In this document: positions 1-64,000 of the stretch, in pieces | Layout: the number at the start of each line of letters is the position of its first letter | Numbering within the stretch: the first letter of the stretch is position 1 | Source of the DNA: Candidatus Methylomirabilota bacterium | GTDB taxonomy: Bacteria; Methylomirabilota; Methylomirabilia; Rokubacteriales; CSP1-6 | Length of the DNA stretch: 64,000 bases | Assembly: GCA_035764725.1 (NCBI GenBank) | Contig: DASTYT010000044.1 | Location: 1-64,000 of the forward strand | Reading direction: 5' to 3' | Translations under genes and position numbers: made by a program | Notes under the pieces: model-generated | Databases searched by the model: none | Told to the model about the DNA's origin: nothing | What the model saw: only the letters and a program-made list of their open reading frames with translations

Positions 1-701
1 ACACTGCCGCGAAGCCGAACATCCGGCGCCTGCGCAAAGCGGTGGACCAGCACCCCGAGCTCTGGACCTTTGCCCGGGACGCCGCCGTCGTCGATCTCGT
101 TGCCGACCTGCTCGGGCCCGATCTCCGCTTCCACAGCTCCAAGCTCAACTTCAAGTGGTCGGCCGGTGGCGACGCCGTGCGCTGGCACCAGGACATCCAG
201 GGGTGGCCGCACACCCACTGCGGCGTGCTGACCTTCGGTGTCTACCTCGAGGACACCGGGCCCGCGCAGGGACCGCTCACCCTGCTGCCCGGTACGCAGC
301 GCGGCCCCCTCTTCGACCAGTTCGACGAGCGCGGGGTCTGGACGGGCGCCCTCAGCCCGGGCGACGTCGCGGGCCTGCCGGTGGACCGCGCGGTCGAGGC
401 GTGCGGGCCGGCGGGCACGGTGGTGCTGATCGACTGCCGCGTGGTGCACGGCTCGGCCGCCAATCACTCGCCGCGCATGCGGCCGCTGCTCCTCAACGTC
501 TACGCCGCCGCCGACGCGCTGCCCCTCACGCCTGCGCCCGCGCCGACCACGCATACCGGCGAGCTCGTGCGGGGCGAGGAGCCGGCCTACGTGCACATGG
601 AGCCCTATCCCGCGAAGCTTCCGCCGCGCTGGGACCGCGTGGGCTATCGCTCGATCTTCGCCGCGCAGAGTGCAGCCGCGCGCGCGGCCTACGCCGACTA
701 A
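1..701 (+). CDS. Phytanoyl-CoA dioxygenase (PhyH) family protein, 5'-partial
   Basis: ORF 42..701 has the PhyH-like 2-His-1-carboxylate region (WHQD...H...VVHGS). The frame is open back to base 1, so the N-terminus probably lies upstream of the window. Confidence 0.55.
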   Translation, partial: TAAKPNIRRLRKAVDQHPELWTFARDAAVVDLVADLLGPDLRFHSSKLNFKWSAGGDAVRWHQDIQGWPHTHCGVLTFGVYLEDTGPAQGPLTLLPGTQRGPLFDQFDERGVWTGALSPGDVAGLPVDRAVEACGPAGTVVLIDCRVVHGSAANHSPRMRPLLLNVYAAADALPLTPAPAPTTHTGELVRGEEPAYVHMEPYPAKLPPRWDRVGYRSIFAAQSAAARAAYAD

Positions 702-724
702 CCGAGCCGCGAGGGAGACCGCGC

Positions 725-1390
725 GTGAGGAACCTCGTCGAAGGCATCCACCGATTCCAGGCCGGCGTGTTCGGCCCTCAGCGCGACCTCTTCCGGCGGC
801 TGGTGGATAAGCAGGCGCCGGACTCCCTGTTCATCACCTGCTCGGACTCGCGCATCGTGCCGAATCTCATCACGCAGACCCAGCCGGGCGAGCTCTTCAT
901 CCTGCGCAATGCCGGCAACATCATCCCGCCCTGGGGCGTGCCGTCTGGAGAGTCGGCCGCCATCGAGTACGGGGTGGAGGCCCTCGGCATCTCCGACATC
1001 ATCGTCTGCGGCCATACCCATTGCGGCGCGATGAAGGCGGTGATTGATCCCTCCGAGGTGAAAGACATGCCCGCCGTCGCCACCTGGCTTACTCACTGTG
1101 ACGGCACGCGTCGCATCCTTCGCGCCGCCTATCCGGACGTCATCGGCGACGAGCTGGTCGAGACGGCGGTGGAGGAGAACGTGCTGGTGCAGATCGAGCA
1201 TCTCCGCACGCACCCGAGCGTGATGGCGGCGCTCGCGTGTGGCCGGCTCACGCTGCACGCGTGGATCTACGACATCGCCGAGGGCAGCGTGCACGCCTTC
1301 GATCCCGACCGCGGTCAGTACGTGCCGATCGCGGAGGCGGGGCAGGGCGCCAAGCACGAGCCCGTGCTCGGACGCCGCCGCCAAATCTAA
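725..1390 (+). CDS. Beta-class carbonic anhydrase
   Basis: CSDSR...HTHCG motifs of beta-CA. GTG start at 725 is preceded by GAGGGAG. The annotated 155..1390 ORF is mostly spurious N-terminal extension. Confidence 0.8.
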   Translation: MRNLVEGIHRFQAGVFGPQRDLFRRLVDKQAPDSLFITCSDSRIVPNLITQTQPGELFILRNAGNIIPPWGVPSGESAAIEYGVEALGISDIIVCGHTHCGAMKAVIDPSEVKDMPAVATWLTHCDGTRRILRAAYPDVIGDELVETAVEENVLVQIEHLRTHPSVMAALACGRLTLHAWIYDIAEGSVHAFDPDRGQYVPIAEAGQGAKHEPVLGRRRQI

Positions 1391-1415
1391 CGAGAGACCT
1401 CAGCGAGGAGAGAGC

Positions 1416-1853
1416 ATGCCGGACTACATCCCGAGCCCCCGACAGTGGGTGCGCGAACAGGTCGAGCTCTACGAAGGAAGCGGCGGCACCGCCGGCACCA
1501 CCCTCCGCGACACCGGGCTGCCGGTCATCATCGTGACGCACACCGGGAACAAGACGGGCGCGATCCGCAAGACGCCGCTCATGCGCGTCAAGGACGGCGC
1601 CAACTACATCCTCGTCGGCTCGGTGGGCGGCGCCCCTAACAATCCGGTGTGGGTCTACAACCTGCGCGCCAACCCCGTCGTGGAGATCCGTGACCTCACG
1701 GTGGTCCAGCCGATGCGCGTCCGCGAGGCGCACGACGACGCGGAGCGGGCGCGGCTCTGGGACCTCGCCGTCGCCGCCTTTCCGCCCTACGCGGACTATC
1801 AGGCGCGCACCGCCCGCAAGATTCCCCTGTTCGTGGCGTCGCCGGCGCGCTGA
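1416..1853 (+). CDS. Deazaflavin (F420)-dependent nitroreductase family protein (DUF385/Ddn-like)
   Basis: ~145 aa with 'VIIVTHTGNKTGAIRKTPLM...GSVGGAP.NPVWVYNLRANP' typical of F420H2-dependent reductases. ATG at 1416 has a GAGGAG RBS. Confidence 0.75.
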   Translation: MPDYIPSPRQWVREQVELYEGSGGTAGTTLRDTGLPVIIVTHTGNKTGAIRKTPLMRVKDGANYILVGSVGGAPNNPVWVYNLRANPVVEIRDLTVVQPMRVREAHDDAERARLWDLAVAAFPPYADYQARTARKIPLFVASPAR

Positions 1854-1890
1854 GCGCCGCCGACGCACGTCCGGGCTTCGGGCCGCCGCG

Positions 1891-2268
1891 CTACTTCTGG
1901 ACTTCCAGCTTGACCTTGGCCTGCCTGCCTTTGAAGCCGAGCTCTTCGGCCGCGCGCGGGGTGAGGTCGATCACCGCCTTGCTCGAGGCGCCCATGCGGT
2001 CGTTGACGGTGACCACCACGCTCTTGTTGTTCTCGACGTTGGTCACCTTGACCTTGGTGCCCATCGGGAGCTTCTTGTGCGCCGCCGTCAGCTTGGCCTT
2101 GTCGTACATCTCGCCGCTGGCCGTCTTCTTGCCCTCGAATTTGTCGCTGTAGTGGTGGGCGATGCCTTCCTCGGTCTGGGCGACGGCTACTTCCAGTCCC
2201 GACACCATCGCCAGCGTCACCAGAATCGCCACGATCCCGCGGGCCTTCGTCCTGAGCAGCGTGTTCAT
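1891..2268 (-). CDS. RlpA-like double-psi beta-barrel (DPBB) secreted protein
   Basis: N-terminal signal peptide. 'HHYSDKFEGKKTASGEMYD' matches the RlpA/DPBB core. Confidence 0.7.
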   Translation of the reverse strand: MNTLLRTKARGIVAILVTLAMVSGLEVAVAQTEEGIAHHYSDKFEGKKTASGEMYDKAKLTAAHKKLPMGTKVKVTNVENNKSVVVTVNDRMGASSKAVIDLTPRAAEELGFKGRQAKVKLEVQK

Positions 2269-2294
2269 GGAGGGGTCCTTTCGAAGTTGAGAGC

Positions 2295-3056
2295 TCAGCG
2301 TCTCGTGGCGGCGGGCTCATGCGTCTTGAGGAACGTCCGCACGTGCTCGACGACTTTTCGGATCGTGTCCTTGGATTCCTTCCACGGATAGATGGACGCC
2401 TCGGCGTTGGGCGCGAGGCTCACGACCTCCATCGCGACCGCGTAGGGATGCGCCGGGATGTCGTCCGGCAGCACCAGGATCGGGGTGCGGCAGCTGCGCA
2501 CGAAATCGCGCGTCACCGTGAAGACGAAGTCGGCGGGCGAGCGGTACATCTTGGTCAGGAAGCGCTCGACCATCGGCATGGTGACGTCGGGGCGCTTGGC
2601 GCAGAGCGCCGGGCCCCAGTTCGTGGTGTTGTTGTTCCAGAAGAGGTCGGGCTCCTCCGGCCGATGGCCGCTCGGCTGGCTCATCACCGCGGCCACCACG
2701 CGGTCGGGCGCGCGCTGGAGCAGCTTCCAGATGAACGGGCCGCCGATGCAGTTGCCGAGCACGAGGAACTTCCCGATGCCCAGGTGATCAATGAGGCCCA
2801 GTTGATCGTCGGCGTACGCGTCCCACGGCCGATCGACCTCGAGGGGGCCGGTCGACTGCCCGGTGAGGGCATTGCGCAGGTCCATGGAGATGCAGCGGAA
2901 GTCGTCCTTGAACTCCTCCATCGCGTTGAAGGCGGCTCCGCTCGCCCACCAGCTGATGGCGGAATTGAGCCCGCCGCCCGGGATCAGCAGCAGCGGAAAT
3001 CCGGAGCCGACCTCTTCATAGTGGATGCGTACGGCGCCGCGATCGTAGAACGGCAT
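2295..3056 (-). CDS. Alpha/beta hydrolase
   Basis: GNCIGG nucleophile-elbow variant and overall alpha/beta-hydrolase layout. Confidence 0.7.
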   Translation of the reverse strand: MPFYDRGAVRIHYEEVGSGFPLLLIPGGGLNSAISWWASGAAFNAMEEFKDDFRCISMDLRNALTGQSTGPLEVDRPWDAYADDQLGLIDHLGIGKFLVLGNCIGGPFIWKLLQRAPDRVVAAVMSQPSGHRPEEPDLFWNNNTTNWGPALCAKRPDVTMPMVERFLTKMYRSPADFVFTVTRDFVRSCRTPILVLPDDIPAHPYAVAMEVVSLAPNAEASIYPWKESKDTIRKVVEHVRTFLKTHEPAATRR

Positions 3057-3186
3057 AGGGCCCTCCTTCTGAGTGAGTGGCCGCTACTCTGCCGCGAAGC
3101 GCGCCGCTCCGCAAGCCTCGCAACATTGGAGTATCGTTCGGGAAGGCGCCGGACCCCGGGGGGAACGTCTCAGGCGGGAGGGCCAT

Positions 3187-3525
3187 ATGATCACCGCAAC
3201 CGTCCGCTATAAGCTGCCGCCGCACATCGACTACGCGGCCTGCCGGGCGCACTTCCACACGATCGCGCCGGGCTTCCGGGGCGTGAAGGGCCTGATCAGC
3301 AAGCACTTCATCTGGAGCGCGAGCGGATGGGCCGGCGGCGTCTATCAGTGGGAGACGCTCGAGGAGGCCAGGGCGTTCTATGAGAGCTCGTGGCTCGACG
3401 GCATCGTCGAGCGCTACGGCATGCGACCGGAGATCGAGTTCTACGAAGTGTTCGCGCTCACCGACAACGTGCGCGGCACCGTCGAGATGTTCGCGGAACC
3501 CGTGCTCCGGCCCGCGACAGCGTAG
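3187..3525 (+). CDS. YdhR-like / ABM-fold putative monooxygenase
   Basis: 112 aa. ATG at 3187 lies inside the longer 3073..3525 ORF. Similar in length and C-terminus to the YdhR family. Confidence 0.5.
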   Translation: MITATVRYKLPPHIDYAACRAHFHTIAPGFRGVKGLISKHFIWSASGWAGGVYQWETLEEARAFYESSWLDGIVERYGMRPEIEFYEVFALTDNVRGTVEMFAEPVLRPATA

Positions 3526-3549
3526 CGGCGAAGCGGAGCGCGGCCTCGA

Positions 3550-3960
3550 TCAGCGGGGCGGCGCGACTCGCGTGGGCGCCTGAAAGATCGGGACGCAGTC
3601 CGACGTGCAGGACGAGGCGGGATCGCGCGGCGCGCCGGGACGGTGGAAGACGGCGCGGGTGGGCGTGACCACGACGCAGTGGTCGTCCCCGCGCGTCTCG
3701 ACCGTGGCGGGGCCGTCGACGAAGAGCGTGTAGTCTGCGGCGGCGCTCACCGGGAAGAGGAGCGAGACGTTCGGCCGCGCGACGGCGTTGGCGGCGGTGG
3801 TTGCGCCCACGCCGGATACGGCGAGCCGGCCGTTCTCCCACGCCGCGTGCAGGTAAACGGCGTGTGGACGGGCGTCGCCGGAGACGGTGATCAGGTAGAC
3901 CCCGGAGCCTCGTTCCTCGATCGCCTCACGCAGCCGGTTCAGCGCCAGCTCGATGTTCAT
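3550..3960 (-). CDS. Pyridoxamine 5'-phosphate oxidase family protein (PPOX class, probably F420-dependent)
   Basis: 136 aa split-barrel-like sequence of the PPOX/F420 class. Confidence 0.55.
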   Translation of the reverse strand: MNIELALNRLREAIEERGSGVYLITVSGDARPHAVYLHAAWENGRLAVSGVGATTAANAVARPNVSLLFPVSAAADYTLFVDGPATVETRGDDHCVVVTPTRAVFHRPGAPRDPASSCTSDCVPIFQAPTRVAPPR

Positions 3961-4048
3961 CGCTTTCCCTCCGACAGGTGCTCGACCAGCGAATGGAATT
4001 ATAACCCGCTGGAGATTGACTGGGTCGCCCGGTACTCTCCTTCAGGCC

Positions 4049-4819
4049 ATGGTGTCCAGGATCAAGGCGCTCTTGCCGGCTGCCGTCGAGCCTCTGGCCA
4101 TCCGTGCCTGGTATCTCTTTCGGCCGATCGTCCGAGTGGCGTTCTTCGGCCGCGCCAGATACTGCCCCGTGTGCGAGAGTCGCTGCCGGCGATTCCTCAC
4201 CCACGGCCCGCCCTCACGCAGAGTTCAGGACGTCGTCTGTCCGATCTGTTTGTCCCACCCGCGGCTTCGCCTCGGTTGGCTCTTCCTCACCACCCGGACC
4301 GACCTGCTGGATGGGCGGCCGAAGCGCCTTCTCCACGTGGCTCCCGAGCCCGCTCTCGCCCGGCTCTTGCGCAATGCCCGGGACATCGAGATCGTGTCGG
4401 CGGATCTCGACAGCCCGCACGCCCGGATCGTGCTCGACATCACCAGGATCGACATGGAGGACGCCTCGTTGGACGTCATCCTGTGTAGCCATGTGCTGGA
4501 GCACGTGCCTGACGATCGTCGCGCGATGCGCGAGCTGTGTCGGATCTTGAGACCGGAGGGCTGGGCCATGATCCAGGTGCCGATCTCGCGCAGGCCGACC
4601 TTCGAGGACCCTTCCATTACCGACCCGGCCGAGCGCGAGCGCTTGTTCTGGCAAGCGGATCACGTACGGCTCTATGGCCTGGACATCGCGGATCGATTGA
4701 CCGAGGCCGGCTTCGAGGTGGAGACCGTCTTCGGGGATCAGCTCATCCCGCCCGACCAGCTGGTGAGAACGGGGATCTACCCGAGAGACCCCGTCTTCAT
4801 GTGCCGCAAAACTCCGTGA
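4049..4819 (+). CDS. Class I SAM-dependent methyltransferase
   Basis: 'VILCSHVLEHVPDDRRAMRELCRILRPEGWAMI' is Methyltransf_11/23-like. ATG at 4049 is in frame with ORF 3953..4819. Confidence 0.7.
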   Translation: MVSRIKALLPAAVEPLAIRAWYLFRPIVRVAFFGRARYCPVCESRCRRFLTHGPPSRRVQDVVCPICLSHPRLRLGWLFLTTRTDLLDGRPKRLLHVAPEPALARLLRNARDIEIVSADLDSPHARIVLDITRIDMEDASLDVILCSHVLEHVPDDRRAMRELCRILRPEGWAMIQVPISRRPTFEDPSITDPAERERLFWQADHVRLYGLDIADRLTEAGFEVETVFGDQLIPPDQLVRTGIYPRDPVFMCRKTP

Positions 4820-4833
4820 CCCTGCGATGTTGG

Positions 4834-5280
4834 CTAGGCCGCGATCCTCCGCGGGGTGAGGGCGAGGCCGGAGCGGAATATGATCGCGACGCCGATACCG
4901 AATATCAGGTGAAAGGCGATGTGGATCGCCGCCGTCGCGGGAGCGAAACCGCCACCGACGCCGAGACCCTTCAGAGGCAGCACCACGAACCAGTAGACGA
5001 GCAGCGGGGCGACGCCGAAGATGAGTCCGCCCACCCACCATCCGAAGCGAGCCGTGAGGCGCGGCTCGATCACGGCGTAGAGCACTCCCCAGAGCCCGGC
5101 CCAGAACGCCAGCGAAAGGCTCATCGGCACGCCGAGGGGCGGCACCGGCGCGAGGCTCCAGGGCAATGTCGGCAAGAGATGCGCGGCGTAGAGCGCACTG
5201 CCGAGCGCGCCCTGGAAGATCAAGTGCGAGAGGAAGCCCGCGATGAAGCCCAGAAGGAGGTGCGTCGAGGTCGTCGCCAT
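4834..5280 (-). CDS. Hypothetical integral membrane protein (4 predicted TM helices)
   Basis: ATG at 5280 is preceded by GGAGGA. The upstream part of ORF 4834..5436 is antisense of tRNA-Ala and is not coding. Confidence 0.55.
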   Translation of the reverse strand: MATTSTHLLLGFIAGFLSHLIFQGALGSALYAAHLLPTLPWSLAPVPPLGVPMSLSLAFWAGLWGVLYAVIEPRLTARFGWWVGGLIFGVAPLLVYWFVVLPLKGLGVGGGFAPATAAIHIAFHLIFGIGVAIIFRSGLALTPRRIAA

Positions 5281-5353
5281 GGGGAAGTCCTCCGTGGGTC
5301 GCGACGAAGAACGCGGGGCTACGGGTCGACCCCGTAACCCCGCGTCGAGATTT

Positions 5354-5429
5354 TGGTGGAGCTGAGGGGGCTCGAACCCCTGACCCCAAGACTGCCAGCC
5401 TTGTGCTCTCCCAACTGAGCTACAGCCCC
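5354..5429 (-). tRNA. tRNA-Ala (anticodon GGC)
   Basis: Folded by hand into a 76-nt cloverleaf with the G3:U70 Ala identity pair, anticodon loop CUGGCAG, T-loop TTCGAGC and an encoded CCA. Confidence 0.9.
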
Positions 5430-5521
5430 ACCGCACCGGTCAGGATACTGACCGCGCCCGGTTCTGTCAAGGATGGCAAATACTTGCGGGCGCGTCCGGT
5501 GCGGCGGGGGCCGTAGGTTTT

Positions 5522-5763
5522 CTACCGGTTGGGGCGGTCCTGGCGGTCGTGCTTCTGGTGGTAGATACGGCGGCTCTCGACGTTCTGGGCGCGCTCGATG
5601 CGCTTGAATTCGCCCCGGCTGATCGTGCCGTCCGCGAGGGCGCGGTTCTCCATCCGGTTCACGTGATTCTGGCCGCGCTCGAGGCGTGCGGCCTCGCGCC
5701 GAGTCAGCGGCTCAGCGCGGCGCCGGCAGCGGCCAGCGTCAATGACAGCGTGGGCGTCTTCAT
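5522..5763 (-). pseudogene. Small secreted protein gene with apparent 1-nt frameshift
   Basis: Strong RBS (AAGGAGAG) plus ATG at 5763 encodes signal peptide MKTPTLSLTLAAAGAALS, then hits TGA. The -1 frame continues as a 60-aa charged helical protein (…RLERGQNHVNRMENRALADGTISRGEFKRIERAQN…) to the stop at 5522. Confidence 0.35.
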
Positions 5764-5899
5764 GTCCGCTCTCCTTGTCTCGTCGTGTGAGTGGCTGGTG
5801 AGTGTCGCGATTTCGGCGCCGTTCACCAGATAGGACGAGAGGTGCGGAGCGGGCGTTTACGGGGGCTGCAAAGGGTGGTCTTGCCAAGCTGCTGAATTT

Positions 5900-5985
5900 T
5901 GGTGCCGGAGGCGGGATTTGAACCCGCACGCCCTGGCGGGCACGGCGTTTTGAGCGCCGCGAGTCTGCCGTTTCTCCACTCCGGC
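5900..5985 (-). tRNA. tRNA-Leu (anticodon CAA), type II with long variable arm
   Basis: 86 nt. Acceptor GCCGGAG/CTCCGGC, 3-bp D-stem, anticodon loop CUCAAAA, 15-nt variable arm, T-loop TTCAAAT, CCA encoded. Confidence 0.9.
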
Positions 5986-6760
5986 CCTGGGTCGACATAC
6001 TACCATCGGTCGTCCACGACGACGGCCAACGGCGCGCTCGCGCGGTATCAGGTAGGGCGCGGCGATGTGTCGCTTTCGGCTGAGGCAGGGTAGATTTTCG
6101 GACGGGTAGAGCCACCTCAGAAGCGCTACGGATTCGGCCTTCGCAAATCTCAAACGCCAGAGATCGTGGCGTCCGCCTCACGCCGCACGGTGACATGCCC
6201 TCTGAGACCCCGAAGCTCCCATACACGCGCGCGTAGCCACTCCACAAAAGGGCCACTGGCCGAGACCAGAGAGACGTACAGGCGCTCGTAGACGTAGGCT
6301 GGATTCTTGGCGGTGTTTGAGCGATCGACGTACGACACGATGGAGCCGTCTCCGTCGATACAGCCTCGGAGAAAGTGATGAAACTCCTCCTCCGGCACCG
6401 CAAGAGGGCCCAGTGTGAGACTTTTGGCCGGCGATAGGCCGATTCCGCGCAGCCAATCGGAGAGGACGCGGTCACTCCACTGAAGTCGAGGGACGTAGCC
6501 GTTTCGGGTCGAGGATCGGCCAAGGCGATTGCTGAGATGGAGGCATTCCCGCGCGGTCTCCAGGATCTCGAGATCCGCTGAGACTAGCGTCAGGTGCCGG
6601 CGGTCACGAGAAAGGTTGCCGTCGGTCGCGATCAGGCCGACGACATAGGCTAATTCCGGAGTCCATGTTATTGGCCCACTACGCCGTCGCATCGGCCCGG
6701 CGTGGCCGACAGCGGCACGGAAGTGAATGTCCACTTTTCGAGACATTCACCCGCTTCCGA
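5986..6760 (-). mobile_element. Low-GC islet carrying a homing-endonuclease gene next to tRNA-Leu
   Basis: GC drops to roughly 58-60% against ~72% in the flanks. Its only gene is a LAGLIDADG endonuclease. It abuts the 5' side of tRNA-Leu. Confidence 0.4.
6150..6746 (-). CDS. LAGLIDADG-family homing endonuclease (double-motif, free-standing)
   Basis: Two dodecapeptide motifs, 'LAYVVGLIATDGNLS' and 'FLRGCIDGDGSIV', about 100 aa apart. ATG at 6746, with an alternative Met 18 codons in. Confidence 0.75.
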   Translation of the reverse strand: MSRKVDIHFRAAVGHAGPMRRRSGPITWTPELAYVVGLIATDGNLSRDRRHLTLVSADLEILETARECLHLSNRLGRSSTRNGYVPRLQWSDRVLSDWLRGIGLSPAKSLTLGPLAVPEEEFHHFLRGCIDGDGSIVSYVDRSNTAKNPAYVYERLYVSLVSASGPFVEWLRARVWELRGLRGHVTVRREADATISGV

Positions 6761-6771
6761 CTCCGGAATCG

Positions 6772-7596
6772 CTACTTCGGCTCGATCGGCATCCGCGCGA
6801 TCCCGAGCCAGGCGATGGGCACGCCCGCCTTCTCCGCTGCCTGCGCCGGCGGCAGCTTCGTGTCCCAGTCCACGGCAACGAAGCGCCGTGCGTTCACGCG
6901 GTCGGCCTCGCGTGACACCAGCCAGAGCAGCGGGGGCACCATGATCTCGGGCTGGAGCATCTTGCTCCGGTCGCCCGCGTCGTTGCCCACGAGAGGCGTG
7001 TTGGTCACTCCGCCGGGCACGAGCACGTTGGAGGTGACGCCGGTGCCCTCGAGGTCCGCGGCGAGCACCGCCATCGCGGACTCGGCGGCGGCCTTGCTCG
7101 AGCCGTAGAGGAGATAGCCCGCCCGCACCATGGTGCCGAGGCTGGTGGTCACGGTGATCACTCGCCCCCAGCCGGCGCGGATCAGGTGGGGGACCACCGC
7201 GCGCGCCATCATGATCGGCGCCGTCGCGTTCACGGCGAGGAAGCGGCTCCACTGCTCGGGCGGCACCTCCCACAGGCGGATGGGATTCCGGCGCTGATCG
7301 GCCCGCACCGAGTCCTGGCCGACCCCGGCATTGTTCACCAGCACGTCGATGCGGCCGAACTCCTTGAGGGCGGCGCTCACGACCCCCTCGAAGGCATCGG
7401 GTTTCGAGAGGTCCGCCGCGTGTTGGAGCACGGCGCCGACGCGCCCGACACCGGCCGGCTTGAGCGTGGCAAGATGGGTGGCGTCGCGATCCACGGCCAC
7501 GACGTGCATGCCGCTACCCACCAGGCCCAGCGCCATCGCGCGCCCGAGGCCACTCGCCGCGCCCGTCACGATCGCCACCTTGACGTCCGAAGCCAT
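6772..7596 (-). CDS. SDR family oxidoreductase
   Basis: TGAASGLG Rossmann motif, NNAG, and Y-x3-K active-site pattern. Confidence 0.8.
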   Translation of the reverse strand: MASDVKVAIVTGAASGLGRAMALGLVGSGMHVVAVDRDATHLATLKPAGVGRVGAVLQHAADLSKPDAFEGVVSAALKEFGRIDVLVNNAGVGQDSVRADQRRNPIRLWEVPPEQWSRFLAVNATAPIMMARAVVPHLIRAGWGRVITVTTSLGTMVRAGYLLYGSSKAAAESAMAVLAADLEGTGVTSNVLVPGGVTNTPLVGNDAGDRSKMLQPEIMVPPLLWLVSREADRVNARRFVAVDWDTKLPPAQAAEKAGVPIAWLGIARMPIEPK

Positions 7597-7611
7597 GGGA
7601 GACCTCCGTAA

Positions 7612-9000
7612 CTACAGCCCGAGCGCGCTCGCGGTGAGCCTGGCCAGATCGCGCCGCAGGATCTGGAGCACGCGCGCGTGGCGCCGCGAGCGGATGAGAT
7701 TACGTATCTCGTAGGGGTCGCGATCGAGGTCGTAGAGCTCGTCGAGCTCGCCCGCCTCGCCGCGGTTGACCCAGTGGATGTACTTGTAGCGGTCGGTGCG
7801 AATGGCCTTGTAGCTCATCCCGACCAGCCACGGCATGGCGTTCTCGGCCCAGTACTCCACCAGGAAGGCGCGCCGCCATTCGGCCCGCTTGCCCCTGAAG
7901 AGGGGCAGCAGCGACTGGCCCTGGATCTGCGCGCCTGGCCGGCCACCCGCGAGCTCGAGCAGCGTCGGCGCGATGTCCTGGCAGATCACGAGGTCCTCCA
8001 GGCGCAGTCCCGCCCGCACCTTGGGCGGATAGCGCATGAGAAACGGCGAGCGGATACCGTCCTCGTAGGCGAAGCGCCGCTCCGGCCCCAGGCCATGTTC
8101 GCCGAAGAAGTAGCCGTTGTCGCCCAGGAACACGATGACGGTGTCGTCGAGCTGGCCGGTGTGCTCGAGCGCGTCGAGGAGGAGTCCCACGCCTTCGTCC
8201 ACCGCGGCCATCATGCGGGCACGGAGGCGAATCTCCTCCTGCTCGCCGGCATGGAGGCGATCGAGCACCGCGCGCGCCCGGTCCGTCTTACGCAGGGCGA
8301 AAGCCTCCTTCCATGCGGGCTTGTCCTTCACGATCTTCTCCGGCGGCAGCATGTTCGGCGTCCGCGGGAACACCGCGTCCTTGTAGAGATGCTCGTGGCG
8401 TGGTGCCACGCGATAGCCCCCGGCCTGATCGATCTGAAGCGTCCCGTCATTGGCCTGCGCGGCGTCGGGGTGCACCGCCTTGTGCGCGAGGAAGAGTGAC
8501 CACGGCTTCTCACGCGGCTTGGACACGAACTCCACCGCCATCTCGTTCAGGATGTCGGTGATGTAGCCCGTGCGCTGGACGTAGGTGCCGTTCTCACAGA
8601 GCCGCGGGTCGAAGAGTCGTCCGTGCCCGTCGAAGGCCACCCAGTGGTCGTAGCCGGGGCGGGGCATGCCGTCATTGCCCATGTGCCATTTGCCCAGGTG
8701 GGCCGTCTCATAGCCCAGACGCTGCAGCGCCAGGTGATAGTTGGGCAGGCGGTGGCTGGCCGCGTCACGAGCCACGTTGTCGATGATGCCGTGGCGGCTC
8801 GCGTACTGACCGGTGAGGATCGACGCGCGATTGGGCGAGCAGATCGGCGTGGTGTGGAAGGCCCGCTCGAACAGCGCGCCCTCGTGGGCGAGGCGGTCCA
8901 CGTGCGGCGTCTCCATGTAGGGATGGCCGCCCGCGCCGAACTCGTCGTGGCGGAGATCGTCGATGAGGATGACGAGGAAGCTGGGCCGGCGCTTCCTCAT
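7612..9000 (-). CDS. Sulfatase (arylsulfatase family, Cys-type FGly motif CSPNR)
   Basis: 'LVILIDDLRHD...TPICSPNRASILTGQYASRHG' is the sulfatase signature. ATG at 9000 has an AAAGGAG RBS. The ORF upstream to 9249 is an Arg-rich artefact. Confidence 0.8.
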   Translation of the reverse strand: MRKRRPSFLVILIDDLRHDEFGAGGHPYMETPHVDRLAHEGALFERAFHTTPICSPNRASILTGQYASRHGIIDNVARDAASHRLPNYHLALQRLGYETAHLGKWHMGNDGMPRPGYDHWVAFDGHGRLFDPRLCENGTYVQRTGYITDILNEMAVEFVSKPREKPWSLFLAHKAVHPDAAQANDGTLQIDQAGGYRVAPRHEHLYKDAVFPRTPNMLPPEKIVKDKPAWKEAFALRKTDRARAVLDRLHAGEQEEIRLRARMMAAVDEGVGLLLDALEHTGQLDDTVIVFLGDNGYFFGEHGLGPERRFAYEDGIRSPFLMRYPPKVRAGLRLEDLVICQDIAPTLLELAGGRPGAQIQGQSLLPLFRGKRAEWRRAFLVEYWAENAMPWLVGMSYKAIRTDRYKYIHWVNRGEAGELDELYDLDRDPYEIRNLIRSRRHARVLQILRRDLARLTASALGL

Positions 9001-9007
9001 TCCGATC

Positions 9008-9508
9008 CTACTGCTCCTTTCCGCGGCCGTGCCCCTTGCCTTTGCCCTTTTTCCCCTGGTCATCGCCCCGTCCGTGACCCTTGCCCTGGTCGTCACCGTC
9101 GTCGCGGTCCTTCCATTCTCGCTTGGCCGCCCACTCATTTCCCCACTCGTGGCCCCACCGCGGTGGCGCCTTCTTCTGCCACTGCTTCCAGTGGCCGGGA
9201 GGCACCTTGTAGTAGGCCACGGGCACGAGGAGCACGGGCCGTGGCACATAGACGGGCGCGACGACGATCCACGGGCCGTCCACCCGGACGCTCACGTGCC
9301 AGCCGCCGTCCACGAACGCCCAGTACTGCTTGTCGTAGAAGAAGAGGTTGGTGGAGACGGACGGCGCGTATTGCACCGTCTTCACCTCGGGGATCACCAC
9401 GAGGGGCGGCGGGGCGGGCAGGTGAATGCCGATGTTGACCTGGACCTGCGCGTGGACCGGCGTCGCAAGGACGGCGCCGGCGAGCATGGCGACGATGAGC
9501 GCGAGCAT
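9008..9508 (-). CDS. Secreted hypothetical protein with Lys/Gly/His/Asp-rich low-complexity tail
   Basis: ATG at 9508 with GAGGAGGAG RBS. Signal peptide MLALIVAMLAGAVLATPVHA. The C-terminus carries KGHGRG/DDQGK repeats. Confidence 0.55.
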   Translation of the reverse strand: MLALIVAMLAGAVLATPVHAQVQVNIGIHLPAPPPLVVIPEVKTVQYAPSVSTNLFFYDKQYWAFVDGGWHVSVRVDGPWIVVAPVYVPRPVLLVPVAYYKVPPGHWKQWQKKAPPRWGHEWGNEWAAKREWKDRDDGDDQGKGHGRGDDQGKKGKGKGHGRGKEQ

Positions 9509-9534
9509 GGCTCCTCCTCTGGGCTGCGAGTCTC

Positions 9535-10305
9535 TCATTGCGCGGTCCAGCCTCCGTCGATGACGAGCTCGCTGCCCGTCACGAAGCGCGACTCGTCGGA
9601 GGCGAGATAGAGCACGCCGTAGGCGATCTCCTCCGCCTCGCCGTAGCGGCCGAGGGGAATACGGGACACCATGCGCGCGCGGATGGCGGGGTCGGCGCGC
9701 CGTTTCTCCGTCATCGGGGTCACGATCGGCCCCGGGTGCACCGAGTTGGCGCGGATGCCTTCCTGGGCGTACTGCAGCGCGGTGTGCTTGGTGAGGAGGC
9801 GCACCGCGCCCTTGGAGGCCTGGTACTGCGGGCTGCTGTCGTCCATCCCGACCAGGCCGAGCTGGGAGGAGATGTTGACGATGGCCCCGCCGCCGGCGCG
9901 GCGCAGGGCGGGGATCGCCGCCCTCGTGCCGAGGAAGGCGCCGGTGGCGTTGACCTCCATCACCCGGTGCCATTCCTCCAGCGTGGTGTCCTCCACGCGG
10001 CCGGCTCCGCCGATGCCCGCGTTGTTCACGAGGACGTCGAGCTTGCCGAAGCGGGTCACCGCCGCCGCGACCGCGCGCTCCCAGTCCGGCTCGCGAGTCA
10101 CGTCGAGGGAGACGAAGGCGGCCTGGCCGCCCCGCCCCGACAGCTCCGCTTCGAGCGCACGGCCTTCGGGCTCGAGCACGTCGCCCACGACGACGCGGGC
10201 GCCCTCCTGAGCGAACAGCCGAGCGGTGGCGGCGCCGATGCCGCGCGCGCCGCCGCTGATGAGCGCGACCTTCCCGGCGAGTCTCGGTGGCATGGGCGGG
10301 AGCAT
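9535..10305 (-). CDS. SDR family oxidoreductase (3-oxoacyl-ACP reductase-like)
   Basis: GKVALISGGARGIG...NNAG...SSQ...Y..SK motifs. Start is at 10305 or 10293. Confidence 0.8.
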   Translation of the reverse strand: MLPPMPPRLAGKVALISGGARGIGAATARLFAQEGARVVVGDVLEPEGRALEAELSGRGGQAAFVSLDVTREPDWERAVAAAVTRFGKLDVLVNNAGIGGAGRVEDTTLEEWHRVMEVNATGAFLGTRAAIPALRRAGGGAIVNISSQLGLVGMDDSSPQYQASKGAVRLLTKHTALQYAQEGIRANSVHPGPIVTPMTEKRRADPAIRARMVSRIPLGRYGEAEEIAYGVLYLASDESRFVTGSELVIDGGWTAQ

Positions 10306-10414
10306 AGCAGGAAGCCCCGGTGCTATGCTCCGTCGAGAGGCAGGGGGAGGTGAGTGGACATGGGGCGCGTGAGACCGCCGCGGAAGCCGAAGAAGAAGAA
10401 GTAGGGACAAGCAT

Positions 10415-11644
10415 GTGATGCGGGTCTGGATCGGAGTGCCGCTGCTCGCGGGTCTCGCGCTACTCGCGGCGCCGGCCCGTCTCGCCGCGCAATCTTCCCC
10501 ATCGGCGGCCGCCCCGCTCGAGGTGCAGACCATCCTCGAGGTGAAGAAGACCACGCCGGGGATGCGGGTGCCCATCACCGTGCGCGTGCTCAATCGCGGC
10601 AGGGCGTCGGTCGGGCCCGTCGAGGTGAAGATCCGGCCGCTTCCCCTCGACCCGGCGGCGCCGGCGCTGGCCCCGCGGCTGCTCCTCCCCGGTCAGTCCC
10701 TCGCGCACGCCTTCACGCTGCTTGCCGAGCACGCCGGCACCTACACGATCAGCGTGTGGATCGTGGACGGCAGCGGCGGGCTGCTGCTCGCGCAAGAGGC
10801 GGGAGCCCTGGAGGTCGCACCCACCACCTGGGTGGGGCCCAGCGCCCCCGCCATCATCGCGGCCATCGTCACCATCGTCGGTACCCTCTTCATCCAGGTG
10901 ATGATCTGGCGGCTGAACCGCCGGCAGCGGACCACGGAGGCGGTGAGCCAGATGGTCGTGGGCATGGCCCGCGACTATTTCGGGACGCTCTCGGGCACGC
11001 TCGTCGAGCTGACGCGGGCGCTCAAGGCCATCCGCGACCCGGCCATCACTCCGGAGGAGCGCGAGCATTTGCATGTGCGTGCGTTCTTCTTCTTCGGGAT
11101 CTTCCTGCACAAGGAGAATCAATTCGCGTTCGACCAGGGCGTGATGTATCTGCCGCATCTCTGGGCGGAGGGCGCGGTCGGGTCCATCGTGGCCGAGGTT
11201 CTGCGCATGGTGGACCTCAGGAAGGAGCAGGAAGCGGTCGTTCACAAGTGCTTCTCGGACATCGCGATCATGCAGCGTGGCCCCGGTGACGCCAAGGGCG
11301 TGGACTTTCAGTTCCGGACGCTCTTCGATTTCGAGCGGATGCTCCGTGCGGAGCGCCCGGACTACGCGCGCGTCGAGCAGCGCCGCGTTCGCGAGGTGTA
11401 CGACGAGGTGAAGGCCAAGTTCGAGGACCCGGAGGTCATCGAACGGATCCGGATGCTCGAAGAGGCCCTTCGCGCCATCATCGAATACGAGTTCACGTCG
11501 ATCTTCGCGGATGTGTATGTGAGCAAGGAACAGGAGCGCGAGCTGCCCCTCGCACCGCCCAAGGGCTTCGACGCCATCGTCGACGGCGTCACGTGGAAAG
11601 AGGTCCGGGAGCGCGTGCTGGGCGCGCGCCCGAACCTCCCCTGA
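10415..11644 (+). CDS. Hypothetical single-pass membrane protein
   Basis: Signal peptide, a ~130 aa beta-rich extracytoplasmic region (TVRVLNRGRASVGPVEVKI), one TM helix (AIIAAIVTIVGTLFIQVMIW), and a ~240 aa cytoplasmic domain with no recognisable family. Confidence 0.6.
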   Translation: MMRVWIGVPLLAGLALLAAPARLAAQSSPSAAAPLEVQTILEVKKTTPGMRVPITVRVLNRGRASVGPVEVKIRPLPLDPAAPALAPRLLLPGQSLAHAFTLLAEHAGTYTISVWIVDGSGGLLLAQEAGALEVAPTTWVGPSAPAIIAAIVTIVGTLFIQVMIWRLNRRQRTTEAVSQMVVGMARDYFGTLSGTLVELTRALKAIRDPAITPEEREHLHVRAFFFFGIFLHKENQFAFDQGVMYLPHLWAEGAVGSIVAEVLRMVDLRKEQEAVVHKCFSDIAIMQRGPGDAKGVDFQFRTLFDFERMLRAERPDYARVEQRRVREVYDEVKAKFEDPEVIERIRMLEEALRAIIEYEFTSIFADVYVSKEQERELPLAPPKGFDAIVDGVTWKEVRERVLGARPNLP

Positions 11645-11654
11645 AGTCCGCGGC

Positions 11655-12266
11655 CTAGGACTTCGACGCCGTGGGCACAAACATGTTGAGGGCGGTCATG
11701 ATCTCCTCGGCCTTGTCCTTCGCCGCCTTGGCCTTGCTCACGGCGTCGGTGAGATTGCCGGTGCTGTAGGCGGCAGAGGCGTCCGACCAGGACTGCTTCA
11801 GCGTGGCGAGCTCGGCCTTGGCGCTCTCGAGCTTGTCCTTGTCGAGGCCGGCTGGCAGCTTCTTACTCTGTGATAGGATGTCCACCCGCGACTGGATCGC
11901 GTCCGCCATCTGCGGCACTCCCGCGCTCACGTCGGTCCACTCGCGGGTCAGCTCGGCCTTCTTGGCGGCGACCACCGACGAGAGGTCACCGGCTTGGGCA
12001 GCAACCTGCTTCGCCGTGCCCAGCGCCGCGGTGTAGTCACCCTTGTCGAAGCTCGCCTTCGCGCTGGCGAGGCCGTCCTCGACGACTTTGAGCTGAGCGG
12101 GGATGAGCTTCGACGCCTCCCCTCGCACCGCGGCGAGCGCCCCGTCGGCCGCCTTGATCGCCGCCTCGGCCGGCGCCTTGTCGGCGCTGCCGCACGCCGA
12201 GACGAGCAGCGCCACCATCAGCACTCCTACCGAGCCCGCCCACCGGTTCACATTGGCTCGTCGCAT
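11655..12266 (-). CDS. Hypothetical lipoprotein (helical, Ala/Lys-rich)
   Basis: Lipobox LVSAC|G follows the signal peptide. Confidence 0.6.
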   Translation of the reverse strand: MRRANVNRWAGSVGVLMVALLVSACGSADKAPAEAAIKAADGALAAVRGEASKLIPAQLKVVEDGLASAKASFDKGDYTAALGTAKQVAAQAGDLSSVVAAKKAELTREWTDVSAGVPQMADAIQSRVDILSQSKKLPAGLDKDKLESAKAELATLKQSWSDASAAYSTGNLTDAVSKAKAAKDKAEEIMTALNMFVPTASKS

Positions 12267-12276
12267 GGTTTCCTCC

Positions 12277-12483
12277 TCACGGGATGCGCAGGCGCTGCCC
12301 GACCTTGATGAGATCGGGGTTCTTGACCGTGTCCTTGTTGGCCTCGAAGATCTTCGTGTAGAGGCTGCCGTCGCCGTAGTACTGAGCGGCGATCTTCCAC
12401 AAGGTCTCGCCTTTCTTCACCTCATGCCACTGCGTGGCATCCCAGCCCGCGCCTCCGCCTCCCTCTTTCACCTCGTTCGTCAT
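12277..12483 (-). CDS. LysM domain-containing small protein
   Basis: 'GETLWKIAAQYYGDGSLYTKIFEANKD...PDLIKVGQRLRIP' is a LysM domain. ATG at 12483 is preceded by GAGGAGG. Confidence 0.7.
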   Translation of the reverse strand: MTNEVKEGGGGAGWDATQWHEVKKGETLWKIAAQYYGDGSLYTKIFEANKDTVKNPDLIKVGQRLRIP

Positions 12484-12585
12484 GGCGCACCTCCTCACGC
12501 GACGGGAAACATTGTGCGACCACTTGAAGCGTACGAGTTGAAGCCTACGAGGGGCCGCGGCGTGCGGGCTAGTGAGACTTTGGCC

Positions 12586-13854
12586 CTACGCGGCGGCGGC
12601 GCCTGCTTCCGGCACGGTGGCGAGTCCCGCGAGCGGCGAGCCGAGGATGATGAGCGCCTGGACGACGAAGCCCAGCGCGCTCACGACGATCGCGCACTCG
12701 AGACCACACGTCACACCGATGGCGCCCCCGAGCGCCGCGCCGATCGGCCGTGCGCCCGTCGAGCCCGTCATGATGAGCGCCGATACGCGACCGAGGAGCC
12801 CCTCCGGCGTGACGGATTGGCGCAGCGTGATCTGACTGATGGTCCAGAGGAGCGGGCCCGCGCCGAAGAGGAAGAAGGCCGCCCCGGCGAGGAGCGTGGA
12901 CGGGAGCCAGATCGTGGCGACCATGCACGCAGCGGCGGCCACCGAGACCACCGGCCCTGCGCTGAGCGCCGCCCCGAAGGTGAGCTGCGGCAGGAGCCGC
13001 GGGGCCGCCAGTGCGCCGACGAGCATGCCGCCTCCATAGCACGCCAGGGTGGTTCCGATGCCCGACGCATCGAGGCCGAGGGTGTGGGCGGCGTACGGCA
13101 CGTAGGCGGCCTGGAGCACGAACCACGAGCAGTTCCACACGACCGCAGTGAGGAGCACGGGCCGGAGGAGGTGATGCCGCCAGGCGAATGCCGCGCCATC
13201 GTGCAGATCGCGCAGGACGTGGCGCGCGGCCGCAGGCGCCCGCGGCGGCTCGGGCACGCCCATCAGCAGCACGACCGCCACCACGGAGATGGCGGCGGCG
13301 AGCACGAAGGCCGCGGAGCCGCCCGCCCACGCCACCAGCGCCCCGGCGGCCGCGGGCCCCGCCGCGAAGGCGACGCTGCGCGCGAGCTCGAGGCGGCCGT
13401 TCGCGGCGGCGAAGGCCTCGCGCGGCACGAGCGCGGGGACGAGGGCCGGCGCCGCCACGCTGAACGCGACCGTGCCGGTGGCGGCGGCGAAGCCGATGGC
13501 CGCGAGGGCGGGCACCGACATCCAGCCCTGGAGCGCCAGCAGCGGTAGCGCGCCCAGCGCCAGCGCGCGAAACGCCTCCGCCAGCGTCATGAGCCGACGC
13601 CGCGACATCCGATCGGCGAGGACGCCCAGCGGAAACGAGAGCACGAGGAACGGCGCGCTCTGCGCGGCGGCGAGCATGCCGGTGTCGCCGGCGCCCGCAC
13701 CGAGCGCGAGCACGGCCACGATGGGCGCGGCGGCGAGGGCGATCTGCTCCGCGGATTGGGCCGCCAGGTTCGACCACGCGAGCCGGCGAAACGCGCCGCC
13801 GAGTCCACTTCCCGAGCCTTCATGAGTGTTGACCATTCCGGTCGAGTTCTTCAT
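12586..13854 (-). CDS. MFS transporter
   Basis: About 12 hydrophobic helices with MFS-like loop motifs. The start at 13854 is uncertain (alternative 13836). The longer ORF upstream is an Arg-rich artefact. Confidence 0.65.
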   Translation of the reverse strand: MKNSTGMVNTHEGSGSGLGGAFRRLAWSNLAAQSAEQIALAAAPIVAVLALGAGAGDTGMLAAAQSAPFLVLSFPLGVLADRMSRRRLMTLAEAFRALALGALPLLALQGWMSVPALAAIGFAAATGTVAFSVAAPALVPALVPREAFAAANGRLELARSVAFAAGPAAAGALVAWAGGSAAFVLAAAISVVAVVLLMGVPEPPRAPAAARHVLRDLHDGAAFAWRHHLLRPVLLTAVVWNCSWFVLQAAYVPYAAHTLGLDASGIGTTLACYGGGMLVGALAAPRLLPQLTFGAALSAGPVVSVAAAACMVATIWLPSTLLAGAAFFLFGAGPLLWTISQITLRQSVTPEGLLGRVSALIMTGSTGARPIGAALGGAIGVTCGLECAIVVSALGFVVQALIILGSPLAGLATVPEAGAAAA

Positions 13855-14069
13855 CTCGGCCGGGTATACGCGCGAGAGACGCGAAAGGAATGGGAGCGCG
13901 TCAGCGCCTATGCGCGCCCGACAGTCGGCCCGATGCCTCGGGCGTGCTGCCTTCGCCCGGGTCCAGATGCCGTCGCGCGGCCGCTCGTAAGTCTTCGTCG
14001 CGTCGTCACTCGGGGGAAGCGTGGCGCTGGCATGCCATCCGCAAAGACGCCGATACGGGAGGGCCAGAC

Positions 14070-14276
14070 ATGCCGATGGAAGAGCTGATCGCGTATGTGG
14101 TGTTGCTCTCGCTACCGCTCTGGCTACTGATCGAGCAGCTCCTGCACATCTGGGATGCGCGGCGGTCCACCGCGTCGCGGCCCGCGTCGCAGCCCGAGCC
14201 ACAGCCCGAGCGGCGGCCCGAGCGCCGGGTGCCCGCGCCCCCTTTCCCCGAGGCCCTGCGCTCCGGTCAAAGGTGA
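14070..14276 (+). CDS. Small hypothetical membrane protein (1 TM, Pro/Arg-rich tail)
   Basis: GGGAGGG RBS 6 nt before ATG 14070. TM helix EELIAYVVLLSLPLWLLIEQLL. Confidence 0.3.
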   Translation: MPMEELIAYVVLLSLPLWLLIEQLLHIWDARRSTASRPASQPEPQPERRPERRVPAPPFPEALRSGQR

Positions 14277-14345
14277 TATGGTGTGGCCCTCCCCGAGGCG
14301 ACGCGGCGATGGGGCCGCCGCCCGAGACAGGAGGAGGGCCACGCC

Positions 14346-15119
14346 ATGCCGACGATCACTCGCGACGGGATCAACCTGGCCTATGACGAGCGCGGGACGG
14401 GATCTCCGGCCTTCGTCTTCATCCACGGGTGGACCTGCGACCGGTCCTTCTTCGCGCCGCAGGCCGAGTACTTCGCCAAACGCCACAAGGTCGTCTCCGT
14501 GGACCTGCGTGGCCATGGTGAGAGCGACAAGCCTCAGGGCGCGTATCCGATCTCGGCCTATGCGGACGACATCGCCCACCTGATCGACAAGCTCCAGCTC
14601 GGCCGCGTCGTCGCGGTGGGGCACAGCATGGGCGGCATCACGGTGCTGCAGCTCGGGGCCGCCCACCCGGAGAAGGTCGCGGGTATCGTGATGGTGGATC
14701 CCGCGCCCCTGGCGTTTCCCGCCGAGCTCAAGGCCGGCATCGAGGGGCTCGTCGGGGCCATCGAGGCGGGCAACCAAGAGCCGCGCCGGCAGTTCATCGC
14801 CGAGCGCCTGTTCCTCCCCACGTCCGACAAGGCGCTGGTCGATCGCGTGCTGAAGGTGATGATGGCGGCGCCGAGCCACGTGGCGTCGGCCGCCATGCGG
14901 GGCATCCTCGCCTACGATGGCGTCAAGGCGGCCGCGCGATGCAAGGTACCCGCGCTCCACATCGCCGCCACCCCACCCCTCAATCCGCCCCATATGATGA
15001 CGGAGTGGCTACCCACCGTGGTGAACGGCTGGACGGTCGGCGCCGGCCACTTCAACATGCTCGAAGCCCCCGAGCAGGTGAACGGGATGATCGAGGGCTT
15101 TCTGCGCCACCACGTCTAG
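14346..15119 (+). CDS. Alpha/beta hydrolase
   Basis: HGWTCD...GHSMGG nucleophile elbow. AGGAGGAG RBS before ATG 14346. Confidence 0.8.
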   Translation: MPTITRDGINLAYDERGTGSPAFVFIHGWTCDRSFFAPQAEYFAKRHKVVSVDLRGHGESDKPQGAYPISAYADDIAHLIDKLQLGRVVAVGHSMGGITVLQLGAAHPEKVAGIVMVDPAPLAFPAELKAGIEGLVGAIEAGNQEPRRQFIAERLFLPTSDKALVDRVLKVMMAAPSHVASAAMRGILAYDGVKAAARCKVPALHIAATPPLNPPHMMTEWLPTVVNGWTVGAGHFNMLEAPEQVNGMIEGFLRHHV

Positions 15120-15132
15120 GAGACCGAGTCTC

Positions 15133-16314
15133 ATGGACCTCAACTACTCCACCGAGGAGCTGACCTTCCGCGACGACGTGCGGTCGTGGCTGCGGGGCAA
15201 TCTCCCCGCCGATCTCAAGCAGAAGGTCGAGAGCTATCAGGAGCTGTCGAAGGACGATCTCCTGGGGTGGCACCGCATCCTCGCCAAGAAGGGCTGGGTG
15301 GCGCCGGACTGGCCGGTGGAGTGGGGCGGCACGGGCTGGAGCGTGACCGAGCGGTACATCTTCGAGGAGGAATGCGGCTACGCGGCCACCCCGCCCCTGG
15401 TCGCCTTCGGCCTCCGGATGTGCGCGCCGGTGCTGTTGCGCTTCGGCACCGAGGCGCAGAAGAAGCGCTTCCTGCCCCGCATCTACAACGGCGAGGACTT
15501 CTGGTGCCAGGGGTACTCCGAGCCCGGAAGCGGCTCCGACCTCGCCTCGCTCAAGACCAAGGCCGCGCGCCAGGGCGATCACTACGTGGTGACGGGGCAG
15601 AAGATCTGGACCACGCTCGCGCATCACGCGGACTGGATCTTCTGCCTCGTCCGCACCGATCCCACCCAGGCCAAGCGGCAGGACGGCATCTCGTTCCTCC
15701 TGATCGACATGAAGACCCCGGGCATCACCGTGCGCCCCATCATATTGATGGACGGCGGGCACGAGACCAACGAGGTCTTCTTCGACGACGTGAAGGTGCC
15801 GGCGGAGAACCTCGTGCACGAGGAAGGCAAGGGCTGGACGGTCGCCAAGTACTTGCTCGGCTACGAGCGCATGGGTACCGGGCGCATCGGCGCGTCCAAG
15901 CGCGAGCTGGTCCGGCTCAAGGAGCTGGCCGCGCACCACACCAAGAACGGGCGGCCGCTCATCGAGGACACGCGCTTCCGCGACCGGCTCACCCGCGTCG
16001 AGGTCGAGCTGATGGCGCTCGAGATCACCAACCTGCGCTTCCTCGACCAGATGCGGCGCAGCGGCAAGCCCCCCGGCGCCGACGTCTCGATGCTCAAGAT
16101 CAAGGGCACCGAGATCCAGCAGGCCATCACCGAGCTGATGATGCAGGCGGCCGGCCCGCTCGCCCAGGCGTATCGCCCGGTGGATGCGATGGACTTCGAC
16201 CACTTCACCGCACGGCTGGCGCCGCGCTACTGCAACATGCGCAAGGCGACGATCTACGCGGGATCCAACGAGATCCAGCGGAACATCATCGCGAAGGCGA
16301 CGCTCGGCCTATGA
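15133..16314 (+). CDS. Acyl-CoA dehydrogenase family protein (large subunit-like)
   Basis: ACAD N/M/C domains, including the 'GSNEIQRNII' C-terminal signature. Confidence 0.85.
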   Translation: MDLNYSTEELTFRDDVRSWLRGNLPADLKQKVESYQELSKDDLLGWHRILAKKGWVAPDWPVEWGGTGWSVTERYIFEEECGYAATPPLVAFGLRMCAPVLLRFGTEAQKKRFLPRIYNGEDFWCQGYSEPGSGSDLASLKTKAARQGDHYVVTGQKIWTTLAHHADWIFCLVRTDPTQAKRQDGISFLLIDMKTPGITVRPIILMDGGHETNEVFFDDVKVPAENLVHEEGKGWTVAKYLLGYERMGTGRIGASKRELVRLKELAAHHTKNGRPLIEDTRFRDRLTRVEVELMALEITNLRFLDQMRRSGKPPGADVSMLKIKGTEIQQAITELMMQAAGPLAQAYRPVDAMDFDHFTARLAPRYCNMRKATIYAGSNEIQRNIIAKATLGL

Positions 16315-17456
16315 ACTTCGAGCTCAGCGACGAGCAGCAGCTCCTGGGCGACAGCCTCCGGAAATACCTCGCCAACGACTACTCGTTCGACGCGCGGGCC
16401 AAGATCGTGGCCTCGCCGACCGGCTGGAGCGAGAAGGTCTGGGGCTCGTTCGCGGAGATGGGTCTGCTGGGGGTCCCGTTCCCCGAGGAGCACGGGGGCT
16501 TCGGCGGTACCGCGGTGGACGTGATGCTGGTGATGGAAGCGCTGGGCGAGTCGCTGGTGGTCGAGCCCTATCTCGCCAACGTGGGCATCGCGGGCCGTCT
16601 CGTGCACCGCGCCGGGTCCGACGCGCAGCGGAAGGAGATCCTGCCCGCGCTGATCCAGGGGCAGCGGCGGCTGGCCCTGGCCCACACGGAGGCCGCCGCG
16701 CGCTACGAGCTGCGGCACGTGGGCGCGCGCGCCAAGCGCGCGGGCGACGGGTGGGCGCTGGAAGGCGAGAAGCGCGCGGTGCTCCACGCGGGGGCCGCGG
16801 GCACGCTGATCGTGTCGGCCCGCACCTCGGGGAGCGACACCGACGCGAGCGGCATCAGCCTCTTCCTCGTGGATCGCGCCGCGCGCGGGGTGACGGTGAA
16901 GGAGTACCGCACCATCGACGAGCTGCGCGCCGCGGACGTCTGGCTGTCCGACGTGGCGGTGGGGCGGGACGCCCTGCTGGGCGCGGAGGGGCAGGCGCTG
17001 CCCCTGATCGAGGAGGTCGCCGACTACGCCACCGCGCTTCTCTGCGCGGAGGCGGTGGGCGCCATCCGCTACGCCAACGACACCACGCTCGAGTATCTGA
17101 AGACGCGTCGCCAGTTCGGCGTGCCCATCGGGAGCTTCCAGGCGCTCCAGCACCGGATGGTGGAGATGGTGATCAGCTACGAGCAGGCCCGCTCCATGGC
17201 GTGTCTGGCCTGCGTGAAGGCAGATACCGCGGGCCCCGCGGAGCGGCGGCGCGTGATCTCTGCCGCCAAGATCAAGGTCGCCGATGCCTGCCGGCACGTG
17301 AGCCAGGAGGCGGTGCAGATGCACGGGGGGATGGGCATGACCGACGAGCTGAAAGTCAGCCATACCTTCCGACGCCTGACGATGATCGGCCAGACGTTCG
17401 GCGATGCCGAGCATCACCTGGAGCGCTTCGCCGCTTGCGAGGCCGCGGGAGGCTAG
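16311..17456 (+). CDS. Acyl-CoA dehydrogenase family protein (partner subunit)
   Basis: ACAD fold. ATGA start/stop overlap with the upstream ACAD gene, suggesting a PimC/PimD-like heteromeric pair. Confidence 0.8.
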   Translation: MNFELSDEQQLLGDSLRKYLANDYSFDARAKIVASPTGWSEKVWGSFAEMGLLGVPFPEEHGGFGGTAVDVMLVMEALGESLVVEPYLANVGIAGRLVHRAGSDAQRKEILPALIQGQRRLALAHTEAAARYELRHVGARAKRAGDGWALEGEKRAVLHAGAAGTLIVSARTSGSDTDASGISLFLVDRAARGVTVKEYRTIDELRAADVWLSDVAVGRDALLGAEGQALPLIEEVADYATALLCAEAVGAIRYANDTTLEYLKTRRQFGVPIGSFQALQHRMVEMVISYEQARSMACLACVKADTAGPAERRRVISAAKIKVADACRHVSQEAVQMHGGMGMTDELKVSHTFRRLTMIGQTFGDAEHHLERFAACEAAGG

Positions 17457-17461
17457 GCCGC

Positions 17462-17524
17462 CTACTTCCCCTTGCTCTTCTTCGGCTTCTTCTTCTCCTT
17501 CCGCATGTTCGTGCCCTTGGCCAT
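17462..17524 (-). CDS. Candidate 20-aa Lys-rich micro-protein
   Basis: MAKGTNMRKEKKKPKKSKGK. RBS AAAGGGGGTGA lies 6 nt upstream of the ATG. Convergent with the ACAD operon. Confidence 0.3.
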   Translation of the reverse strand: MAKGTNMRKEKKKPKKSKGK

Positions 17525-17764
17525 GAGTTCACCCCCTTTCGCAGCGCCGTCCCGGCGCGATGTCGGGGCGATTATAGTCGCTGCCCCGGAAATTGAGGAG
17601 CCTTCCGTGCCCCGCGAGGTGCTCGCGCGATAGCCGCGCGGCTCGCGGGCGCCCTCGCCGCGGCCGTCGCCGGCCTGCCGGTCTCGGCCGCCGCCCACGG
17701 GGTCGGCGATCGCTACGACCTGCCTGCCCCGCTCGCACACTTCATCGCGGGCGCGAGCGCGACG

Positions 17765-19450
17765 GTGGCGCTGTCTTTCGTGCTGACCGTGCTGGTGGCC
17801 CGGGGCGACGTCCCGGCCGGGCGTTCGCGCGCCGTGACGGTGCCCCTCGGCCTGCTCGGCCCGCTGGGCTTCCGGCTTGGCCGGGCGCTCGGGGTGTTCC
17901 TCCTCGGCGTGGTGCTGGTGGCGGGGTTCGCGGGGGATGCCTCGCCGGTGCGGAACATCGTGCCCACGCTCGTCTGGGTGGTCTGGTGGGTGGGGCTCTC
18001 GCTTCTGGTGGCCTTCATCGGAAACGCGTGGCCCGCCTTCGACCCGTGGCGCGCGCTCTTCGATGGCGTGGACGCGGTGGTCCGCCGGGCCCGGGGCGGG
18101 CGAGGCCTCGCACGCGGCCACCCGTATCCTGCAGCCCTCGGCCTCTGGCCCGCGGCTCTCCTGCTGCTCGCCGTCGGATGGTGCGAGCTGGTGGACCTCC
18201 GGGCGCCCGTGCCGCGCCACGTCGCGGCGCTGGCGCTCGGCTGGTCCGCGCTCACGTGGGCGGGCATGCTCTGCTTCGGCCCCGCGGTGTGGCAGGCGCG
18301 CGCCGATGTCTTCGCGGTGTACTTCACCGTGCTCGGCCGCTTCGCGCCGCTCGCCCCCACCGCGGACGGCCGCGCCCTCCGCCTGCGTCCATTGGGACGG
18401 GGACTCGTCGAGGCCGGGGACTCGCCGCCAGGCGGCGCCGCGTTCATCGTCGCGATGCTCGCCGTGGTGCTCTTCGATGGCCTGCTCGGCACGCGGCTCT
18501 GGCGCCTCATGGATGGCGCGGTGGACGCCTGGGCGCCCGGGCTGGATCAGGAGGGGTACGGACTCGCCACCGCCGGGCTCGTCACGGTGTGGCTGCTGCT
18601 GCTGGGCGCCTATCTCGCCGCCTGCCGCGTCACGTCCCGCATCCTGCCTGCGGCGGAGCGGCGGCGCCTGATCGCGCCCGCCTTCGTCTGGGCCCTGGTG
18701 CCGATCGCCGTCGGGTACGCCGTGGCGCACAACCTGGGCTATCTGCTCGTGCGCGGGCAGGATCTCATCCCCCTAATCTCGGATCCCCTCGGCCTCGGCT
18801 GGGATCTCTTCGGCACGGCGGACTGGACGCCCGACTTGCGCCTCGTGAGCCCCGGGTTCGAGTGGTACGTGGCGGTGAGCGCGGTGGTGGCGGGCCATGT
18901 GGTCTCGATCTGGCTCGCCCATCGTCTGATGCTCAACGTGGTGGACCGACCGCAGCGGGCCGCGCTCGCGTCCCTGCCGCTGACCATCCTGATGGTGGGC
19001 TACACCGCGGTCAGCCTCTGGATCATCGCGGAGCCGCTGGTACGGCTACCGGATGCAGATGCCTTGAAACCACATGCCGTTGTAGGCGAGGCAGGCGCAG
19101 GGCGCGCCCGGGTTCGCGCCGACCTCGAGCCGGCAGAGGCCGTAGTCCGTCCGGCACACGCGGGGATGGATGATGCAGGGGTAGTTGAAGGGCACGAGCA
19201 CGAAGAACGGCAGCTCGGGGCACTGCGGCGGCGCGGGCTGCTGCGCGAAGCCGTCACCGACGGTGCACAGCGCAGCCACGAGGACGAGCGCGGCGAGCCA
19301 GCGCATCGGCGCACCTCCGATCAGGGGCGGACGATGAGGTCGATCTCCACCGCGCCGCCGAGCGCGAGCGCCGTGACGCCCACCGTGGTCCGCGCGGGCA
19401 GGCGGCCCGGCGCGAAGTGGCTCGCGTACTCGGCATTGACCCCCGGATAG
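17765..19450 (+). CDS. Hypothetical polytopic membrane protein
   Basis: At least 10 hydrophobic helices. First in-frame start is GTG 17765. An RBS plus GTG at 17607 in another frame, joined to the in-frame upstream stretch, would encode a signal peptide (see findings). The last ~130 codons overlap antisense genes and may not be real. Confidence 0.5.
   Translation: MALSFVLTVLVARGDVPAGRSRAVTVPLGLLGPLGFRLGRALGVFLLGVVLVAGFAGDASPVRNIVPTLVWVVWWVGLSLLVAFIGNAWPAFDPWRALFDGVDAVVRRARGGRGLARGHPYPAALGLWPAALLLLAVGWCELVDLRAPVPRHVAALALGWSALTWAGMLCFGPAVWQARADVFAVYFTVLGRFAPLAPTADGRALRLRPLGRGLVEAGDSPPGGAAFIVAMLAVVLFDGLLGTRLWRLMDGAVDAWAPGLDQEGYGLATAGLVTVWLLLLGAYLAACRVTSRILPAAERRRLIAPAFVWALVPIAVGYAVAHNLGYLLVRGQDLIPLISDPLGLGWDLFGTADWTPDLRLVSPGFEWYVAVSAVVAGHVVSIWLAHRLMLNVVDRPQRAALASLPLTILMVGYTAVSLWIIAEPLVRLPDADALKPHAVVGEAGAGRARVRADLEPAEAVVRPAHAGMDDAGVVEGHEHEERQLGALRRRGLLREAVTDGAQRSHEDERGEPAHRRTSDQGRTMRSISTAPPSASAVTPTVVRAGRRPGAKWLAYSALTPG
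19046..19306 (-). CDS. Small cysteine-rich secreted protein (86 aa)
   Basis: GGAGGTG RBS, ATG at 19306, signal peptide MRWLAALVLVAALCTVGDGFA, and a mature region with 7 Cys. Lies antisense within ORF 17765..19450. Confidence 0.4.
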   Translation of the reverse strand: MRWLAALVLVAALCTVGDGFAQQPAPPQCPELPFFVLVPFNYPCIIHPRVCRTDYGLCRLEVGANPGAPCACLAYNGMWFQGICIR

Positions 19451-19710
19451 TCGGCGAAGTTCGTGAGGTAGATGCGCACCATCACCGCGCGGTCGAGGCT
19501 CGTGCCCGCGCCGCGCAGGACGGTCTTGAGGTTCTGCATGACCTGGCGCGTCTGGGCCACCGTGCCGCCCGGGACGAGCGCGCCCGTCCTCGGATCGACG
19601 CCGAGCTGACCGGTGACGAAGAGGAGATCGCCTGAGCGGACCGCGTGGCTGTACGCCGCAGTGGGCGGGGGCGGCGGCGCGTCCGCAAAGTTCAGGAACT
19701 CGGGATTCAT
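19321..19710 (-). CDS. ridA: RidA family protein (YjgF/TdcF-like reactive-intermediate deaminase)
   Basis: 129 aa with the YjgF signature (GQLG...G......Q......N...VL...G). Confidence 0.85.
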   Translation of the reverse strand: MNPEFLNFADAPPPPPTAAYSHAVRSGDLLFVTGQLGVDPRTGALVPGGTVAQTRQVMQNLKTVLRGAGTSLDRAVMVRIYLTNFADYPGVNAEYASHFAPGRLPARTTVGVTALALGGAVEIDLIVRP

Positions 19711-19786
19711 TCGGCGGACAGTCTATCAAACGGCCGCGTGGTATGGTCGAGACGGCCTGCTGTTCGGATCCAGAAAGGAGGCCGCC

Positions 19787-20599
19787 GTGCTTGCCCTTCC
19801 CCGTCGTCACCTCCTCCTCGGCCTGGCCGCGACGGCGGTTGCGCTGCGCGCGGCTTCGCCATCCGCGGCGCAGGCTCCGGCGAGCGCCGGACCGCCCGAC
19901 CCCGCTCTCGTCGAGGATCTGGTCGCCGCCAATCGCATTCTCGTGGATCAGGGCGTGGTCGACGGCTACGGGCATGTCAGCGCGCGGCACCCCGCCTCGG
20001 CCGAGCGCTATCTCATGGCGCGCTCGATCGCTCCCGAGCTGGTCACCGCCGCCGACATCATGGAGTACGACCTCGACAGCGTCCCGGTGGACGCGCGCGG
20101 CCGCGGGAGCTATCTCGAGCGCTTCATCCACGGCGAGATCTACCGGGCGCGCCCGGACGTGCGCGCGATCGTGCACAACCACTCGCCCTCGGTGATCCCG
20201 TTCGGTGTCACCGGCGTGCCGCTGCGCCCGCTGTATCACATGAGCGCGTTCCTCGCGGGCGGCGTGCCGGTGTTCGACATTCGCCAGGCGTCGGGTGGCA
20301 TGACCGACATGCTGGTTCGCGACGCCGCCCTCGGCCGCGCCCTGGCCCGCACCCTCGGGCCCGCGCCCGTCGCGCTGATGCGCGGTCACGGCGCCGTGGC
20401 GGTGGGACCCTCGCTCCCGGTGGTCGTGTTCCGCAGTGTGTACACTGAGGTGAACGCGCGGCTGCAGGCCCAGGCGATGGCGCTCGGTGGGACGGTGACG
20501 TACCTCGATCCCGAGGAGGCGCGGCGGGCCGAGGCGTCGATCACCGGGACCATCGCGCGCCCGTGGGAGCTGTGGAAGCGCAAGGCGCAGGGGCCATAG
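19787..20599 (+). CDS. Class II aldolase/adducin family protein with Tat-like signal
   Basis: GTG at 19787 after an AAAGGAGG RBS. 'PRRHLLLGLAATAVALRAA' resembles a twin-arginine signal. The aldolase_II core contains 'GYGHVSARH'. Confidence 0.7.
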   Translation: MLALPRRHLLLGLAATAVALRAASPSAAQAPASAGPPDPALVEDLVAANRILVDQGVVDGYGHVSARHPASAERYLMARSIAPELVTAADIMEYDLDSVPVDARGRGSYLERFIHGEIYRARPDVRAIVHNHSPSVIPFGVTGVPLRPLYHMSAFLAGGVPVFDIRQASGGMTDMLVRDAALGRALARTLGPAPVALMRGHGAVAVGPSLPVVVFRSVYTEVNARLQAQAMALGGTVTYLDPEEARRAEASITGTIARPWELWKRKAQGP

Positions 20600-20615
20600 C
20601 GGACGCGGAGGGCAC

Positions 20616-21659
20616 GTGAGCGATCGGCAGAACGAGCAGGAGCTGCTCGGGGACCTCCGCAAGATGAGTGAGCGCCTGGCCGCGCTCGAGCGTCTGACCG
20701 TCGCGCATCAGCGCGAGTACGAGCGGCTGCGCGACCGCGCGGAGCTCTATCGGCAGCTCGTGGAGAACAGCCAGGGCCTCGTCTGCAGCCACGACCTCGA
20801 GGGCAACCTCCTCTACGTGAGCCCCGCCTCCGCGTGGGAGCTCGGCTATGCGCCCGAGGACGGCGTGGGCCGCAACCTCCGCGAGTTCCTGGCGCCGTCG
20901 GTGCGCGTCTTCTTCGGCGCGTACCTCGACCGGATCCGCGAGAAGGAGGCCGACCGCGGGGTCCTGCGCCTGGTGAGCCGCGACGGCCAGGAGCGGCTGT
21001 GGGCGTACCGCAACGCGCTCGTGCGGCCCCCCGACCGCGAGCCCTACGTGATCGGCCACGCGGTGGACATCACGGATCGCATCCAGATCGAGGCGCGTCT
21101 CCGCGAGGGCGAGGAGCGGCATCGCGCGGTGATCGACGCGCTCGAGGAGGGCGTGATCCTCGAGAGCGCCGACGGCAGCCTGTCCGGCTGGAATCCCAGC
21201 GCGGAGCGCATCCTCGGTCCTTCCCTCACTGTGTTCGGCGTGGGCGCCCTGCGCGCCGACGGCACCCCGTTTCCGCGCGACGAGCAGCCGGACGCAGTGG
21301 CCCTCCGCACCGGCCAGGCCTCTCCGCGCGTCGTCATGGGCGTGCTCCGGCCGGGCGCCGATCCCCTGTGGATCTCGGTGAGTGCTCGGCCGCTGTTCCG
21401 CTCGGGAGAGACGACCCCGCACGGCGTGGTGCTGTCGTTCGCGGAGACCGTGCGGCCCGCGCATCCGGCGGCCGCGCCGGACAAGCCGCGCGGCGGCCTC
21501 CTGCCGATCTGCGCGTCGTGCAAGAAGATCCGGGGCGACGACGGCGAGTGGTGGCCGGTCGAGGTCTACCTCCGTGAGCACAGCGAGATCACGTTCAGCC
21601 ACGACCTCTGCGCGGACTGCGCGCGACACGTGCGCGCGCGCTTCCATCTCCTCGAGTGA
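20616..21659 (+). CDS. PAS-domain sensor protein with C-terminal Cys-rich (ICASCKKIR…HDLCADC) domain
   Basis: N-terminal coiled coil, two PAS folds, and a C-terminal 'LPICASCKKIRGDDGEWWPVEVYLREHSEITFSHDLCADC' putative metal-binding module. Confidence 0.75.
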   Translation: MSDRQNEQELLGDLRKMSERLAALERLTVAHQREYERLRDRAELYRQLVENSQGLVCSHDLEGNLLYVSPASAWELGYAPEDGVGRNLREFLAPSVRVFFGAYLDRIREKEADRGVLRLVSRDGQERLWAYRNALVRPPDREPYVIGHAVDITDRIQIEARLREGEERHRAVIDALEEGVILESADGSLSGWNPSAERILGPSLTVFGVGALRADGTPFPRDEQPDAVALRTGQASPRVVMGVLRPGADPLWISVSARPLFRSGETTPHGVVLSFAETVRPAHPAAAPDKPRGGLLPICASCKKIRGDDGEWWPVEVYLREHSEITFSHDLCADCARHVRARFHLLE

Positions 21660-21669
21660 CGCGCGACGG

Positions 21670-22242
21670 CTAGCCGCGCCCGGCCGCCAGCGGCGGCGGG
21701 CCCAGCCGATCGCGCGGCTGGGCGGCGAGGGCGAGCACCGTCGTCACCAGGGCGTCGAGGGCGGCCATCGCGAGGGGATCCGCGAGCTTGCCTTCCTTGA
21801 AGTGCGCCGATTCCAGATAGATGCTGGTCGGCGCCGTCAGCGCGCCGAACCACGCCAGGACCGTGCGGAGATGCCAGTCGACGCCGAGATAGTGATGGGT
21901 CGAGGCTCCCATCGCGACGATGCCCACCGGTTTGCCACGCAGCGCCTCGACCGGGGTGAGGTCGAGGAGATTCTTGAGCGCGCCGGTGAAGGTCCCGCGA
22001 TACACGGGCGTCGCCAGCAGCACCGCGTCAGCGTCGGCGAGCGCGCGCACGAGTCGCGGCCCGTCGTCGGTGAGGCTCTCGAGCGGGCGACCGTCGGCGA
22101 AGCCGAGGCGGTGGTCGGCCAGGCTCAGCAGGGTCGCGGTGACGCCGGGCCGCGCGGTGGCCGCGTCCACCGCGGCCTGCATCGCCGCGTTGAGCCGGCC
22201 CGGGGGCGTGACCGCGCCCACCAGGGCGACGAGCCGCGGCAT
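21670..22242 (-). CDS. ssuE: NADPH-dependent FMN reductase (SsuE-like)
   Basis: 190 aa flavodoxin-like reductase. Start codon overlaps the ssuD stop (TGATG). Confidence 0.7.
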   Translation of the reverse strand: MPRLVALVGAVTPPGRLNAAMQAAVDAATARPGVTATLLSLADHRLGFADGRPLESLTDDGPRLVRALADADAVLLATPVYRGTFTGALKNLLDLTPVEALRGKPVGIVAMGASTHHYLGVDWHLRTVLAWFGALTAPTSIYLESAHFKEGKLADPLAMAALDALVTTVLALAAQPRDRLGPPPLAAGRG

Positions 22243-23327
22243 CAGACCGCCGCGGGCTCGCGATCGCGGCGGGCTACTTCGGCGCGCACGAGCGGGATCA
22301 ACTCGCGGCCGTACTCGGCGGCATCGGCGAGGGGATCGAAGCCGCGGATGAGCAGGGTGGTGACGCCGAGGTCGTAGTAGTCCATCAGCGCCTCCGCCAC
22401 CTGCTCGGGCGTGCCCACGAGCGCGGTGGTGTTGCCGGAGCCCCCCATTGCCGCGGCGATGGGCGTCCAGAGGCGCTTGTCGTGCACCTCGCCCTGGCGC
22501 GCGAACTCCACCAGCCGCTTGGCGCCGACCGCCTCGGGCGGCGGGAGGGTGCGATCGGGCTGCTTGGCCTGGACGGCGGCGAGGATGCGCTGTGCCTTGT
22601 CCCACGCCTGCGCCTCGGTGGGCGCGATGATCGGGCGCAGCGACACGCTGATGCGCGGCGCGCGGCCCGCGCGGGCGCCCGCCTCGCGGACGTCGGCGAT
22701 GCGCTGCTTGATGGCGGCGAGCGGCTCGCCCCACAGCATGTAGACGTCGCAGTGCTTGACGCCGATGGCGTGCGCGGCCTCGGAAGCACCTCCGAAGTAG
22801 AGAGGAATGTGCGGCTTCTGCACGGGCTTGATCTCGGAGTACGCCCGGGCCACCCGGTAGAACTCGCCCTCGTGATCGAAGGCCTGCTCTTCCGTCCAGG
22901 TCCGCCGCAACAGGGTCAGGTACTCGTCGGTGCGGCGATAGCGCGTGTCGTGGTCGAGCCAGTCGCCGTCCTTGGCCTGGTCCGAGTCGCTGCCGCCGGT
23001 GATGATGTGCAGGGCCACCCGCCCGTCCGTGAACTGGTCGAGGGTCGCCGCCTTCCGCGCGGCGAGCGTGGGCGCCACGAAGCCGGGGCGGTGCGCGATC
23101 AGGAAGGTGAGGCGCTCGGTGTGGGTGGCGGCATAGGCGGATACGAGGAAGCCGTCGGCGGCCGCGGTGGTGTAGCCCACCAGCACCTTGTCGAAGTCGG
23201 CCCGCTCGTGCGCCTGCGAGAAGTCGCGTAGCCAGTCGCGATCGATGGCGCCGCCGATCACGTGCACCGCGGCGCCGTCCGCGCCCTCGGGCCGCACCCC
23301 GATCATTCCGATGAGCTCCACGGGCAT
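22242..23327 (-). CDS. ssuD: Alkanesulfonate monooxygenase (LLM class, FMNH2-dependent)
   Basis: Close match to SsuD over 'LTFLIAHRPGFVAPTLAARKAATLDQFTDGRVALHIITGG'. The ORF upstream of 23327 is an artefact. Confidence 0.8.
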   Translation of the reverse strand: MPVELIGMIGVRPEGADGAAVHVIGGAIDRDWLRDFSQAHERADFDKVLVGYTTAAADGFLVSAYAATHTERLTFLIAHRPGFVAPTLAARKAATLDQFTDGRVALHIITGGSDSDQAKDGDWLDHDTRYRRTDEYLTLLRRTWTEEQAFDHEGEFYRVARAYSEIKPVQKPHIPLYFGGASEAAHAIGVKHCDVYMLWGEPLAAIKQRIADVREAGARAGRAPRISVSLRPIIAPTEAQAWDKAQRILAAVQAKQPDRTLPPPEAVGAKRLVEFARQGEVHDKRLWTPIAAAMGGSGNTTALVGTPEQVAEALMDYYDLGVTTLLIRGFDPLADAAEYGRELIPLVRAEVARRDREPAAV

Positions 23328-23362
23328 CTTGGGCGAAATATTACGCTCGGGCTCCGGGGCCT

Positions 23363-24586
23363 TCAAGGGTGGGCGGCGATCGCGGCGGCGATGCGCTCGG
23401 CGTCCTCGCCCACGCCGCAAAGCACCGAGGACTTGAGCTTGGAGAGCCACGGCAGTCCGAGAAAGTAGAAGCCCGGGCGCGCGGTGAAGCCTTCCCGGTG
23501 CACGGCGTCCCCGGCGGCGTCGAGCACGGGCAGCCGGACCCAGCCGAAGTCGGGACGGAAGCCGGTGGCCCAGATCGCGCTGGTGATGCCTCGGGCGCGG
23601 AGGTCGAGGACCGGCGGCGTGGGCGGGAGTGAGTCGATCGGGAGGCGATCGAGTCGCTCGTCCGCGCGCGGAGGTCCCAGGCCCTCGCGGAGCGCCCACT
23701 CGTCGGCGCCGCGCGCGAACGCCGTCATGCCCTCGTCGCCGCGGGCGATCTCGGCCGCCGCGTCGTCGGCGAAGTAAAGGTGTCCCTCGCGTGCGCCGCG
23801 CAGGTGGCCGAGCAGCGTCATGCCCTGGCGCGGATACTCGCGGAGATCGATGGTATGGCCACCCGTCGCGCCGGTCACCAGCGGGTTCGGTGTGCCGCGC
23901 GCGTCGGGACGCTCGGCCAGCCTCTGGTCGAGCGCGCCCATGCGCTCGATCCACCAGAACACGTCGCGCCCGCGATAGCGACGCGGCACCCGCCGGTGCC
24001 GACCCACGGAGAGGAAGACGGTGCGCCCGGCGGCGGCGAGGTCCTCCGCGATCTGGCAGCCCGACGCCCCCGAGCCGACCACGAGCACCGCGCCGGGCGG
24101 CAATGCACCCGGATTCCGGTAGTGGCTGGAGTGGACCTGCACGATCTCCCGAGGGATGTCGGCTGCCGCCGGTGGCAGCGCCGGCTCGCGGTAGGGGCCG
24201 GTAGCCGACACGACGTGGACGGCCTCGTAGTCGCCCGCATTGGTCTCGACCAGGTGACGGGCCCCGCGCGCCGACACGGCCCGCACGGTCACGCCCTCGC
24301 GTATCGGCGCGGCAATCTTGGCGCGGTACTCCTCGAGGAAGCGCACCACCTCGTCGCGCGGGGCGAAGCCCTCCGGGTCGTCGCCCCCGTAGTCATGGCC
24401 CGGCAGCCGCATGCTCCAGCTGGGGAACTGGAAGGTGAGGGAGTCCCAGCGCTCGCTACGCCAGCTCTCCGCCACGCGGGCCCGCTCGAGGATCAGGTGC
24501 TCGCGGCCCCGCGCGCGGAGGTGATGGCTGAGCGCCAGGGCCGCCTGACCTCCACCCACGATGAGTGTTTCAATTCGCTCCGGCAC
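23363..24586 (-). CDS. FAD/NAD(P)-binding flavin-containing monooxygenase-like oxidoreductase
   Basis: GGGQAA dinucleotide motif and a second GSGASG motif. FMO/pyridine-nucleotide-disulfide oxidoreductase family. Confidence 0.7.
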   Translation of the reverse strand: MPERIETLIVGGGQAALALSHHLRARGREHLILERARVAESWRSERWDSLTFQFPSWSMRLPGHDYGGDDPEGFAPRDEVVRFLEEYRAKIAAPIREGVTVRAVSARGARHLVETNAGDYEAVHVVSATGPYREPALPPAAADIPREIVQVHSSHYRNPGALPPGAVLVVGSGASGCQIAEDLAAAGRTVFLSVGRHRRVPRRYRGRDVFWWIERMGALDQRLAERPDARGTPNPLVTGATGGHTIDLREYPRQGMTLLGHLRGAREGHLYFADDAAAEIARGDEGMTAFARGADEWALREGLGPPRADERLDRLPIDSLPPTPPVLDLRARGITSAIWATGFRPDFGWVRLPVLDAAGDAVHREGFTARPGFYFLGLPWLSKLKSSVLCGVGEDAERIAAAIAAHP

Positions 24587-24619
24587 ACTCAGATCCTAGT
24601 ATGCTGTGGCGACCAGACC

Positions 24620-25306
24620 ATGCGCCGATTTGCCCCCATCGGCCTCGTCGCGCTGGCGCTGCTGGCGGCCGGCGGGACCGTATACGGACAGAGCCGTGAT
24701 ACGGCCATCGAGCCGGACCACCGGCGCTTCGCCGAGCAATACGTGGCGGCGGCTCGCGCCCGGGACGCGGTGCGGTACCGGAAGCTCATCCACCCCAAGT
24801 CGCTGGAATGCATCACCGACGACAACCGCGACTTCTTCGACGACTGGACGGCGCGCGCGTTCCGGTGGAAATGGGAGGGCCCCTACCGCATCGCGGCGGT
24901 GCGGGCGCTCGCCAAGGATGCGTCGCCGGCCATGCCCGCGAGCATGGGCCGCTATCCCGTGGCCCCGACCCATCAGATCCAGATCGACCTCCAGATGAGC
25001 GCGACGCGCGCGGGGACTCTCCTCGCCGAGATCGCCCCGGTCGGGGCGATCTGGTACCAGGTGGTGCCGTGTCCCACCGCCCAGGGCCTCGCCGCCTTTC
25101 GCTCGACGAAGCAGGCCAATGCCGCGCAGGAGGCGAAGGCGCAGTCCCTCGCCCAGGGGCTTGCCGCGCCGCTGCGCGTGGAGCTGCTGGGGCTCCTCAA
25201 GGACGGCAAGCGCATCGACGCCATGCGCCGCTTCGCCGCGGAGACCGGCGAGGATATCACGACCGCACGCCGGGTCATCGACGTGCTGGAGGCGGGGGCG
25301 AAGTAA
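24620..25306 (+). CDS. Secreted hypothetical protein
   Basis: ATG at 24620 with signal peptide MRRFAPIGLVALALLAAGGTVYG. The C-terminal ~35 aa resemble the bL12 C-terminal fold. Confidence 0.55.
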   Translation: MRRFAPIGLVALALLAAGGTVYGQSRDTAIEPDHRRFAEQYVAAARARDAVRYRKLIHPKSLECITDDNRDFFDDWTARAFRWKWEGPYRIAAVRALAKDASPAMPASMGRYPVAPTHQIQIDLQMSATRAGTLLAEIAPVGAIWYQVVPCPTAQGLAAFRSTKQANAAQEAKAQSLAQGLAAPLRVELLGLLKDGKRIDAMRRFAAETGEDITTARRVIDVLEAGAK

Positions 25307-25307
25307 G

Positions 25308-26363
25308 CTACGCGCGCGCGGGCGGGAGCGCGACGGTGCGCCCGGTCGCGCTCGACTCGAGCGCGGCAGCCAGGATCTCCTGCACGTCGCGGCCCACCTC
25401 GGGCGCGCAGAGCCCGGTGATGGGCCGGCCGTCGCGCAGCCGCGCGAGGAAATACGACACCCCGTCGCGCTCGCCGGCGGGCAGCTCGGGCGGCTCGATC
25501 GTCTCGCTGCCGTCCACCCGCACGATCTGGACGCGGCCCCCGCCGACCTTGTGCCCCTCGTGGGTCGGGCGCGGCTGATGCACGATCAGCGTGCCGGTGT
25601 CGCCGTAGACGATGAAGGCGAAGCCGGGCTCGCCGCCGATCTGCGTCCACGAGCCCTCCAGCGTCGCGAGCGCGTGCGGATAACGCAGGACCACCACCGC
25701 GTTGTCCTCCGAGGGGAGGTCCTTCTTGCGGAGATGCGCGGCCACCGCGGTGACGGACTCGGGCCGGCCGAGCAGCGTGCGGGCGAGGATGCCGCCGTAG
25801 CCGCAGTAGTCCACGAGGGCGCCGCCGCCGTTCCGGGCGGGATCATAGAGCCACGCGCAGAATTGCTCCGAGCAGCCGAATTCACGGGGGCCCCGATGGC
25901 CGCCGCGATGGGCGAGCTGCACGGGCTCGCCAACCGCGCCGCCGCTCACCAGGGCAACCCCGTGGCGCAGAGCCGGTCGCCACGCGGTGGGCCAGTTCAC
26001 CATGAGGGGCCGGCCCGCGACACGGGCCGCGGCCACGAGGGCGTCGGCGCCCGCCAGATCCGCGGCCATGGGCTTCTCGACCATCACGGGGAAGCCGCGG
26101 CCGAGGGCGCGCGCGCCCCACTCCGCGGACGCGCGGTTGTCGGTGAAGCAGAGGATGGTGTCGAGATCGCGGCGCTCGAGCAGCGCCGCGAAGTCGGTCA
26201 GCGCCGCCGCCCCCCCGTGCTCGCGGGCGAGGCGCTCGCGCAACCGCGGGTCGGGCTCGGCCACCGCCGCGAGCACGCCCTGGTCGCCCGCGGCGATCGC
26301 CGCGAGATTGGACCAGACGTGGTCGTGGCTGAGCCCGAGGACGCCGACCCGCAGCCGAGTCAC
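25308..26363 (-). CDS. Gfo/Idh/MocA family oxidoreductase
   Basis: N-terminal Rossmann 'RVGVLGLSHDH' and a GFO_IDH_MocA C-terminal domain. Confidence 0.8.
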   Translation of the reverse strand: MTRLRVGVLGLSHDHVWSNLAAIAAGDQGVLAAVAEPDPRLRERLAREHGGAAALTDFAALLERRDLDTILCFTDNRASAEWGARALGRGFPVMVEKPMAADLAGADALVAAARVAGRPLMVNWPTAWRPALRHGVALVSGGAVGEPVQLAHRGGHRGPREFGCSEQFCAWLYDPARNGGGALVDYCGYGGILARTLLGRPESVTAVAAHLRKKDLPSEDNAVVVLRYPHALATLEGSWTQIGGEPGFAFIVYGDTGTLIVHQPRPTHEGHKVGGGRVQIVRVDGSETIEPPELPAGERDGVSYFLARLRDGRPITGLCAPEVGRDVQEILAAALESSATGRTVALPPARA

Positions 26364-26378
26364 GAGGGAGGTGCCGTC

Positions 26379-26882
26379 CTACAGCGCCTTCAGCATGGTG
26401 TCGGCGTCGCTGACCTCGAACTTGCCGGGCGCCTCCACGTTGAGGGCCTTCACGGTGCCGTCGTCCACCAGCATCGAGTAGCGCTGCGAGCGGACGCCCA
26501 TGCCGCGCGCGGTGAGATCCATGTCGAGCCCGAGGGCCTTGGTAAATACGGCGCTGCCGTCGGCCATCATGCGCACCTTGCCGCCCGCCTTCTGATCCTT
26601 GCACCACGCGCCCATCACGAACGCGTCGTTCACTGCGACGCACCAGATCTCGTCCACCTTCTTGGCCTTGAGCTTGTCGAAGTTGGCCAGGAACCCTGGC
26701 ACATGCTTCTGCGATCACGTGGGGGTGAACGCCCCGGGCAGGCCGAAGATCACGATCTTCTTGCCCTTGACGAGATCCGCCACGCTGAAGTTGTTGGGGC
26801 CGATGGTGCAGCCGGGCTGCTCGGTCTCGATCATCTCGGTGAGCGTGCCGCCGGGCAGCTTGTCGCCGACTTTGATCGCCAT
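26379..26882 (-). CDS. Peroxiredoxin (Prx5-like/type II) with in-frame TGA at the peroxidatic Cys position; candidate selenoprotein
   Basis: GAGGAG RBS plus ATG at 26882. MAIKVGDKLP…FGLPGAFTPT-[TGA at 26715-26717]-SQKHVPGF… continues to the stop at 26379. The TGA replaces the Cys of the conserved FTPTCS motif. A candidate SECIS hairpin follows 14 nt downstream. Confidence 0.65.
26686..26700 (-). other. Candidate bacterial SECIS hairpin
   Basis: On the mRNA, GCCAGG-GUU-CCUGGC (6-bp perfect stem, G/U in the apical loop) begins 14 nt 3' of the UGA. It extends to a possible lower stem AAG…CUU. Confidence 0.45.
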
Positions 26883-26964
26883 GAGTGTCTCCTCGGTGGA
26901 CGGATGGGATTCGCTGATTCCGCGCGGATCGCGCGTCGAGGGGGAATGGTATCACACGCGCCCC

Positions 26965-27005
26965 GGCCGCGGCCTGCCGGCCCCGTCCCTTCCCGGCATG
27001 CCGGG
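26965..27005. promoter_or_regulatory. Two perfect palindromes (GGCCGCGGCC; CCCGGCATGCCGGG) in the divergent prx/shc intergenic region, possible operator
   Basis: Read directly from the sequence. They sit between divergently oriented start codons. Confidence 0.2.
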
Positions 27006-27037
27006 AGCGGGGCACCGATCGTTTACACTGAGTGCCT

Positions 27038-29050
27038 ATGTCGTCCTCCTCGTTCGAGCCCGGCGAGGGCGCGCTCCCGCGCGTCCGGCCCGCGGCGGAG
27101 AGCCGCGAGGCCCTTGCCGAGAAGGCGAGCGTGGTCGCCGACCACGCCGCCGAGGCGGTGCTCGCGCTCCAGAAGCCGGAGGGCTACTGGTGCGGCGATC
27201 TCCTCGGCGACAGCACGCTCGAGTCGGACTACGTGGTGTTGCAGCTATGGCTGCATCCCCCCGACAACGATCCGTGGCGGCCGCCCAGCTGGGACCGCAT
27301 CCTGCGGGCGCGCGAGGCCATCCTCGGCGTGCAGGGAGCGGACGGCGGATTCCCGATCTACCCCGACGGCCCCGGCGAGATCAATGCGACCGTGAAAGCC
27401 TATGCGGCGCTCAAGCTCGCTGGGCTTTCACCCGACGCCGAGCCGATGCGTCTCGCGCGGGCGGCGGTGCTGCGGCTGGGCGGCATCCAGGAAACGAACA
27501 GCTACGTCCGTATCAACCTGAGCTTGTTCGGCCTCTACCCGCGCCGCTACGTGCCCACCATCCCGCCGGAGCTCGTGCTGCTCCCCGGCGGCATCATCTA
27601 CGAGATGTCGTCGTGGACGCGCGCGATCGTGGTACCGCTGTCGATCGTGCAGGCGCGCGCGGGGCGCCGGCCCGTCCCCGCGGGCTTCACGCTCGACGAG
27701 CTGGCGCTGCCCGGCAAGAGCTTCCGCTTCCCGCGGCGGGACCGGCTGTCCGCCGTCTTCACGCAGATCGACGCCGCGCTGAAGGTGTGGGAGCACCGCG
27801 CGCCCGAGGTGATCCGCAGGTCGGCGCTTCGCGAGGCCGAGAAATGGATGCTCGATCGGACGCGGCACAGCGACGGGCTGGGCGCGATCTATCCGGCGAT
27901 GATGTACTTCATCATGGCGCTCGAGTGTCTCGGCTATCCGCGTGATCATCCCGATCTCGTCGAAGCCCTCCGCGTGTACGAGGAGCTGATGACGGACACC
28001 GGGGAGCGGCTCTACTTCCAGCCGTGCTTCTCGCCGGTCTGGGACACCGCCATCGCGATGTTCGCCCTCGGCGAGCAGGGCCACGAGGCCGCGGCGGCGC
28101 AGCGTCGCGCCGCGGACTGGCTCGTCGCCAAGGAGATCCGCCGGCGCGGCGACTGGTCGGTCAAGCGGCCGGAGACGGAGCCGTCGGGGTGGGCATTCGA
28201 GTTCAACAACGAGCACTACCCGGATATCGACGACACCGCGATGGTCCTGCTCGCGCTGCAGCACGCGAAGGCCAGCGATCCGGCGGCGCAGGCGCGCTGC
28301 GAGCGGCGCGCCCTGATCTGGCTCACGCAGATGCAGTCGAGCGACGGCGGGTGGGCCGCGTTCGACGTGGACAACAACTGGGCCCTGCTCAACCGCGTGC
28401 CGTTCGCCGACCACAACGCGATGCTCGATCCCACCTGCCCGGACATCACCGGGCGCGTGCTGGAGGCGCTCTGCCGCCGCGGGCTGAGCATCACCGATCA
28501 GCCGGTCGATCGCGGCGCCGCGTATCTGCTCCAGACGCAGGAGGAGAACGGCTCCTGGTACGGGCGCTGGGGCGTGAACTACGTCTACGGTACCTTCCTC
28601 GCGCTGCGGGGGCTGCGTGCCGCCCACGATCGGACTGCCTCGCGCGCCATGTTCCAGGCCGGCCGCTGGCTCGCGTCGGTGCAGAACGCCGACGGCGGCT
28701 GGGGCGAGAGCTGCGCGAGCTACGGCGACGGACAGTTCGTGCCCGCGCCGAGCACGCCGTCGCAGACCGCGTGGGGACTGCTGGGGCTCATCGCGGCCGG
28801 GCAGGGCGACGGCGACGCCCTGATGCGCGGCGTGCGCTACCTCATCGACACGCAGAAAGCCGACGGCACGTGGGACGAGTGGCTCGCCACCGGGACGGGC
28901 TTTCCCGGCGTGTTCTATCTCCGTTACACGCTCTACCGGAACTACTTTCCGCTGCTGGCACTGGCGCAGGCGCGGCGGGTGCTGGAGGCGAGCGCGCGGA
29001 GCCTGCGGCTCGTCCGTGAGGGCGGGATCGGCGCCCGCGACGCCGACTGA
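27038..29050 (+). CDS. shc: Squalene-hopene cyclase
   Basis: DxDD motif 'DIDDTAMVLLAL' and multiple QW repeats (QxxxGGW). ~670 aa. ATG at 27038, alternative GTG 27032. Confidence 0.85.
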   Translation: MSSSSFEPGEGALPRVRPAAESREALAEKASVVADHAAEAVLALQKPEGYWCGDLLGDSTLESDYVVLQLWLHPPDNDPWRPPSWDRILRAREAILGVQGADGGFPIYPDGPGEINATVKAYAALKLAGLSPDAEPMRLARAAVLRLGGIQETNSYVRINLSLFGLYPRRYVPTIPPELVLLPGGIIYEMSSWTRAIVVPLSIVQARAGRRPVPAGFTLDELALPGKSFRFPRRDRLSAVFTQIDAALKVWEHRAPEVIRRSALREAEKWMLDRTRHSDGLGAIYPAMMYFIMALECLGYPRDHPDLVEALRVYEELMTDTGERLYFQPCFSPVWDTAIAMFALGEQGHEAAAAQRRAADWLVAKEIRRRGDWSVKRPETEPSGWAFEFNNEHYPDIDDTAMVLLALQHAKASDPAAQARCERRALIWLTQMQSSDGGWAAFDVDNNWALLNRVPFADHNAMLDPTCPDITGRVLEALCRRGLSITDQPVDRGAAYLLQTQEENGSWYGRWGVNYVYGTFLALRGLRAAHDRTASRAMFQAGRWLASVQNADGGWGESCASYGDGQFVPAPSTPSQTAWGLLGLIAAGQGDGDALMRGVRYLIDTQKADGTWDEWLATGTGFPGVFYLRYTLYRNYFPLLALAQARRVLEASARSLRLVREGGIGARDAD

Positions 29051-29201
29051 CGCCCGGGGGCATCCCGCCCCTACAGTCCACGACACCGCCTCGGCGGGAG
29101 ACCCGGCCAAGTAGCTGAAATCCCTGTAGACTTTTCTGGCATATCGGTTGCTGCGCTCCGTCCCGGGGACGTTTCGACCACCGACGGCGCGGGAGGGACC
29201 C

Positions 29202-30167
29202 ATGGGCATCGCGAGCTTCGTGAAGAAGCAGTTCATCGACGTCCTGCAGTGGACGGAGGACGGCGACGACGTGCTCACGTGGCGGTTTCCCACCGCCGAC
29301 CTCGAGATCCAGCAGGGCGCGCGGCTCATCGTGCGCGACACGCAGATGGCGCTGTTCGTGGATCAGGGCAAGGTGGCCGATCTCTTCGGCCCCGGCACCC
29401 ACCCCATCCACACGCGCAATCTGCCCGTCCTCACGGACCTCCGCCACTGGAACAAGCAATTCGAGTCGCCGTTCAAGAGCGAGGTGTACTTCTTCTCCGT
29501 ACGGCAGCGGCTGGGCCAGACCTGGGGTACCGCGAGCGCGCTGACCATCCGCGACCGCGAGTTCGGCGCGGTGCGCATCCGCGCCTTCGGCGTCTACGGC
29601 TTCCGCGTGGGCGACCCGCGCGTGATGTTCCGTGAGCTGTCCGGCACGCGCGACAGCTACGGCCTGGGTGACCTCGAGGGGCAGCTGCGGAACACGCTCG
29701 TCTCCGCCCTCACGGATCACCTGGGCGGCAGCCAGGTGCCCTTCCTCGACATGGCGGCGAACCAGGAGGCGCTTGCCCGCGCGGTGCTCGGCAAGGCGCA
29801 GCCGGCCTTCCAGGCCCTCGGGCTCTCGCTCGTGAGCTTCCAGATCCAGAACATCTCGCTGCCGGAGGAGCTGCAGGAGCGGCTCGACGAGCGGATCGGC
29901 ATGGGCATCGTGGGCGACCTCCCGCGCTACACCCAGTTCCAGACCGCGCGCTCGATCCCGACGGCCGCCGCGAACGCGGGCGGCGCGGCGGGCGCCGGCG
30001 TGGGGGTGGGCGCGGGCATCGCGATGGGGCAGGCCATGGGGCAGGCGATGCAGCGGCCCGCGGCGCCCGCGGCGGCCGCGCCCGTCGGCACGGTGTGCCC
30101 GCGCTGCAGCACGCGGCTCGACCGGCCGAGTAAGTTCTGCCCCGAGTGCGGCAGCGCGCTGGCCTAG
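29202..30167 (+). CDS. SPFH/Band-7 domain protein with C-terminal zinc ribbon (COG4260-like)
   Basis: N-terminus 'MGIASFVKKQFIDVLQWTEDGDD' is typical of this family. Gly/Ala-rich linker, then CPRCS…CPECG. GGGAGGG RBS. Confidence 0.75.
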   Translation: MGIASFVKKQFIDVLQWTEDGDDVLTWRFPTADLEIQQGARLIVRDTQMALFVDQGKVADLFGPGTHPIHTRNLPVLTDLRHWNKQFESPFKSEVYFFSVRQRLGQTWGTASALTIRDREFGAVRIRAFGVYGFRVGDPRVMFRELSGTRDSYGLGDLEGQLRNTLVSALTDHLGGSQVPFLDMAANQEALARAVLGKAQPAFQALGLSLVSFQIQNISLPEELQERLDERIGMGIVGDLPRYTQFQTARSIPTAAANAGGAAGAGVGVGAGIAMGQAMGQAMQRPAAPAAAAPVGTVCPRCSTRLDRPSKFCPECGSALA

Positions 30168-30186
30168 CGTTCCGCCGAGATCCAGC

Positions 30187-30924
30187 GTGGCGCTCGCCTG
30201 TCCCGGCTGCAGCGGGGAGATGACGCAGCGGACATTCGAGGCGAACTACGGCGCGCCCATCGACCTCGATCTCTGCCTGACCTGCGCCGCCTTCTGGTTC
30301 GACGGCATGGAGAGCCTCGCGCTCGCGCCCGGCGCGGTGCTCGATCTCTTCGTCCTGATCCACGAGAACAGGCGAGCGCCGGCGCTGATGGGCACTGCTC
30401 TCGCGTGCCCCCGCTGCCGCGCGCCCCTCGCGCGCACCGCGAACATGCAGCGCAGCACGCGCTTCTCGTACTGGGGCTGCCCCGCCGAGCACGGCCACTT
30501 CATCACGTTCCTCGAGTTCCTCCGCGAGAAGAACTTCGTGCGCCCGCTGAGCCCGCTGGAGATCGAGGATCTCAAGCGGAACGTGCGCAGCGTGACGTGC
30601 TCCTCGTGCGGGGCGCCGGTGGACCTCGCCAAGGGCTCCGCGTGCGGCTACTGCCGGGCGCCGCTCTCCATGCTGGACGCCAAGCAGGTGGAGACGGTGG
30701 TCGCGGGGCTCAAGCGCGACGAGGCCAGGCGGGAGGACGCGCGGCAGGGGAGGACGGACCCCCTGCTCGTCGCCCAGCTCTTGCAGGACCGGGCCGCCGT
30801 CTCCCGCGATTTCCGCAAGCTGGAGTCCGAGGCCCCGTACCTCCGCTACAACCTCGCCGCGGGCACGAACCTCGTGGAGGAGGGCATCACCGCCCTCGTC
30901 ACGCTCCTCGGGCGGCACCGCTGA
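30187..30924 (+). CDS. Zinc-ribbon (zf-TFIIB-like) domain protein
   Basis: Three CxxC pairs (CPGCSGEM…CLTC, CPRC…, CSSCGAP…CGYC). GTG start 20 nt after the SPFH gene stop. Confidence 0.6.
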   Translation: MALACPGCSGEMTQRTFEANYGAPIDLDLCLTCAAFWFDGMESLALAPGAVLDLFVLIHENRRAPALMGTALACPRCRAPLARTANMQRSTRFSYWGCPAEHGHFITFLEFLREKNFVRPLSPLEIEDLKRNVRSVTCSSCGAPVDLAKGSACGYCRAPLSMLDAKQVETVVAGLKRDEARREDARQGRTDPLLVAQLLQDRAAVSRDFRKLESEAPYLRYNLAAGTNLVEEGITALVTLLGRHR

Positions 30925-30940
30925 CCGGCGGACCGGCGCC

Positions 30941-32305
30941 CTACGCGAGGGCGGTGAAGACGCTCCGGGCGAGGGCGGGCAGGTCGGGATCGCGCGCGCC
31001 CATCAGCAGCACGGTGTCGCCGGGGCGCGCCTCCGCCGCCACCCAGCGCACCACCGCGGGGTGGTCGGGCGCGTAGCCGCAGCGGAGCGCGGCCGGTAGG
31101 TCCTCGGCCAGCATTCCGCTCGTCACATCCTTGGTCACGGTACCGCCCGCGTAGAACACTTCCGCGTAGCAAAAGCGATCGGCGGGCCGCAGGAGGCGCG
31201 GCAGCATCTCGCGCAGCTCGGGCCGCAGGAAGCGCGCGGGGCCGTAGCCGTGCGGCTGGAACACGGCGACGACCCTTGCCGCGCCGGCCTGCGCGGTCGT
31301 CAGCGCGGCACGGATCTTCTCGCCGTTGTGCGCATAGTCGTCCACCACCCGGACTCCGCCCGGGGTGACGCCCATCACCTGGAAGCGGCGGGCCACGCCG
31401 GGAAAGGTGCGGATCGCCTGCTCCACCGCGCGCGGCTCGATGGCCAGCTCGAGCGCGACCAATGCGGCCGCCGCCGCGTTCTCGAGATTGTGCGCGCCGG
31501 GCTGCGGGACGTCGATCGTGATGTTTCCGCTCGAAGTGTAGAGCGCGCCTCGGGCGCGTGACGGGCCCACGGCCGCGATCTCGAGCCGCGCGGCCGCGTC
31601 CGGCGCCGCGCCGTAGGTCCGCGCGCCGAACTCGCGGCCCAGTGCGGCGGCCTCGGGCGAGGCGGCATTCACCAGGAGCCGGCGCGACTGGCGCGCGAAG
31701 GCTTCGAACTGCGGGCGCAGCGCCTCCACCTCGCCGTGGTCGCGGCTGATGTTGTGGACGAGCCCGAGGCCGGCGGCATAGCCGGTGAGGGTGCCGTCGG
31801 ACTCGCAGGCCTCGGCGGCCACCGGCGCGCCCTCGGGCCCGGCCTGAAAGCAGCCGCTCACGCCCTCGCCCACCAGCGCCGCGCCGCCCAGCACGGTGGC
31901 GGAGCGCCCCGCGTCGCGCAGGATCCAGCCCACCATGCCGGTGATCGTGCTCTTGCCGCTGGTGCCCGCGATGGCCACGCCCGGGCCCCCCGCGTTGACG
32001 ATCTCCGCGAGCAGCGCCGGCCGCGCGATGCGCTCGATGCCGAGCTCGCGCGCCGCCTTCACCTCGGGCGTGTCCGCCTCCACCGCGGTGGAGTACACGA
32101 AGCGGTCGAGCCCCGGCCTGATCGCCGAGCCGTCCTGGGGCAGGAGGCGAATGCCGAGGGCGCGGAGCTGCGCGGCGAGGTCGGCGCTCTTGCCCTGGTC
32201 GAAGGCGCGGTCGGAGCCCTGCACGTCGTGACCGCGGGCCCGCATGAGCCGCGCGAGGGGATTCATGCCCGCCCCACCGATGCCCGAGAAGTGGTAGCGG
32301 ACCAT
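30941..32305 (-). CDS. Mur ligase family protein (MurC/Mpl-like)
   Basis: 'HFSGIGGAGM…VQGSD' N-terminal domain and P-loop 'IAGTSGKSTITGM'. Stand-alone, away from any dcw cluster, so possibly murein-peptide ligase Mpl. Confidence 0.7.
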   Translation of the reverse strand: MVRYHFSGIGGAGMNPLARLMRARGHDVQGSDRAFDQGKSADLAAQLRALGIRLLPQDGSAIRPGLDRFVYSTAVEADTPEVKAARELGIERIARPALLAEIVNAGGPGVAIAGTSGKSTITGMVGWILRDAGRSATVLGGAALVGEGVSGCFQAGPEGAPVAAEACESDGTLTGYAAGLGLVHNISRDHGEVEALRPQFEAFARQSRRLLVNAASPEAAALGREFGARTYGAAPDAAARLEIAAVGPSRARGALYTSSGNITIDVPQPGAHNLENAAAAALVALELAIEPRAVEQAIRTFPGVARRFQVMGVTPGGVRVVDDYAHNGEKIRAALTTAQAGAARVVAVFQPHGYGPARFLRPELREMLPRLLRPADRFCYAEVFYAGGTVTKDVTSGMLAEDLPAALRCGYAPDHPAVVRWVAAEARPGDTVLLMGARDPDLPALARSVFTALA

Positions 32306-32391
32306 GACCCCAGGATAATAGGATGCGGGCCGAGATCCTAAAGGGCGCACACCCGAAGGCCACGAAGCCGCGCACACGCCGAGGAGGCCCC

Positions 32392-33696
32392 ATGGCCCGT
32401 AAGCCCGCCGTCGAGCCCCGCCCCATCACGCCGGATTCCATCGACCCCAAGCATCGCTGGGACCGGCCCATCCAGGCGCCCGGCCGCATGCAGGTGGACT
32501 TCGAAGAGCGCGTGGACTTCCGGCGCCTGCACGCCTACCGCCTGGGGCGCACGCGCCAGGCCCTCGCCCGCTCCGGCCTCGGCGCCCTCCTCATGTTCGA
32601 CCAGTACAACATCCGCTACATCTCCAGCACCGTGATCGGGGAGTGGGCTCGCGACAAGCTGATTCGCTACTGCCTGCTCGCCGGGAGCGGCGAGCCCTGG
32701 GTGTGGGACTTCGGCTCGGCGGCGCGCCACCACCGGCTCTACGCGCCGTGGCTCGACGCCACCCACTGTCTCGCCGGCATGGTCGGGATGCGCGGGGCGG
32801 TGTCCCCGAAGTCGGGGCTCTTCGAGCAGGCCGCGCGCGAGATCAAGGAGATCCTCGTGCGCGAGGGGGTGGCGGGCACGCCGATCGGCATCGACATGGT
32901 CGAGCCGCCGTTCCTCTTCGCGCTCCAGAAGCAAGGCATCGAGGTGCGCGACGGCCAGCAGGTGATGCTGGAGGCGCGGGTGATCAAGAACGTCGACGAG
33001 CTGGCCCTGCTCAACATGGCCGCCGCCATGGGTGACGGCGTCTACCAGGACATCTACGAGGCGCTCAAGCCCGGCGTGCGCGAGAACGAGATCGTGGCGC
33101 TGGCCAACAAGCGGCTCTACGAGATGGGCTCGGACTGCGTGGAGGCTATCAACGCGATCTCCGGCGAGCGCTGCTCACCTCATCCGCACAACTTCACCGA
33201 CCGCCTGATCCGCCCGGGCGACCAGGCCTTCTTCGACATCATCCAGTCCTTCATGGGGTACCGGACGTGCTACTACCGAACGTTCAGCGTGGGCCGCGCC
33301 ACCGGACCCCAGCAGTCGGCCTACAAGAAGGCGCGCGACTGGATGGACAGCGCCATCGACCTCATCAAGCCCGGCGTGAGCACGGACCGCATCGCGCGCT
33401 GCTTCCCCAAGGCGCAGGACATCGGCTTCGAGAGCGAGATGGCGGCGTTCGGCCTGAACTTCTGCCACGGCCTAGGCCTGGGGCTCCACGAGCGGCCCAT
33501 CATCTCGCGCTTGAATTCCATGGAGGAGCCGATGGAGCTCCAGGCAGGGATGGTGTTCGCGGTGGAGACGTACTGCCCGGCCACCGACGGCATCTCCGCC
33601 GCCCGCATCGAAGAGGAGGTGATCGTGACGCCGAAGGGTGCGCAGGTGATCACGCTCTTCCCCGCCCAGGAACTGCCCATCGCGAATCGCTACTGA
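32392..33696 (+). CDS. M24 family metallopeptidase (creatinase/prolidase fold, DddP-like)
   Basis: Creatinase_N plus Peptidase_M24 architecture. ATG at 32392 with GAGGAGG RBS. The longer ORF from 32323 is probably an extension. Confidence 0.65.
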   Translation: MARKPAVEPRPITPDSIDPKHRWDRPIQAPGRMQVDFEERVDFRRLHAYRLGRTRQALARSGLGALLMFDQYNIRYISSTVIGEWARDKLIRYCLLAGSGEPWVWDFGSAARHHRLYAPWLDATHCLAGMVGMRGAVSPKSGLFEQAAREIKEILVREGVAGTPIGIDMVEPPFLFALQKQGIEVRDGQQVMLEARVIKNVDELALLNMAAAMGDGVYQDIYEALKPGVRENEIVALANKRLYEMGSDCVEAINAISGERCSPHPHNFTDRLIRPGDQAFFDIIQSFMGYRTCYYRTFSVGRATGPQQSAYKKARDWMDSAIDLIKPGVSTDRIARCFPKAQDIGFESEMAAFGLNFCHGLGLGLHERPIISRLNSMEEPMELQAGMVFAVETYCPATDGISAARIEEEVIVTPKGAQVITLFPAQELPIANRY

Positions 33697-33716
33697 CGGC
33701 TGCGCGAGCCCGCCCC

Positions 33717-34907
33717 GTGCGCGACTCCGTCGGCGCGATCTTCCGCGTCTTCCTGGCCCTGGGCCTGACCTCGTTCGGTGGGCCCATCGCGCATCTGGGC
33801 TATTTCCGGCGCGAGTTCGTGGAGCGCCGGAAGTGGCTCACGGAGTCCGCCTTCGTGGACCTCGTCGCGCTCGGCCAGTTCCTGCCCGGGCCCGCCTCGA
33901 GCCAGGTCGGCTTCGCGGTGGGACTCTCGCGTGGCGGCGTGCTCGGCGGCCTCGCGGCATGGGCCGGCTTCACGCTTCCCTCCGCCATCGCGCTGGCGCT
34001 CTTCGCGCGGCTCGCGGGGCGCCTCGACGGCGCGGCGGCGGGCGGCGCGCTGCATGGGCTCAAGCTCGTCGCGGTGGCCGTCGTCGCCCAGGCCGTATGG
34101 AGCATGGCGCGCAGCCTCTGTCCCGACCGCGAGCGGGCGAGCATGGCCGTCCTCGGCGCCCTGACCGTGACGTTCGCGCCGGCCGCCGCCGGGCAGATTA
34201 CCGCCATCGTGCTCGGCGGGTTGGTAGGCCTCTGGCTGTGCCGGGGAGCGGCGGCGCCGTCGGAAGGCGCGCTGCCGATCCTGGTGCCGCGCGCGCTCGC
34301 CTGGAGCTGCCTCGCGGCCTACGCGCTGCTGCTGGTCGCCCTGCCCCTGGCGGTGCGGCTGGGCGCGGGCCCGCCCCTCGCGGTGTTCGAGGCGTTCTAC
34401 CGCGCGGGCGCCCTCGTGTTCGGCGGGGGGCATGTCGTGCTGCCGCTGCTCGAGAGCGCGGTGGTGACGCCGGGCTGGGTTGGCCACGACGCCTTCCTCG
34501 CGGGCTACGGCGCGGCCCAAGCCGTGCCGGGCCCGCTCTTCACGTTCTCCGCGTACCTGGGCGCGGTGATGAGCGCGCCGCCCGGCGGCTGGCCCGGGGC
34601 CGCGCTCTGCCTGGTCGCGATCTTCCTGCCCGGGCTGCTGGTCCTCATCGGCGCGCTGCCGTTCTGGGACGCGTTCCGCCGCCACGCGGGCGCGCAGGCG
34701 GCGATGCGCGGGGTGAACGCCGCCGTCGTGGGGATTCTCGTCGCGGCGCTCTATCACCCGGTGTGGACCAGCGCGGTGCGGGGTCCCGCCGATTTCGCGC
34801 TCGCGCTGGTGGCCTTTGCGCTGCTGGCGGTGTGGACCCTGCCGCCGTGGGCGGTGGTGTTGCTCACCGCCCTGGGCGGCCTGCTGCTGGACACCTTCAC
34901 CCCTTAG
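33717..34907 (+). CDS. chrA: Chromate transporter ChrA
   Basis: 'LGLTSFGGPIAHLGYFRREFVERRKWL' is the CHR family signature. Duplicated CHR halves. GTG start at 33717. Confidence 0.75.
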   Translation: MRDSVGAIFRVFLALGLTSFGGPIAHLGYFRREFVERRKWLTESAFVDLVALGQFLPGPASSQVGFAVGLSRGGVLGGLAAWAGFTLPSAIALALFARLAGRLDGAAAGGALHGLKLVAVAVVAQAVWSMARSLCPDRERASMAVLGALTVTFAPAAAGQITAIVLGGLVGLWLCRGAAAPSEGALPILVPRALAWSCLAAYALLLVALPLAVRLGAGPPLAVFEAFYRAGALVFGGGHVVLPLLESAVVTPGWVGHDAFLAGYGAAQAVPGPLFTFSAYLGAVMSAPPGGWPGAALCLVAIFLPGLLVLIGALPFWDAFRRHAGAQAAMRGVNAAVVGILVAALYHPVWTSAVRGPADFALALVAFALLAVWTLPPWAVVLLTALGGLLLDTFTP

Positions 34908-34916
34908 CCCTGGAGC

Positions 34917-34955
34917 AAAACAAAAAACCCTCTCCCCGGTGAGACGGGGAGAGGG
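34917..34955 (-). terminator. Rho-independent terminator downstream of trxA
   Basis: On the minus strand: CCCUCUCCCC-GUCUCACC-GGGGAGAGGG followed by UUUUUUGUUUU. Confidence 0.7.
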
Positions 34956-34977
34956 CTAGGGTGAGGGCGTCGCGTCG

Positions 34978-35307
34978 TTACGCCAGCGTCTCGATCTTCT
35001 TCTGCAGGGCTGCCTTCGGCAGGGCGCCGATAGCCTGGTCGCGGATCTTGCCGTCCTTGACGAACAGGATGGTCGGGATGGAGCGCACGCCGAAGCGCGA
35101 GGCCAGCGCGGGATGCTCGTCCACGTTGACCTTGGCCAGGGTGACCTTGCCGCCCGACGTCCGCGCGAGGTCCTCCAGCACCGGGCTCACCGCGCGGCAG
35201 GGGCCGCACCACTCGGCCCAGAAATCCACCATCAGCACACCCTCAGTGGTCGCAAGGGTCTCGTCGAAGGTCTTGTCGTCCAGATGGAGCACGCTCGAGT
35301 CAGTCAT
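34978..35307 (-). CDS. trxA: Thioredoxin
   Basis: WCGPC active site. GGAGG RBS before ATG 35307. Confidence 0.9.
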   Translation of the reverse strand: MTDSSVLHLDDKTFDETLATTEGVLMVDFWAEWCGPCRAVSPVLEDLARTSGGKVTLAKVNVDEHPALASRFGVRSIPTILFVKDGKIRDQAIGALPKAALQKKIETLA

Positions 35308-35388
35308 GTCTCTCGCCTCCACGAATTGAGATGCCGCATCCCGGGGTCCGGGTTCCAGGTCATTTTTCCCTGAATCTACAGGTATTTG

Positions 35389-36324
35389 CTAGGCGGGGGG
35401 CTCGGCCCCGGTCCGGTCCACGATCAATCGATAGTGCTCGGGGCGCCGGTGGCGGGCGAAGTTGAACACCGTCTCCTTGTACGACTTGGCGGCGTCCAGA
35501 TCGCAGCGTGCCGTCGCCAGCTCGTCCCCCAGCGTCGAGCAGAGCGCCACGATCTCGCCCGAGGGCGCGATGATCGCGCTCTGGCCAATCATGTCGCAGC
35601 CTTCCTCCCGCCCGCACTTGGCCACGCCCACGACCCATGTCGCATTCTGGTAGGCGCCTGCCTGCATGACGAGGTGATTGTGAAAGGGGCCGAGCAGATC
35701 GTGCTCGGGCGCCGGCGGGTTGTGCACGGGCGTGTTGTAGCCGAGGCAGATCAGCTCCACCCCTTGAAGTCCCATCACGCGATACGTCTCCGGCCAGCGC
35801 CGGTCATTGCAGATGCACATGCCGACCACGCCGCCGAACGCGCGCCAGACCGGGAAGCCCAGGTCGCCCACCGCGAAGTAGCGCTTCTCGAGGTGCTGGA
35901 ACGCCCGATAGGGCTCGTGCTCGGCATGGCCGGGGAGATGGACTTTTCGATAGCGGCCGACGATCTTTCCCGCGCGGTCCACGAGGATGGAGGTGTTGAA
36001 GCGGCGCGTTCGCCCACCCTCGCTGACGAGCTCGGCATAGCCCAGGCAGAAGCCCATGGCGAGGCGCCGCGCCTCGTCGAAGAGCGGGCGCGTCTCCGGC
36101 CCCGGCATCTCCCGCTCGAAGAAGGCGTCGATCTCCGCCTGATCTTCCATCCACCAGCGCGGGAAGAAGGTGGTGAGGGCGAGCTCCGGGAACACCACGA
36201 GCTCGCAGCCGCGCGCGTGGGCCTGGGCGAGCAGGGCGAGGAGCCGCTTGACCACGTCGCCGCGGCCCTCGCTGCGTGCGATGGGGCCGAGCTGGGCGGC
36301 GCCGACGGTGAGCATGCGGGCCAT
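35389..36324 (-). CDS. Carbon-nitrogen hydrolase (nitrilase superfamily; N-carbamoyl-amino-acid amidohydrolase-like)
   Basis: Glu-Lys-Cys triad context (FPEL…RKVHL…GMCICND). The long Arg-rich ORF upstream to 37143 is spurious. Confidence 0.75.
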   Translation of the reverse strand: MARMLTVGAAQLGPIARSEGRGDVVKRLLALLAQAHARGCELVVFPELALTTFFPRWWMEDQAEIDAFFEREMPGPETRPLFDEARRLAMGFCLGYAELVSEGGRTRRFNTSILVDRAGKIVGRYRKVHLPGHAEHEPYRAFQHLEKRYFAVGDLGFPVWRAFGGVVGMCICNDRRWPETYRVMGLQGVELICLGYNTPVHNPPAPEHDLLGPFHNHLVMQAGAYQNATWVVGVAKCGREEGCDMIGQSAIIAPSGEIVALCSTLGDELATARCDLDAAKSYKETVFNFARHRRPEHYRLIVDRTGAEPPA

Positions 36325-36410
36325 GGCAGGCGGGAGCCTAGCACGGCCCGTGGTGCTACTGAAGCGGGGCGACCGACGAGCCGGACGGCCCGGCGCGGGT
36401 CGGCGCGAGA

Positions 36411-37244
36411 TCAGGCGGCGGCGACGGCCCCGATCGGGTGACGCGCGAGGTGTGCGGCGATGGCCGCGTTGACCGCGTCGGCATGCGTCACCGGCGCCAT
36501 GTGGCCCGCGCCCGCGATCACGCCGTGTATCGTGCTCGGCAGCACACCGGCGAGGAGCTCGACGACACGGCGCACCGGACTGGGCCCGCGATCGCCCGTG
36601 AGCAGCAGCGTCGGCACGTGCAGGCCGGCGCACTGGTCGAGCGACATGGGCTCCCCGAAGACCGCCTCCCAGTGCCGTGCCACCGCAGGCATCGAGCGCT
36701 CGATGATCACGCGCTGACGATCCGGCAGCCGCGCCCACGACCCTGCGCCATTCCAGTAATCCACGAACGCCCGCGCCGCTTCCGCGGGACGGCCATCCTG
36801 CACCGAGCTCACGCAGGCCTCCGCGACCTGGCATACCTCGGCGTAGGCGGCGTGCGGGTCCAGGCGCCGCAGGAACGCGAACAGCACGGGCTCGAAGAGC
36901 GTGAGGCTCTGGATGCGCTCGGGCATGCTCAGCGCCAGCTTGAGCGCCACCGCGCCGCCGTACGAGTGGCCGATCAGGTGAATGGGCACGGGCAACTCGC
37001 TCAGGAGCGGCATCAGCAGCGCGACCTCGTCGGCCAGCCGCATGGGCCGCGCGAAGCCCCACGGCGAGGTGCCGCCGTGGCCGTGGAGATCCGGGGCGAG
37101 CACGTGATACCGGCGCTCGAGGTCGGCACCGAGCCGCTTCCATTGAACGCTTGAGCCGGCAGAGCTATGAAGGCAGAGCACCGGTGTGCCGGAGCCCATA
37201 TGGACGTAAGAGAGCGTTGAACCGTCGTGGGCCATGGTCGTCAT
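36411..37244 (-). CDS. Alpha/beta hydrolase
   Basis: HSSAGS…GHSYGG nucleophile elbow. Confidence 0.75.
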   Translation of the reverse strand: MTTMAHDGSTLSYVHMGSGTPVLCLHSSAGSSVQWKRLGADLERRYHVLAPDLHGHGGTSPWGFARPMRLADEVALLMPLLSELPVPIHLIGHSYGGAVALKLALSMPERIQSLTLFEPVLFAFLRRLDPHAAYAEVCQVAEACVSSVQDGRPAEAARAFVDYWNGAGSWARLPDRQRVIIERSMPAVARHWEAVFGEPMSLDQCAGLHVPTLLLTGDRGPSPVRRVVELLAGVLPSTIHGVIAGAGHMAPVTHADAVNAAIAAHLARHPIGAVAAA

Positions 37245-37422
37245 GAGCGGGGCGAAGAGCGAGATCCGTGCCAGAGCCGTCGCGCGCCGCACATGCGAGC
37301 TGGTAAGGATGCGTCGGCACGTCGGTTTCCGGGCCGCCGGGGCTGGACTCGGAGGCGGGTGGCGGCTCGGGGCGCCTGCCCGACCGCGACGGCTTCTCGG
37401 GAGGAATGCCATAATTCTCCGC

Positions 37423-40400
37423 ATGGCGGCTTCCCCCGGCTCGCGCTGCGCCCGTTGTCAGCAGGAGAGTCCGCCGGGAGCGCGGTTCTGCGTGGCGTGC
37501 GGGGCGCGGCTAGGCGCGCGCTGCGCGGCCTGCGGTGCCGACTTGCCCGATGGCGCGCGCTTCTGCCCCGCATGCGGCCGCGCCGTCGCGGGCGCGCCCC
37601 CGGCGGAGGCGCGGCCCGCCCCGGAGTCCTACACGCCGCGCCATCTCGCCGAGAGGATCCTCACCACACGCACCGCCATCGAGGGCGAGCGCAAGCCGGT
37701 GACGGTACTCTTCTGCGATCTCGTCAGCTCCACCGCGCTCGCCGAGCGGCTCGGCCCCGACCGCATGCACGCCTTGCTGAGCCGTTTCTTCGAGACCGCG
37801 CTCGCCGGCGTCCATCGCTACGAGGGCACGGTGAATCAGTTCCTTGGCGATGGTTTCATGGCGCTGTTCGGCGCCCCGCTCGCCCACGAGGATCATGCGC
37901 TCCGTGCCGTGCTCGCGGCGCTGGACATCCGGCACGCCATCGACGCCAGCCCCATCGCGCTCGACTCCGGCGAGGTGGTGCCGCTGGTGCTACGCATGGG
38001 CCTGCACACCGGGTTCGTGGTGGTCGGCGCCATCGGCGACAACCTCCGCATGGACTACACCGCAGTGGGCGATACCACGCATCTGGCCGCGCGGCTGCAG
38101 CAGGCCGCCGAGCCGGGGCGCATCCTCGTGAGCGACGCGACCGCGCGGCTCGTCGAGGGCTACGCGACCCTCGAATCGCGCGGGGCGATGGCCATCCGCG
38201 GCCGCAGCGAGCCGCTCGTCGTGCACGAGCTCACCGGGCGCGGCAGCCGCCGCTCGGCGCTGGACGTCGAGGGCGGCCGCTCGCTCAGTCGCTTCGTGGG
38301 ACGCGAGCGCGAGATGGCCGTGCTCGTGGAGCTCCTCGAGCAGGTGCGCGCCGGTCGCGGGCAGGCCGTCGGCGTCGTGGGCGAGCCCGGCGCGGGCAAG
38401 TCGCGGCTGGCCCTCGAGCTCCGCCGGGCCACGGCGGCGCACGACGTCACCATGCTCGAAGGCCGCTGTCTCTCGTACGGCGCCGCCATCCCGTATCTGC
38501 CCGTGCTCGATCTCCTGCGCGCGGCGTGCGGCCTCGCCGAGATGGACACGCCGGAGCAGATCGCCGCGGCGGTCGGCGCCACGCGCGAGCGGGCGGGGCT
38601 GGCCGGGGCCGATGACCGGGCCCTGTATCTCCTTCACCTCTTGGGTGTGAAGTCCGAGGATGACCCACTCGCTCGGCTTGGCGCGGACGTCATCATGGCG
38701 CGCACCTTCGACACGCTTCGCGAGCTGCTGCTCGGCCTCGCGCGCCGCCGGCCGCTCGTGCTCCTCGTGGAGGACCTCCATTGGATCGACCAGACGTCCG
38801 AGGCGTTCCTGGCCTCGCTGGTCGAGCGGCTCGCTCCCGCGCCGATCCTCCTCCTCGCGACCTATCGGCCCGGCTATCGCCCGCCCTGGCTCGACTGCTC
38901 GTACGCGACCCAGCTCACGCTGCGTCCGCTAGGGCCGCAGGACAGCCTCGCCATCGTGAGCGGACTCTTGTCGGCGGCCGCCCCCGCCGGCACCCTCGCC
39001 TCCCGCATCCTCGACAAGGCCGAAGGCAATCCGTTCTTCCTCGAGGAGCTTGCGCGCGTGATGACCGATCACGGCGGCGCGCGGGCGGAGATCGAGGTGC
39101 CGGACACCGTGCACGGTGTGCTCACGGCGCGCATCGATCGCCTGGCCGAGCTCCCCAAGCGGGTTTTACAAACAAGTTCGGTGATTGGGCGGGAATTTTC
39201 GATGCGGCTCCTTGAAGCGTTGGAGGATGCGGGGGATGCCCGTGGCCCGGCACTCGCGGCCGCCCTGAGTGAGCTGACGCGGCTCGAGTTCCTGTATACG
39301 CGGACGGAAGGCGGCGAGCCCGTATACGTCTTCAAACACGCGCTCACCCAGGACGTGGCGCGTGCCAGTCTCCTGGCCCCGCGCCGCCGCGCGCTGCATC
39401 GGCGTACCGCCGATGCCCTTCTCGCCTTGGAGCCGGGCCGTGCCCGCGAGCTGGCGCCGCTGCTGGCCTATCACTATCAGGAGGCGGAGGCGTGGGAGGA
39501 AACGGCCCGTCACGCGCAGGTGGCGGCGGCCTCGGCCCGTCAGGCCTTCGCCAACAGCGAGGCCGTGCTCCGCTACGACCAAGCGGTGGCGGCTGCCGAG
39601 CGCGCCGGAGAGGGAAGGGGCGATGTCACATCGCTGCTCGAGGCGCGAGCCGAGGTTCACGCGCTGCTCGGCGATTTCGATCGGGCTCGGGCGGATCTCG
39701 AGGCAGCCCTCGCCCAGGCCGAAGCGCGCGGCGAGGCCGTCGCGCGAGGCCGCATCCTCGGCGCCCTCGGGGCGCTGTGGGGCGGGCATCGTGACTATCC
39801 GCGCGGCCTGGCGTTGACGCGCCAGTCGGTCGATGCGCTGCGGGACGGCGCCGATCGGCGCGCGCTGGCAGAGGCCCGCGCGCGGCTCGGCATCATGCTC
39901 CTCAATGTCGCGCGCGGCGCCGAGAGCCGGGCGGAGCTGGAGGAATCCCACCGTCTGCTCGCGGAGCTGGGCGACGGGCTGGGCCAGGCCCGCGTCCTGG
40001 ACATGCTCGGCATGTGCTCGGCCCTCCGTGGGGACTTCGGGCCCAGCATCGTGCAGTCCGAGGAGGCGGCGCGCCAGCTCCATGCGCTCGGCGACTGGGT
40101 GAACGAGTCCTCCGCGCTCATCAACATGGCCTTCGGCTATGGCTACCGCGACGGCTGGCAGGCGGGGGAGCCGTGGGTGCGCCGCGCTCTGGAGCTCGCG
40201 ACGAACAGCGGAGCGCGCGCCCCGGAGGCATTCGCGCGGGGCGCCATCGCGCAGCTCGCGCTCCCGGCGGGCCTCTACACGCTGGCCCGCCGTGAGGCGG
40301 AGACGGCGCTGTCCATCGCGCGCGCCATCGATCATCGGGAGTGGACGGTGATGGCGCTCTCCATGCTGGGCCGCGCGCGGCTCGGCGTGGGCGATGCCGA

Positions 40401-40998
40401 GGGTGCGTTGCGTCTTCACGAGGAGATGCTCCGTATGGCCGGCGAGCTCGGCGCCAACATCTGGATGGCGGAGGCGCGCTCGAACGTCGGAGAGGATCTG
40501 ATCGCCCTGGGAAAGCCCGAGGAAGCGGATGGGCAGCTGGCCGCCTCCGTCGTGGACTCCGGCGACCTGGTGTTCTACATGATTCCGCCGCTCACCATGC
40601 GCGCGGCGCTCAAGTTGGCCGCCGGCGACCCTCACGGTGCCCTCGCGCTGACGAAGGAGGCTGCCGGTCGGGCGCCCTGGATGCGGGCGTTCATCGGCGA
40701 GGCGCAGCGCGTCGAGGCGGAGGCGCTCGGCGTGCTGGAAGGGATCGATGCCGCGCTGCCGCGTTTGCGCGAGGTCGAGGCACTCGCCGCGGAGCTGCAG
40801 GCTGCGCCCATGCGCTGGCGCGCCGCCCTGGCGACGGCGCGCCTCCTGCGCGAGGCCCGCCGCCCCGACGACGCCCGCGCCGCCGCCGCGCGCGCGATGA
40901 CCGCCCTGGAGTCGACGGCGCGCGAGCTCGATCCCGCGGATCGCGCGAGCTTCGAGGCCTCGGAGCCCATGGTGCACGCGCGGGCCGCGCTCGCGTAG
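37423..40998 (+). CDS. Adenylate/guanylate cyclase domain protein fused to AAA(+) ATPase and TPR-like repeats, with N-terminal double zinc ribbon
   Basis: Two CxxC-x-CxxC ribbons. A class III cyclase (CHD) domain (VTVLFCDLVSST…FLGDGFMALFGAP). Walker A 'GEPGAGKS'. A long helical-repeat C-terminus. ATG at 37423 after GGGAGGAA. Confidence 0.8.
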   Translation: MAASPGSRCARCQQESPPGARFCVACGARLGARCAACGADLPDGARFCPACGRAVAGAPPAEARPAPESYTPRHLAERILTTRTAIEGERKPVTVLFCDLVSSTALAERLGPDRMHALLSRFFETALAGVHRYEGTVNQFLGDGFMALFGAPLAHEDHALRAVLAALDIRHAIDASPIALDSGEVVPLVLRMGLHTGFVVVGAIGDNLRMDYTAVGDTTHLAARLQQAAEPGRILVSDATARLVEGYATLESRGAMAIRGRSEPLVVHELTGRGSRRSALDVEGGRSLSRFVGREREMAVLVELLEQVRAGRGQAVGVVGEPGAGKSRLALELRRATAAHDVTMLEGRCLSYGAAIPYLPVLDLLRAACGLAEMDTPEQIAAAVGATRERAGLAGADDRALYLLHLLGVKSEDDPLARLGADVIMARTFDTLRELLLGLARRRPLVLLVEDLHWIDQTSEAFLASLVERLAPAPILLLATYRPGYRPPWLDCSYATQLTLRPLGPQDSLAIVSGLLSAAAPAGTLASRILDKAEGNPFFLEELARVMTDHGGARAEIEVPDTVHGVLTARIDRLAELPKRVLQTSSVIGREFSMRLLEALEDAGDARGPALAAALSELTRLEFLYTRTEGGEPVYVFKHALTQDVARASLLAPRRRALHRRTADALLALEPGRARELAPLLAYHYQEAEAWEETARHAQVAAASARQAFANSEAVLRYDQAVAAAERAGEGRGDVTSLLEARAEVHALLGDFDRARADLEAALAQAEARGEAVARGRILGALGALWGGHRDYPRGLALTRQSVDALRDGADRRALAEARARLGIMLLNVARGAESRAELEESHRLLAELGDGLGQARVLDMLGMCSALRGDFGPSIVQSEEAARQLHALGDWVNESSALINMAFGYGYRDGWQAGEPWVRRALELATNSGARAPEAFARGAIAQLALPAGLYTLARREAETALSIARAIDHREWTVMALSMLGRARLGVGDAEGALRLHEEMLRMAGELGANIWMAEARSNVGEDLIALGKPEEADGQLAASVVDSGDLVFYMIPPLTMRAALKLAAGDPHGALALTKEAAGRAPWMRAFIGEAQRVEAEALGVLEGIDAALPRLREVEALAAELQAAPMRWRAALATARLLREARRPDDARAAAARAMTALESTARELDPADRASFEASEPMVHARAALA

Positions 40999-41007
40999 AA
41001 TCCCCCC

Positions 41008-42177
41008 ATGACCATCAAGGGCAAGGCCTGCATCGCCGGGGCGTTCGAGCATCCGACCCGCAAGGCGGACGACAAGTCCCTCGCGCAGCTCCACGCCGAG
41101 GTGGCGCAGGGCGCGCTGGCGGACGCGGGGCTCACCAAGGACGACGTGGACGGCTACTTCTGTGCCGGCGACGCGCCGGGGCTCGGGCCGCTTTCCATGG
41201 CTGACTACATGGGGCTCAAGCTCCGCCACATGGACAGCACCGAGACGGGCGGCTCGTCCTACGTGATCCACGTGGCTCATGCCGCCGAGGCCATCGCGGC
41301 AGGGAAATGCCGCATCGCGCTCATCACCCTGGCCGGCCGGCCGCGCGCAGAAGGCATGGCGACGGGCACCGCCCCCCGCAACTACGGCACCGCCGCGCCC
41401 GACGTGCAGTTCGAGTATCCGTTCGGCCCCACGGTGGTGAACCTGTACGCGATGGCCGCGCAGCGGCACATGCACGAGTTCGGCACCACGAGCGAGCAGC
41501 TCGCGTGGATCAAGGTCGCCGCCTCGCACCACGCCCAGCACAACCCGCACGCGCTGCTGCGCGAGGTGGTCACCGTGCAGGACGTGGTCGGCTCGCCGAT
41601 GATCGCCGATCCGCTGCATCGCCTGGACTGCTGCGTGATCACCGACGGCGGCGGCGCCCTCGTGGTGGTGGCGCCGGAGGTGGCGAAGAGCCTCAAGCGG
41701 CCGCGCGTGCGCCTGCTGGGGGCGGGGGAGGCACCCAAGCATCAGATGGGCGGCAAGGTCGACCTCACGTACACCGGCGCGGCGCGCTCCGGTCCCATGG
41801 CCTTCGAGGAAGCGGGCGTGAAGCCCGGCGACATCAAGTACGTGTCGATCTACGACAGCTTCACCATCACCGTGCTGATCTGTCTCGAGGACCTGGGCTT
41901 CTGCCCGCGCGGTGGCGGCGGTCGTTTCGTCTCGGACGGCAACCTCATCTCCGGCACGGGGCGGCTGCCCTTCAACACCGACGGGGGCGGGCTCTGCAAC
42001 AATCACCCCGCCAATCGCGGCGGCATGACCAAGGTCGTCGAGGCGGTCCGCCAGCTCCGCGGCGAGGCCCATCCCAAGGTGCAGGTGAAGAACTGCAACC
42101 TGGCGCTCGCCCACGGCACCGGCGGCTCGCTGGGCACGCGGCACGGCAGCGCCACCGTCATCCTGGAGCGGGAGTAG
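41008..42177 (+). CDS. Thiolase-like protein (SCP-x-type / lipid-transfer thiolase)
   Basis: Thiolase fold without the classical active-site Cys pattern, in the SCP2-thiolase subgroup. Confidence 0.75.
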   Translation: MTIKGKACIAGAFEHPTRKADDKSLAQLHAEVAQGALADAGLTKDDVDGYFCAGDAPGLGPLSMADYMGLKLRHMDSTETGGSSYVIHVAHAAEAIAAGKCRIALITLAGRPRAEGMATGTAPRNYGTAAPDVQFEYPFGPTVVNLYAMAAQRHMHEFGTTSEQLAWIKVAASHHAQHNPHALLREVVTVQDVVGSPMIADPLHRLDCCVITDGGGALVVVAPEVAKSLKRPRVRLLGAGEAPKHQMGGKVDLTYTGAARSGPMAFEEAGVKPGDIKYVSIYDSFTITVLICLEDLGFCPRGGGGRFVSDGNLISGTGRLPFNTDGGGLCNNHPANRGGMTKVVEAVRQLRGEAHPKVQVKNCNLALAHGTGGSLGTRHGSATVILERE

Positions 42178-42181
42178 CGTC

Positions 42182-42574
42182 ATGGCCACCGCCGAGCGAA
42201 GGATCCCCGCGCCGCACCCCAATCCCGAGACCAGGGCCTTCTGGGACGGCGCCGCCCAGGGCCGCCTGCTCCTCAAGAAGTGCCTGGCCTGCAGCCAGGT
42301 GCACTACTACCCGCGCGCGATCTGCCCCTTCTGCGGGAGCGACCGCACCGAGTGGCAGCAAGCCTCCGGCCGCGGCACCATCTACTCCTGGAGCGTGATG
42401 CGCCGGGCGGAGGTGCCCTACGCGATCGCGTACGTGACACTGGAGGAGGGCGTGACCATGATGACCAACATCGTGGATTGCGACCTCGACGGCATCCACA
42501 TCGGCCAGCGCGTGCGCGTGGTGTTCAAGCCCACCGAGGGCGGGCCGCCGGTCCCGACCTTCACGCCCGCGTGA
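42182..42574 (+). CDS. Zn-ribbon/OB-fold protein (DUF35), partner of SCP-x thiolase
   Basis: 'CLACSQVHYYPRAICPFCG' rubredoxin-like ribbon followed by an OB fold. Immediately downstream of the thiolase. Confidence 0.8.
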   Translation: MATAERRIPAPHPNPETRAFWDGAAQGRLLLKKCLACSQVHYYPRAICPFCGSDRTEWQQASGRGTIYSWSVMRRAEVPYAIAYVTLEEGVTMMTNIVDCDLDGIHIGQRVRVVFKPTEGGPPVPTFTPA

Positions 42575-42584
42575 GCGTGACGCC

Positions 42585-43424
42585 ATGACCATCCGAGCCC
42601 TCGTGGTGGAGCCGGTGGCCGGCGCCCTCGGCGCCGAGGTCTCCGGCGTCGATCTCTCAGGGCCGCTCGACGACGCGACCGTCGCCGCCATCCGGCGCGC
42701 CTGGCTCGGGCACGGCGTGATTTTCTTCCGTGACCAGGAGCTGCCGCCCGCCGCGTTCCTCGCCTTCGCGCGGCGCTTCGGCGAGCCCATCGAGTATCCG
42801 TTCGTGAAGGGCCTGCCGGAGGCGCCCGAGATCATTCCCGTGCTCAAGCAAGCCGACGAGCACGTGAACTTCGGCGGCATCTGGCACTCGGACACCGCCT
42901 ATCTCGACATCCCGCCGATGGCGTCGATGCTGATCGCGCGCGAAGTCCCGCCGGCCGGGGGCGACACGCTCTTCGCCAACATGTACCTGGCCTACGAGGC
43001 GCTCTCCGACGGCATGAAGCGCCTGCTGGAGGGGCTGCGCGGCATCAACAGCTCGGCGAGCGCGGACGTGTCGAAGACGCGCGAGGACCGCATGAAGGAC
43101 AGCGGCCGCGCCGACGCGCGCCAGGAATACGTGGCCACGCACCCCCTCGTGCGCACGCACCCCGAGACCGGACGCAAGGCGCTCTACGTCAACGTGGCGC
43201 ACACGGTCGGCATCGAGGGCCTCACGCGCGAGGAAAGCGCGCCGATCCTCGACTATCTCTACCGCCATCAAATCAAGCCCGAGTTCACGTGCCGCTTCCG
43301 CTGGCGCGCCCGCTCCATCGCCTTCTGGGACAACCGCTGCGTGCAGCACAACGCGGTAAACGACTACCAGGGCCACCGGCGCCTCATGCACCGCATCACC
43401 CTGGCGGGTGACAAGCCGCGCTGA
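42585..43424 (+). CDS. tauD: Taurine dioxygenase (TauD/TfdA family, Fe(II)/2-oxoglutarate-dependent)
   Basis: Alignable throughout with E. coli TauD, including 'WHSDTAY' (HxD) and 'FWDNRCVQH'. Confidence 0.8.
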   Translation: MTIRALVVEPVAGALGAEVSGVDLSGPLDDATVAAIRRAWLGHGVIFFRDQELPPAAFLAFARRFGEPIEYPFVKGLPEAPEIIPVLKQADEHVNFGGIWHSDTAYLDIPPMASMLIAREVPPAGGDTLFANMYLAYEALSDGMKRLLEGLRGINSSASADVSKTREDRMKDSGRADARQEYVATHPLVRTHPETGRKALYVNVAHTVGIEGLTREESAPILDYLYRHQIKPEFTCRFRWRARSIAFWDNRCVQHNAVNDYQGHRRLMHRITLAGDKPR

Positions 43425-43607
43425 GCCGATGTCCGCCATCGCGCGCAGCGTCCCGGCGCGATGCCCTTGTCGCCGCCCGGTCCAGGGCGGGCTGCCCGCA
43501 ATGTGACCTTGCGCTGCGTCGTAATTGTGCGCCGGATCGCGCCTTACCTGCTGGCATGGCCCCTGCAGTCTTCCCCGCCTCGTGACCCAACACGAACGGA
43601 GGAATGG

Positions 43608-44141
43608 ATGAGTCGGAATGGGCAACACGGGGAGCATCTGGAGGATGTCTGCATGGCCGCCATGCCGGATGTGGCGGAGCGCCTTCGCCTGGGCGGGCGC
43701 GTGGCGGAGCTGGGCTCGCACGTAGGGCGGTCGAGCATCGATCTCGCGCGTGAGTTCCCCCGCGCGCAGGTGGACGCGGTGAGCGAGAACCAGGCCGATA
43801 TCGCCGCCGCGAGCTCGGAGGCGAGTCGCGTGGGCCTGGCGGGGCGCGTGGTCTTCCACGTGGCGCCGCCCGACGAGGCGCCGCTGGCCGGTCCCTACGA
43901 TCTGGTCGTGGCCTTCGACGGACGCGACGACTTCGCGCATTCCCTTCGGACGCTGCGTCGCATGCGGCATCTCGCGGCGCCGAGCGGCACCGTGGTCGTG
44001 GCCGCCGGCGCGGGCGACGATGCCCTGGTGGACGCGGTGTATGCGCGGGCTGCCGGCTTCTCCAAGGTGGATCTGCTCCCCGTGCCCGCGGTACCGGGCG
44101 TCTCTTCCGTCTCACCCCCTGATCGGAGGACCACGTCATGA
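43608..44141 (+). CDS. Hypothetical protein (possible methyltransferase-like fold)
   Basis: ACGGAGGAATGG RBS plus ATG 43608. 177 aa. Weak resemblance to small-molecule methyltransferases. Confidence 0.45.
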   Translation: MSRNGQHGEHLEDVCMAAMPDVAERLRLGGRVAELGSHVGRSSIDLAREFPRAQVDAVSENQADIAAASSEASRVGLAGRVVFHVAPPDEAPLAGPYDLVVAFDGRDDFAHSLRTLRRMRHLAAPSGTVVVAAGAGDDALVDAVYARAAGFSKVDLLPVPAVPGVSSVSPPDRRTTS

Positions 44142-45817
44142 CGCTCTGGACGCGTCTTCTGGCATTCGCGTTCGTCGTCCTTGCCGCCGGCTGCGCCGGG
44201 CAGCCGGATGGCTCGACGCCGCATGCGCACGGGACCGCCACACCGGCGGCCGCGGGCGCGACGGCGACACCGCCCGCGCTGCTGACCGATCTGGGCACGT
44301 ACAGCCACAAGATCACGACCTCGTCGCCGCAGGCCCAGCAGTACTTCGACCAGGGTCTGCGCCTGACCTACGGCTTCAACCACCTCGAGGCGCAGCGCGC
44401 GTTCCGGGAGGCGGCGCGCCTCGACCCCGCGTGCGCGATGTGCTACTGGGGCATCGCGATCACGTACGGGTCGAACTACAATGACCCCACCAACCCCGAG
44501 CGCGAGAAGGGCGCGTGGGATGCGACCCAGATGGCCTTTACGGCGGGCCGACAGGCCACGCCCGCCGAGCGCGCGATCATCGACGCGCTGGTGCGGCGGC
44601 ATCAGCCGGGCGGCGACCGCGCCCCGAAGGACCAGGCCTACGCGGCGGCGATGCGGTCCGCCGCGCGTGATTTCCCCGACGATCTCGAGATCGCCACGTT
44701 CTTCGCCGACGCCATGATGAATCTCCGGCCGTGGAACCTCTGGACGCCGGACGGCCAGCCCCAGCCTGGCACCGAGGAGATCGTGGCGACGCTGGAGCGG
44801 GTGCTCGCCAAGAACCCGAATCACCCCGGCGCGCTCCACCTCTACATCCACGCGGTGGAGGCGAGCCAGGATCCAGGCAAGGCGGCGGCCGCGGCCGACC
44901 GGCTGCGCGGGCTGCTCCCGGGCGCCGGCCACCTCGTCCACATGCCGTCGCACATCTACTACCGGGTCGGACGCTATCAGGACGCCTTCGCGGTCAACGT
45001 GGACGCGGCTGCCTCCGACCGTGCGTATTTCCAGCGCAGCCAGCCGAGCCCGATCTACCGGATGATGTACTACCCGCACAACCTCGACTTCATCTGGCAG
45101 GCGGCCAGCATGGATGGCCGGAGCGCCGACACCCTGAAAGCCGCGCGCGACTTCGAGGCGGCGGTGCCGGCAGAAATGATCGGCCAGATGTCGGACATGG
45201 AGACGGTGCCGGTGGCGCCCATCGTGTCCCTGGTGCGCTTCGGTCGCTGGGACGAGGTGCTCGCGCTGCCCGCGCCCAGCGAGAAGCTGCCCTATGTCCG
45301 CGGGGTCTGGCACTACGCGCGGGGGCTCGCCCAGTCCGCCAAGGATCAGCCGGCCGCCGCGCAGGTCGAGCTGGCGGCGCTCACCGCCGTCCGCGACGCC
45401 ACGCCGACCGACCGCACGGTGGCGGGCTTCTTCAAGACGCGCGAGATGCTGACACTGGCGGTCGAGGTGCTCGCGGGGGAGATGGCGGCCCGGCGCCGCG
45501 ACACCGACGGCGCCATCACCCATCTCGCCGAGGCCGTACGCATCCAGGACGGGCACTGGTTCACCGAGCCGCCGCCCTGGTACTACCCCGTGCGCCAGTC
45601 TCTGGGCGCCGTGCTGCTGCAGGCCGGCCGTGCCGGCGAGGCAGAGGCGGTGTACCGGGCGGATCTGCGCCGCAATCCCGAGAACGGCTGGTCGCTCTAC
45701 GGTCTCGCCCAAAGCTTGCGGGTCCAGGGCAAGGCCGACGAGGCCGCCGCGGTGGACGAGCGCTTCCGCCGCGCCTGGGCGCGCGCGGACGTGACCCTGA
45801 CCGCGTCGCGCTTCTGA
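44138..45817 (+). CDS. TPR-like lipoprotein, hypothetical
   Basis: Lipobox LAAGC. Conserved 'HMPSHIYYRVGRYQDA' block. Helical repeats. Confidence 0.65.
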   Translation: MTLWTRLLAFAFVVLAAGCAGQPDGSTPHAHGTATPAAAGATATPPALLTDLGTYSHKITTSSPQAQQYFDQGLRLTYGFNHLEAQRAFREAARLDPACAMCYWGIAITYGSNYNDPTNPEREKGAWDATQMAFTAGRQATPAERAIIDALVRRHQPGGDRAPKDQAYAAAMRSAARDFPDDLEIATFFADAMMNLRPWNLWTPDGQPQPGTEEIVATLERVLAKNPNHPGALHLYIHAVEASQDPGKAAAAADRLRGLLPGAGHLVHMPSHIYYRVGRYQDAFAVNVDAAASDRAYFQRSQPSPIYRMMYYPHNLDFIWQAASMDGRSADTLKAARDFEAAVPAEMIGQMSDMETVPVAPIVSLVRFGRWDEVLALPAPSEKLPYVRGVWHYARGLAQSAKDQPAAAQVELAALTAVRDATPTDRTVAGFFKTREMLTLAVEVLAGEMAARRRDTDGAITHLAEAVRIQDGHWFTEPPPWYYPVRQSLGAVLLQAGRAGEAEAVYRADLRRNPENGWSLYGLAQSLRVQGKADEAAAVDERFRRAWARADVTLTASRF

Positions 45818-45884
45818 AAAAAAATCGTGCCGGGAGTTTGATCAGATGCCTCCCTGCGCGTAGAGTGGGGGCGAGGAGGTGGCG

Positions 45885-46379
45885 ATGCCAGCTTGCATAG
45901 CCTGCCGGTCTCGTGACGTCGAGAGCGTCTGCTCGGGCGCTTACATGGCCGAATCCTCCGAGGTGATCTACCTCGGCGCGTCCCCCGTCGTGGAATGTCC
46001 CTCATGCGGACGCAAGCCGCTCCGTTGTCAGCCCGAGCTCTACGGTGATGTCTTCATCTGCACGGGCTGCGCGCAGCGCGTGTTTCGCGACGAGCAGCAC
46101 CACTGCCGGACCTGCGGCCACTCGTGGATGCACCCCGACCTCGAGGAGCTCCTGCAGCGTGAGGAGGAGGACGCCGAGGCCAGCGTCGAGGTCGGCGAGA
46201 CCGAGATGATGGACGAGGGGGCGGCCGCCGCGCTGGAAGCGTTGCCGCAGGATTGCGACGCGTGCGGGGCGACCCACTGGACGCTGGTCCGGGTGGACGG
46301 GCGCCTGCTGTGCCGGTGCCGCTGCGGCGCCCTCGTTGCGCCGGGTGCGGACGCCGACGCCGACGCCGACTCAGACTGA
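45885..46379 (+). CDS. Cysteine-rich hypothetical protein (multiple CxxC zinc-ribbon-like pairs, acidic tail)
   Basis: GAGGAGG RBS plus ATG 45885. 7 CxxC/CxC pairs. C-terminal (DA)n repeat. Confidence 0.55.
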   Translation: MPACIACRSRDVESVCSGAYMAESSEVIYLGASPVVECPSCGRKPLRCQPELYGDVFICTGCAQRVFRDEQHHCRTCGHSWMHPDLEELLQREEEDAEASVEVGETEMMDEGAAAALEALPQDCDACGATHWTLVRVDGRLLCRCRCGALVAPGADADADADSD

Positions 46380-46400
46380 TCCGCGCCGCGGACCTGTCTC

Positions 46401-47798
46401 ATGACCTCGCCCGAGATCGCCCTCGCCCAGCTCTGGCGCTGGGCCGGCTGCGACCCGTTCGCGCTCGAGCGCGTCCGCTTCCACGGCGGTGACCCGGTGC
46501 TCCCAGGCATCTTCCAGATCGCCACGGCGGCGCAGGCCTCCATCGCGGCGTCCGGGCTGGCCGCCGCGGAGCTCTGGAAGTTGCGCACCGGCCGCGAGCA
46601 GACCGTGGACGTGGACGCGCGCGCGGCCGCGGCCGCGTTCCGCGCCGAGCGCTATCTCCGGGTCGACGGCAAGGGCGGCGACGATCCCTGGGGACCGGCC
46701 TCCGGCTATTTCCGCGCCGGCGACCGGCGATGGATTCAGCTCCACTGTAACTTCCCCCACCATCGCGATCGGGCTCTCGGCGTGCTGCGCTGCGAGGCCA
46801 CGCGCGAGGCGGTCACCGAGGCTGTCCAGGGTTGGAAGGCTGTCGAGCTGGAGGAAGCGCTCGTCAATGCGCGGATGTGCGCGGGCCTGCTGCGCGCGCC
46901 GGAGGAGTGGCAGGCGCATCCCCAGGCCCTCGCTCTCGCCATGCTGCTGCCGCTGGAGATCATCCGCATCGGCGACGCGCCGCCCGAGCCACTGCCCGCG
47001 GGCTCGCGTCCGCTGTCCGGCGTCCGCGCCCTCGACCTCACGCACGTGATCGCGGGGCCCGTGTGCGGCCGCACGCTCGCCGAGCATGGCGCGGACGTCC
47101 TGCGCGTGACCGCGCCGGGCTGGCCGAGCATGGAGCGGCTGGTCCAGGACATGGGACGGGGCAAGCTCTCGACATACCTCGATCTCCACAAGGAGGCGGA
47201 CGCCGAGCGGCTGCGCGGCCTTGCGCGCGAGGCCGACGTCTTCAGCCAGGGCTATCGCCCGGGCACCCTCGCGGCTCACGGCTTCGCGCCGCAGGACCTG
47301 GCGCGGCTGCGCCCGGGCATCGTCTACGTGTCGCTCTCCGCCTTCGGCCACGAGGGCCCGTGGCGCGACCGCCGCGGCTTCGACAGCATCGTGCAGACGG
47401 TGACCGGCATCGCGGCGGAGGGCGGTCGCGCTCACGGCCTCGACGAGCCGCGCCCCTTGCCCTGTCAGGCGCTCGACCACGCGAGCGGCTATCTCCTCGC
47501 CTTCGGCGCCATGGTGGCGCTGGCCCGGCGCGCCACGCAGGGCGGTAGCTGGCTGGTGCGCCTCTCCCTCGCCCAGACCGGCCGCTGGCTGGATCGCCTG
47601 GGGCGCGTGAACGGCCTCGCCCTGGACGATCTTCGCGCCGACGCCGTCGCGGACCTCATGGAGGAGACGGACACCCCATGGGGCCGCATGCGGGCGGTGG
47701 CGCCGGTGGCACGGCTTTCCGAGACACCGGGGCGCTTCGCGAGGCCCTCCACGCCGCTTGGTACCCATCCGCCGGAGTGGCCCGCGCGCGTCGCGTGA
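46401..47798 (+). CDS. CoA transferase (family III, CaiB/BaiF)
   Basis: 'LDLTHVIAGPVCGRTLAEHGADVLRV' family III signature. Confidence 0.8.
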   Translation: MTSPEIALAQLWRWAGCDPFALERVRFHGGDPVLPGIFQIATAAQASIAASGLAAAELWKLRTGREQTVDVDARAAAAAFRAERYLRVDGKGGDDPWGPASGYFRAGDRRWIQLHCNFPHHRDRALGVLRCEATREAVTEAVQGWKAVELEEALVNARMCAGLLRAPEEWQAHPQALALAMLLPLEIIRIGDAPPEPLPAGSRPLSGVRALDLTHVIAGPVCGRTLAEHGADVLRVTAPGWPSMERLVQDMGRGKLSTYLDLHKEADAERLRGLAREADVFSQGYRPGTLAAHGFAPQDLARLRPGIVYVSLSAFGHEGPWRDRRGFDSIVQTVTGIAAEGGRAHGLDEPRPLPCQALDHASGYLLAFGAMVALARRATQGGSWLVRLSLAQTGRWLDRLGRVNGLALDDLRADAVADLMEETDTPWGRMRAVAPVARLSETPGRFARPSTPLGTHPPEWPARVA

Positions 47799-47805
47799 GG
47801 CGAGC

Positions 47806-48285
47806 ATGACCGTGCGCGAGTATCAGTACAAGGTGGACGCGGACGGCCGCGTCTTCCACGACGGCTCCGAGATCGTCGATTCCGCCACGCTGCGCTTCTT
47901 TCTCCTTGGCATGCGCCGCGAGGTCGACGGGCGCTGGCTCGTGCCGTGTCAGGGCGAGCAGAACTGGTTCGAGGTCGAGGACACGCCGTTCGTGGTGCAG
48001 CGGCTGCGCCTGGACGTCGAGGGCGGGCGGCTCCACCGTGTCGGGCTCGTGCTCGCGGGTGAACTGCAAGAGCTGCTCGACCCCGCCACGCTCGCGGCCG
48101 AAGGAGGCCGCCTCTACTGCCGCGTGCGCCGCGGCGCCTTCCGCGCGCGCATGGGGCGTCTCGCCATGCAGCAGCTCGCGTCCCACCTGGAAGAGCGGGG
48201 CGGGCGGATCACGCTATTGATCGACGGCGCGCGCCATGACATCGCGGACGCGCGCTCCGCGACGGGAGGCGTGCATGTCCGCTGA
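47806..48285 (+). CDS. DUF1285 domain protein
   Basis: 'REYQYKVDADGRVFHDGSEIVDSATLRFFL' matches DUF1285. ATG at 47806. Confidence 0.6.
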   Translation: MTVREYQYKVDADGRVFHDGSEIVDSATLRFFLLGMRREVDGRWLVPCQGEQNWFEVEDTPFVVQRLRLDVEGGRLHRVGLVLAGELQELLDPATLAAEGGRLYCRVRRGAFRARMGRLAMQQLASHLEERGGRITLLIDGARHDIADARSATGGVHVR

Positions 48286-48808
48286 GCCTTCGACCGCGCC
48301 GCTCTCGCCCCGCGAGGCGGCCGCGCTGTTGCGCGCCAGTCTCGAGGCCATTCGCGCTGAGGCCTCGGCCCTGTCCGACGGTGCCGCCTCCTGGCATCCC
48401 AAGGCGGGCGAGTGGTGCGCCAAGGAGGTGCTGGGCCATCTGATCGAGGCCGACCGGCGTGGCTTCGGCGGGCGCATCCAGCAGTTCCTCGACGCCGACA
48501 ACCCGGCCTGCGTCGGCTGGGATCAGGACGAGGTCGCGCGCGGCCGGGGCGACTGCGGCAAGCCGGTGTCGGCGCTGCTGGACGAGCTGGGCAAGACGCG
48601 CGCGGAAGGGCTCAAGGTCGTCGAGACGCTGACGACGGCAGGGCTCTCGCGCGGGGGTCAGCATCCCAAGGTGGGTCCGCTCACCGTGTCCGACATCCTG
48701 CACGAGTGGGTGCATCACGATCGCAATCACCTCAAGCAGATGATGACCAATATCCAGGCCTACGCCTGGCCGCACATGGGCAATGCCCAGCGATTCTCCG
48801 CGCCCTGA
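48275..48808 (+). CDS. DinB/YfiT-like metal-dependent hydrolase fold protein
   Basis: 'EWCAKEVLGHLIEADRR…HDRNHLKQM' His-rich DinB_2 pattern. GGAGG RBS. Confidence 0.65.
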   Translation: MSAEPSTAPLSPREAAALLRASLEAIRAEASALSDGAASWHPKAGEWCAKEVLGHLIEADRRGFGGRIQQFLDADNPACVGWDQDEVARGRGDCGKPVSALLDELGKTRAEGLKVVETLTTAGLSRGGQHPKVGPLTVSDILHEWVHHDRNHLKQMMTNIQAYAWPHMGNAQRFSAP

Positions 48809-49325
48809 GCTGCTGGCGCGACTCGGCGCCATGCCGGAGCTGCTGCGTGAGGTCGCCGCTGCGCTGGCAGACGCCACGCATCGCCGTCCAGCCGCGGGAG
48901 GCTTCGCTTTCGTCGAGCACGCGTGGCATCTCGCCGACCTCGAGCGCGAGGGCTATGGCACGCGCATCAGCCGCCTGCTGACGGAAACGGCCCCCGCGCT
49001 GCCCGACTTCGATGGCGACCGCATCGCGCGCGAGCGCGAGTACCTCCACGGGGATCCCGCCCTGGCCCTGCAGGTCTTCGCGCGGGCCCGCGCGCGGAAC
49101 ATCGAGCGCCTGGCCGCGCTGGACGCTGCCACGCTGTCGCGGCGTGGGACCCAGGACGGCGTGGGCGAGCTCACGCTGGCGCGCGTGCCCCGCATGATGG
49201 CGGCCCACGACGCGGGCCACGTCGAGGAGCTGGCCACGCTGGTCGCCGAGCTCGCGCCGGGCGCGCCCGTGCTGGCAAGGCTGCGCGCGGTGTCCGTTGT
49301 CTCCGGCGAGCCCGCCCTCGCCTAG
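48783..49325 (+). CDS. DinB-like hypothetical protein
   Basis: 'FVEHAWHLADLEREGY…AAHDAGHVEEL'. The start is uncertain between 48783 and 48831. Confidence 0.5.
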   Translation: MPSDSPRPELLARLGAMPELLREVAAALADATHRRPAAGGFAFVEHAWHLADLEREGYGTRISRLLTETAPALPDFDGDRIAREREYLHGDPALALQVFARARARNIERLAALDAATLSRRGTQDGVGELTLARVPRMMAAHDAGHVEELATLVAELAPGAPVLARLRAVSVVSGEPALA

Positions 49326-50056
49326 CCGCGCTGCTTCTTCCTCCAGGCCTCGAACTCGGACATCGTCTCGGCCGAAGGTGGGTAGGTGCCGCGGAGCGGC
49401 GCGCCCGCTTGGATCTTCCCGAGCACGAAGGCCTCGAGCTCCTCCTGCTCGAGTCCGCCCTCGGCGATCTTGTCGGCCTGCGCGCGCGGGATGCAGACCA
49501 CACCGTCGCCGTCGCCCACCATGATGTCGCCCGGCATCACCAGCACGTCGGCGCAGCCGATGGGCACATTGGCCTCGACGGCGAGGTGACGGTGCACGTT
49601 GGCGGGCGCCGCGGGGCCTTTGGCATACACGGGCAGGCCCATGCCCTCGATGCCGGCGAAGTCGCGCACGCCGCCGTCCAGCACCGCGCCGGCGGCCCCG
49701 CGCGCCTTGAGCCGCGCGACGAGAATATCGCCGAGCCCCGCCGCCGACTCGATGCCGCGGCAGTCGAGCACCAGCACGGCGCCGGCGGGGATCTCCTCGA
49801 TGGTCTTGCGCTGGGGATGCGCGGGGTCGCCCAGGCTCTCGAATGTCGAGAGGTCCTCACGCGCCGGCACATAGCGCACCGTCACCGCGGGCCCGACCAT
49901 TTTGATGGCGGCTCCCACCGGTTTCAGGCCGGAGAGGAACACGCTGCGGAAGCCGGCCTTGAAGAGCCGCGTGCAGAGCGTCGCAGTGGACACGCGCGCC
50001 AAGCGCGCGAGGGTCTCGGGCGCCAGGGGCGACAAGGGCGCGGGGCTCGGGGCCAT
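49322..50056 (-). CDS. RraA family protein (4-hydroxy-2-oxoglutarate/HMG-CHA aldolase-like)
   Basis: RraA/demethylmenaquinone-methyltransferase-like fold (…VLDCRG…GDILV…). Only the last 244 codons of ORF 49322..52984 are real. Confidence 0.7.
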   Translation of the reverse strand: MAPSPAPLSPLAPETLARLARVSTATLCTRLFKAGFRSVFLSGLKPVGAAIKMVGPAVTVRYVPAREDLSTFESLGDPAHPQRKTIEEIPAGAVLVLDCRGIESAAGLGDILVARLKARGAAGAVLDGGVRDFAGIEGMGLPVYAKGPAAPANVHRHLAVEANVPIGCADVLVMPGDIMVGDGDGVVCIPRAQADKIAEGGLEQEELEAFVLGKIQAGAPLRGTYPPSAETMSEFEAWRKKQRG

Positions 50057-50092
50057 GGGCTGCAAGTATAATCCTCCTCGGAGGAAACCGAC

Positions 50093-50995
50093 ATGAGCGA
50101 CACCGTGGGATTCGTGGGACTGGGCACGATGGGCATGCCGATGACGACCAATCTGTCCAAGGCCGGCGTGCCGCTGGTGGTATACGACACGAGCCCGACC
50201 GCGACGGCGGACGCGCGGCGGCTCGTCGGCGTGACGGTGGCGGAGTCGCCGGCGCAGGTGGCCGCGCAGTCGGACGTGCTCTTCTCGTGCCTTCCCAACA
50301 ACGACATCGTGCTCGGCGTCTATCTCGAGGCCGGCGGCATCATCCACGGCGGCCGCTCGGGCCTCGTGACCTGCGACTGCTCGACAGTCGGGCCGGAGAT
50401 CACGGTGAAGGTGGCCGGCGCGCTCAAGGCCAAGGGCATCACGCACATGGACACGCCGATGCTCGGCTCGCAGCCCCAGGCCGTCTCGGGCGAGATCTTC
50501 TTCATCGTGGGCGGCGACGAGACGAAGGTCGCGACGGTGAAGCCCTACCTCGAGATCATGGGGAAGCTCAACATGTACGTGGGCGGCACCGGCATGGCCA
50601 ACCGCGTGAAGCTGATCCACAACGGGCTCGCCGCGGTCACCTCGGTGGCGGTGGCCGAAGCCCTCGCCATGGCCGTGCAGGCCGGGGTGGACCCCACCAC
50701 CTTCTACGACGTGGTGCGCAAGGGCGGCGGCATGGCCTTCGGCACCTATTTCGACCGCCGCGCGAAGCGCATCTTCGACGGCGAGTTTTCGCCCACGTTC
50801 ATGCTCGAGCACATGCGCAAGGACGCGACGCTCGCGCTGACCCTCGCGCACGCAGTGCGCGTGCCGACGCCGATGCTGGAAGAGACCAAGCGCACGTACG
50901 ACGAGGCGCTCGACTCGGGATGGGGCAAGGAGGACTTCTCCGCGGTGACGCACGTGATCGAGAAGCGCATCAACCGCCGACTGTCGGGGAAGTAG
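50093..50995 (+). CDS. NAD(P)-dependent 3-hydroxyisobutyrate dehydrogenase-like (HIBADH / 2-hydroxy-3-oxopropionate reductase family)
   Basis: 'VGFVGLGTMGMPM' Rossmann motif and the HIBADH core. TATAAT and GGAGG lie upstream. Confidence 0.8.
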   Translation: MSDTVGFVGLGTMGMPMTTNLSKAGVPLVVYDTSPTATADARRLVGVTVAESPAQVAAQSDVLFSCLPNNDIVLGVYLEAGGIIHGGRSGLVTCDCSTVGPEITVKVAGALKAKGITHMDTPMLGSQPQAVSGEIFFIVGGDETKVATVKPYLEIMGKLNMYVGGTGMANRVKLIHNGLAAVTSVAVAEALAMAVQAGVDPTTFYDVVRKGGGMAFGTYFDRRAKRIFDGEFSPTFMLEHMRKDATLALTLAHAVRVPTPMLEETKRTYDEALDSGWGKEDFSAVTHVIEKRINRRLSGK

Positions 50996-50998
50996 GCC

Positions 50999-52996
50999 AT
51001 GCCCACGCGGCCGAGCATCGCGTTCGACGAGATCGTGGGCGGTGCGGTTTCCGCCGAGGTGAAGACTGCGGGCGCGGGGCCGGCGGGGCGCCTGCCCCTC
51101 ACCGCTGAGATGCTGATCGAGCGCCCCAGCGGCGACATCTTCGGCTGGACGCAGAACGCCGGCATGGGCTGGGACCCGCGCGAGCTGGGCCGCCCGCAGT
51201 ACCTCATGCTCTCCACCCAGGGCGGCATCCGCGCGGCCGACGGGCGCCCCATCGCGCTCGGCTATCACACCGGCCACTGGGAGATCGGCCTCCTGCTCCA
51301 GGCGGCGGCGGAAGAGCTGACCGCGCTGGGCGGCATGCCCTTCGCCGGCTACTGCTCGGATCCCTGCGATGGGCGCACCCAGGGCACGACCGGGATGATG
51401 GACAGCCTCGCCTATCGGAACGACGCCGCCATCGTGCTGCGCCGGCTCGCGCGCTCGCTGCCGACGAGAAAAGGGGTGCTGGGCGTCGCCACCTGCGACA
51501 AGGGCCTCCCCGCCATGATGATGGCGCTGGCCGCCCTGCGTGATCTCGCCTGCGTGCTGGTTCCTGGCGGCGTGACCTTGCCGCCCGAGCGCGGCGAAGA
51601 CGCGGGCACCGTGCAATCGATCGGCGCGCGCTTCGCCCACGGCGAACTCTCTCTCGAGCAGGCCCAGGACCTCGGTTGCCGCGCCTGCGGCTCGCCGGGC
51701 GGCGGCTGCCAGTTCCTCGGCACCGCGGCCACCTCGCAGGTGGTGGGCGAGGCGCTCGGTCTTACGCTGCCGCACTCCGCGCTGGCGCCGTCGGGCCAGC
51801 CGATATGGCTCGACATGGCGCGCCGCTCGGCCCGCGCGCTGATGGCGCTGGAGGCGCGTGGCCTGTGCACGCGCGACATCGTGACGGACGCCGCCATTCG
51901 CAATGCCATGATGGTGCATGCGGCGGTGGGCGGCTCGACCAACCTGCTGCTCCACTTGACCGCGATCGCCCACGCCGCGGGGCTTCGCCGCCCCACCGTG
52001 GAGGACTGGAGCGATGTGAATCGCCGCGTGCCGCGCCTGGTCGACGTGCTGCCGAACGGCCCCCGCAACCATCCGACTGTCCGCCTGTTCCTCGCCGGGG
52101 GGGTGCCAGAGGTAATGCTGCATCTCCGCCGGGCCGGCCTTCTCGACGAGCGCGCCCTGACGGTGACCGGGGAGCCCTTGGGAAAGAATCTCGACTGGTG
52201 GGAGGGCTCCGACCGCCGGCGCGTGCTCCGCGAGCGGCTGCGGGCCGCCGACGGCGTGGATCCAGACGACGTGATCATGAATCCCCTGCGGGCGCGGGAG
52301 CGAGGGCTCACCAGCACCGTGACGTTTCCGCGGGGGAACCTGGCGCCCGAAGGGGCGGTGATCAAGAGCACGGCGATCGATCCCACCGTGGTGGACGCGG
52401 ACGGTGTGTACCGGAAGGTGGGCCCCGCGCGGGTCTACACCACCGAGAAGGCGGCCATCGCCGCCATCAAGAGCCAGGGGCCGGAGCGGCTCAAGCCCGG
52501 CGACATCCTGGTGCTGATCTGCCGCGGGCCCATTGGCGCGGGGATGGAGGAGATCTACCAGATCACCGCCGCGCTCAAGCACCTCTCCTGGGGCAAGCAG
52601 GTGGCGGTGATCACCGACGCACGCTTCTCCGGTGTCTCGACCGGTGCCTGCATCGGCCACGTGGGGCCGGAGGCGCTGGCCGGCGGGCCGGTGGGCAAGG
52701 TGCGCGATGGGGATCGCATCCGCATCGTCATCGACCGCGGCAAGCTCGAGGGCAGCATCGACCTCGTGGGCCACGACGGGCGTGAGTACGACCCCGAGGA
52801 AGGCGCCCGCGTGCTCGCCTCGCGGGCCCCGCGTCCGGATCTCGCACCGGATCCCGACCTGCCCGACGACACGCGGCTCTGGGCAGCGCTCCAGCAGGCC
52901 GGCGGCGGCACCTGGGGCGGCTGCGTCTACGACGTGGGCGCGGTGGCGGCGGCGCTGGGCGGCCGGCGCCCGGCGCTGAGCCACGCCCCGCGCTGA
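50999..52996 (+). CDS. IlvD/EDD family dehydratase (YjhG/YagF-like pentonate dehydratase)
   Basis: 665 aa with the ~100-aa N-terminal extension seen in xylonate/arabinonate dehydratases. Cys ligands CDK…, CDG. Confidence 0.8.
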
Positions 52997-53011
52997 TCCG
53001 CGGCTAGCGGC

Positions 53012-53857
53012 TCAGCGCGTTCCGCGCCCGCGCGGGGCCAGCGCCTCGTTCAACGCCTCGCCGGCCAGGTTGAACGAGAGCACGGTGAGGAAGATCGCCA
53101 TGCCGGGGAACACCGGCATCCACCACGCCTGCTGGAGGAAGTTCTGCGCCTGATTGAGCATGCCGCCCCAGGAGACGCGGTTGGGATCGGCCAGGCCCAG
53201 GAAGCGCAGGCTCGCCTCGGCGAGAATGGCGGCGGGGATCTGCAGTGACCCGGCGACCACGATGGGCGCGAGCGCGTTCGGCAGGATCTGTCGCCCGATG
53301 ATGCGGCCGTCGCCCGCGCCGAGGCTCCGCGCCGCCAGCACGAACTCGCGCTCGCCGAGCGCGAGGAACTGCGCGCGCGTGAGCCGCGCGGTGGCCGGCC
53401 AGCCCACCAGCGCCAGCACCACGACCACCAGGCGCAGGTCCGCGCCGAAGATCGCCGCGACGACCAAGACGATGAGAAATTGCGGGATGACCAGCACCCA
53501 CTCCGTGAGGCGCATCAGCGTGCCCTCGACGCGCCCGCGCCAGTAGCCCGCGGCGGCGCCCACCGCCACGCCGACCAGCACCGAGCCGGCGGCGGCGAGG
53601 AGCCCCACCACCAGGGACACGCGCGCGCCGAAGAGCACGCCGCTCAGGATGTCGCGGCCGAGGTCGTCCGTGCCCAGCCAGTGCCCGCGGCCCGGCGGGC
53701 GCAGCGCGTTCGGATTCAGGGCCATTGGATCCGCCGGCGCGACCCAGGGCCCGACGACGGCCAGCAGGGTGAAGCCGATGGCCCCCGCGAGGCCGAGGAG
53801 GCCAGCGGGATGGCGGCGCAGCCGCAGCCAGATCTCGTGGAGGTTCAGGCGGCCCAT
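53012..53857 (-). CDS. ABC transporter permease (DppC/OppC-like)
   Basis: EAA-loop-type permease of the peptide/opine class. Start chosen at 53857 to avoid a 50-nt overlap with the upstream permease. Confidence 0.7.
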   Translation of the reverse strand: MGRLNLHEIWLRLRRHPAGLLGLAGAIGFTLLAVVGPWVAPADPMALNPNALRPPGRGHWLGTDDLGRDILSGVLFGARVSLVVGLLAAAGSVLVGVAVGAAAGYWRGRVEGTLMRLTEWVLVIPQFLIVLVVAAIFGADLRLVVVVLALVGWPATARLTRAQFLALGEREFVLAARSLGAGDGRIIGRQILPNALAPIVVAGSLQIPAAILAEASLRFLGLADPNRVSWGGMLNQAQNFLQQAWWMPVFPGMAIFLTVLSFNLAGEALNEALAPRGRGTR

Positions 53858-53873
53858 GGCGAAGCACGGCTCG

Positions 53874-54848
53874 TCATGCGCGGCTCGTGAGGCGAATGCG
53901 CGGGTCGATCCACGCATAGGCAATGTCGGCGAGGAGATTCCCCACCACCACGCACACCGTCACGACGAGGAGGCCCCCCAGCATGAGCGGGTAGTCGCGG
54001 TGGAGGATGGCGTCGAAGATCAGGCGCCCGAGCCCGGGCCAGGCGAACACGGTCTCGGTGAGCACCGCGCCCGCGACCAGATGACCCACGTTGAGGCCGA
54101 TCATCGTCACCACGGGGAGAAGCGCGTTCCGTAGCGCGTGCTTGTAGATCACCACGCGCTCGGCCAGTCCCTTCGCGCGCGCCGTCTGCAGATACTCCAT
54201 GCCGGAGACCTCGACGATGCTCGTGCGGGTCAGGCGAATATTGATTGCCAGATAGCGCGTTGCGAGAGTGAGTGCCGGCAATGCCAGGTGATGCACGACG
54301 TCGAGCCCGCGCGCGACCGGTGAGAGCCCGACGGTGAGCGAGCGCATGCCCTGGGTCGGGAACCAGTCGAGCTTGAGCGAAAGGCCCATCAGGAGGAGCT
54401 GGCCCAGCCAGAACACGGGCAGGGAATAGCCCACGAGCCCCAGCACGAGCAGCGTGGAATCGGTGAGCGAGCCCGGGCGCCGGCCGCAGGCCACGCCGAG
54501 CAGCACGCCCGCCACGCTCGACACGACGAGCGCCGCGCCCATCAGCAACAGCGTGGCGGGCAAGCGCCCCAGCACGAGATCGAGCACGGGCTCGTTGTAG
54601 AAGAACGAGTGGCCGAGATTACCGCGCAGCACCTGACCCGCGTAGCGGCCGAGCTGCACGATCACAGGGCGGTCGAGGCCGAAGCGCTCGCGCACCTGCT
54701 GGACGTACTCGGGCGGCGCGGGGTAGTCGCCCACCAGCACCTGCACGGGATCGCCGGGCGCGAGCTGGATGATGGCGAAGCCCAGCACCACCATCCCGGC
54801 GAGGAGAGGGATCAGGCTCGCCAGGCGGCGCGCGACGTAGGGGAGCAC
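53874..54848 (-). CDS. ABC transporter permease (DppB/OppB-like)
   Basis: BPD_transp_1 fold with the typical N-terminus 'MLPYVARRLASLIPLL'. Confidence 0.8.
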   Translation of the reverse strand: MLPYVARRLASLIPLLAGMVVLGFAIIQLAPGDPVQVLVGDYPAPPEYVQQVRERFGLDRPVIVQLGRYAGQVLRGNLGHSFFYNEPVLDLVLGRLPATLLLMGAALVVSSVAGVLLGVACGRRPGSLTDSTLLVLGLVGYSLPVFWLGQLLLMGLSLKLDWFPTQGMRSLTVGLSPVARGLDVVHHLALPALTLATRYLAINIRLTRTSIVEVSGMEYLQTARAKGLAERVVIYKHALRNALLPVVTMIGLNVGHLVAGAVLTETVFAWPGLGRLIFDAILHRDYPLMLGGLLVVTVCVVVGNLLADIAYAWIDPRIRLTSRA

Positions 54849-54852
54849 CGCC

Positions 54853-56208
54853 TCAGGCCGGGCGGAGCAGGGCCAAAAGGCGGCGCAGGGCGCCCGGCTT
54901 CTCGATGCCGGCCACGAGGGCGGCGGCCTTCTTCGCGCGCGCGGCGCCCAGCGCGGCGCCGGCCAGGCGAAGGAACTTGGCCTCGAGGTCCGCGTCGGAG
55001 AGCGGGTTGTCCCAGTGGCCGAGGGGCAGCTCCACGCGGCTCGTGAGCCGCCGGCCGTCGCGCGTCTCCACCTCCACCGTCTGGCGCTCGCCGTGCGCGG
55101 CCGGGTCCACCACCAGCTCCATGCGCGCCATGAGCGCGCGCGCCGCGGGATCCGCCAGCGCGGCGGGCGAGAACTCGCGCAGCGTGAGCCGGCCGTGGAG
55201 GAGGATCGAGGCCAGCGAGTACGTCACGCTCATCTGGGCGTGGAGCACGGAGTCCAGCCGCGTGCCGCCGATCATGCGCCGGCTCATCTCCGAGAGCACG
55301 ATGCGGATCCTGGCGATGTCGTCCGGCTTGAGATCGTGCTTCTCACGCAGCGCCAGCATGGAGTCCGCCGCGCTGTTGATGCCCCAGCACACGGGGAAGG
55401 GCTTGAAGCCCTTGCGCAGGATCCTGAAGCTCTCGCCCAGACCTTCCAGCGGCGCGCGTGCGTCGGACTCGCCCGGGGCGTAGGTGGCGAAGAGCCCGCC
55501 CCACGGCGCGTCCAGCACCTCGCGCGGCCCGGTGACGCCCCGGCGGGCGAGCACGGCGGCGGTGAGCCCGATCTCCGCCGAGCGGCCGGGATGGACGCGC
55601 TTTGACATGGCGCCGTCGGCCATGAAGGCCCAGGTGCCGCCGGTGTAGGAGCCGGCGAGGCCGAGGGCATGCGCGGTGCGCCCGGCGTCGAGGCGCAGCG
55701 CGCGCGCCGCCGCGATGCCGGCGCCGAGGCTCCCGTACACGCCGGTCGTGTGCCAGCCGCGCAGGGTCATCACGTCGTAGCTGGCCGCGTCCGTGAGCCG
55801 CGAGGTGATCTCGTGCCCGGCCACCAGCCCGAGCAGCACGTCGCGCCCGTCGCCGCCCGCCAGCTCGGCCGCCGCCAATACCGCCGGCACCTGGCAGGCC
55901 CCCGCGTGCCCACCGCCCCCGATGTCGTCCAGCTCGCGCATGTGAGCATGCGCCCCGTTCATGAGCGTGGCGGTCTGCGGCGGGGCGCCGCCGCGCGTGC
56001 CCCAGACCGTGCAGGGCCCCGCGCCGCCGAGATCGGCGCGCGCCTTGGCGAGGGCCTTGGCCTCGGGCGTGGTGCTGCCGTGGAGCCCGCAGCCGAGCGT
56101 GTCGAGGAGAATGCGCCGCGCCATCGCCACCACCTCGGGTGGCAGGCGCTTCCAGGCGAGCCCGGCCGCCCAGGCGGCGAGCGCCTCGGAGACGGTGCTA
56201 CTTCCCAT
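54853..56208 (-). CDS. MmgE/PrpD family protein
   Basis: 451 aa with MmgE/PrpD N- and C-domains. Confidence 0.8.
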   Translation of the reverse strand: MGSSTVSEALAAWAAGLAWKRLPPEVVAMARRILLDTLGCGLHGSTTPEAKALAKARADLGGAGPCTVWGTRGGAPPQTATLMNGAHAHMRELDDIGGGGHAGACQVPAVLAAAELAGGDGRDVLLGLVAGHEITSRLTDAASYDVMTLRGWHTTGVYGSLGAGIAAARALRLDAGRTAHALGLAGSYTGGTWAFMADGAMSKRVHPGRSAEIGLTAAVLARRGVTGPREVLDAPWGGLFATYAPGESDARAPLEGLGESFRILRKGFKPFPVCWGINSAADSMLALREKHDLKPDDIARIRIVLSEMSRRMIGGTRLDSVLHAQMSVTYSLASILLHGRLTLREFSPAALADPAARALMARMELVVDPAAHGERQTVEVETRDGRRLTSRVELPLGHWDNPLSDADLEAKFLRLAGAALGAARAKKAAALVAGIEKPGALRRLLALLRPA

Positions 56209-57784
56209 CCGTGACCCACACCTCGTCCCAGCGCTCGTGGGACGAGAGGCTCTTGAAGATGTTCTGCACGCGCGCCCGCGCCACGTTGGTATCGCCGTAC
56301 TCCACCAGCGGGATCGTGGGCAGATCCTTCATGAGGATCTCCTGCACCTCGCGATAGGGCTTGGCGCGCTCGGCCTGCGAGGCCACCGCGCCGCCCTTGG
56401 CGAAGAGCTCGTCCACCTTGGGGTTGCAGTAGCGCTCCACGTTCACGAACGGCGCGGGACGGATGTTGTCGCAGGTGTAGATGCGCCCGATGCCCAGCGC
56501 CGGGTCACCGTAGCTCGTGTAGTTGTGGATGTAGAGGTCGAAGTCGTACTGCTTGAACACCTTCTCCAGCATGAGCGAGCGCTCGAGCGGCACCAGCTTC
56601 ACGTTGAGGCCCACCCCCTTGAGCTGTTGCGCCACCACCTCGGAGGCGCGGTTGGCCGCGGAGTTGGCGGGGTCGTAGACCAGGCGCAGCGCCATCCGCT
56701 CGCCCTGCGCGTTCTTGGGATAGCCCGCCTCGTCGAAAAGCGCGCCAGCCTTCGCCACGTCGAAGGGATACTTCGGCACATTGGCGTTGTAGGCCCAGGC
56801 AAGACTCGACGGGATCACGCTCGTGCCCGGCCGACCCTGGCCGGCGTAGCCCTGCTGCACGAGGAAGCTCTGATCGATGCCGTGGAAGATGGCCTGCCGC
56901 ACCCGTACGTCACCGAGCGCCTTGTTGTCCTTCAGGTTGAAGAACAGCAGGATGGTCTCCGGGAACAGCATGTACTCCTTCACCACGATGCCAGGGAGCG
57001 CCTTCACCCGTCCCGCCTGCTCGCGCGGGAGGAAGAAGGAGTAGAGCACATCCACCTCGCCCTTCTCGAAGGCGAGCACGCGCGAGGCCGGGTTCGGCAT
57101 CACCTTCAAGATCACGCGGTCCAGATAGGGCCGGCCCTTCTTGAAGTAATCGGGGTTCCGCTCCAGCACGTAGTGGCTGCCCTTCACCGCCTCGGCGATC
57201 TTGAAGGGCCCGGTGCCGACCGGCTTTCGGTTGAACTCCGCGGTGGCGAGGTCCTGCCCCTCGAGCAGGTGCTTGGGCAGGATCGGCCCCATGTTGAGCG
57301 AGGTCATGAACACGGTGGGCCCGAAGGGCGTCTTCATCTTCAGCACCACCGTGTAGGGATCGGGCGTGTCGATGGAGGCGATGCTGGCATAGGCCACGCG
57401 GCCTACCGGGTGATACTTGGCGATCGCCTCCTGATACGTCCACTTCACATCCGCGGAGGTGAAGGGCTTGCCGTCGTGCCATTTCACGTCCTTGCGGAGC
57501 TTGAACGTGTAGGTGAGGCCGTCTGGGCTGATCGTCCACGATTCGGCGAGATCGGGATGGCTCCGGTAGTCGTTGTCGAGGTAGGTGAGCCCGTTGAAGA
57601 GCTTGCCCATGAGCGACCACGCCTGGGTGTCGGTGGTGGTCGCGGGGTTCATGGTGGGCGGGTCGGCGCTGATGGCCTGCACCACGGTGCCGCCCATCCT
57701 GGGCTCCTGGGCGAGCGTGGCAATGGGGACGACGAGCGCGGCCGCGAGGGCGAGCGCGAGAACACGAGCGAGTGAAAGCCGCAT
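56198..57784 (-). CDS. ABC transporter substrate-binding protein (family 5, peptide/opine type)
   Basis: Signal peptide plus an SBP_bac_5 fold. Confidence 0.85.
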   Translation of the reverse strand: MRLSLARVLALALAAALVVPIATLAQEPRMGGTVVQAISADPPTMNPATTTDTQAWSLMGKLFNGLTYLDNDYRSHPDLAESWTISPDGLTYTFKLRKDVKWHDGKPFTSADVKWTYQEAIAKYHPVGRVAYASIASIDTPDPYTVVLKMKTPFGPTVFMTSLNMGPILPKHLLEGQDLATAEFNRKPVGTGPFKIAEAVKGSHYVLERNPDYFKKGRPYLDRVILKVMPNPASRVLAFEKGEVDVLYSFFLPREQAGRVKALPGIVVKEYMLFPETILLFFNLKDNKALGDVRVRQAIFHGIDQSFLVQQGYAGQGRPGTSVIPSSLAWAYNANVPKYPFDVAKAGALFDEAGYPKNAQGERMALRLVYDPANSAANRASEVVAQQLKGVGLNVKLVPLERSLMLEKVFKQYDFDLYIHNYTSYGDPALGIGRIYTCDNIRPAPFVNVERYCNPKVDELFAKGGAVASQAERAKPYREVQEILMKDLPTIPLVEYGDTNVARARVQNIFKSLSSHERWDEVWVTDGK

Positions 57785-57791
57785 GATCGAT

Positions 57792-59306
57792 CTATCTCCC
57801 GACGAGGGCGTCGACCGACGCCTCGAGCTTGCGAGCCGAGTCGGCGAGCCGCTGATGCATACCGGAGACGATGGCCTCGTCGGCCTTGAGGCCGGTACCG
57901 AAGTGCGCGATCTGGCGCTGCGACTCCCTGGGCGCGGGACCGCCGCGCATGGTGCGATCCGCGATGAAGCGGCCGGGGTCGACCGCCTCGCGGATCTGCG
58001 CCGCGGTGAGGCCCGCGGGCTGACCGTGATAGAGCTGCGCGGCCTCGTCCAGCAGGGCCGGCGTCACCCCGTCGGGCGCAAGCCCGCGCTCCTCGCAGAG
58101 CCGCACGAGGATGCCCACGATCTGATGCGAGGTCCGCCAGGGCAGGTTCTTCTCCCGCACCAGCGCCCCCGCGATGTCAGTGGCGGTCGCCCAGTGCTTC
58201 CAGGCCTCTTCCCGCATGTGCGCCTTGCGGATCTCGAGCGCCGGGAGTAGCTCGCAGAACCAGTCGAGATCGCGCACGCAGTGGTTGCAGACGGTCCACA
58301 CCTGCTCGAGCGCGTAGTGCCGCTCGGTGATGGGGAACGCGGTGGGGCCCTTGAGGGCGGTGAACGAGGTCACCACCGCGCCCAGCGCCTCCGCGGCCGC
58401 GCCCTTCACCTCGGCGGGGCCGATCACGTTCTTCTTCTGCATCATGATGCTCGAGGTGTTGCAGAAACGGTCGGGGATGCTCACGTAGGCGTACTCGCTG
58501 GTGCTCCAGAGGATGAGATCGTCCGCCCACTTCGACATGCTGTGGTAGAGCGTGGCCACCGCCATCGGCACATCCAGGCTGTCGTCGGCGTTGAGCTCCA
58601 GGATGGCGTCGGCGCAGTTCTCGTGCACGCCGTCGAAGCCCATCAGCTCCGCGGTGCGCTCGCGATCGAGCGGGAAGTTCGAGCCCACCATGATGGCGGA
58701 GCCCGCCGGACTCACATTCACCCGCCGGTAGACGCCGTGCAGGCGCTCGAAGTCCCGCGCGAGGTTGGCCGCCCAGGAGATGTAGAGATGCGCCAGCGTC
58801 ATGGGCTGGGCGTGCTGGCCGAAGCTCGTGCCCGGGAAGATCGTGTCGGTGTGCTGAGCGGCCAGGTCCAGCAGCACGCGGCGCAGGCGGTTCACCGCTT
58901 CGAGAATGCGGAGCACGTGCTCGCGCTGCAGGGTGTTGATGCCGACGGAGGAGAGATCGCCGCTGCTGCGCCCGAGGTGCAGGCGCCCGCCCACGTCCTC
59001 ACCGAGCTTCCGGATCAGGTACTGCTCGCCGGCGTGGAGGCCGCCGCCCACCTTGCTCCGCGTCTCCTCCACGCCTTCCTTCTCCATCTCGCGGAGGGCG
59101 CGCAGGATGGCCCCCGCCGTCTCGCGCGGGAGCAGGCCCTGCTCGGTCAGCATCACCGCCTGCGCCTTGTCGAAGGCGTGGAGGGCGTGGAACATGAGGC
59201 GCGCGCGCCCCGCGGTGAGGCGCGCCAGATGCGGCATCATCTCCTCGCGCAGGCGGATGCCGGCAGTGCGGAAGCCGCGGTATTCCGAGGACGTTTGCTT
59301 CAGCAT
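57792..59306 (-). CDS. Fumarase/aspartase-superfamily lyase (argininosuccinate-lyase-like)
   Basis: Lyase_1 signature 'SSIMMQKKNVIGPAE' (GSSxMPxKxN). Confidence 0.75.
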   Translation of the reverse strand: MLKQTSSEYRGFRTAGIRLREEMMPHLARLTAGRARLMFHALHAFDKAQAVMLTEQGLLPRETAGAILRALREMEKEGVEETRSKVGGGLHAGEQYLIRKLGEDVGGRLHLGRSSGDLSSVGINTLQREHVLRILEAVNRLRRVLLDLAAQHTDTIFPGTSFGQHAQPMTLAHLYISWAANLARDFERLHGVYRRVNVSPAGSAIMVGSNFPLDRERTAELMGFDGVHENCADAILELNADDSLDVPMAVATLYHSMSKWADDLILWSTSEYAYVSIPDRFCNTSSIMMQKKNVIGPAEVKGAAAEALGAVVTSFTALKGPTAFPITERHYALEQVWTVCNHCVRDLDWFCELLPALEIRKAHMREEAWKHWATATDIAGALVREKNLPWRTSHQIVGILVRLCEERGLAPDGVTPALLDEAAQLYHGQPAGLTAAQIREAVDPGRFIADRTMRGGPAPRESQRQIAHFGTGLKADEAIVSGMHQRLADSARKLEASVDALVGR

Positions 59307-59467
59307 GGATGAGCCTCCCGGTCACATCGGTGAACGCGACGCCAGCGGCGCGCGCAGACAACGAGAGTACACCAATCGGGAGGTGGGGGGACTGTGCCCG
59401 AAGGCACCCATTGCGCACCGGATCGGAGCGGGGGAAACTGCCCGCTTGGGGAGGCCGGCGCCACCTG

Positions 59468-60079
59468 ATGGACTACGCGTTCCTTGTCGACACCTATGCG
59501 AGCGAGCGTCTCAAGACTCTCTCGGTGTGGGCGATGTTCGACGATGCCGACCTCGACGTTCGGCCGCACCCGAATCTCGCACGTGACCGCACGTTCCGCG
59601 AGCACATGGTTCATCAGTGCCTAAGCGAGGATAAGTGGTTCACGGGAATGCTAGCGATCGACGTCGGCGCGCCGCCGCTCGCCGCCGAGGAGACGCGCTT
59701 AGCCTTTATCCGCCGGTACGCCGAGGATTCGGCGAAGCGACTCACCCGGCTCGGGGAGAAGGATGCCGAGTGGTGGAAGCAGAACGTCGCGTTCTTCGAC
59801 ACGATCCACAGCCGCGCGTGGATCATGGTGAGACGCATCGCACACACGGCGCACCATCGCGCGGAGCAGACGACGCTGCTGAGACTCCTGGGCCGTCAGG
59901 TCTGGAGCGTATACGGGCCCTCCGTGGACACCGGTGGCCTGCCGGCGAACGGCGCGCGCACGATCTATGCGTATCCGAGCATCGAGGCGCTTATCGCCGG
60001 GGAATCGCGCGGAGGGGAAAAGACGGTGTTGCCCGGCCCGGGTTCGCACCCGAGCACGGAGCGCTCGGGGCAGTCGTAG
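59468..60079 (+). CDS. DinB family (DinB_2) protein
   Basis: 'MDYAFLVDTYASERLKTLSVWAMF…HTAHHRAEQ'. ATG at 59468 with GGGGAGG upstream. Confidence 0.7.
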   Translation: MDYAFLVDTYASERLKTLSVWAMFDDADLDVRPHPNLARDRTFREHMVHQCLSEDKWFTGMLAIDVGAPPLAAEETRLAFIRRYAEDSAKRLTRLGEKDAEWWKQNVAFFDTIHSRAWIMVRRIAHTAHHRAEQTTLLRLLGRQVWSVYGPSVDTGGLPANGARTIYAYPSIEALIAGESRGGEKTVLPGPGSHPSTERSGQS

Positions 60080-60546
60080 CCGGGCGCCGAGCCCCTCGCC
60101 CCTGTGCACAACGAGATCGAGCCGATCATGGCCGCCCAAGCGTGTACGCCGAATGGTGGTCTTGTCGTCATGACCGATGCCTTCCTGCTCACGCATCGCG
60201 CCGAGATCGCCGCACTGGCTGTGCGCTACCGACCGCGTTTCGGAATGGGGAGGTTGTTCTGCCGCACGTGAGTAGGTGTCTGCGGGGCGCCATACACCAA
60301 ACGGTGCGGTTCGGGGACCCGTGCCCCCGCCGACCGCGTGAAGCTCTGTGCCCCACTATCCCGTCCGAGGTATCGCACCTAGCCCCCGCGCCCCCTCGCC
60401 AACGTCCACTCAACCGCGCTATTCTCGCCGCGCCGATGTGCACGCACCCCCAGCCTCTTCCGCCCCGAAGCGTGCTGATCTCGAATAGCGGGCGCATCCG
60501 ATTCATCCCCGTCCCTGTCCTTGGCCGGTGGGCTGTCCCGTCCCTC

Positions 60547-61101
60547 ATGGCCATGTCGCTCGTCATCTTGGTCCTTGGGTTGTTCGGGCCGTTCGCCGCC
60601 GGGGCCCAGCAGACAGGTCAGATGCGGCGAATCGGAGTGCTGATGGGGCTTCCCGAGGATCCGTGGTCGGAGGCTCGCCTGGCGGCGTTTCGCAAGGGGC
60701 TCAAGACGCTCGGGTGGGAGGAGGGCCGCAACATTCGCCTCGATGTTCGCTGGGCGACGACGTCCGACGCGCCATCGATGGAAAGACTCGCGCGGGAGCT
60801 CGTCGCCCTGCAGCCCGATGTCCTGTTGTCACACAACACACCCACTACGTCGACGCTGCTGCGACACACGCGCGCGATTCCCATCGTTTGCGCGGTCGTC
60901 TCGGATCCGGTAGGCACCGGGTTCGTCTCGAGCTTTCCCCGGCCAGGCCGCAACGTCACCGGGTTCACCAACATCGAGCCGACGATGGCGGGCAAGTGGC
61001 CGGAGCTGCTCACGCCGGCGCGTGACCATCAACGAGATGTTTACCGAGGAGTGCGTATTCTACGAGCCCAAGGGCGCCCACCGTGGCCGCGACGACATTG
61101 A
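60547..61101 (+). pseudogene. Truncated ABC-transporter substrate-binding protein (ABC_sub_bind family) fused to unrelated sequence
   Basis: Signal peptide plus 'RRIGVLMGLPEDPWSEARLAAFRKGLKTLGWEEGRNIRLDVRWA…' matches only the first ~160 aa of ~320-aa homologues. Homology ends near 61020, where GC drops. Confidence 0.45.
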
Positions 61102-61221
61102 TCGCGTCGCGGCAGCGATCAAGGCGACTCATCCTGACTTTCGCTGCCGTGTATCTCTTCTTCGACAAGCTACCCTGAGCTACCGCTGATGCGCTAGGCA
61201 TACCGGTGGGCTAAGGCAATC

Positions 61222-62037
61222 ATGAGTCCGGAAGAGCGTTGGCAGCTGAGTGGGAACGCGGCCGAGTTCTACGAGCGGTACGTGAGGCTCATCATGGAGC
61301 CGTGGGTACACTGTCTCGTCGAGGTGGCGGCGCTTCAGCCGGCTGAGCACGTTCTCGACGTGGCCTGCGGGACGGGCTTTGTCGCGCGCTTCGCCGCCCA
61401 GCGTGTGGGGGCGGAAGGTCGGGTCGTCGGTGTCGATCTCAACGCAAGCATGATCGAGGCGGCCCGCGCGGCATCAGGTCGTGACCCGGAGACGACGATC
61501 GAATGGCGAATCGGCGATGCCGCGACCTTACCGTTCGAGAACCGAGCCTTCGATGTCGTCCTCTGCCAGCAGGGCGTGCAGTTCTTCCCTGATCGGGTCC
61601 GGACCCTCCAGGAAATGCGTCGAGTTCTGCGCCCAGGCGGTCGGTTGGCCTTCACGGTGTGGGGCGCCATCGAGAACACGCCCTACTTCGCGGTTCTCGC
61701 CGATGCGCTGACACGACACGTAAGCGCCGAGGCGGGATCTATGGTGCGAGCACCCTGCGCGCTCCATGACCATGTGGCGCTGCACGGCCTCGTGGCATCG
61801 GCCGGCTTTCGGAATGTGGACGTGCGTCCCACCATCAAGACGATGAAGCTCCCATTGCCGGCGGAGTTCGTCCCCAGCCATCTCGCCGCGCTCCCTATGG
61901 CGCAGGAGATTGCTCGGGTAGCTCCCGAACGGCGCGCTGCCCTTCTCGAAGATATGACGCATGCGCTCAGCGTCTATCGGGACCGCGAGCAGTTGACATG
62001 TCCCGCGGCTGCTCATGTCGTCACGGCGAATGCCTAG
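61222..62037 (+). CDS. Class I SAM-dependent methyltransferase (Methyltransf_11)
   Basis: 'VLDVACGTGF…GVDLNASMIE…FDVVLCQQGVQFF…RRVLRPGGRLAF'. Noticeably lower GC than flanking genes. Confidence 0.75.
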   Translation: MSPEERWQLSGNAAEFYERYVRLIMEPWVHCLVEVAALQPAEHVLDVACGTGFVARFAAQRVGAEGRVVGVDLNASMIEAARAASGRDPETTIEWRIGDAATLPFENRAFDVVLCQQGVQFFPDRVRTLQEMRRVLRPGGRLAFTVWGAIENTPYFAVLADALTRHVSAEAGSMVRAPCALHDHVALHGLVASAGFRNVDVRPTIKTMKLPLPAEFVPSHLAALPMAQEIARVAPERRAALLEDMTHALSVYRDREQLTCPAAAHVVTANA

Positions 62038-62073
62038 CTTCCCGCGGGCGGAGCTGCTGTCGGCGGCGTGAAG

Positions 62074-63078
62074 TTAGCCCGTGGGCCTACACGCCCGTAG
62101 CGCCATCCTCACCGCGTCTCGCGCGCCCTTGCCTCGTGCCCGCGGGCTGATGATGGGCAGGCCGAGGCCGGCCGCGCGGTATTCCTCGATGCGGGCACGG
62201 CATTCACCCGGCGTGCCGACCAGGCCGACGGCCGCGGCCATGGCGTCGGGCACCGCGCGGGCGGCGCCCTCGCGGTCGCCCTTCTGCCATGCGGTCTGGA
62301 TGGCGCGCGCGGCGTCGGGGAAGCCTGCCTCCGCGAGCAGGCGGTTGTAGCGCGGGAAGAAGCCCGCGTACATGGCCACCGCGGGGCGCATCTGCTCGAG
62401 GGCCTCGCGGCGATCTTCCGCGATCACGCAGGGGAGGAGCGAGGTGATGTCCACGTCCTCGGGGCGGCGGCCGGCGCGGCGGGCGCCCGTGGCCACGTGG
62501 GCGGCGGCGCGGGCCGGCGCCTCCACCGTGCTCCAGGTGAGGATGAGGCCGTTGCCTAGCTCGCCGCAGACTTCGAGCATGGGCGGGAAGAGCGCGGAGA
62601 GATAGATGGGGATCGACCGGCGCAGCGGGGTGAACCAGAAGTCGAAGCGGTCGATGCGTACCGTCTCCCCGCGATAGGACACCTCGCCGTCGCGTAGCAG
62701 CGCGCGGATGGCCTCGACGCTCTCGCGCACGCGGGGGATGGGCTTGGCGTAGGGCAGGCCGTGCTCACCCTCCACCTGCACGCGGTGGCTCGATCCGAGC
62801 CCTAGCACGAAGCGCCCGTCGGAGAGCGCGTCCACCGTGGCCGCGGCCATGGCGATGGTGGGCACGCTGCGCACGAACACGCTGCTGATGCTGGTGCCGA
62901 GGCGGATCCGCGTCGTTGCCGTCGCGCAGGCGGCGAGGATGGCGAACTGGTCGCCGCCGTGCCCTTCCGCGACCCAGGCGGATTCGTAGCCGAGCTCCTC
63001 CGCCAGACGCACGCACTCCACGATCTCGGGAGCGGTGAGCCCTCCGCTGATGGCGAGGCCGATGCGCGGGGGAGCCAC
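62074..63078 (-). CDS. LLM class (luciferase-like) F420-dependent oxidoreductase
   Basis: Bacterial luciferase fold, F420-dependent MER/G6PD-like subgroup. Confidence 0.7.
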   Translation of the reverse strand: MAPPRIGLAISGGLTAPEIVECVRLAEELGYESAWVAEGHGGDQFAILAACATATTRIRLGTSISSVFVRSVPTIAMAAATVDALSDGRFVLGLGSSHRVQVEGEHGLPYAKPIPRVRESVEAIRALLRDGEVSYRGETVRIDRFDFWFTPLRRSIPIYLSALFPPMLEVCGELGNGLILTWSTVEAPARAAAHVATGARRAGRRPEDVDITSLLPCVIAEDRREALEQMRPAVAMYAGFFPRYNRLLAEAGFPDAARAIQTAWQKGDREGAARAVPDAMAAAVGLVGTPGECRARIEEYRAAGLGLPIISPRARGKGARDAVRMALRACRPTG

Positions 63079-63082
63079 CGCG

Positions 63083-64000
63083 CTACGCCATCTTGTAGCG
63101 CGCGATCACCGCGGGATCGGGATCGACGCCGAGACCGGGGCCCTGCGGCACCGCGAGCAGGCCGTTCGCCGCGCTGGTGGCGCCGCCGAAGAGGTCGGGC
63201 TCCAGCGTGGCGTAGATGCGCTCCACCAGCGGCTCGCGCGGCTGCGCGGCCAGGAAGTGGAGCGTGGCGAGGAGGCCGGGCCCAAAGTAGGGCGAGTGCG
63301 GCACCAGCGTGACGCCGGCGGCATCGGCGAGAATGCCCACCTCGCGGAGCGCGGTGACGCCGCCGATCTTGGTGACGCTCGGCTGCGCGTAGGTGACGGC
63401 GCCGGCGTCGAACATGTGCTTGAAGTCGATGGGATTGCTCGCGTTCTCGCCCGCGGCGAGGGCGATACCGCCGTCCTGGCGCACGCGCGCCAAGCTCTCC
63501 CAGTCCTCCGGCGGCCACACGGGCTCCTCCAGCCAGAGGAGATCGTACGGGCGGAAGCGCCGCGCCATCTCGAGCGCCTCGACGGGCGTCCACGGGCAGT
63601 TGGTGTCCACTGTGAGCTTCATCTCGGGCCCGCCGCCCTGGCGCGCTGCGCGCACCGCGGGCTCCGTGATCTCGTGGAGCTTCACGTACTTGTAGCCCTC
63701 CTTCACCGCGCCCTCGGTGATGCGCGCCACCACCGACGCGTCGGCGTAGCGGAAGAAGCTCGCGTAGGCGGTGATCTCCGTCCGTGCGCCGCCGCCGAGC
63801 AGGCGGTGGAGCGGCAGCCCCGCCGCCTTCCCGGCGAGATCCCACAGGGCGATGTCGATGCCCGAGAGGCCGAAGATCGACGGGCCGCCGCGCCCGAGAT
63901 TGTGGAAGCGCTTCAGGAGATCGGCGCGCAGCGTGGCGATCTGGGTGGCGTCGCGCCCCACGCAGGCGGGCCCGATGTAGGTATCCAGCGCGGCCTTGGT
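63083..64000 (-). CDS. Enolase-superfamily enzyme (mandelate racemase/muconate lactonizing family), 5'-partial at window edge
   Basis: MR_MLE C-terminal barrel residues (KLHEI…DTNCPW…LEEP). The frame is open to base 64000. Confidence 0.7.
   Translation of the reverse strand, partial: TKAALDTYIGPACVGRDATQIATLRADLLKRFHNLGRGGPSIFGLSGIDIALWDLAGKAAGLPLHRLLGGGARTEITAYASFFRYADASVVARITEGAVKEGYKYVKLHEITEPAVRAARQGGGPEMKLTVDTNCPWTPVEALEMARRFRPYDLLWLEEPVWPPEDWESLARVRQDGGIALAAGENASNPIDFKHMFDAGAVTYAQPSVTKIGGVTALREVGILADAAGVTLVPHSPYFGPGLLATLHFLAAQPREPLVERIYATLEPDLFGGATSAANGLLAVPQGPGLGVDPDPAVIARYKMA

Follow-up and report, generated by a model that had tools for sequence, protein, structure and literature searches.

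Does a peroxiredoxin gene that carries a TGA at the position of its catalytic cysteine encode a selenoprotein, or is it an ordinary cysteine gene that has been broken, misread or divided? The question is raised by a locus in the window, by which we mean the whole stretch of 64,000 nucleotides that was analysed. An earlier note, made from the letters of the window, had pointed to a gene with a well-formed start and a frame that stays open far beyond the TGA. The gene (prx) and its signals are as follows.

26379-26882, minus strand: prx gene, Prx5-type (Redoxin) peroxiredoxin, 167 residues with the TGA decoded
26889-26894, minus strand: Shine-Dalgarno-like GAGGAG, 6 nt 5' of the prx ATG, kept in relatives L001 and L010
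26882-26880, minus strand: start ATG of prx, read from the sequence
26715-26717, minus strand: in-frame TGA of prx, at the peroxidatic-Cys column; predicted Sec codon
26379-26381, minus strand: stop TAG of prx, following 111 open codons after the TGA

The start at 26882, the GAGGAG ribosome-binding site and the 111 open codons past the TGA, all named in the earlier note, match the sequence. Translation of the gene gives MAIKVGDKLP...GLPGAFTPT, then the TGA, then SQKHVPGFLANFDKL..., and the local reading around the codon is ...GLPGAFTPT-TGA-SQKHVPGF.... When the TGA is bridged, the product matches the Pfam family Redoxin (PF08534) with E=2.8e-37 and 128.2 bits (cutoff 26.6). The match runs from residue 4 to residue 164 on profile positions 1-148 and hence covers the whole domain. 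The best match among solved structures is 4f82 from Burkholderia (E=8e-69, residues 3-165 aligned), and other solved Prx5-type proteins that match are poplar 1tp9, Vibrio 5k2i and human PRDX5. The window protein and these Cys enzymes are alike in active-site motif, conserved Arg and length, but the window gene has a TGA where they have a Cys codon. In the alignment, PGAFTPT[TGA]S is superimposed on PGAFTPTCS of 4f82 and 1tp9, with the TGA exactly on the peroxidatic Cys; homologues and structures therefore agree with the claim that the TGA at 26715-26717 takes the place of this residue in a Prx5-like protein. The catalytic Arg is also kept, RSQRY of prx aligning with RSLRY and RSRRF of the solved structures. 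The C-terminal resolving Cys of the human PRDX5 type is absent from the prx product. Residue 56 is predicted to be selenocysteine (Sec), in the motif PGAFTPT-U.

The arrangement is singular in the window. At one place only in the 64 kb does a single TGA join two coding-like segments (GC3 >0.85) that share a reading frame. TGA is the commonest stop codon of the window and ends 20 of the 39 long open reading frames (ORFs). The code is therefore not reassigned in the window, and a global reassignment of TGA was rejected on this ground.

The surroundings of prx comprise the following features.

25308-26363, minus strand: GFO/IDH/MocA-family oxidoreductase gene, from Pfam PF01408/PF02894 on the orthologues in L001-L007
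26883-27031, no strand: shared shc/prx intergenic region, with a conserved block GCGCGTGTGATACCATTCCCCCTCGACGCGCGATCCGCGCGG, an inverted repeat and a palindrome
27032-29050, plus strand: shc (squalene-hopene cyclase), from its predicted start, with PF13249/PF13243 on the orthologues; divergent from prx

The oxidoreductase gene begins 15 nt past the prx stop in a synteny that is conserved, and the two genes are probably co-transcribed. That prx diverges from shc, as had been stated before, follows from the position of shc on the plus strand. Two perfect palindromes had been reported in the promoter region shared by these genes. The perfect 14-nt palindrome CCCGGCATGCCGGG is present at 26992-27005, but the second site, at 26921-26935, consists of a 6-bp inverted repeat around a 3-nt spacer and is no strict palindrome. 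The intergenic palindromes are unremarkable in themselves, because the 64 kb hold 17 perfect 14-nt palindromes. The intergenic region was searched for a sigma-70-type promoter and an intrinsic terminator, and neither was detected. The window, with a G+C content of 70.5%, is collinear with L001 and L002 over 20 kb (89.6% identity) and with two metagenome-assembled genomes (MAGs) labelled Candidatus Methylomirabilota over 7-8 kb (about 80% identity). We conclude from this that the window belongs to a Methylomirabilota (Rokubacteria) genome from soil. Another collinear contig, L023, is labelled Verrucomicrobiia, apparently through an error in binning or labelling.

The TGA recurs in other genomes. 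Ten relative contigs (L001-L010), with 92-99.6% nucleotide identity to the window, have shc, the divergent split prx and the GFO/IDH/MocA oxidoreductase, and the TGA is kept in all of them. We scanned species representatives (one genome per species) with the pattern F-T-P-x-TGA-x-x-K-H-[VL]-P-G and obtained 44 hits, 43 of which are intact Prx5 genes with the TGA at the peroxidatic column. Among these 43, every gene that is neither cut by a contig end nor disrupted keeps 111 open codons past the TGA. Carriers come from the Methylomirabilota, with six Methylomirabilota/Rokuibacteriota MAGs, and from the Reyranellaceae; cultured strains among them are Enhydrobacter aerosaccus ATCC 27094, Vineibacter terrae CC-CFT640, Reyranella sp. 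CPCC 100927, Rhodospirillales bacterium URHD0017 and SYSU D60007. In metagenomes, 58 distinct TGA genes were found. The split products of 55 and 107 aa form clusters of 12 and 35 members, respectively, in a public protein collection; the members are drawn from JGI, ENA, NCBI and Logan assemblies, and one of them occurs on 50 contigs.

Selection acts on both sides of the codon. When the gene is compared with close relatives that also carry the TGA, dN/dS amounts to 0.04-0.14 in the part before the codon and to 0.10-0.17 in the part after it, and the range obtained against Cys-form genes is indistinguishable from the range against the TGA relatives. With purifying values on both flanks, both halves are therefore maintained as protein. 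Judged from these sequence comparisons, the prx gene of the window is neither a sequencing error nor a pseudogene.

Immediately downstream of the TGA, the mRNA can fold into a hairpin, which is described by two features.

26679-26709, minus strand: SECIS-like stem-loop, at nt 9-39 if the U of UGA is nt 1
26685-26702, minus strand: 18-mer core GTGCCAGGGTTCCTGGCC of the stem-loop, conserved among TGA genes

The central element GCCAGG-GUU-CCUGGC starts 14 nt past the TGA (26700-26686). In the predicted fold, the lower stem GAAG/CUUC is formed by G9-G12 and C36-C39, and above it lie the pairs U15-A34 and G16-C33, a bulged U17, the upper stem G18-G23/C27-C32 and the loop G24-U25-U26. The apical loop can be read either as GUU on 6 bp or as GGUUC on 5 bp. 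The 40 nt counted from the UGA adopt one dominant fold of -14.2 kcal/mol, which makes up 79% of the ensemble and has z=-2.3 against shuffled sequences. Folding of a 71-nt stretch gave z=+0.73, and the 40-nt element is the relevant unit. The published model of bacterial SECIS elements (bSECIS) comprises an apical loop of 3-9 nt on an upper stem of 4-16 bp, a G at loop position 1 or 2, a distance of 16-37 nt from UGA to loop and a minimum free energy of -7.5 kcal/mol or lower (PMC13188914). The window hairpin lies within all four constraints, with GUU on 6 bp, G as the first loop nucleotide, a spacing of 19-20 nt and -14.2 kcal/mol. Both the fold and the four constraints agree with the earlier description of a 6-bp stem with G/U in its loop, a possible lower stem and the spacing of a bacterial SECIS.

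Such geometry is common in the window. Our own implementation of the bSECIS model passes 276 of the 1,276 TGA trinucleotides (21.6%). The hairpin by itself is weak evidence for Sec, because of this pass rate, and the generic criteria were rejected as a stand-alone test in so GC-rich a background. Perfect hairpins of 6 bp and 3 nt number 52 per 64 kb; the 18-mer hairpin is unique in the window (0.01 expected). Searches against Rfam returned nothing relevant, either for the whole window at gathering thresholds or near the site at permissive E-values. Encoding the peptide V-P-G-F-L-A with GC-rich codons yields part of the hairpin automatically.

It is the comparative data, not the hairpin alone, that are decisive for reading the element as a putative SECIS. 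The stretch AAG CAT GTG CCA GGK TTY CTG GCC AA is conserved at synonymous sites in a set of 31 distinct genes that covers two phyla. CAT is used in 29/31 genes, and GTG, CCA, CTG and GCC are each used in 31/31; in the window as a whole, CCA accounts for 2.9% of Pro codons, CAT for 22% of His codons and GGG for 20% of Gly codons. Normalised synonymous entropy is 0.27 over codons +1 to +11, compared with 0.50 in the rest of the gene on both sides. A metagenome scan, in which the peptide was fixed at P-T-[C/U]-x-x-K-H-V-P-G-F-L-A, related the RNA sequence to the TGA. With the peptide thus fixed, the 18-mer GTGCCAGGKTTYCTGGCC is present in 58/58 distinct TGA genes, as against 2/18 distinct TGY genes (Fisher's p about 1e-14, a value that overstates independence, as the sequences are related). 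Where a Cys gene does have the 18-mer, as a few do, it looks like a recent reversion from Sec to Cys. The three closest Cys-form genes (86-90% nucleotide identity) read GTG CCK GGY TAC ACG/GTG and have no hairpin there.

Other Sec forms have a different hairpin instead. The Methylomirabilota genes L026, L032, L035 and L037 have GUGCC-C[GGGUWC]G-U-GGCAC, and those of a Rhodospirillaceae group have CUGC...GCAG; both alternatives put a G-G/U-U loop at the same distance from the UGA. In the alignment, the proposed register allows 90% of cells to pair; sliding the 3' arm lowers this to 7-58%. Since few changes are compensatory (2 pairs, with 3 cells changed on both sides), the case for the structure is built on conservation and association rather than on covariation. 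Conservation among homologues, the lack of which had been named in advance as grounds for giving up the proposal, holds in all 58 TGA genes of the fixed-peptide scan; a single TGA-bearing relative, the 726-nt contig L011, has Cys-type downstream sequence and lacks the hairpin.

We conclude, with a probability of roughly 0.82, that the window gene encodes a Sec-containing Prx5-type peroxiredoxin. The original proposal of such an enzyme with a bacterial SECIS is supported by the conservation of the TGA, by selection, by the link between hairpin and TGA and by a geometry like that of fdhF. Insertion of Sec at residue 56 is likely to follow the canonical route directed by SelB and SECIS. As the ribosome nears the UGA, the hairpin at nt 9-39 past it would act as a bacterial SECIS and would bind SelB-GTP carrying Sec-tRNA(Sec), in what we presume to be a SelB-dependent step. 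Sec would then be delivered to the A site, for which release factor 2 competes, and translation would run through 111 more codons to complete an enzyme of 167 residues. In this enzyme, Sec56 would lie in a P-x-x-x-T-x-x-U active site, and the Arg of RSQRY would complete the peroxidatic pocket. Other bacterial and plant Prx5-type enzymes are recycled by glutathione/glutaredoxin or thioredoxin. Since the window protein has no PRDX5-type C-terminal resolving Cys, its selenenic acid would probably be recycled by one of these reductants.

The source genome would have to contain selA, selB, selC and selD. ARAGORN found no tRNA-Sec in the window or in any relative locus examined, no Sel protein family is represented among the 30 window ORFs annotated with Pfam, and tblastn with SelA, SelB and SelD of E. 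coli gave no match in 875 kb of related DNA. A Methylomirabilota MAG with 63 predicted selenoprotein genes has been reported (PMC13188914), and the phylum is among those with Sec-containing [NiFeSe] hydrogenases (PMC13582414).

Several alternatives have to be weighed against Sec insertion. A single substitution would turn TGC into TGA in an ordinary Cys-peroxiredoxin, and the NCBI and ENA annotations, which give two separate short ORFs, would suit a pseudogene or a sequencing error; L011, with a TGA, Cys-type downstream sequence and no hairpin, appears to be such a case. For the window gene, however, this explanation is very improbable and we regard it as effectively refuted on comparative grounds: independent projects have recovered the TGA in the genomes of 43 species and in at least 58 distinct metagenomic genes, dN/dS downstream of it is 0.10-0.17, the 111 codons contain no further stop or frameshift, and a conserved RNA element specific to the TGA is present. 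The earlier note had taken the open frame and the hairpin to exclude a pseudogene. As an argument this is weak on its own, in view of the 21.6% background, but the conclusion stands on the comparative data. Real termination at the UGA, with a downstream part that is either translated separately from GTG 26702 or left unexpressed, is hard to credit for other reasons. Gene callers do choose this GTG as the start of the 107-aa ORF, but it is the Val codon of the universally conserved KHVPG, which is found in Cys forms as well, and no Shine-Dalgarno sequence precedes it. Moreover, neither piece would have a complete active site, since the catalytic residue follows directly on the end of the 55-aa piece and is missing from the 107-aa piece, and selection is equal on both halves.

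The UGA might also be translated as something other than Sec. A non-canonical tRNA (tRNA-ReC/SelC*) decodes UGA as Cys through SelB and SECIS (PMC13582414), and the TGA, the SECIS and the selection are equally compatible with its use here. We nevertheless consider this unlikely. The system is reported as a minority one, no such tRNA occurs in the window or in the relative loci examined, and the abundance of TGY-encoded Cys forms in the same lineages would make it a roundabout way to Cys, with no obvious benefit. There is also very little to recommend read-through by a near-cognate tRNA (for Trp, Cys or Arg) that is independent of SECIS, the hairpin being a generic stimulator. Downstream structures can stimulate read-through in general, and the generic bSECIS constraints are unspecific in this genome. 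But an enzyme with Trp or Arg as its peroxidatic residue would be inactive, and yet the gene is under purifying selection; the geometry matches the SelB-binding hairpin of fdhF, with its U bulged at nt 17 and an equally distant G/U loop; and the G of the loop is conserved as in known bSECIS elements.

The relationships between Sec and Cys forms bear on how the element arose. The window protein is 84-92% identical to the Cys forms of Methylomirabilota and about 60% identical to the Sec forms of Alphaproteobacteria; these reach as much as 86% identity with the Cys forms related to them. The Sec forms of each phylum are nested among the Cys forms of that phylum; the 18-mer is nevertheless common to the two Sec groups. 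The residues that set the Sec forms apart from the nearest Cys forms, in either phylum, are exactly those that the 3' arm of the hairpin encodes: F-L-A-N stands where the Cys forms of Methylomirabilota have Y-V/T-x-N and where those of Reyranellaceae have F-V-A-E. The shared 18-mer may reflect either convergence imposed by the RNA or the transfer of a short SECIS patch between phyla.

We tentatively suggest, at somewhat less than even odds, that these genes represent an uncatalogued subfamily of Sec-containing Prx5 proteins across aerobic soil and freshwater bacteria, in which the same 18-nt SECIS has been fixed in two phyla. If this is so, either the structure of the RNA dictated the peptide (G-F-L-A-N in place of G-Y-V/T-x-N or G-F-V-A-E), or a patch was transferred across phyla. 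Apart from this suggestion, the locus is a clean example of an RNA element that constrains both codon choice and amino-acid sequence. With Sec at residue 56, it would bring the Prx5 subfamily and aerobic soil lineages into the range of Sec-containing peroxiredoxins; our understanding of the mechanism of Sec decoding is unchanged. In practical terms, the gene is mis-annotated in public MAGs (NCBI, ENA) as two ORFs of 55 and 107 aa, which should be merged and flagged as a selenoprotein. In the protein collection, the gene is represented by split fragments only, NCBI-sourced ones included, and the top hits contain no full-length Sec entry. The cultured carriers Enhydrobacter aerosaccus ATCC 27094, Vineibacter terrae and Reyranella are suited to tests against their natural Cys paralogues.

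Among known systems, the verified SECIS of E. coli fdhF, a 42-mer that is 100% identical within fdhF of 5,419 E. coli genomes, provides the closest comparison for the RNA. Folding by the same method gives this 42-mer a bulged U at nt 17/18, and nt 22-25 form a GGUC loop. Both hairpins lie within the ORF directly 3' of the UGA and have a single bulged U at nt 17(/18), and in both predicted folds the loop starts with G, which is followed by G/U at nt 22-24; the window loop lies at nt 23-27. The lower helix closes at about nt 39-40 in both. The bulged U and the G-U of the loop are the features of the fdhF hairpin that we take to be the determinants for SelB. The upper stem of the window hairpin is one or two bp longer and its loop is GUU/GGUUC rather than GGUC; the sequences are otherwise unrelated, and binding of SelB to the window hairpin is a prediction from the modelled fold.

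For the protein, the relevant comparison is PrxU of Eubacterium acidaminophilum (NF040737), a Sec-peroxiredoxin with a TxxU motif that is said to have been verified experimentally (Sohling, 2001). Both proteins would have Sec in place of the peroxidatic Cys in a PxxxTxxU motif on a thioredoxin fold, but the window protein belongs to a different subfamily, the Prx5 type (PF08534; 4f82, 1tp9, PRDX5). It has no match to the NCBIfam PrxU model NF040737 at E<=0.001 and none to the selenoprotein-specific models of NCBIfam, and a Reyranellaceae relative scores 21.1 bits against NF040737, for which the cutoff is 270. Bacterial Sec-Prx proteins as a family are abundant in metagenomes and have arisen by recurrent conversions of Cys to Sec (PMC1088965, PMC1794560, PMC13188914). 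The window gene resembles this family in having a UGA with a SECIS-like hairpin inside the coding region just downstream, and in the wide distribution of Cys homologues. The literature searched contained no paper on bacterial Sec-Prx5 specifically, nor on Sec in Reyranella or Rokubacteria; the Prx selenoprotein family of the surveys, which takes in any T/SxxU/C peroxiredoxin, may already include such Prx5 genes. That family has been described through COG1225/PF00578, whereas the window protein belongs to PF08534, and earlier surveys stressed mainly anaerobic carriers, whereas those found here are Methylomirabilota and Reyranellaceae of soil and freshwater. The predicted Sec-peroxiredoxin of the window is of a known kind, and its Prx5 subfamily and its lineage are new.

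The prx gene, which encodes a Prx5-type peroxiredoxin with a predicted selenocysteine at the in-frame TGA, is split in public annotations into a 55-residue and a 107-residue protein (P0142, P0129 (NCBI), P0133-P0147 and P0121-P0126), among them those of the NCBI MAGs GCA_046723635.1 and GCA_046765735.1. The annotated start of the 107-residue protein is the Val codon of KHVPG. Through this split a probable selenoprotein is systematically mis-annotated. In the 90%-identity cluster (P0122, P0127, P0128, P0130-P0132), the 55-residue Prx fragment is grouped with sequences of ribosomal protein L15. The bridge between the two families is P0127, a chimera of 255 residues in which the N-terminus of L15 is followed by a segment of Prx and by a C-terminus unrelated to either; the co-clustering of Prx and L15 is an artefact that stems from a chimeric contig.

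The TGA is not always accompanied by the hairpin. In a soil contig of 726 nt (L011:183-686), prx carries TGA at the catalytic codon, as in the window, while the sequence downstream of it is of the Cys type, SAKHVPGYVTNH, and the hairpin is absent from the SECIS position. A simple nonsense change from TGC to TGA, or else an assembly error, probably accounts for the TGA in L011; the locus shows that TGA can arise in prx without a SECIS element.

The Cys-form gene closest to the window prx is L056:432-935 (protein P0002), which has the clade-specific Cys94 (GAWCKDQ) in common with it. Codons 69-167 are near-identical to those of the window (dS 0.09), whereas codons 1-55 are much more diverged (dS 0.69). 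Judged from this pattern of divergence, the L056 gene appears to be a mosaic, either because alleles of the Sec and Cys types recombined or because the 1.2-kb assembly is chimeric.

Several other loci hold duplicated, fused or disrupted copies. Two tandem Sec-type prx copies lie on one contig, L071 (matches 557 nt apart), both with the TGA and the 18-mer of the candidate SECIS hairpin. At L051, from 4463 onward, the Sec-prx reading frame enters an adjacent second prx gene, possibly through a frameshift or as a tandem paralogue. The best match in the first protein search, P0001 (266 residues, from an ENA contig of 1 kb), consists of two fused Prx5-like segments, each with FTPTCS; a frameshift or an assembly error has probably joined a tandem gene pair here. 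In a Methylomirabilota MAG (L039:3245), the 111 codons 3' of the TGA are intact and conserved; upstream of the TGA the frame is disrupted, with dN/dS about 1 and an unrelated peptide, which is a frameshift or an assembly error.

Contig L023 (DATJFY010000131.1) is labelled 'Verrucomicrobiia bacterium'. Like the Methylomirabilota-labelled contigs, it is collinear with the window; in L023 the collinear stretch spans 8 kb and is 88.7% identical. The contig is probably mis-binned or mislabelled.

For two long ORFs in the window, Pfam gave no match at E<=1e-5:
10373-11644, + strand, 423 codons stop-to-stop, high GC3
17597-19450, + strand, 617 codons stop-to-stop, high GC3
The counterpart of the latter is a 589-residue gene conserved in the related loci L001 and L002, also without Pfam matches.

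Neither a sigma-70 promoter nor a terminator was detected in the intergenic region between shc and prx (26883-27031). Four relatives keep a block of this region, GCGCGTGTGATACCATTCCCCCTCGRCGCGCGATCCGCGCGG, of which the inverted repeat at 26921-26935 forms part. The region also contains a palindrome:
26992-27005, shc/prx intergenic region, 14-nt palindrome CCCGGCATGCCGGG
At the site of this palindrome, L008 (intergenic region 1110-1325) carries an inverted repeat that is likewise perfect but of different sequence, TCACCG-AACG-CGGTGA. Differing inverted repeats at the same site hint at a conserved hairpin or operator.
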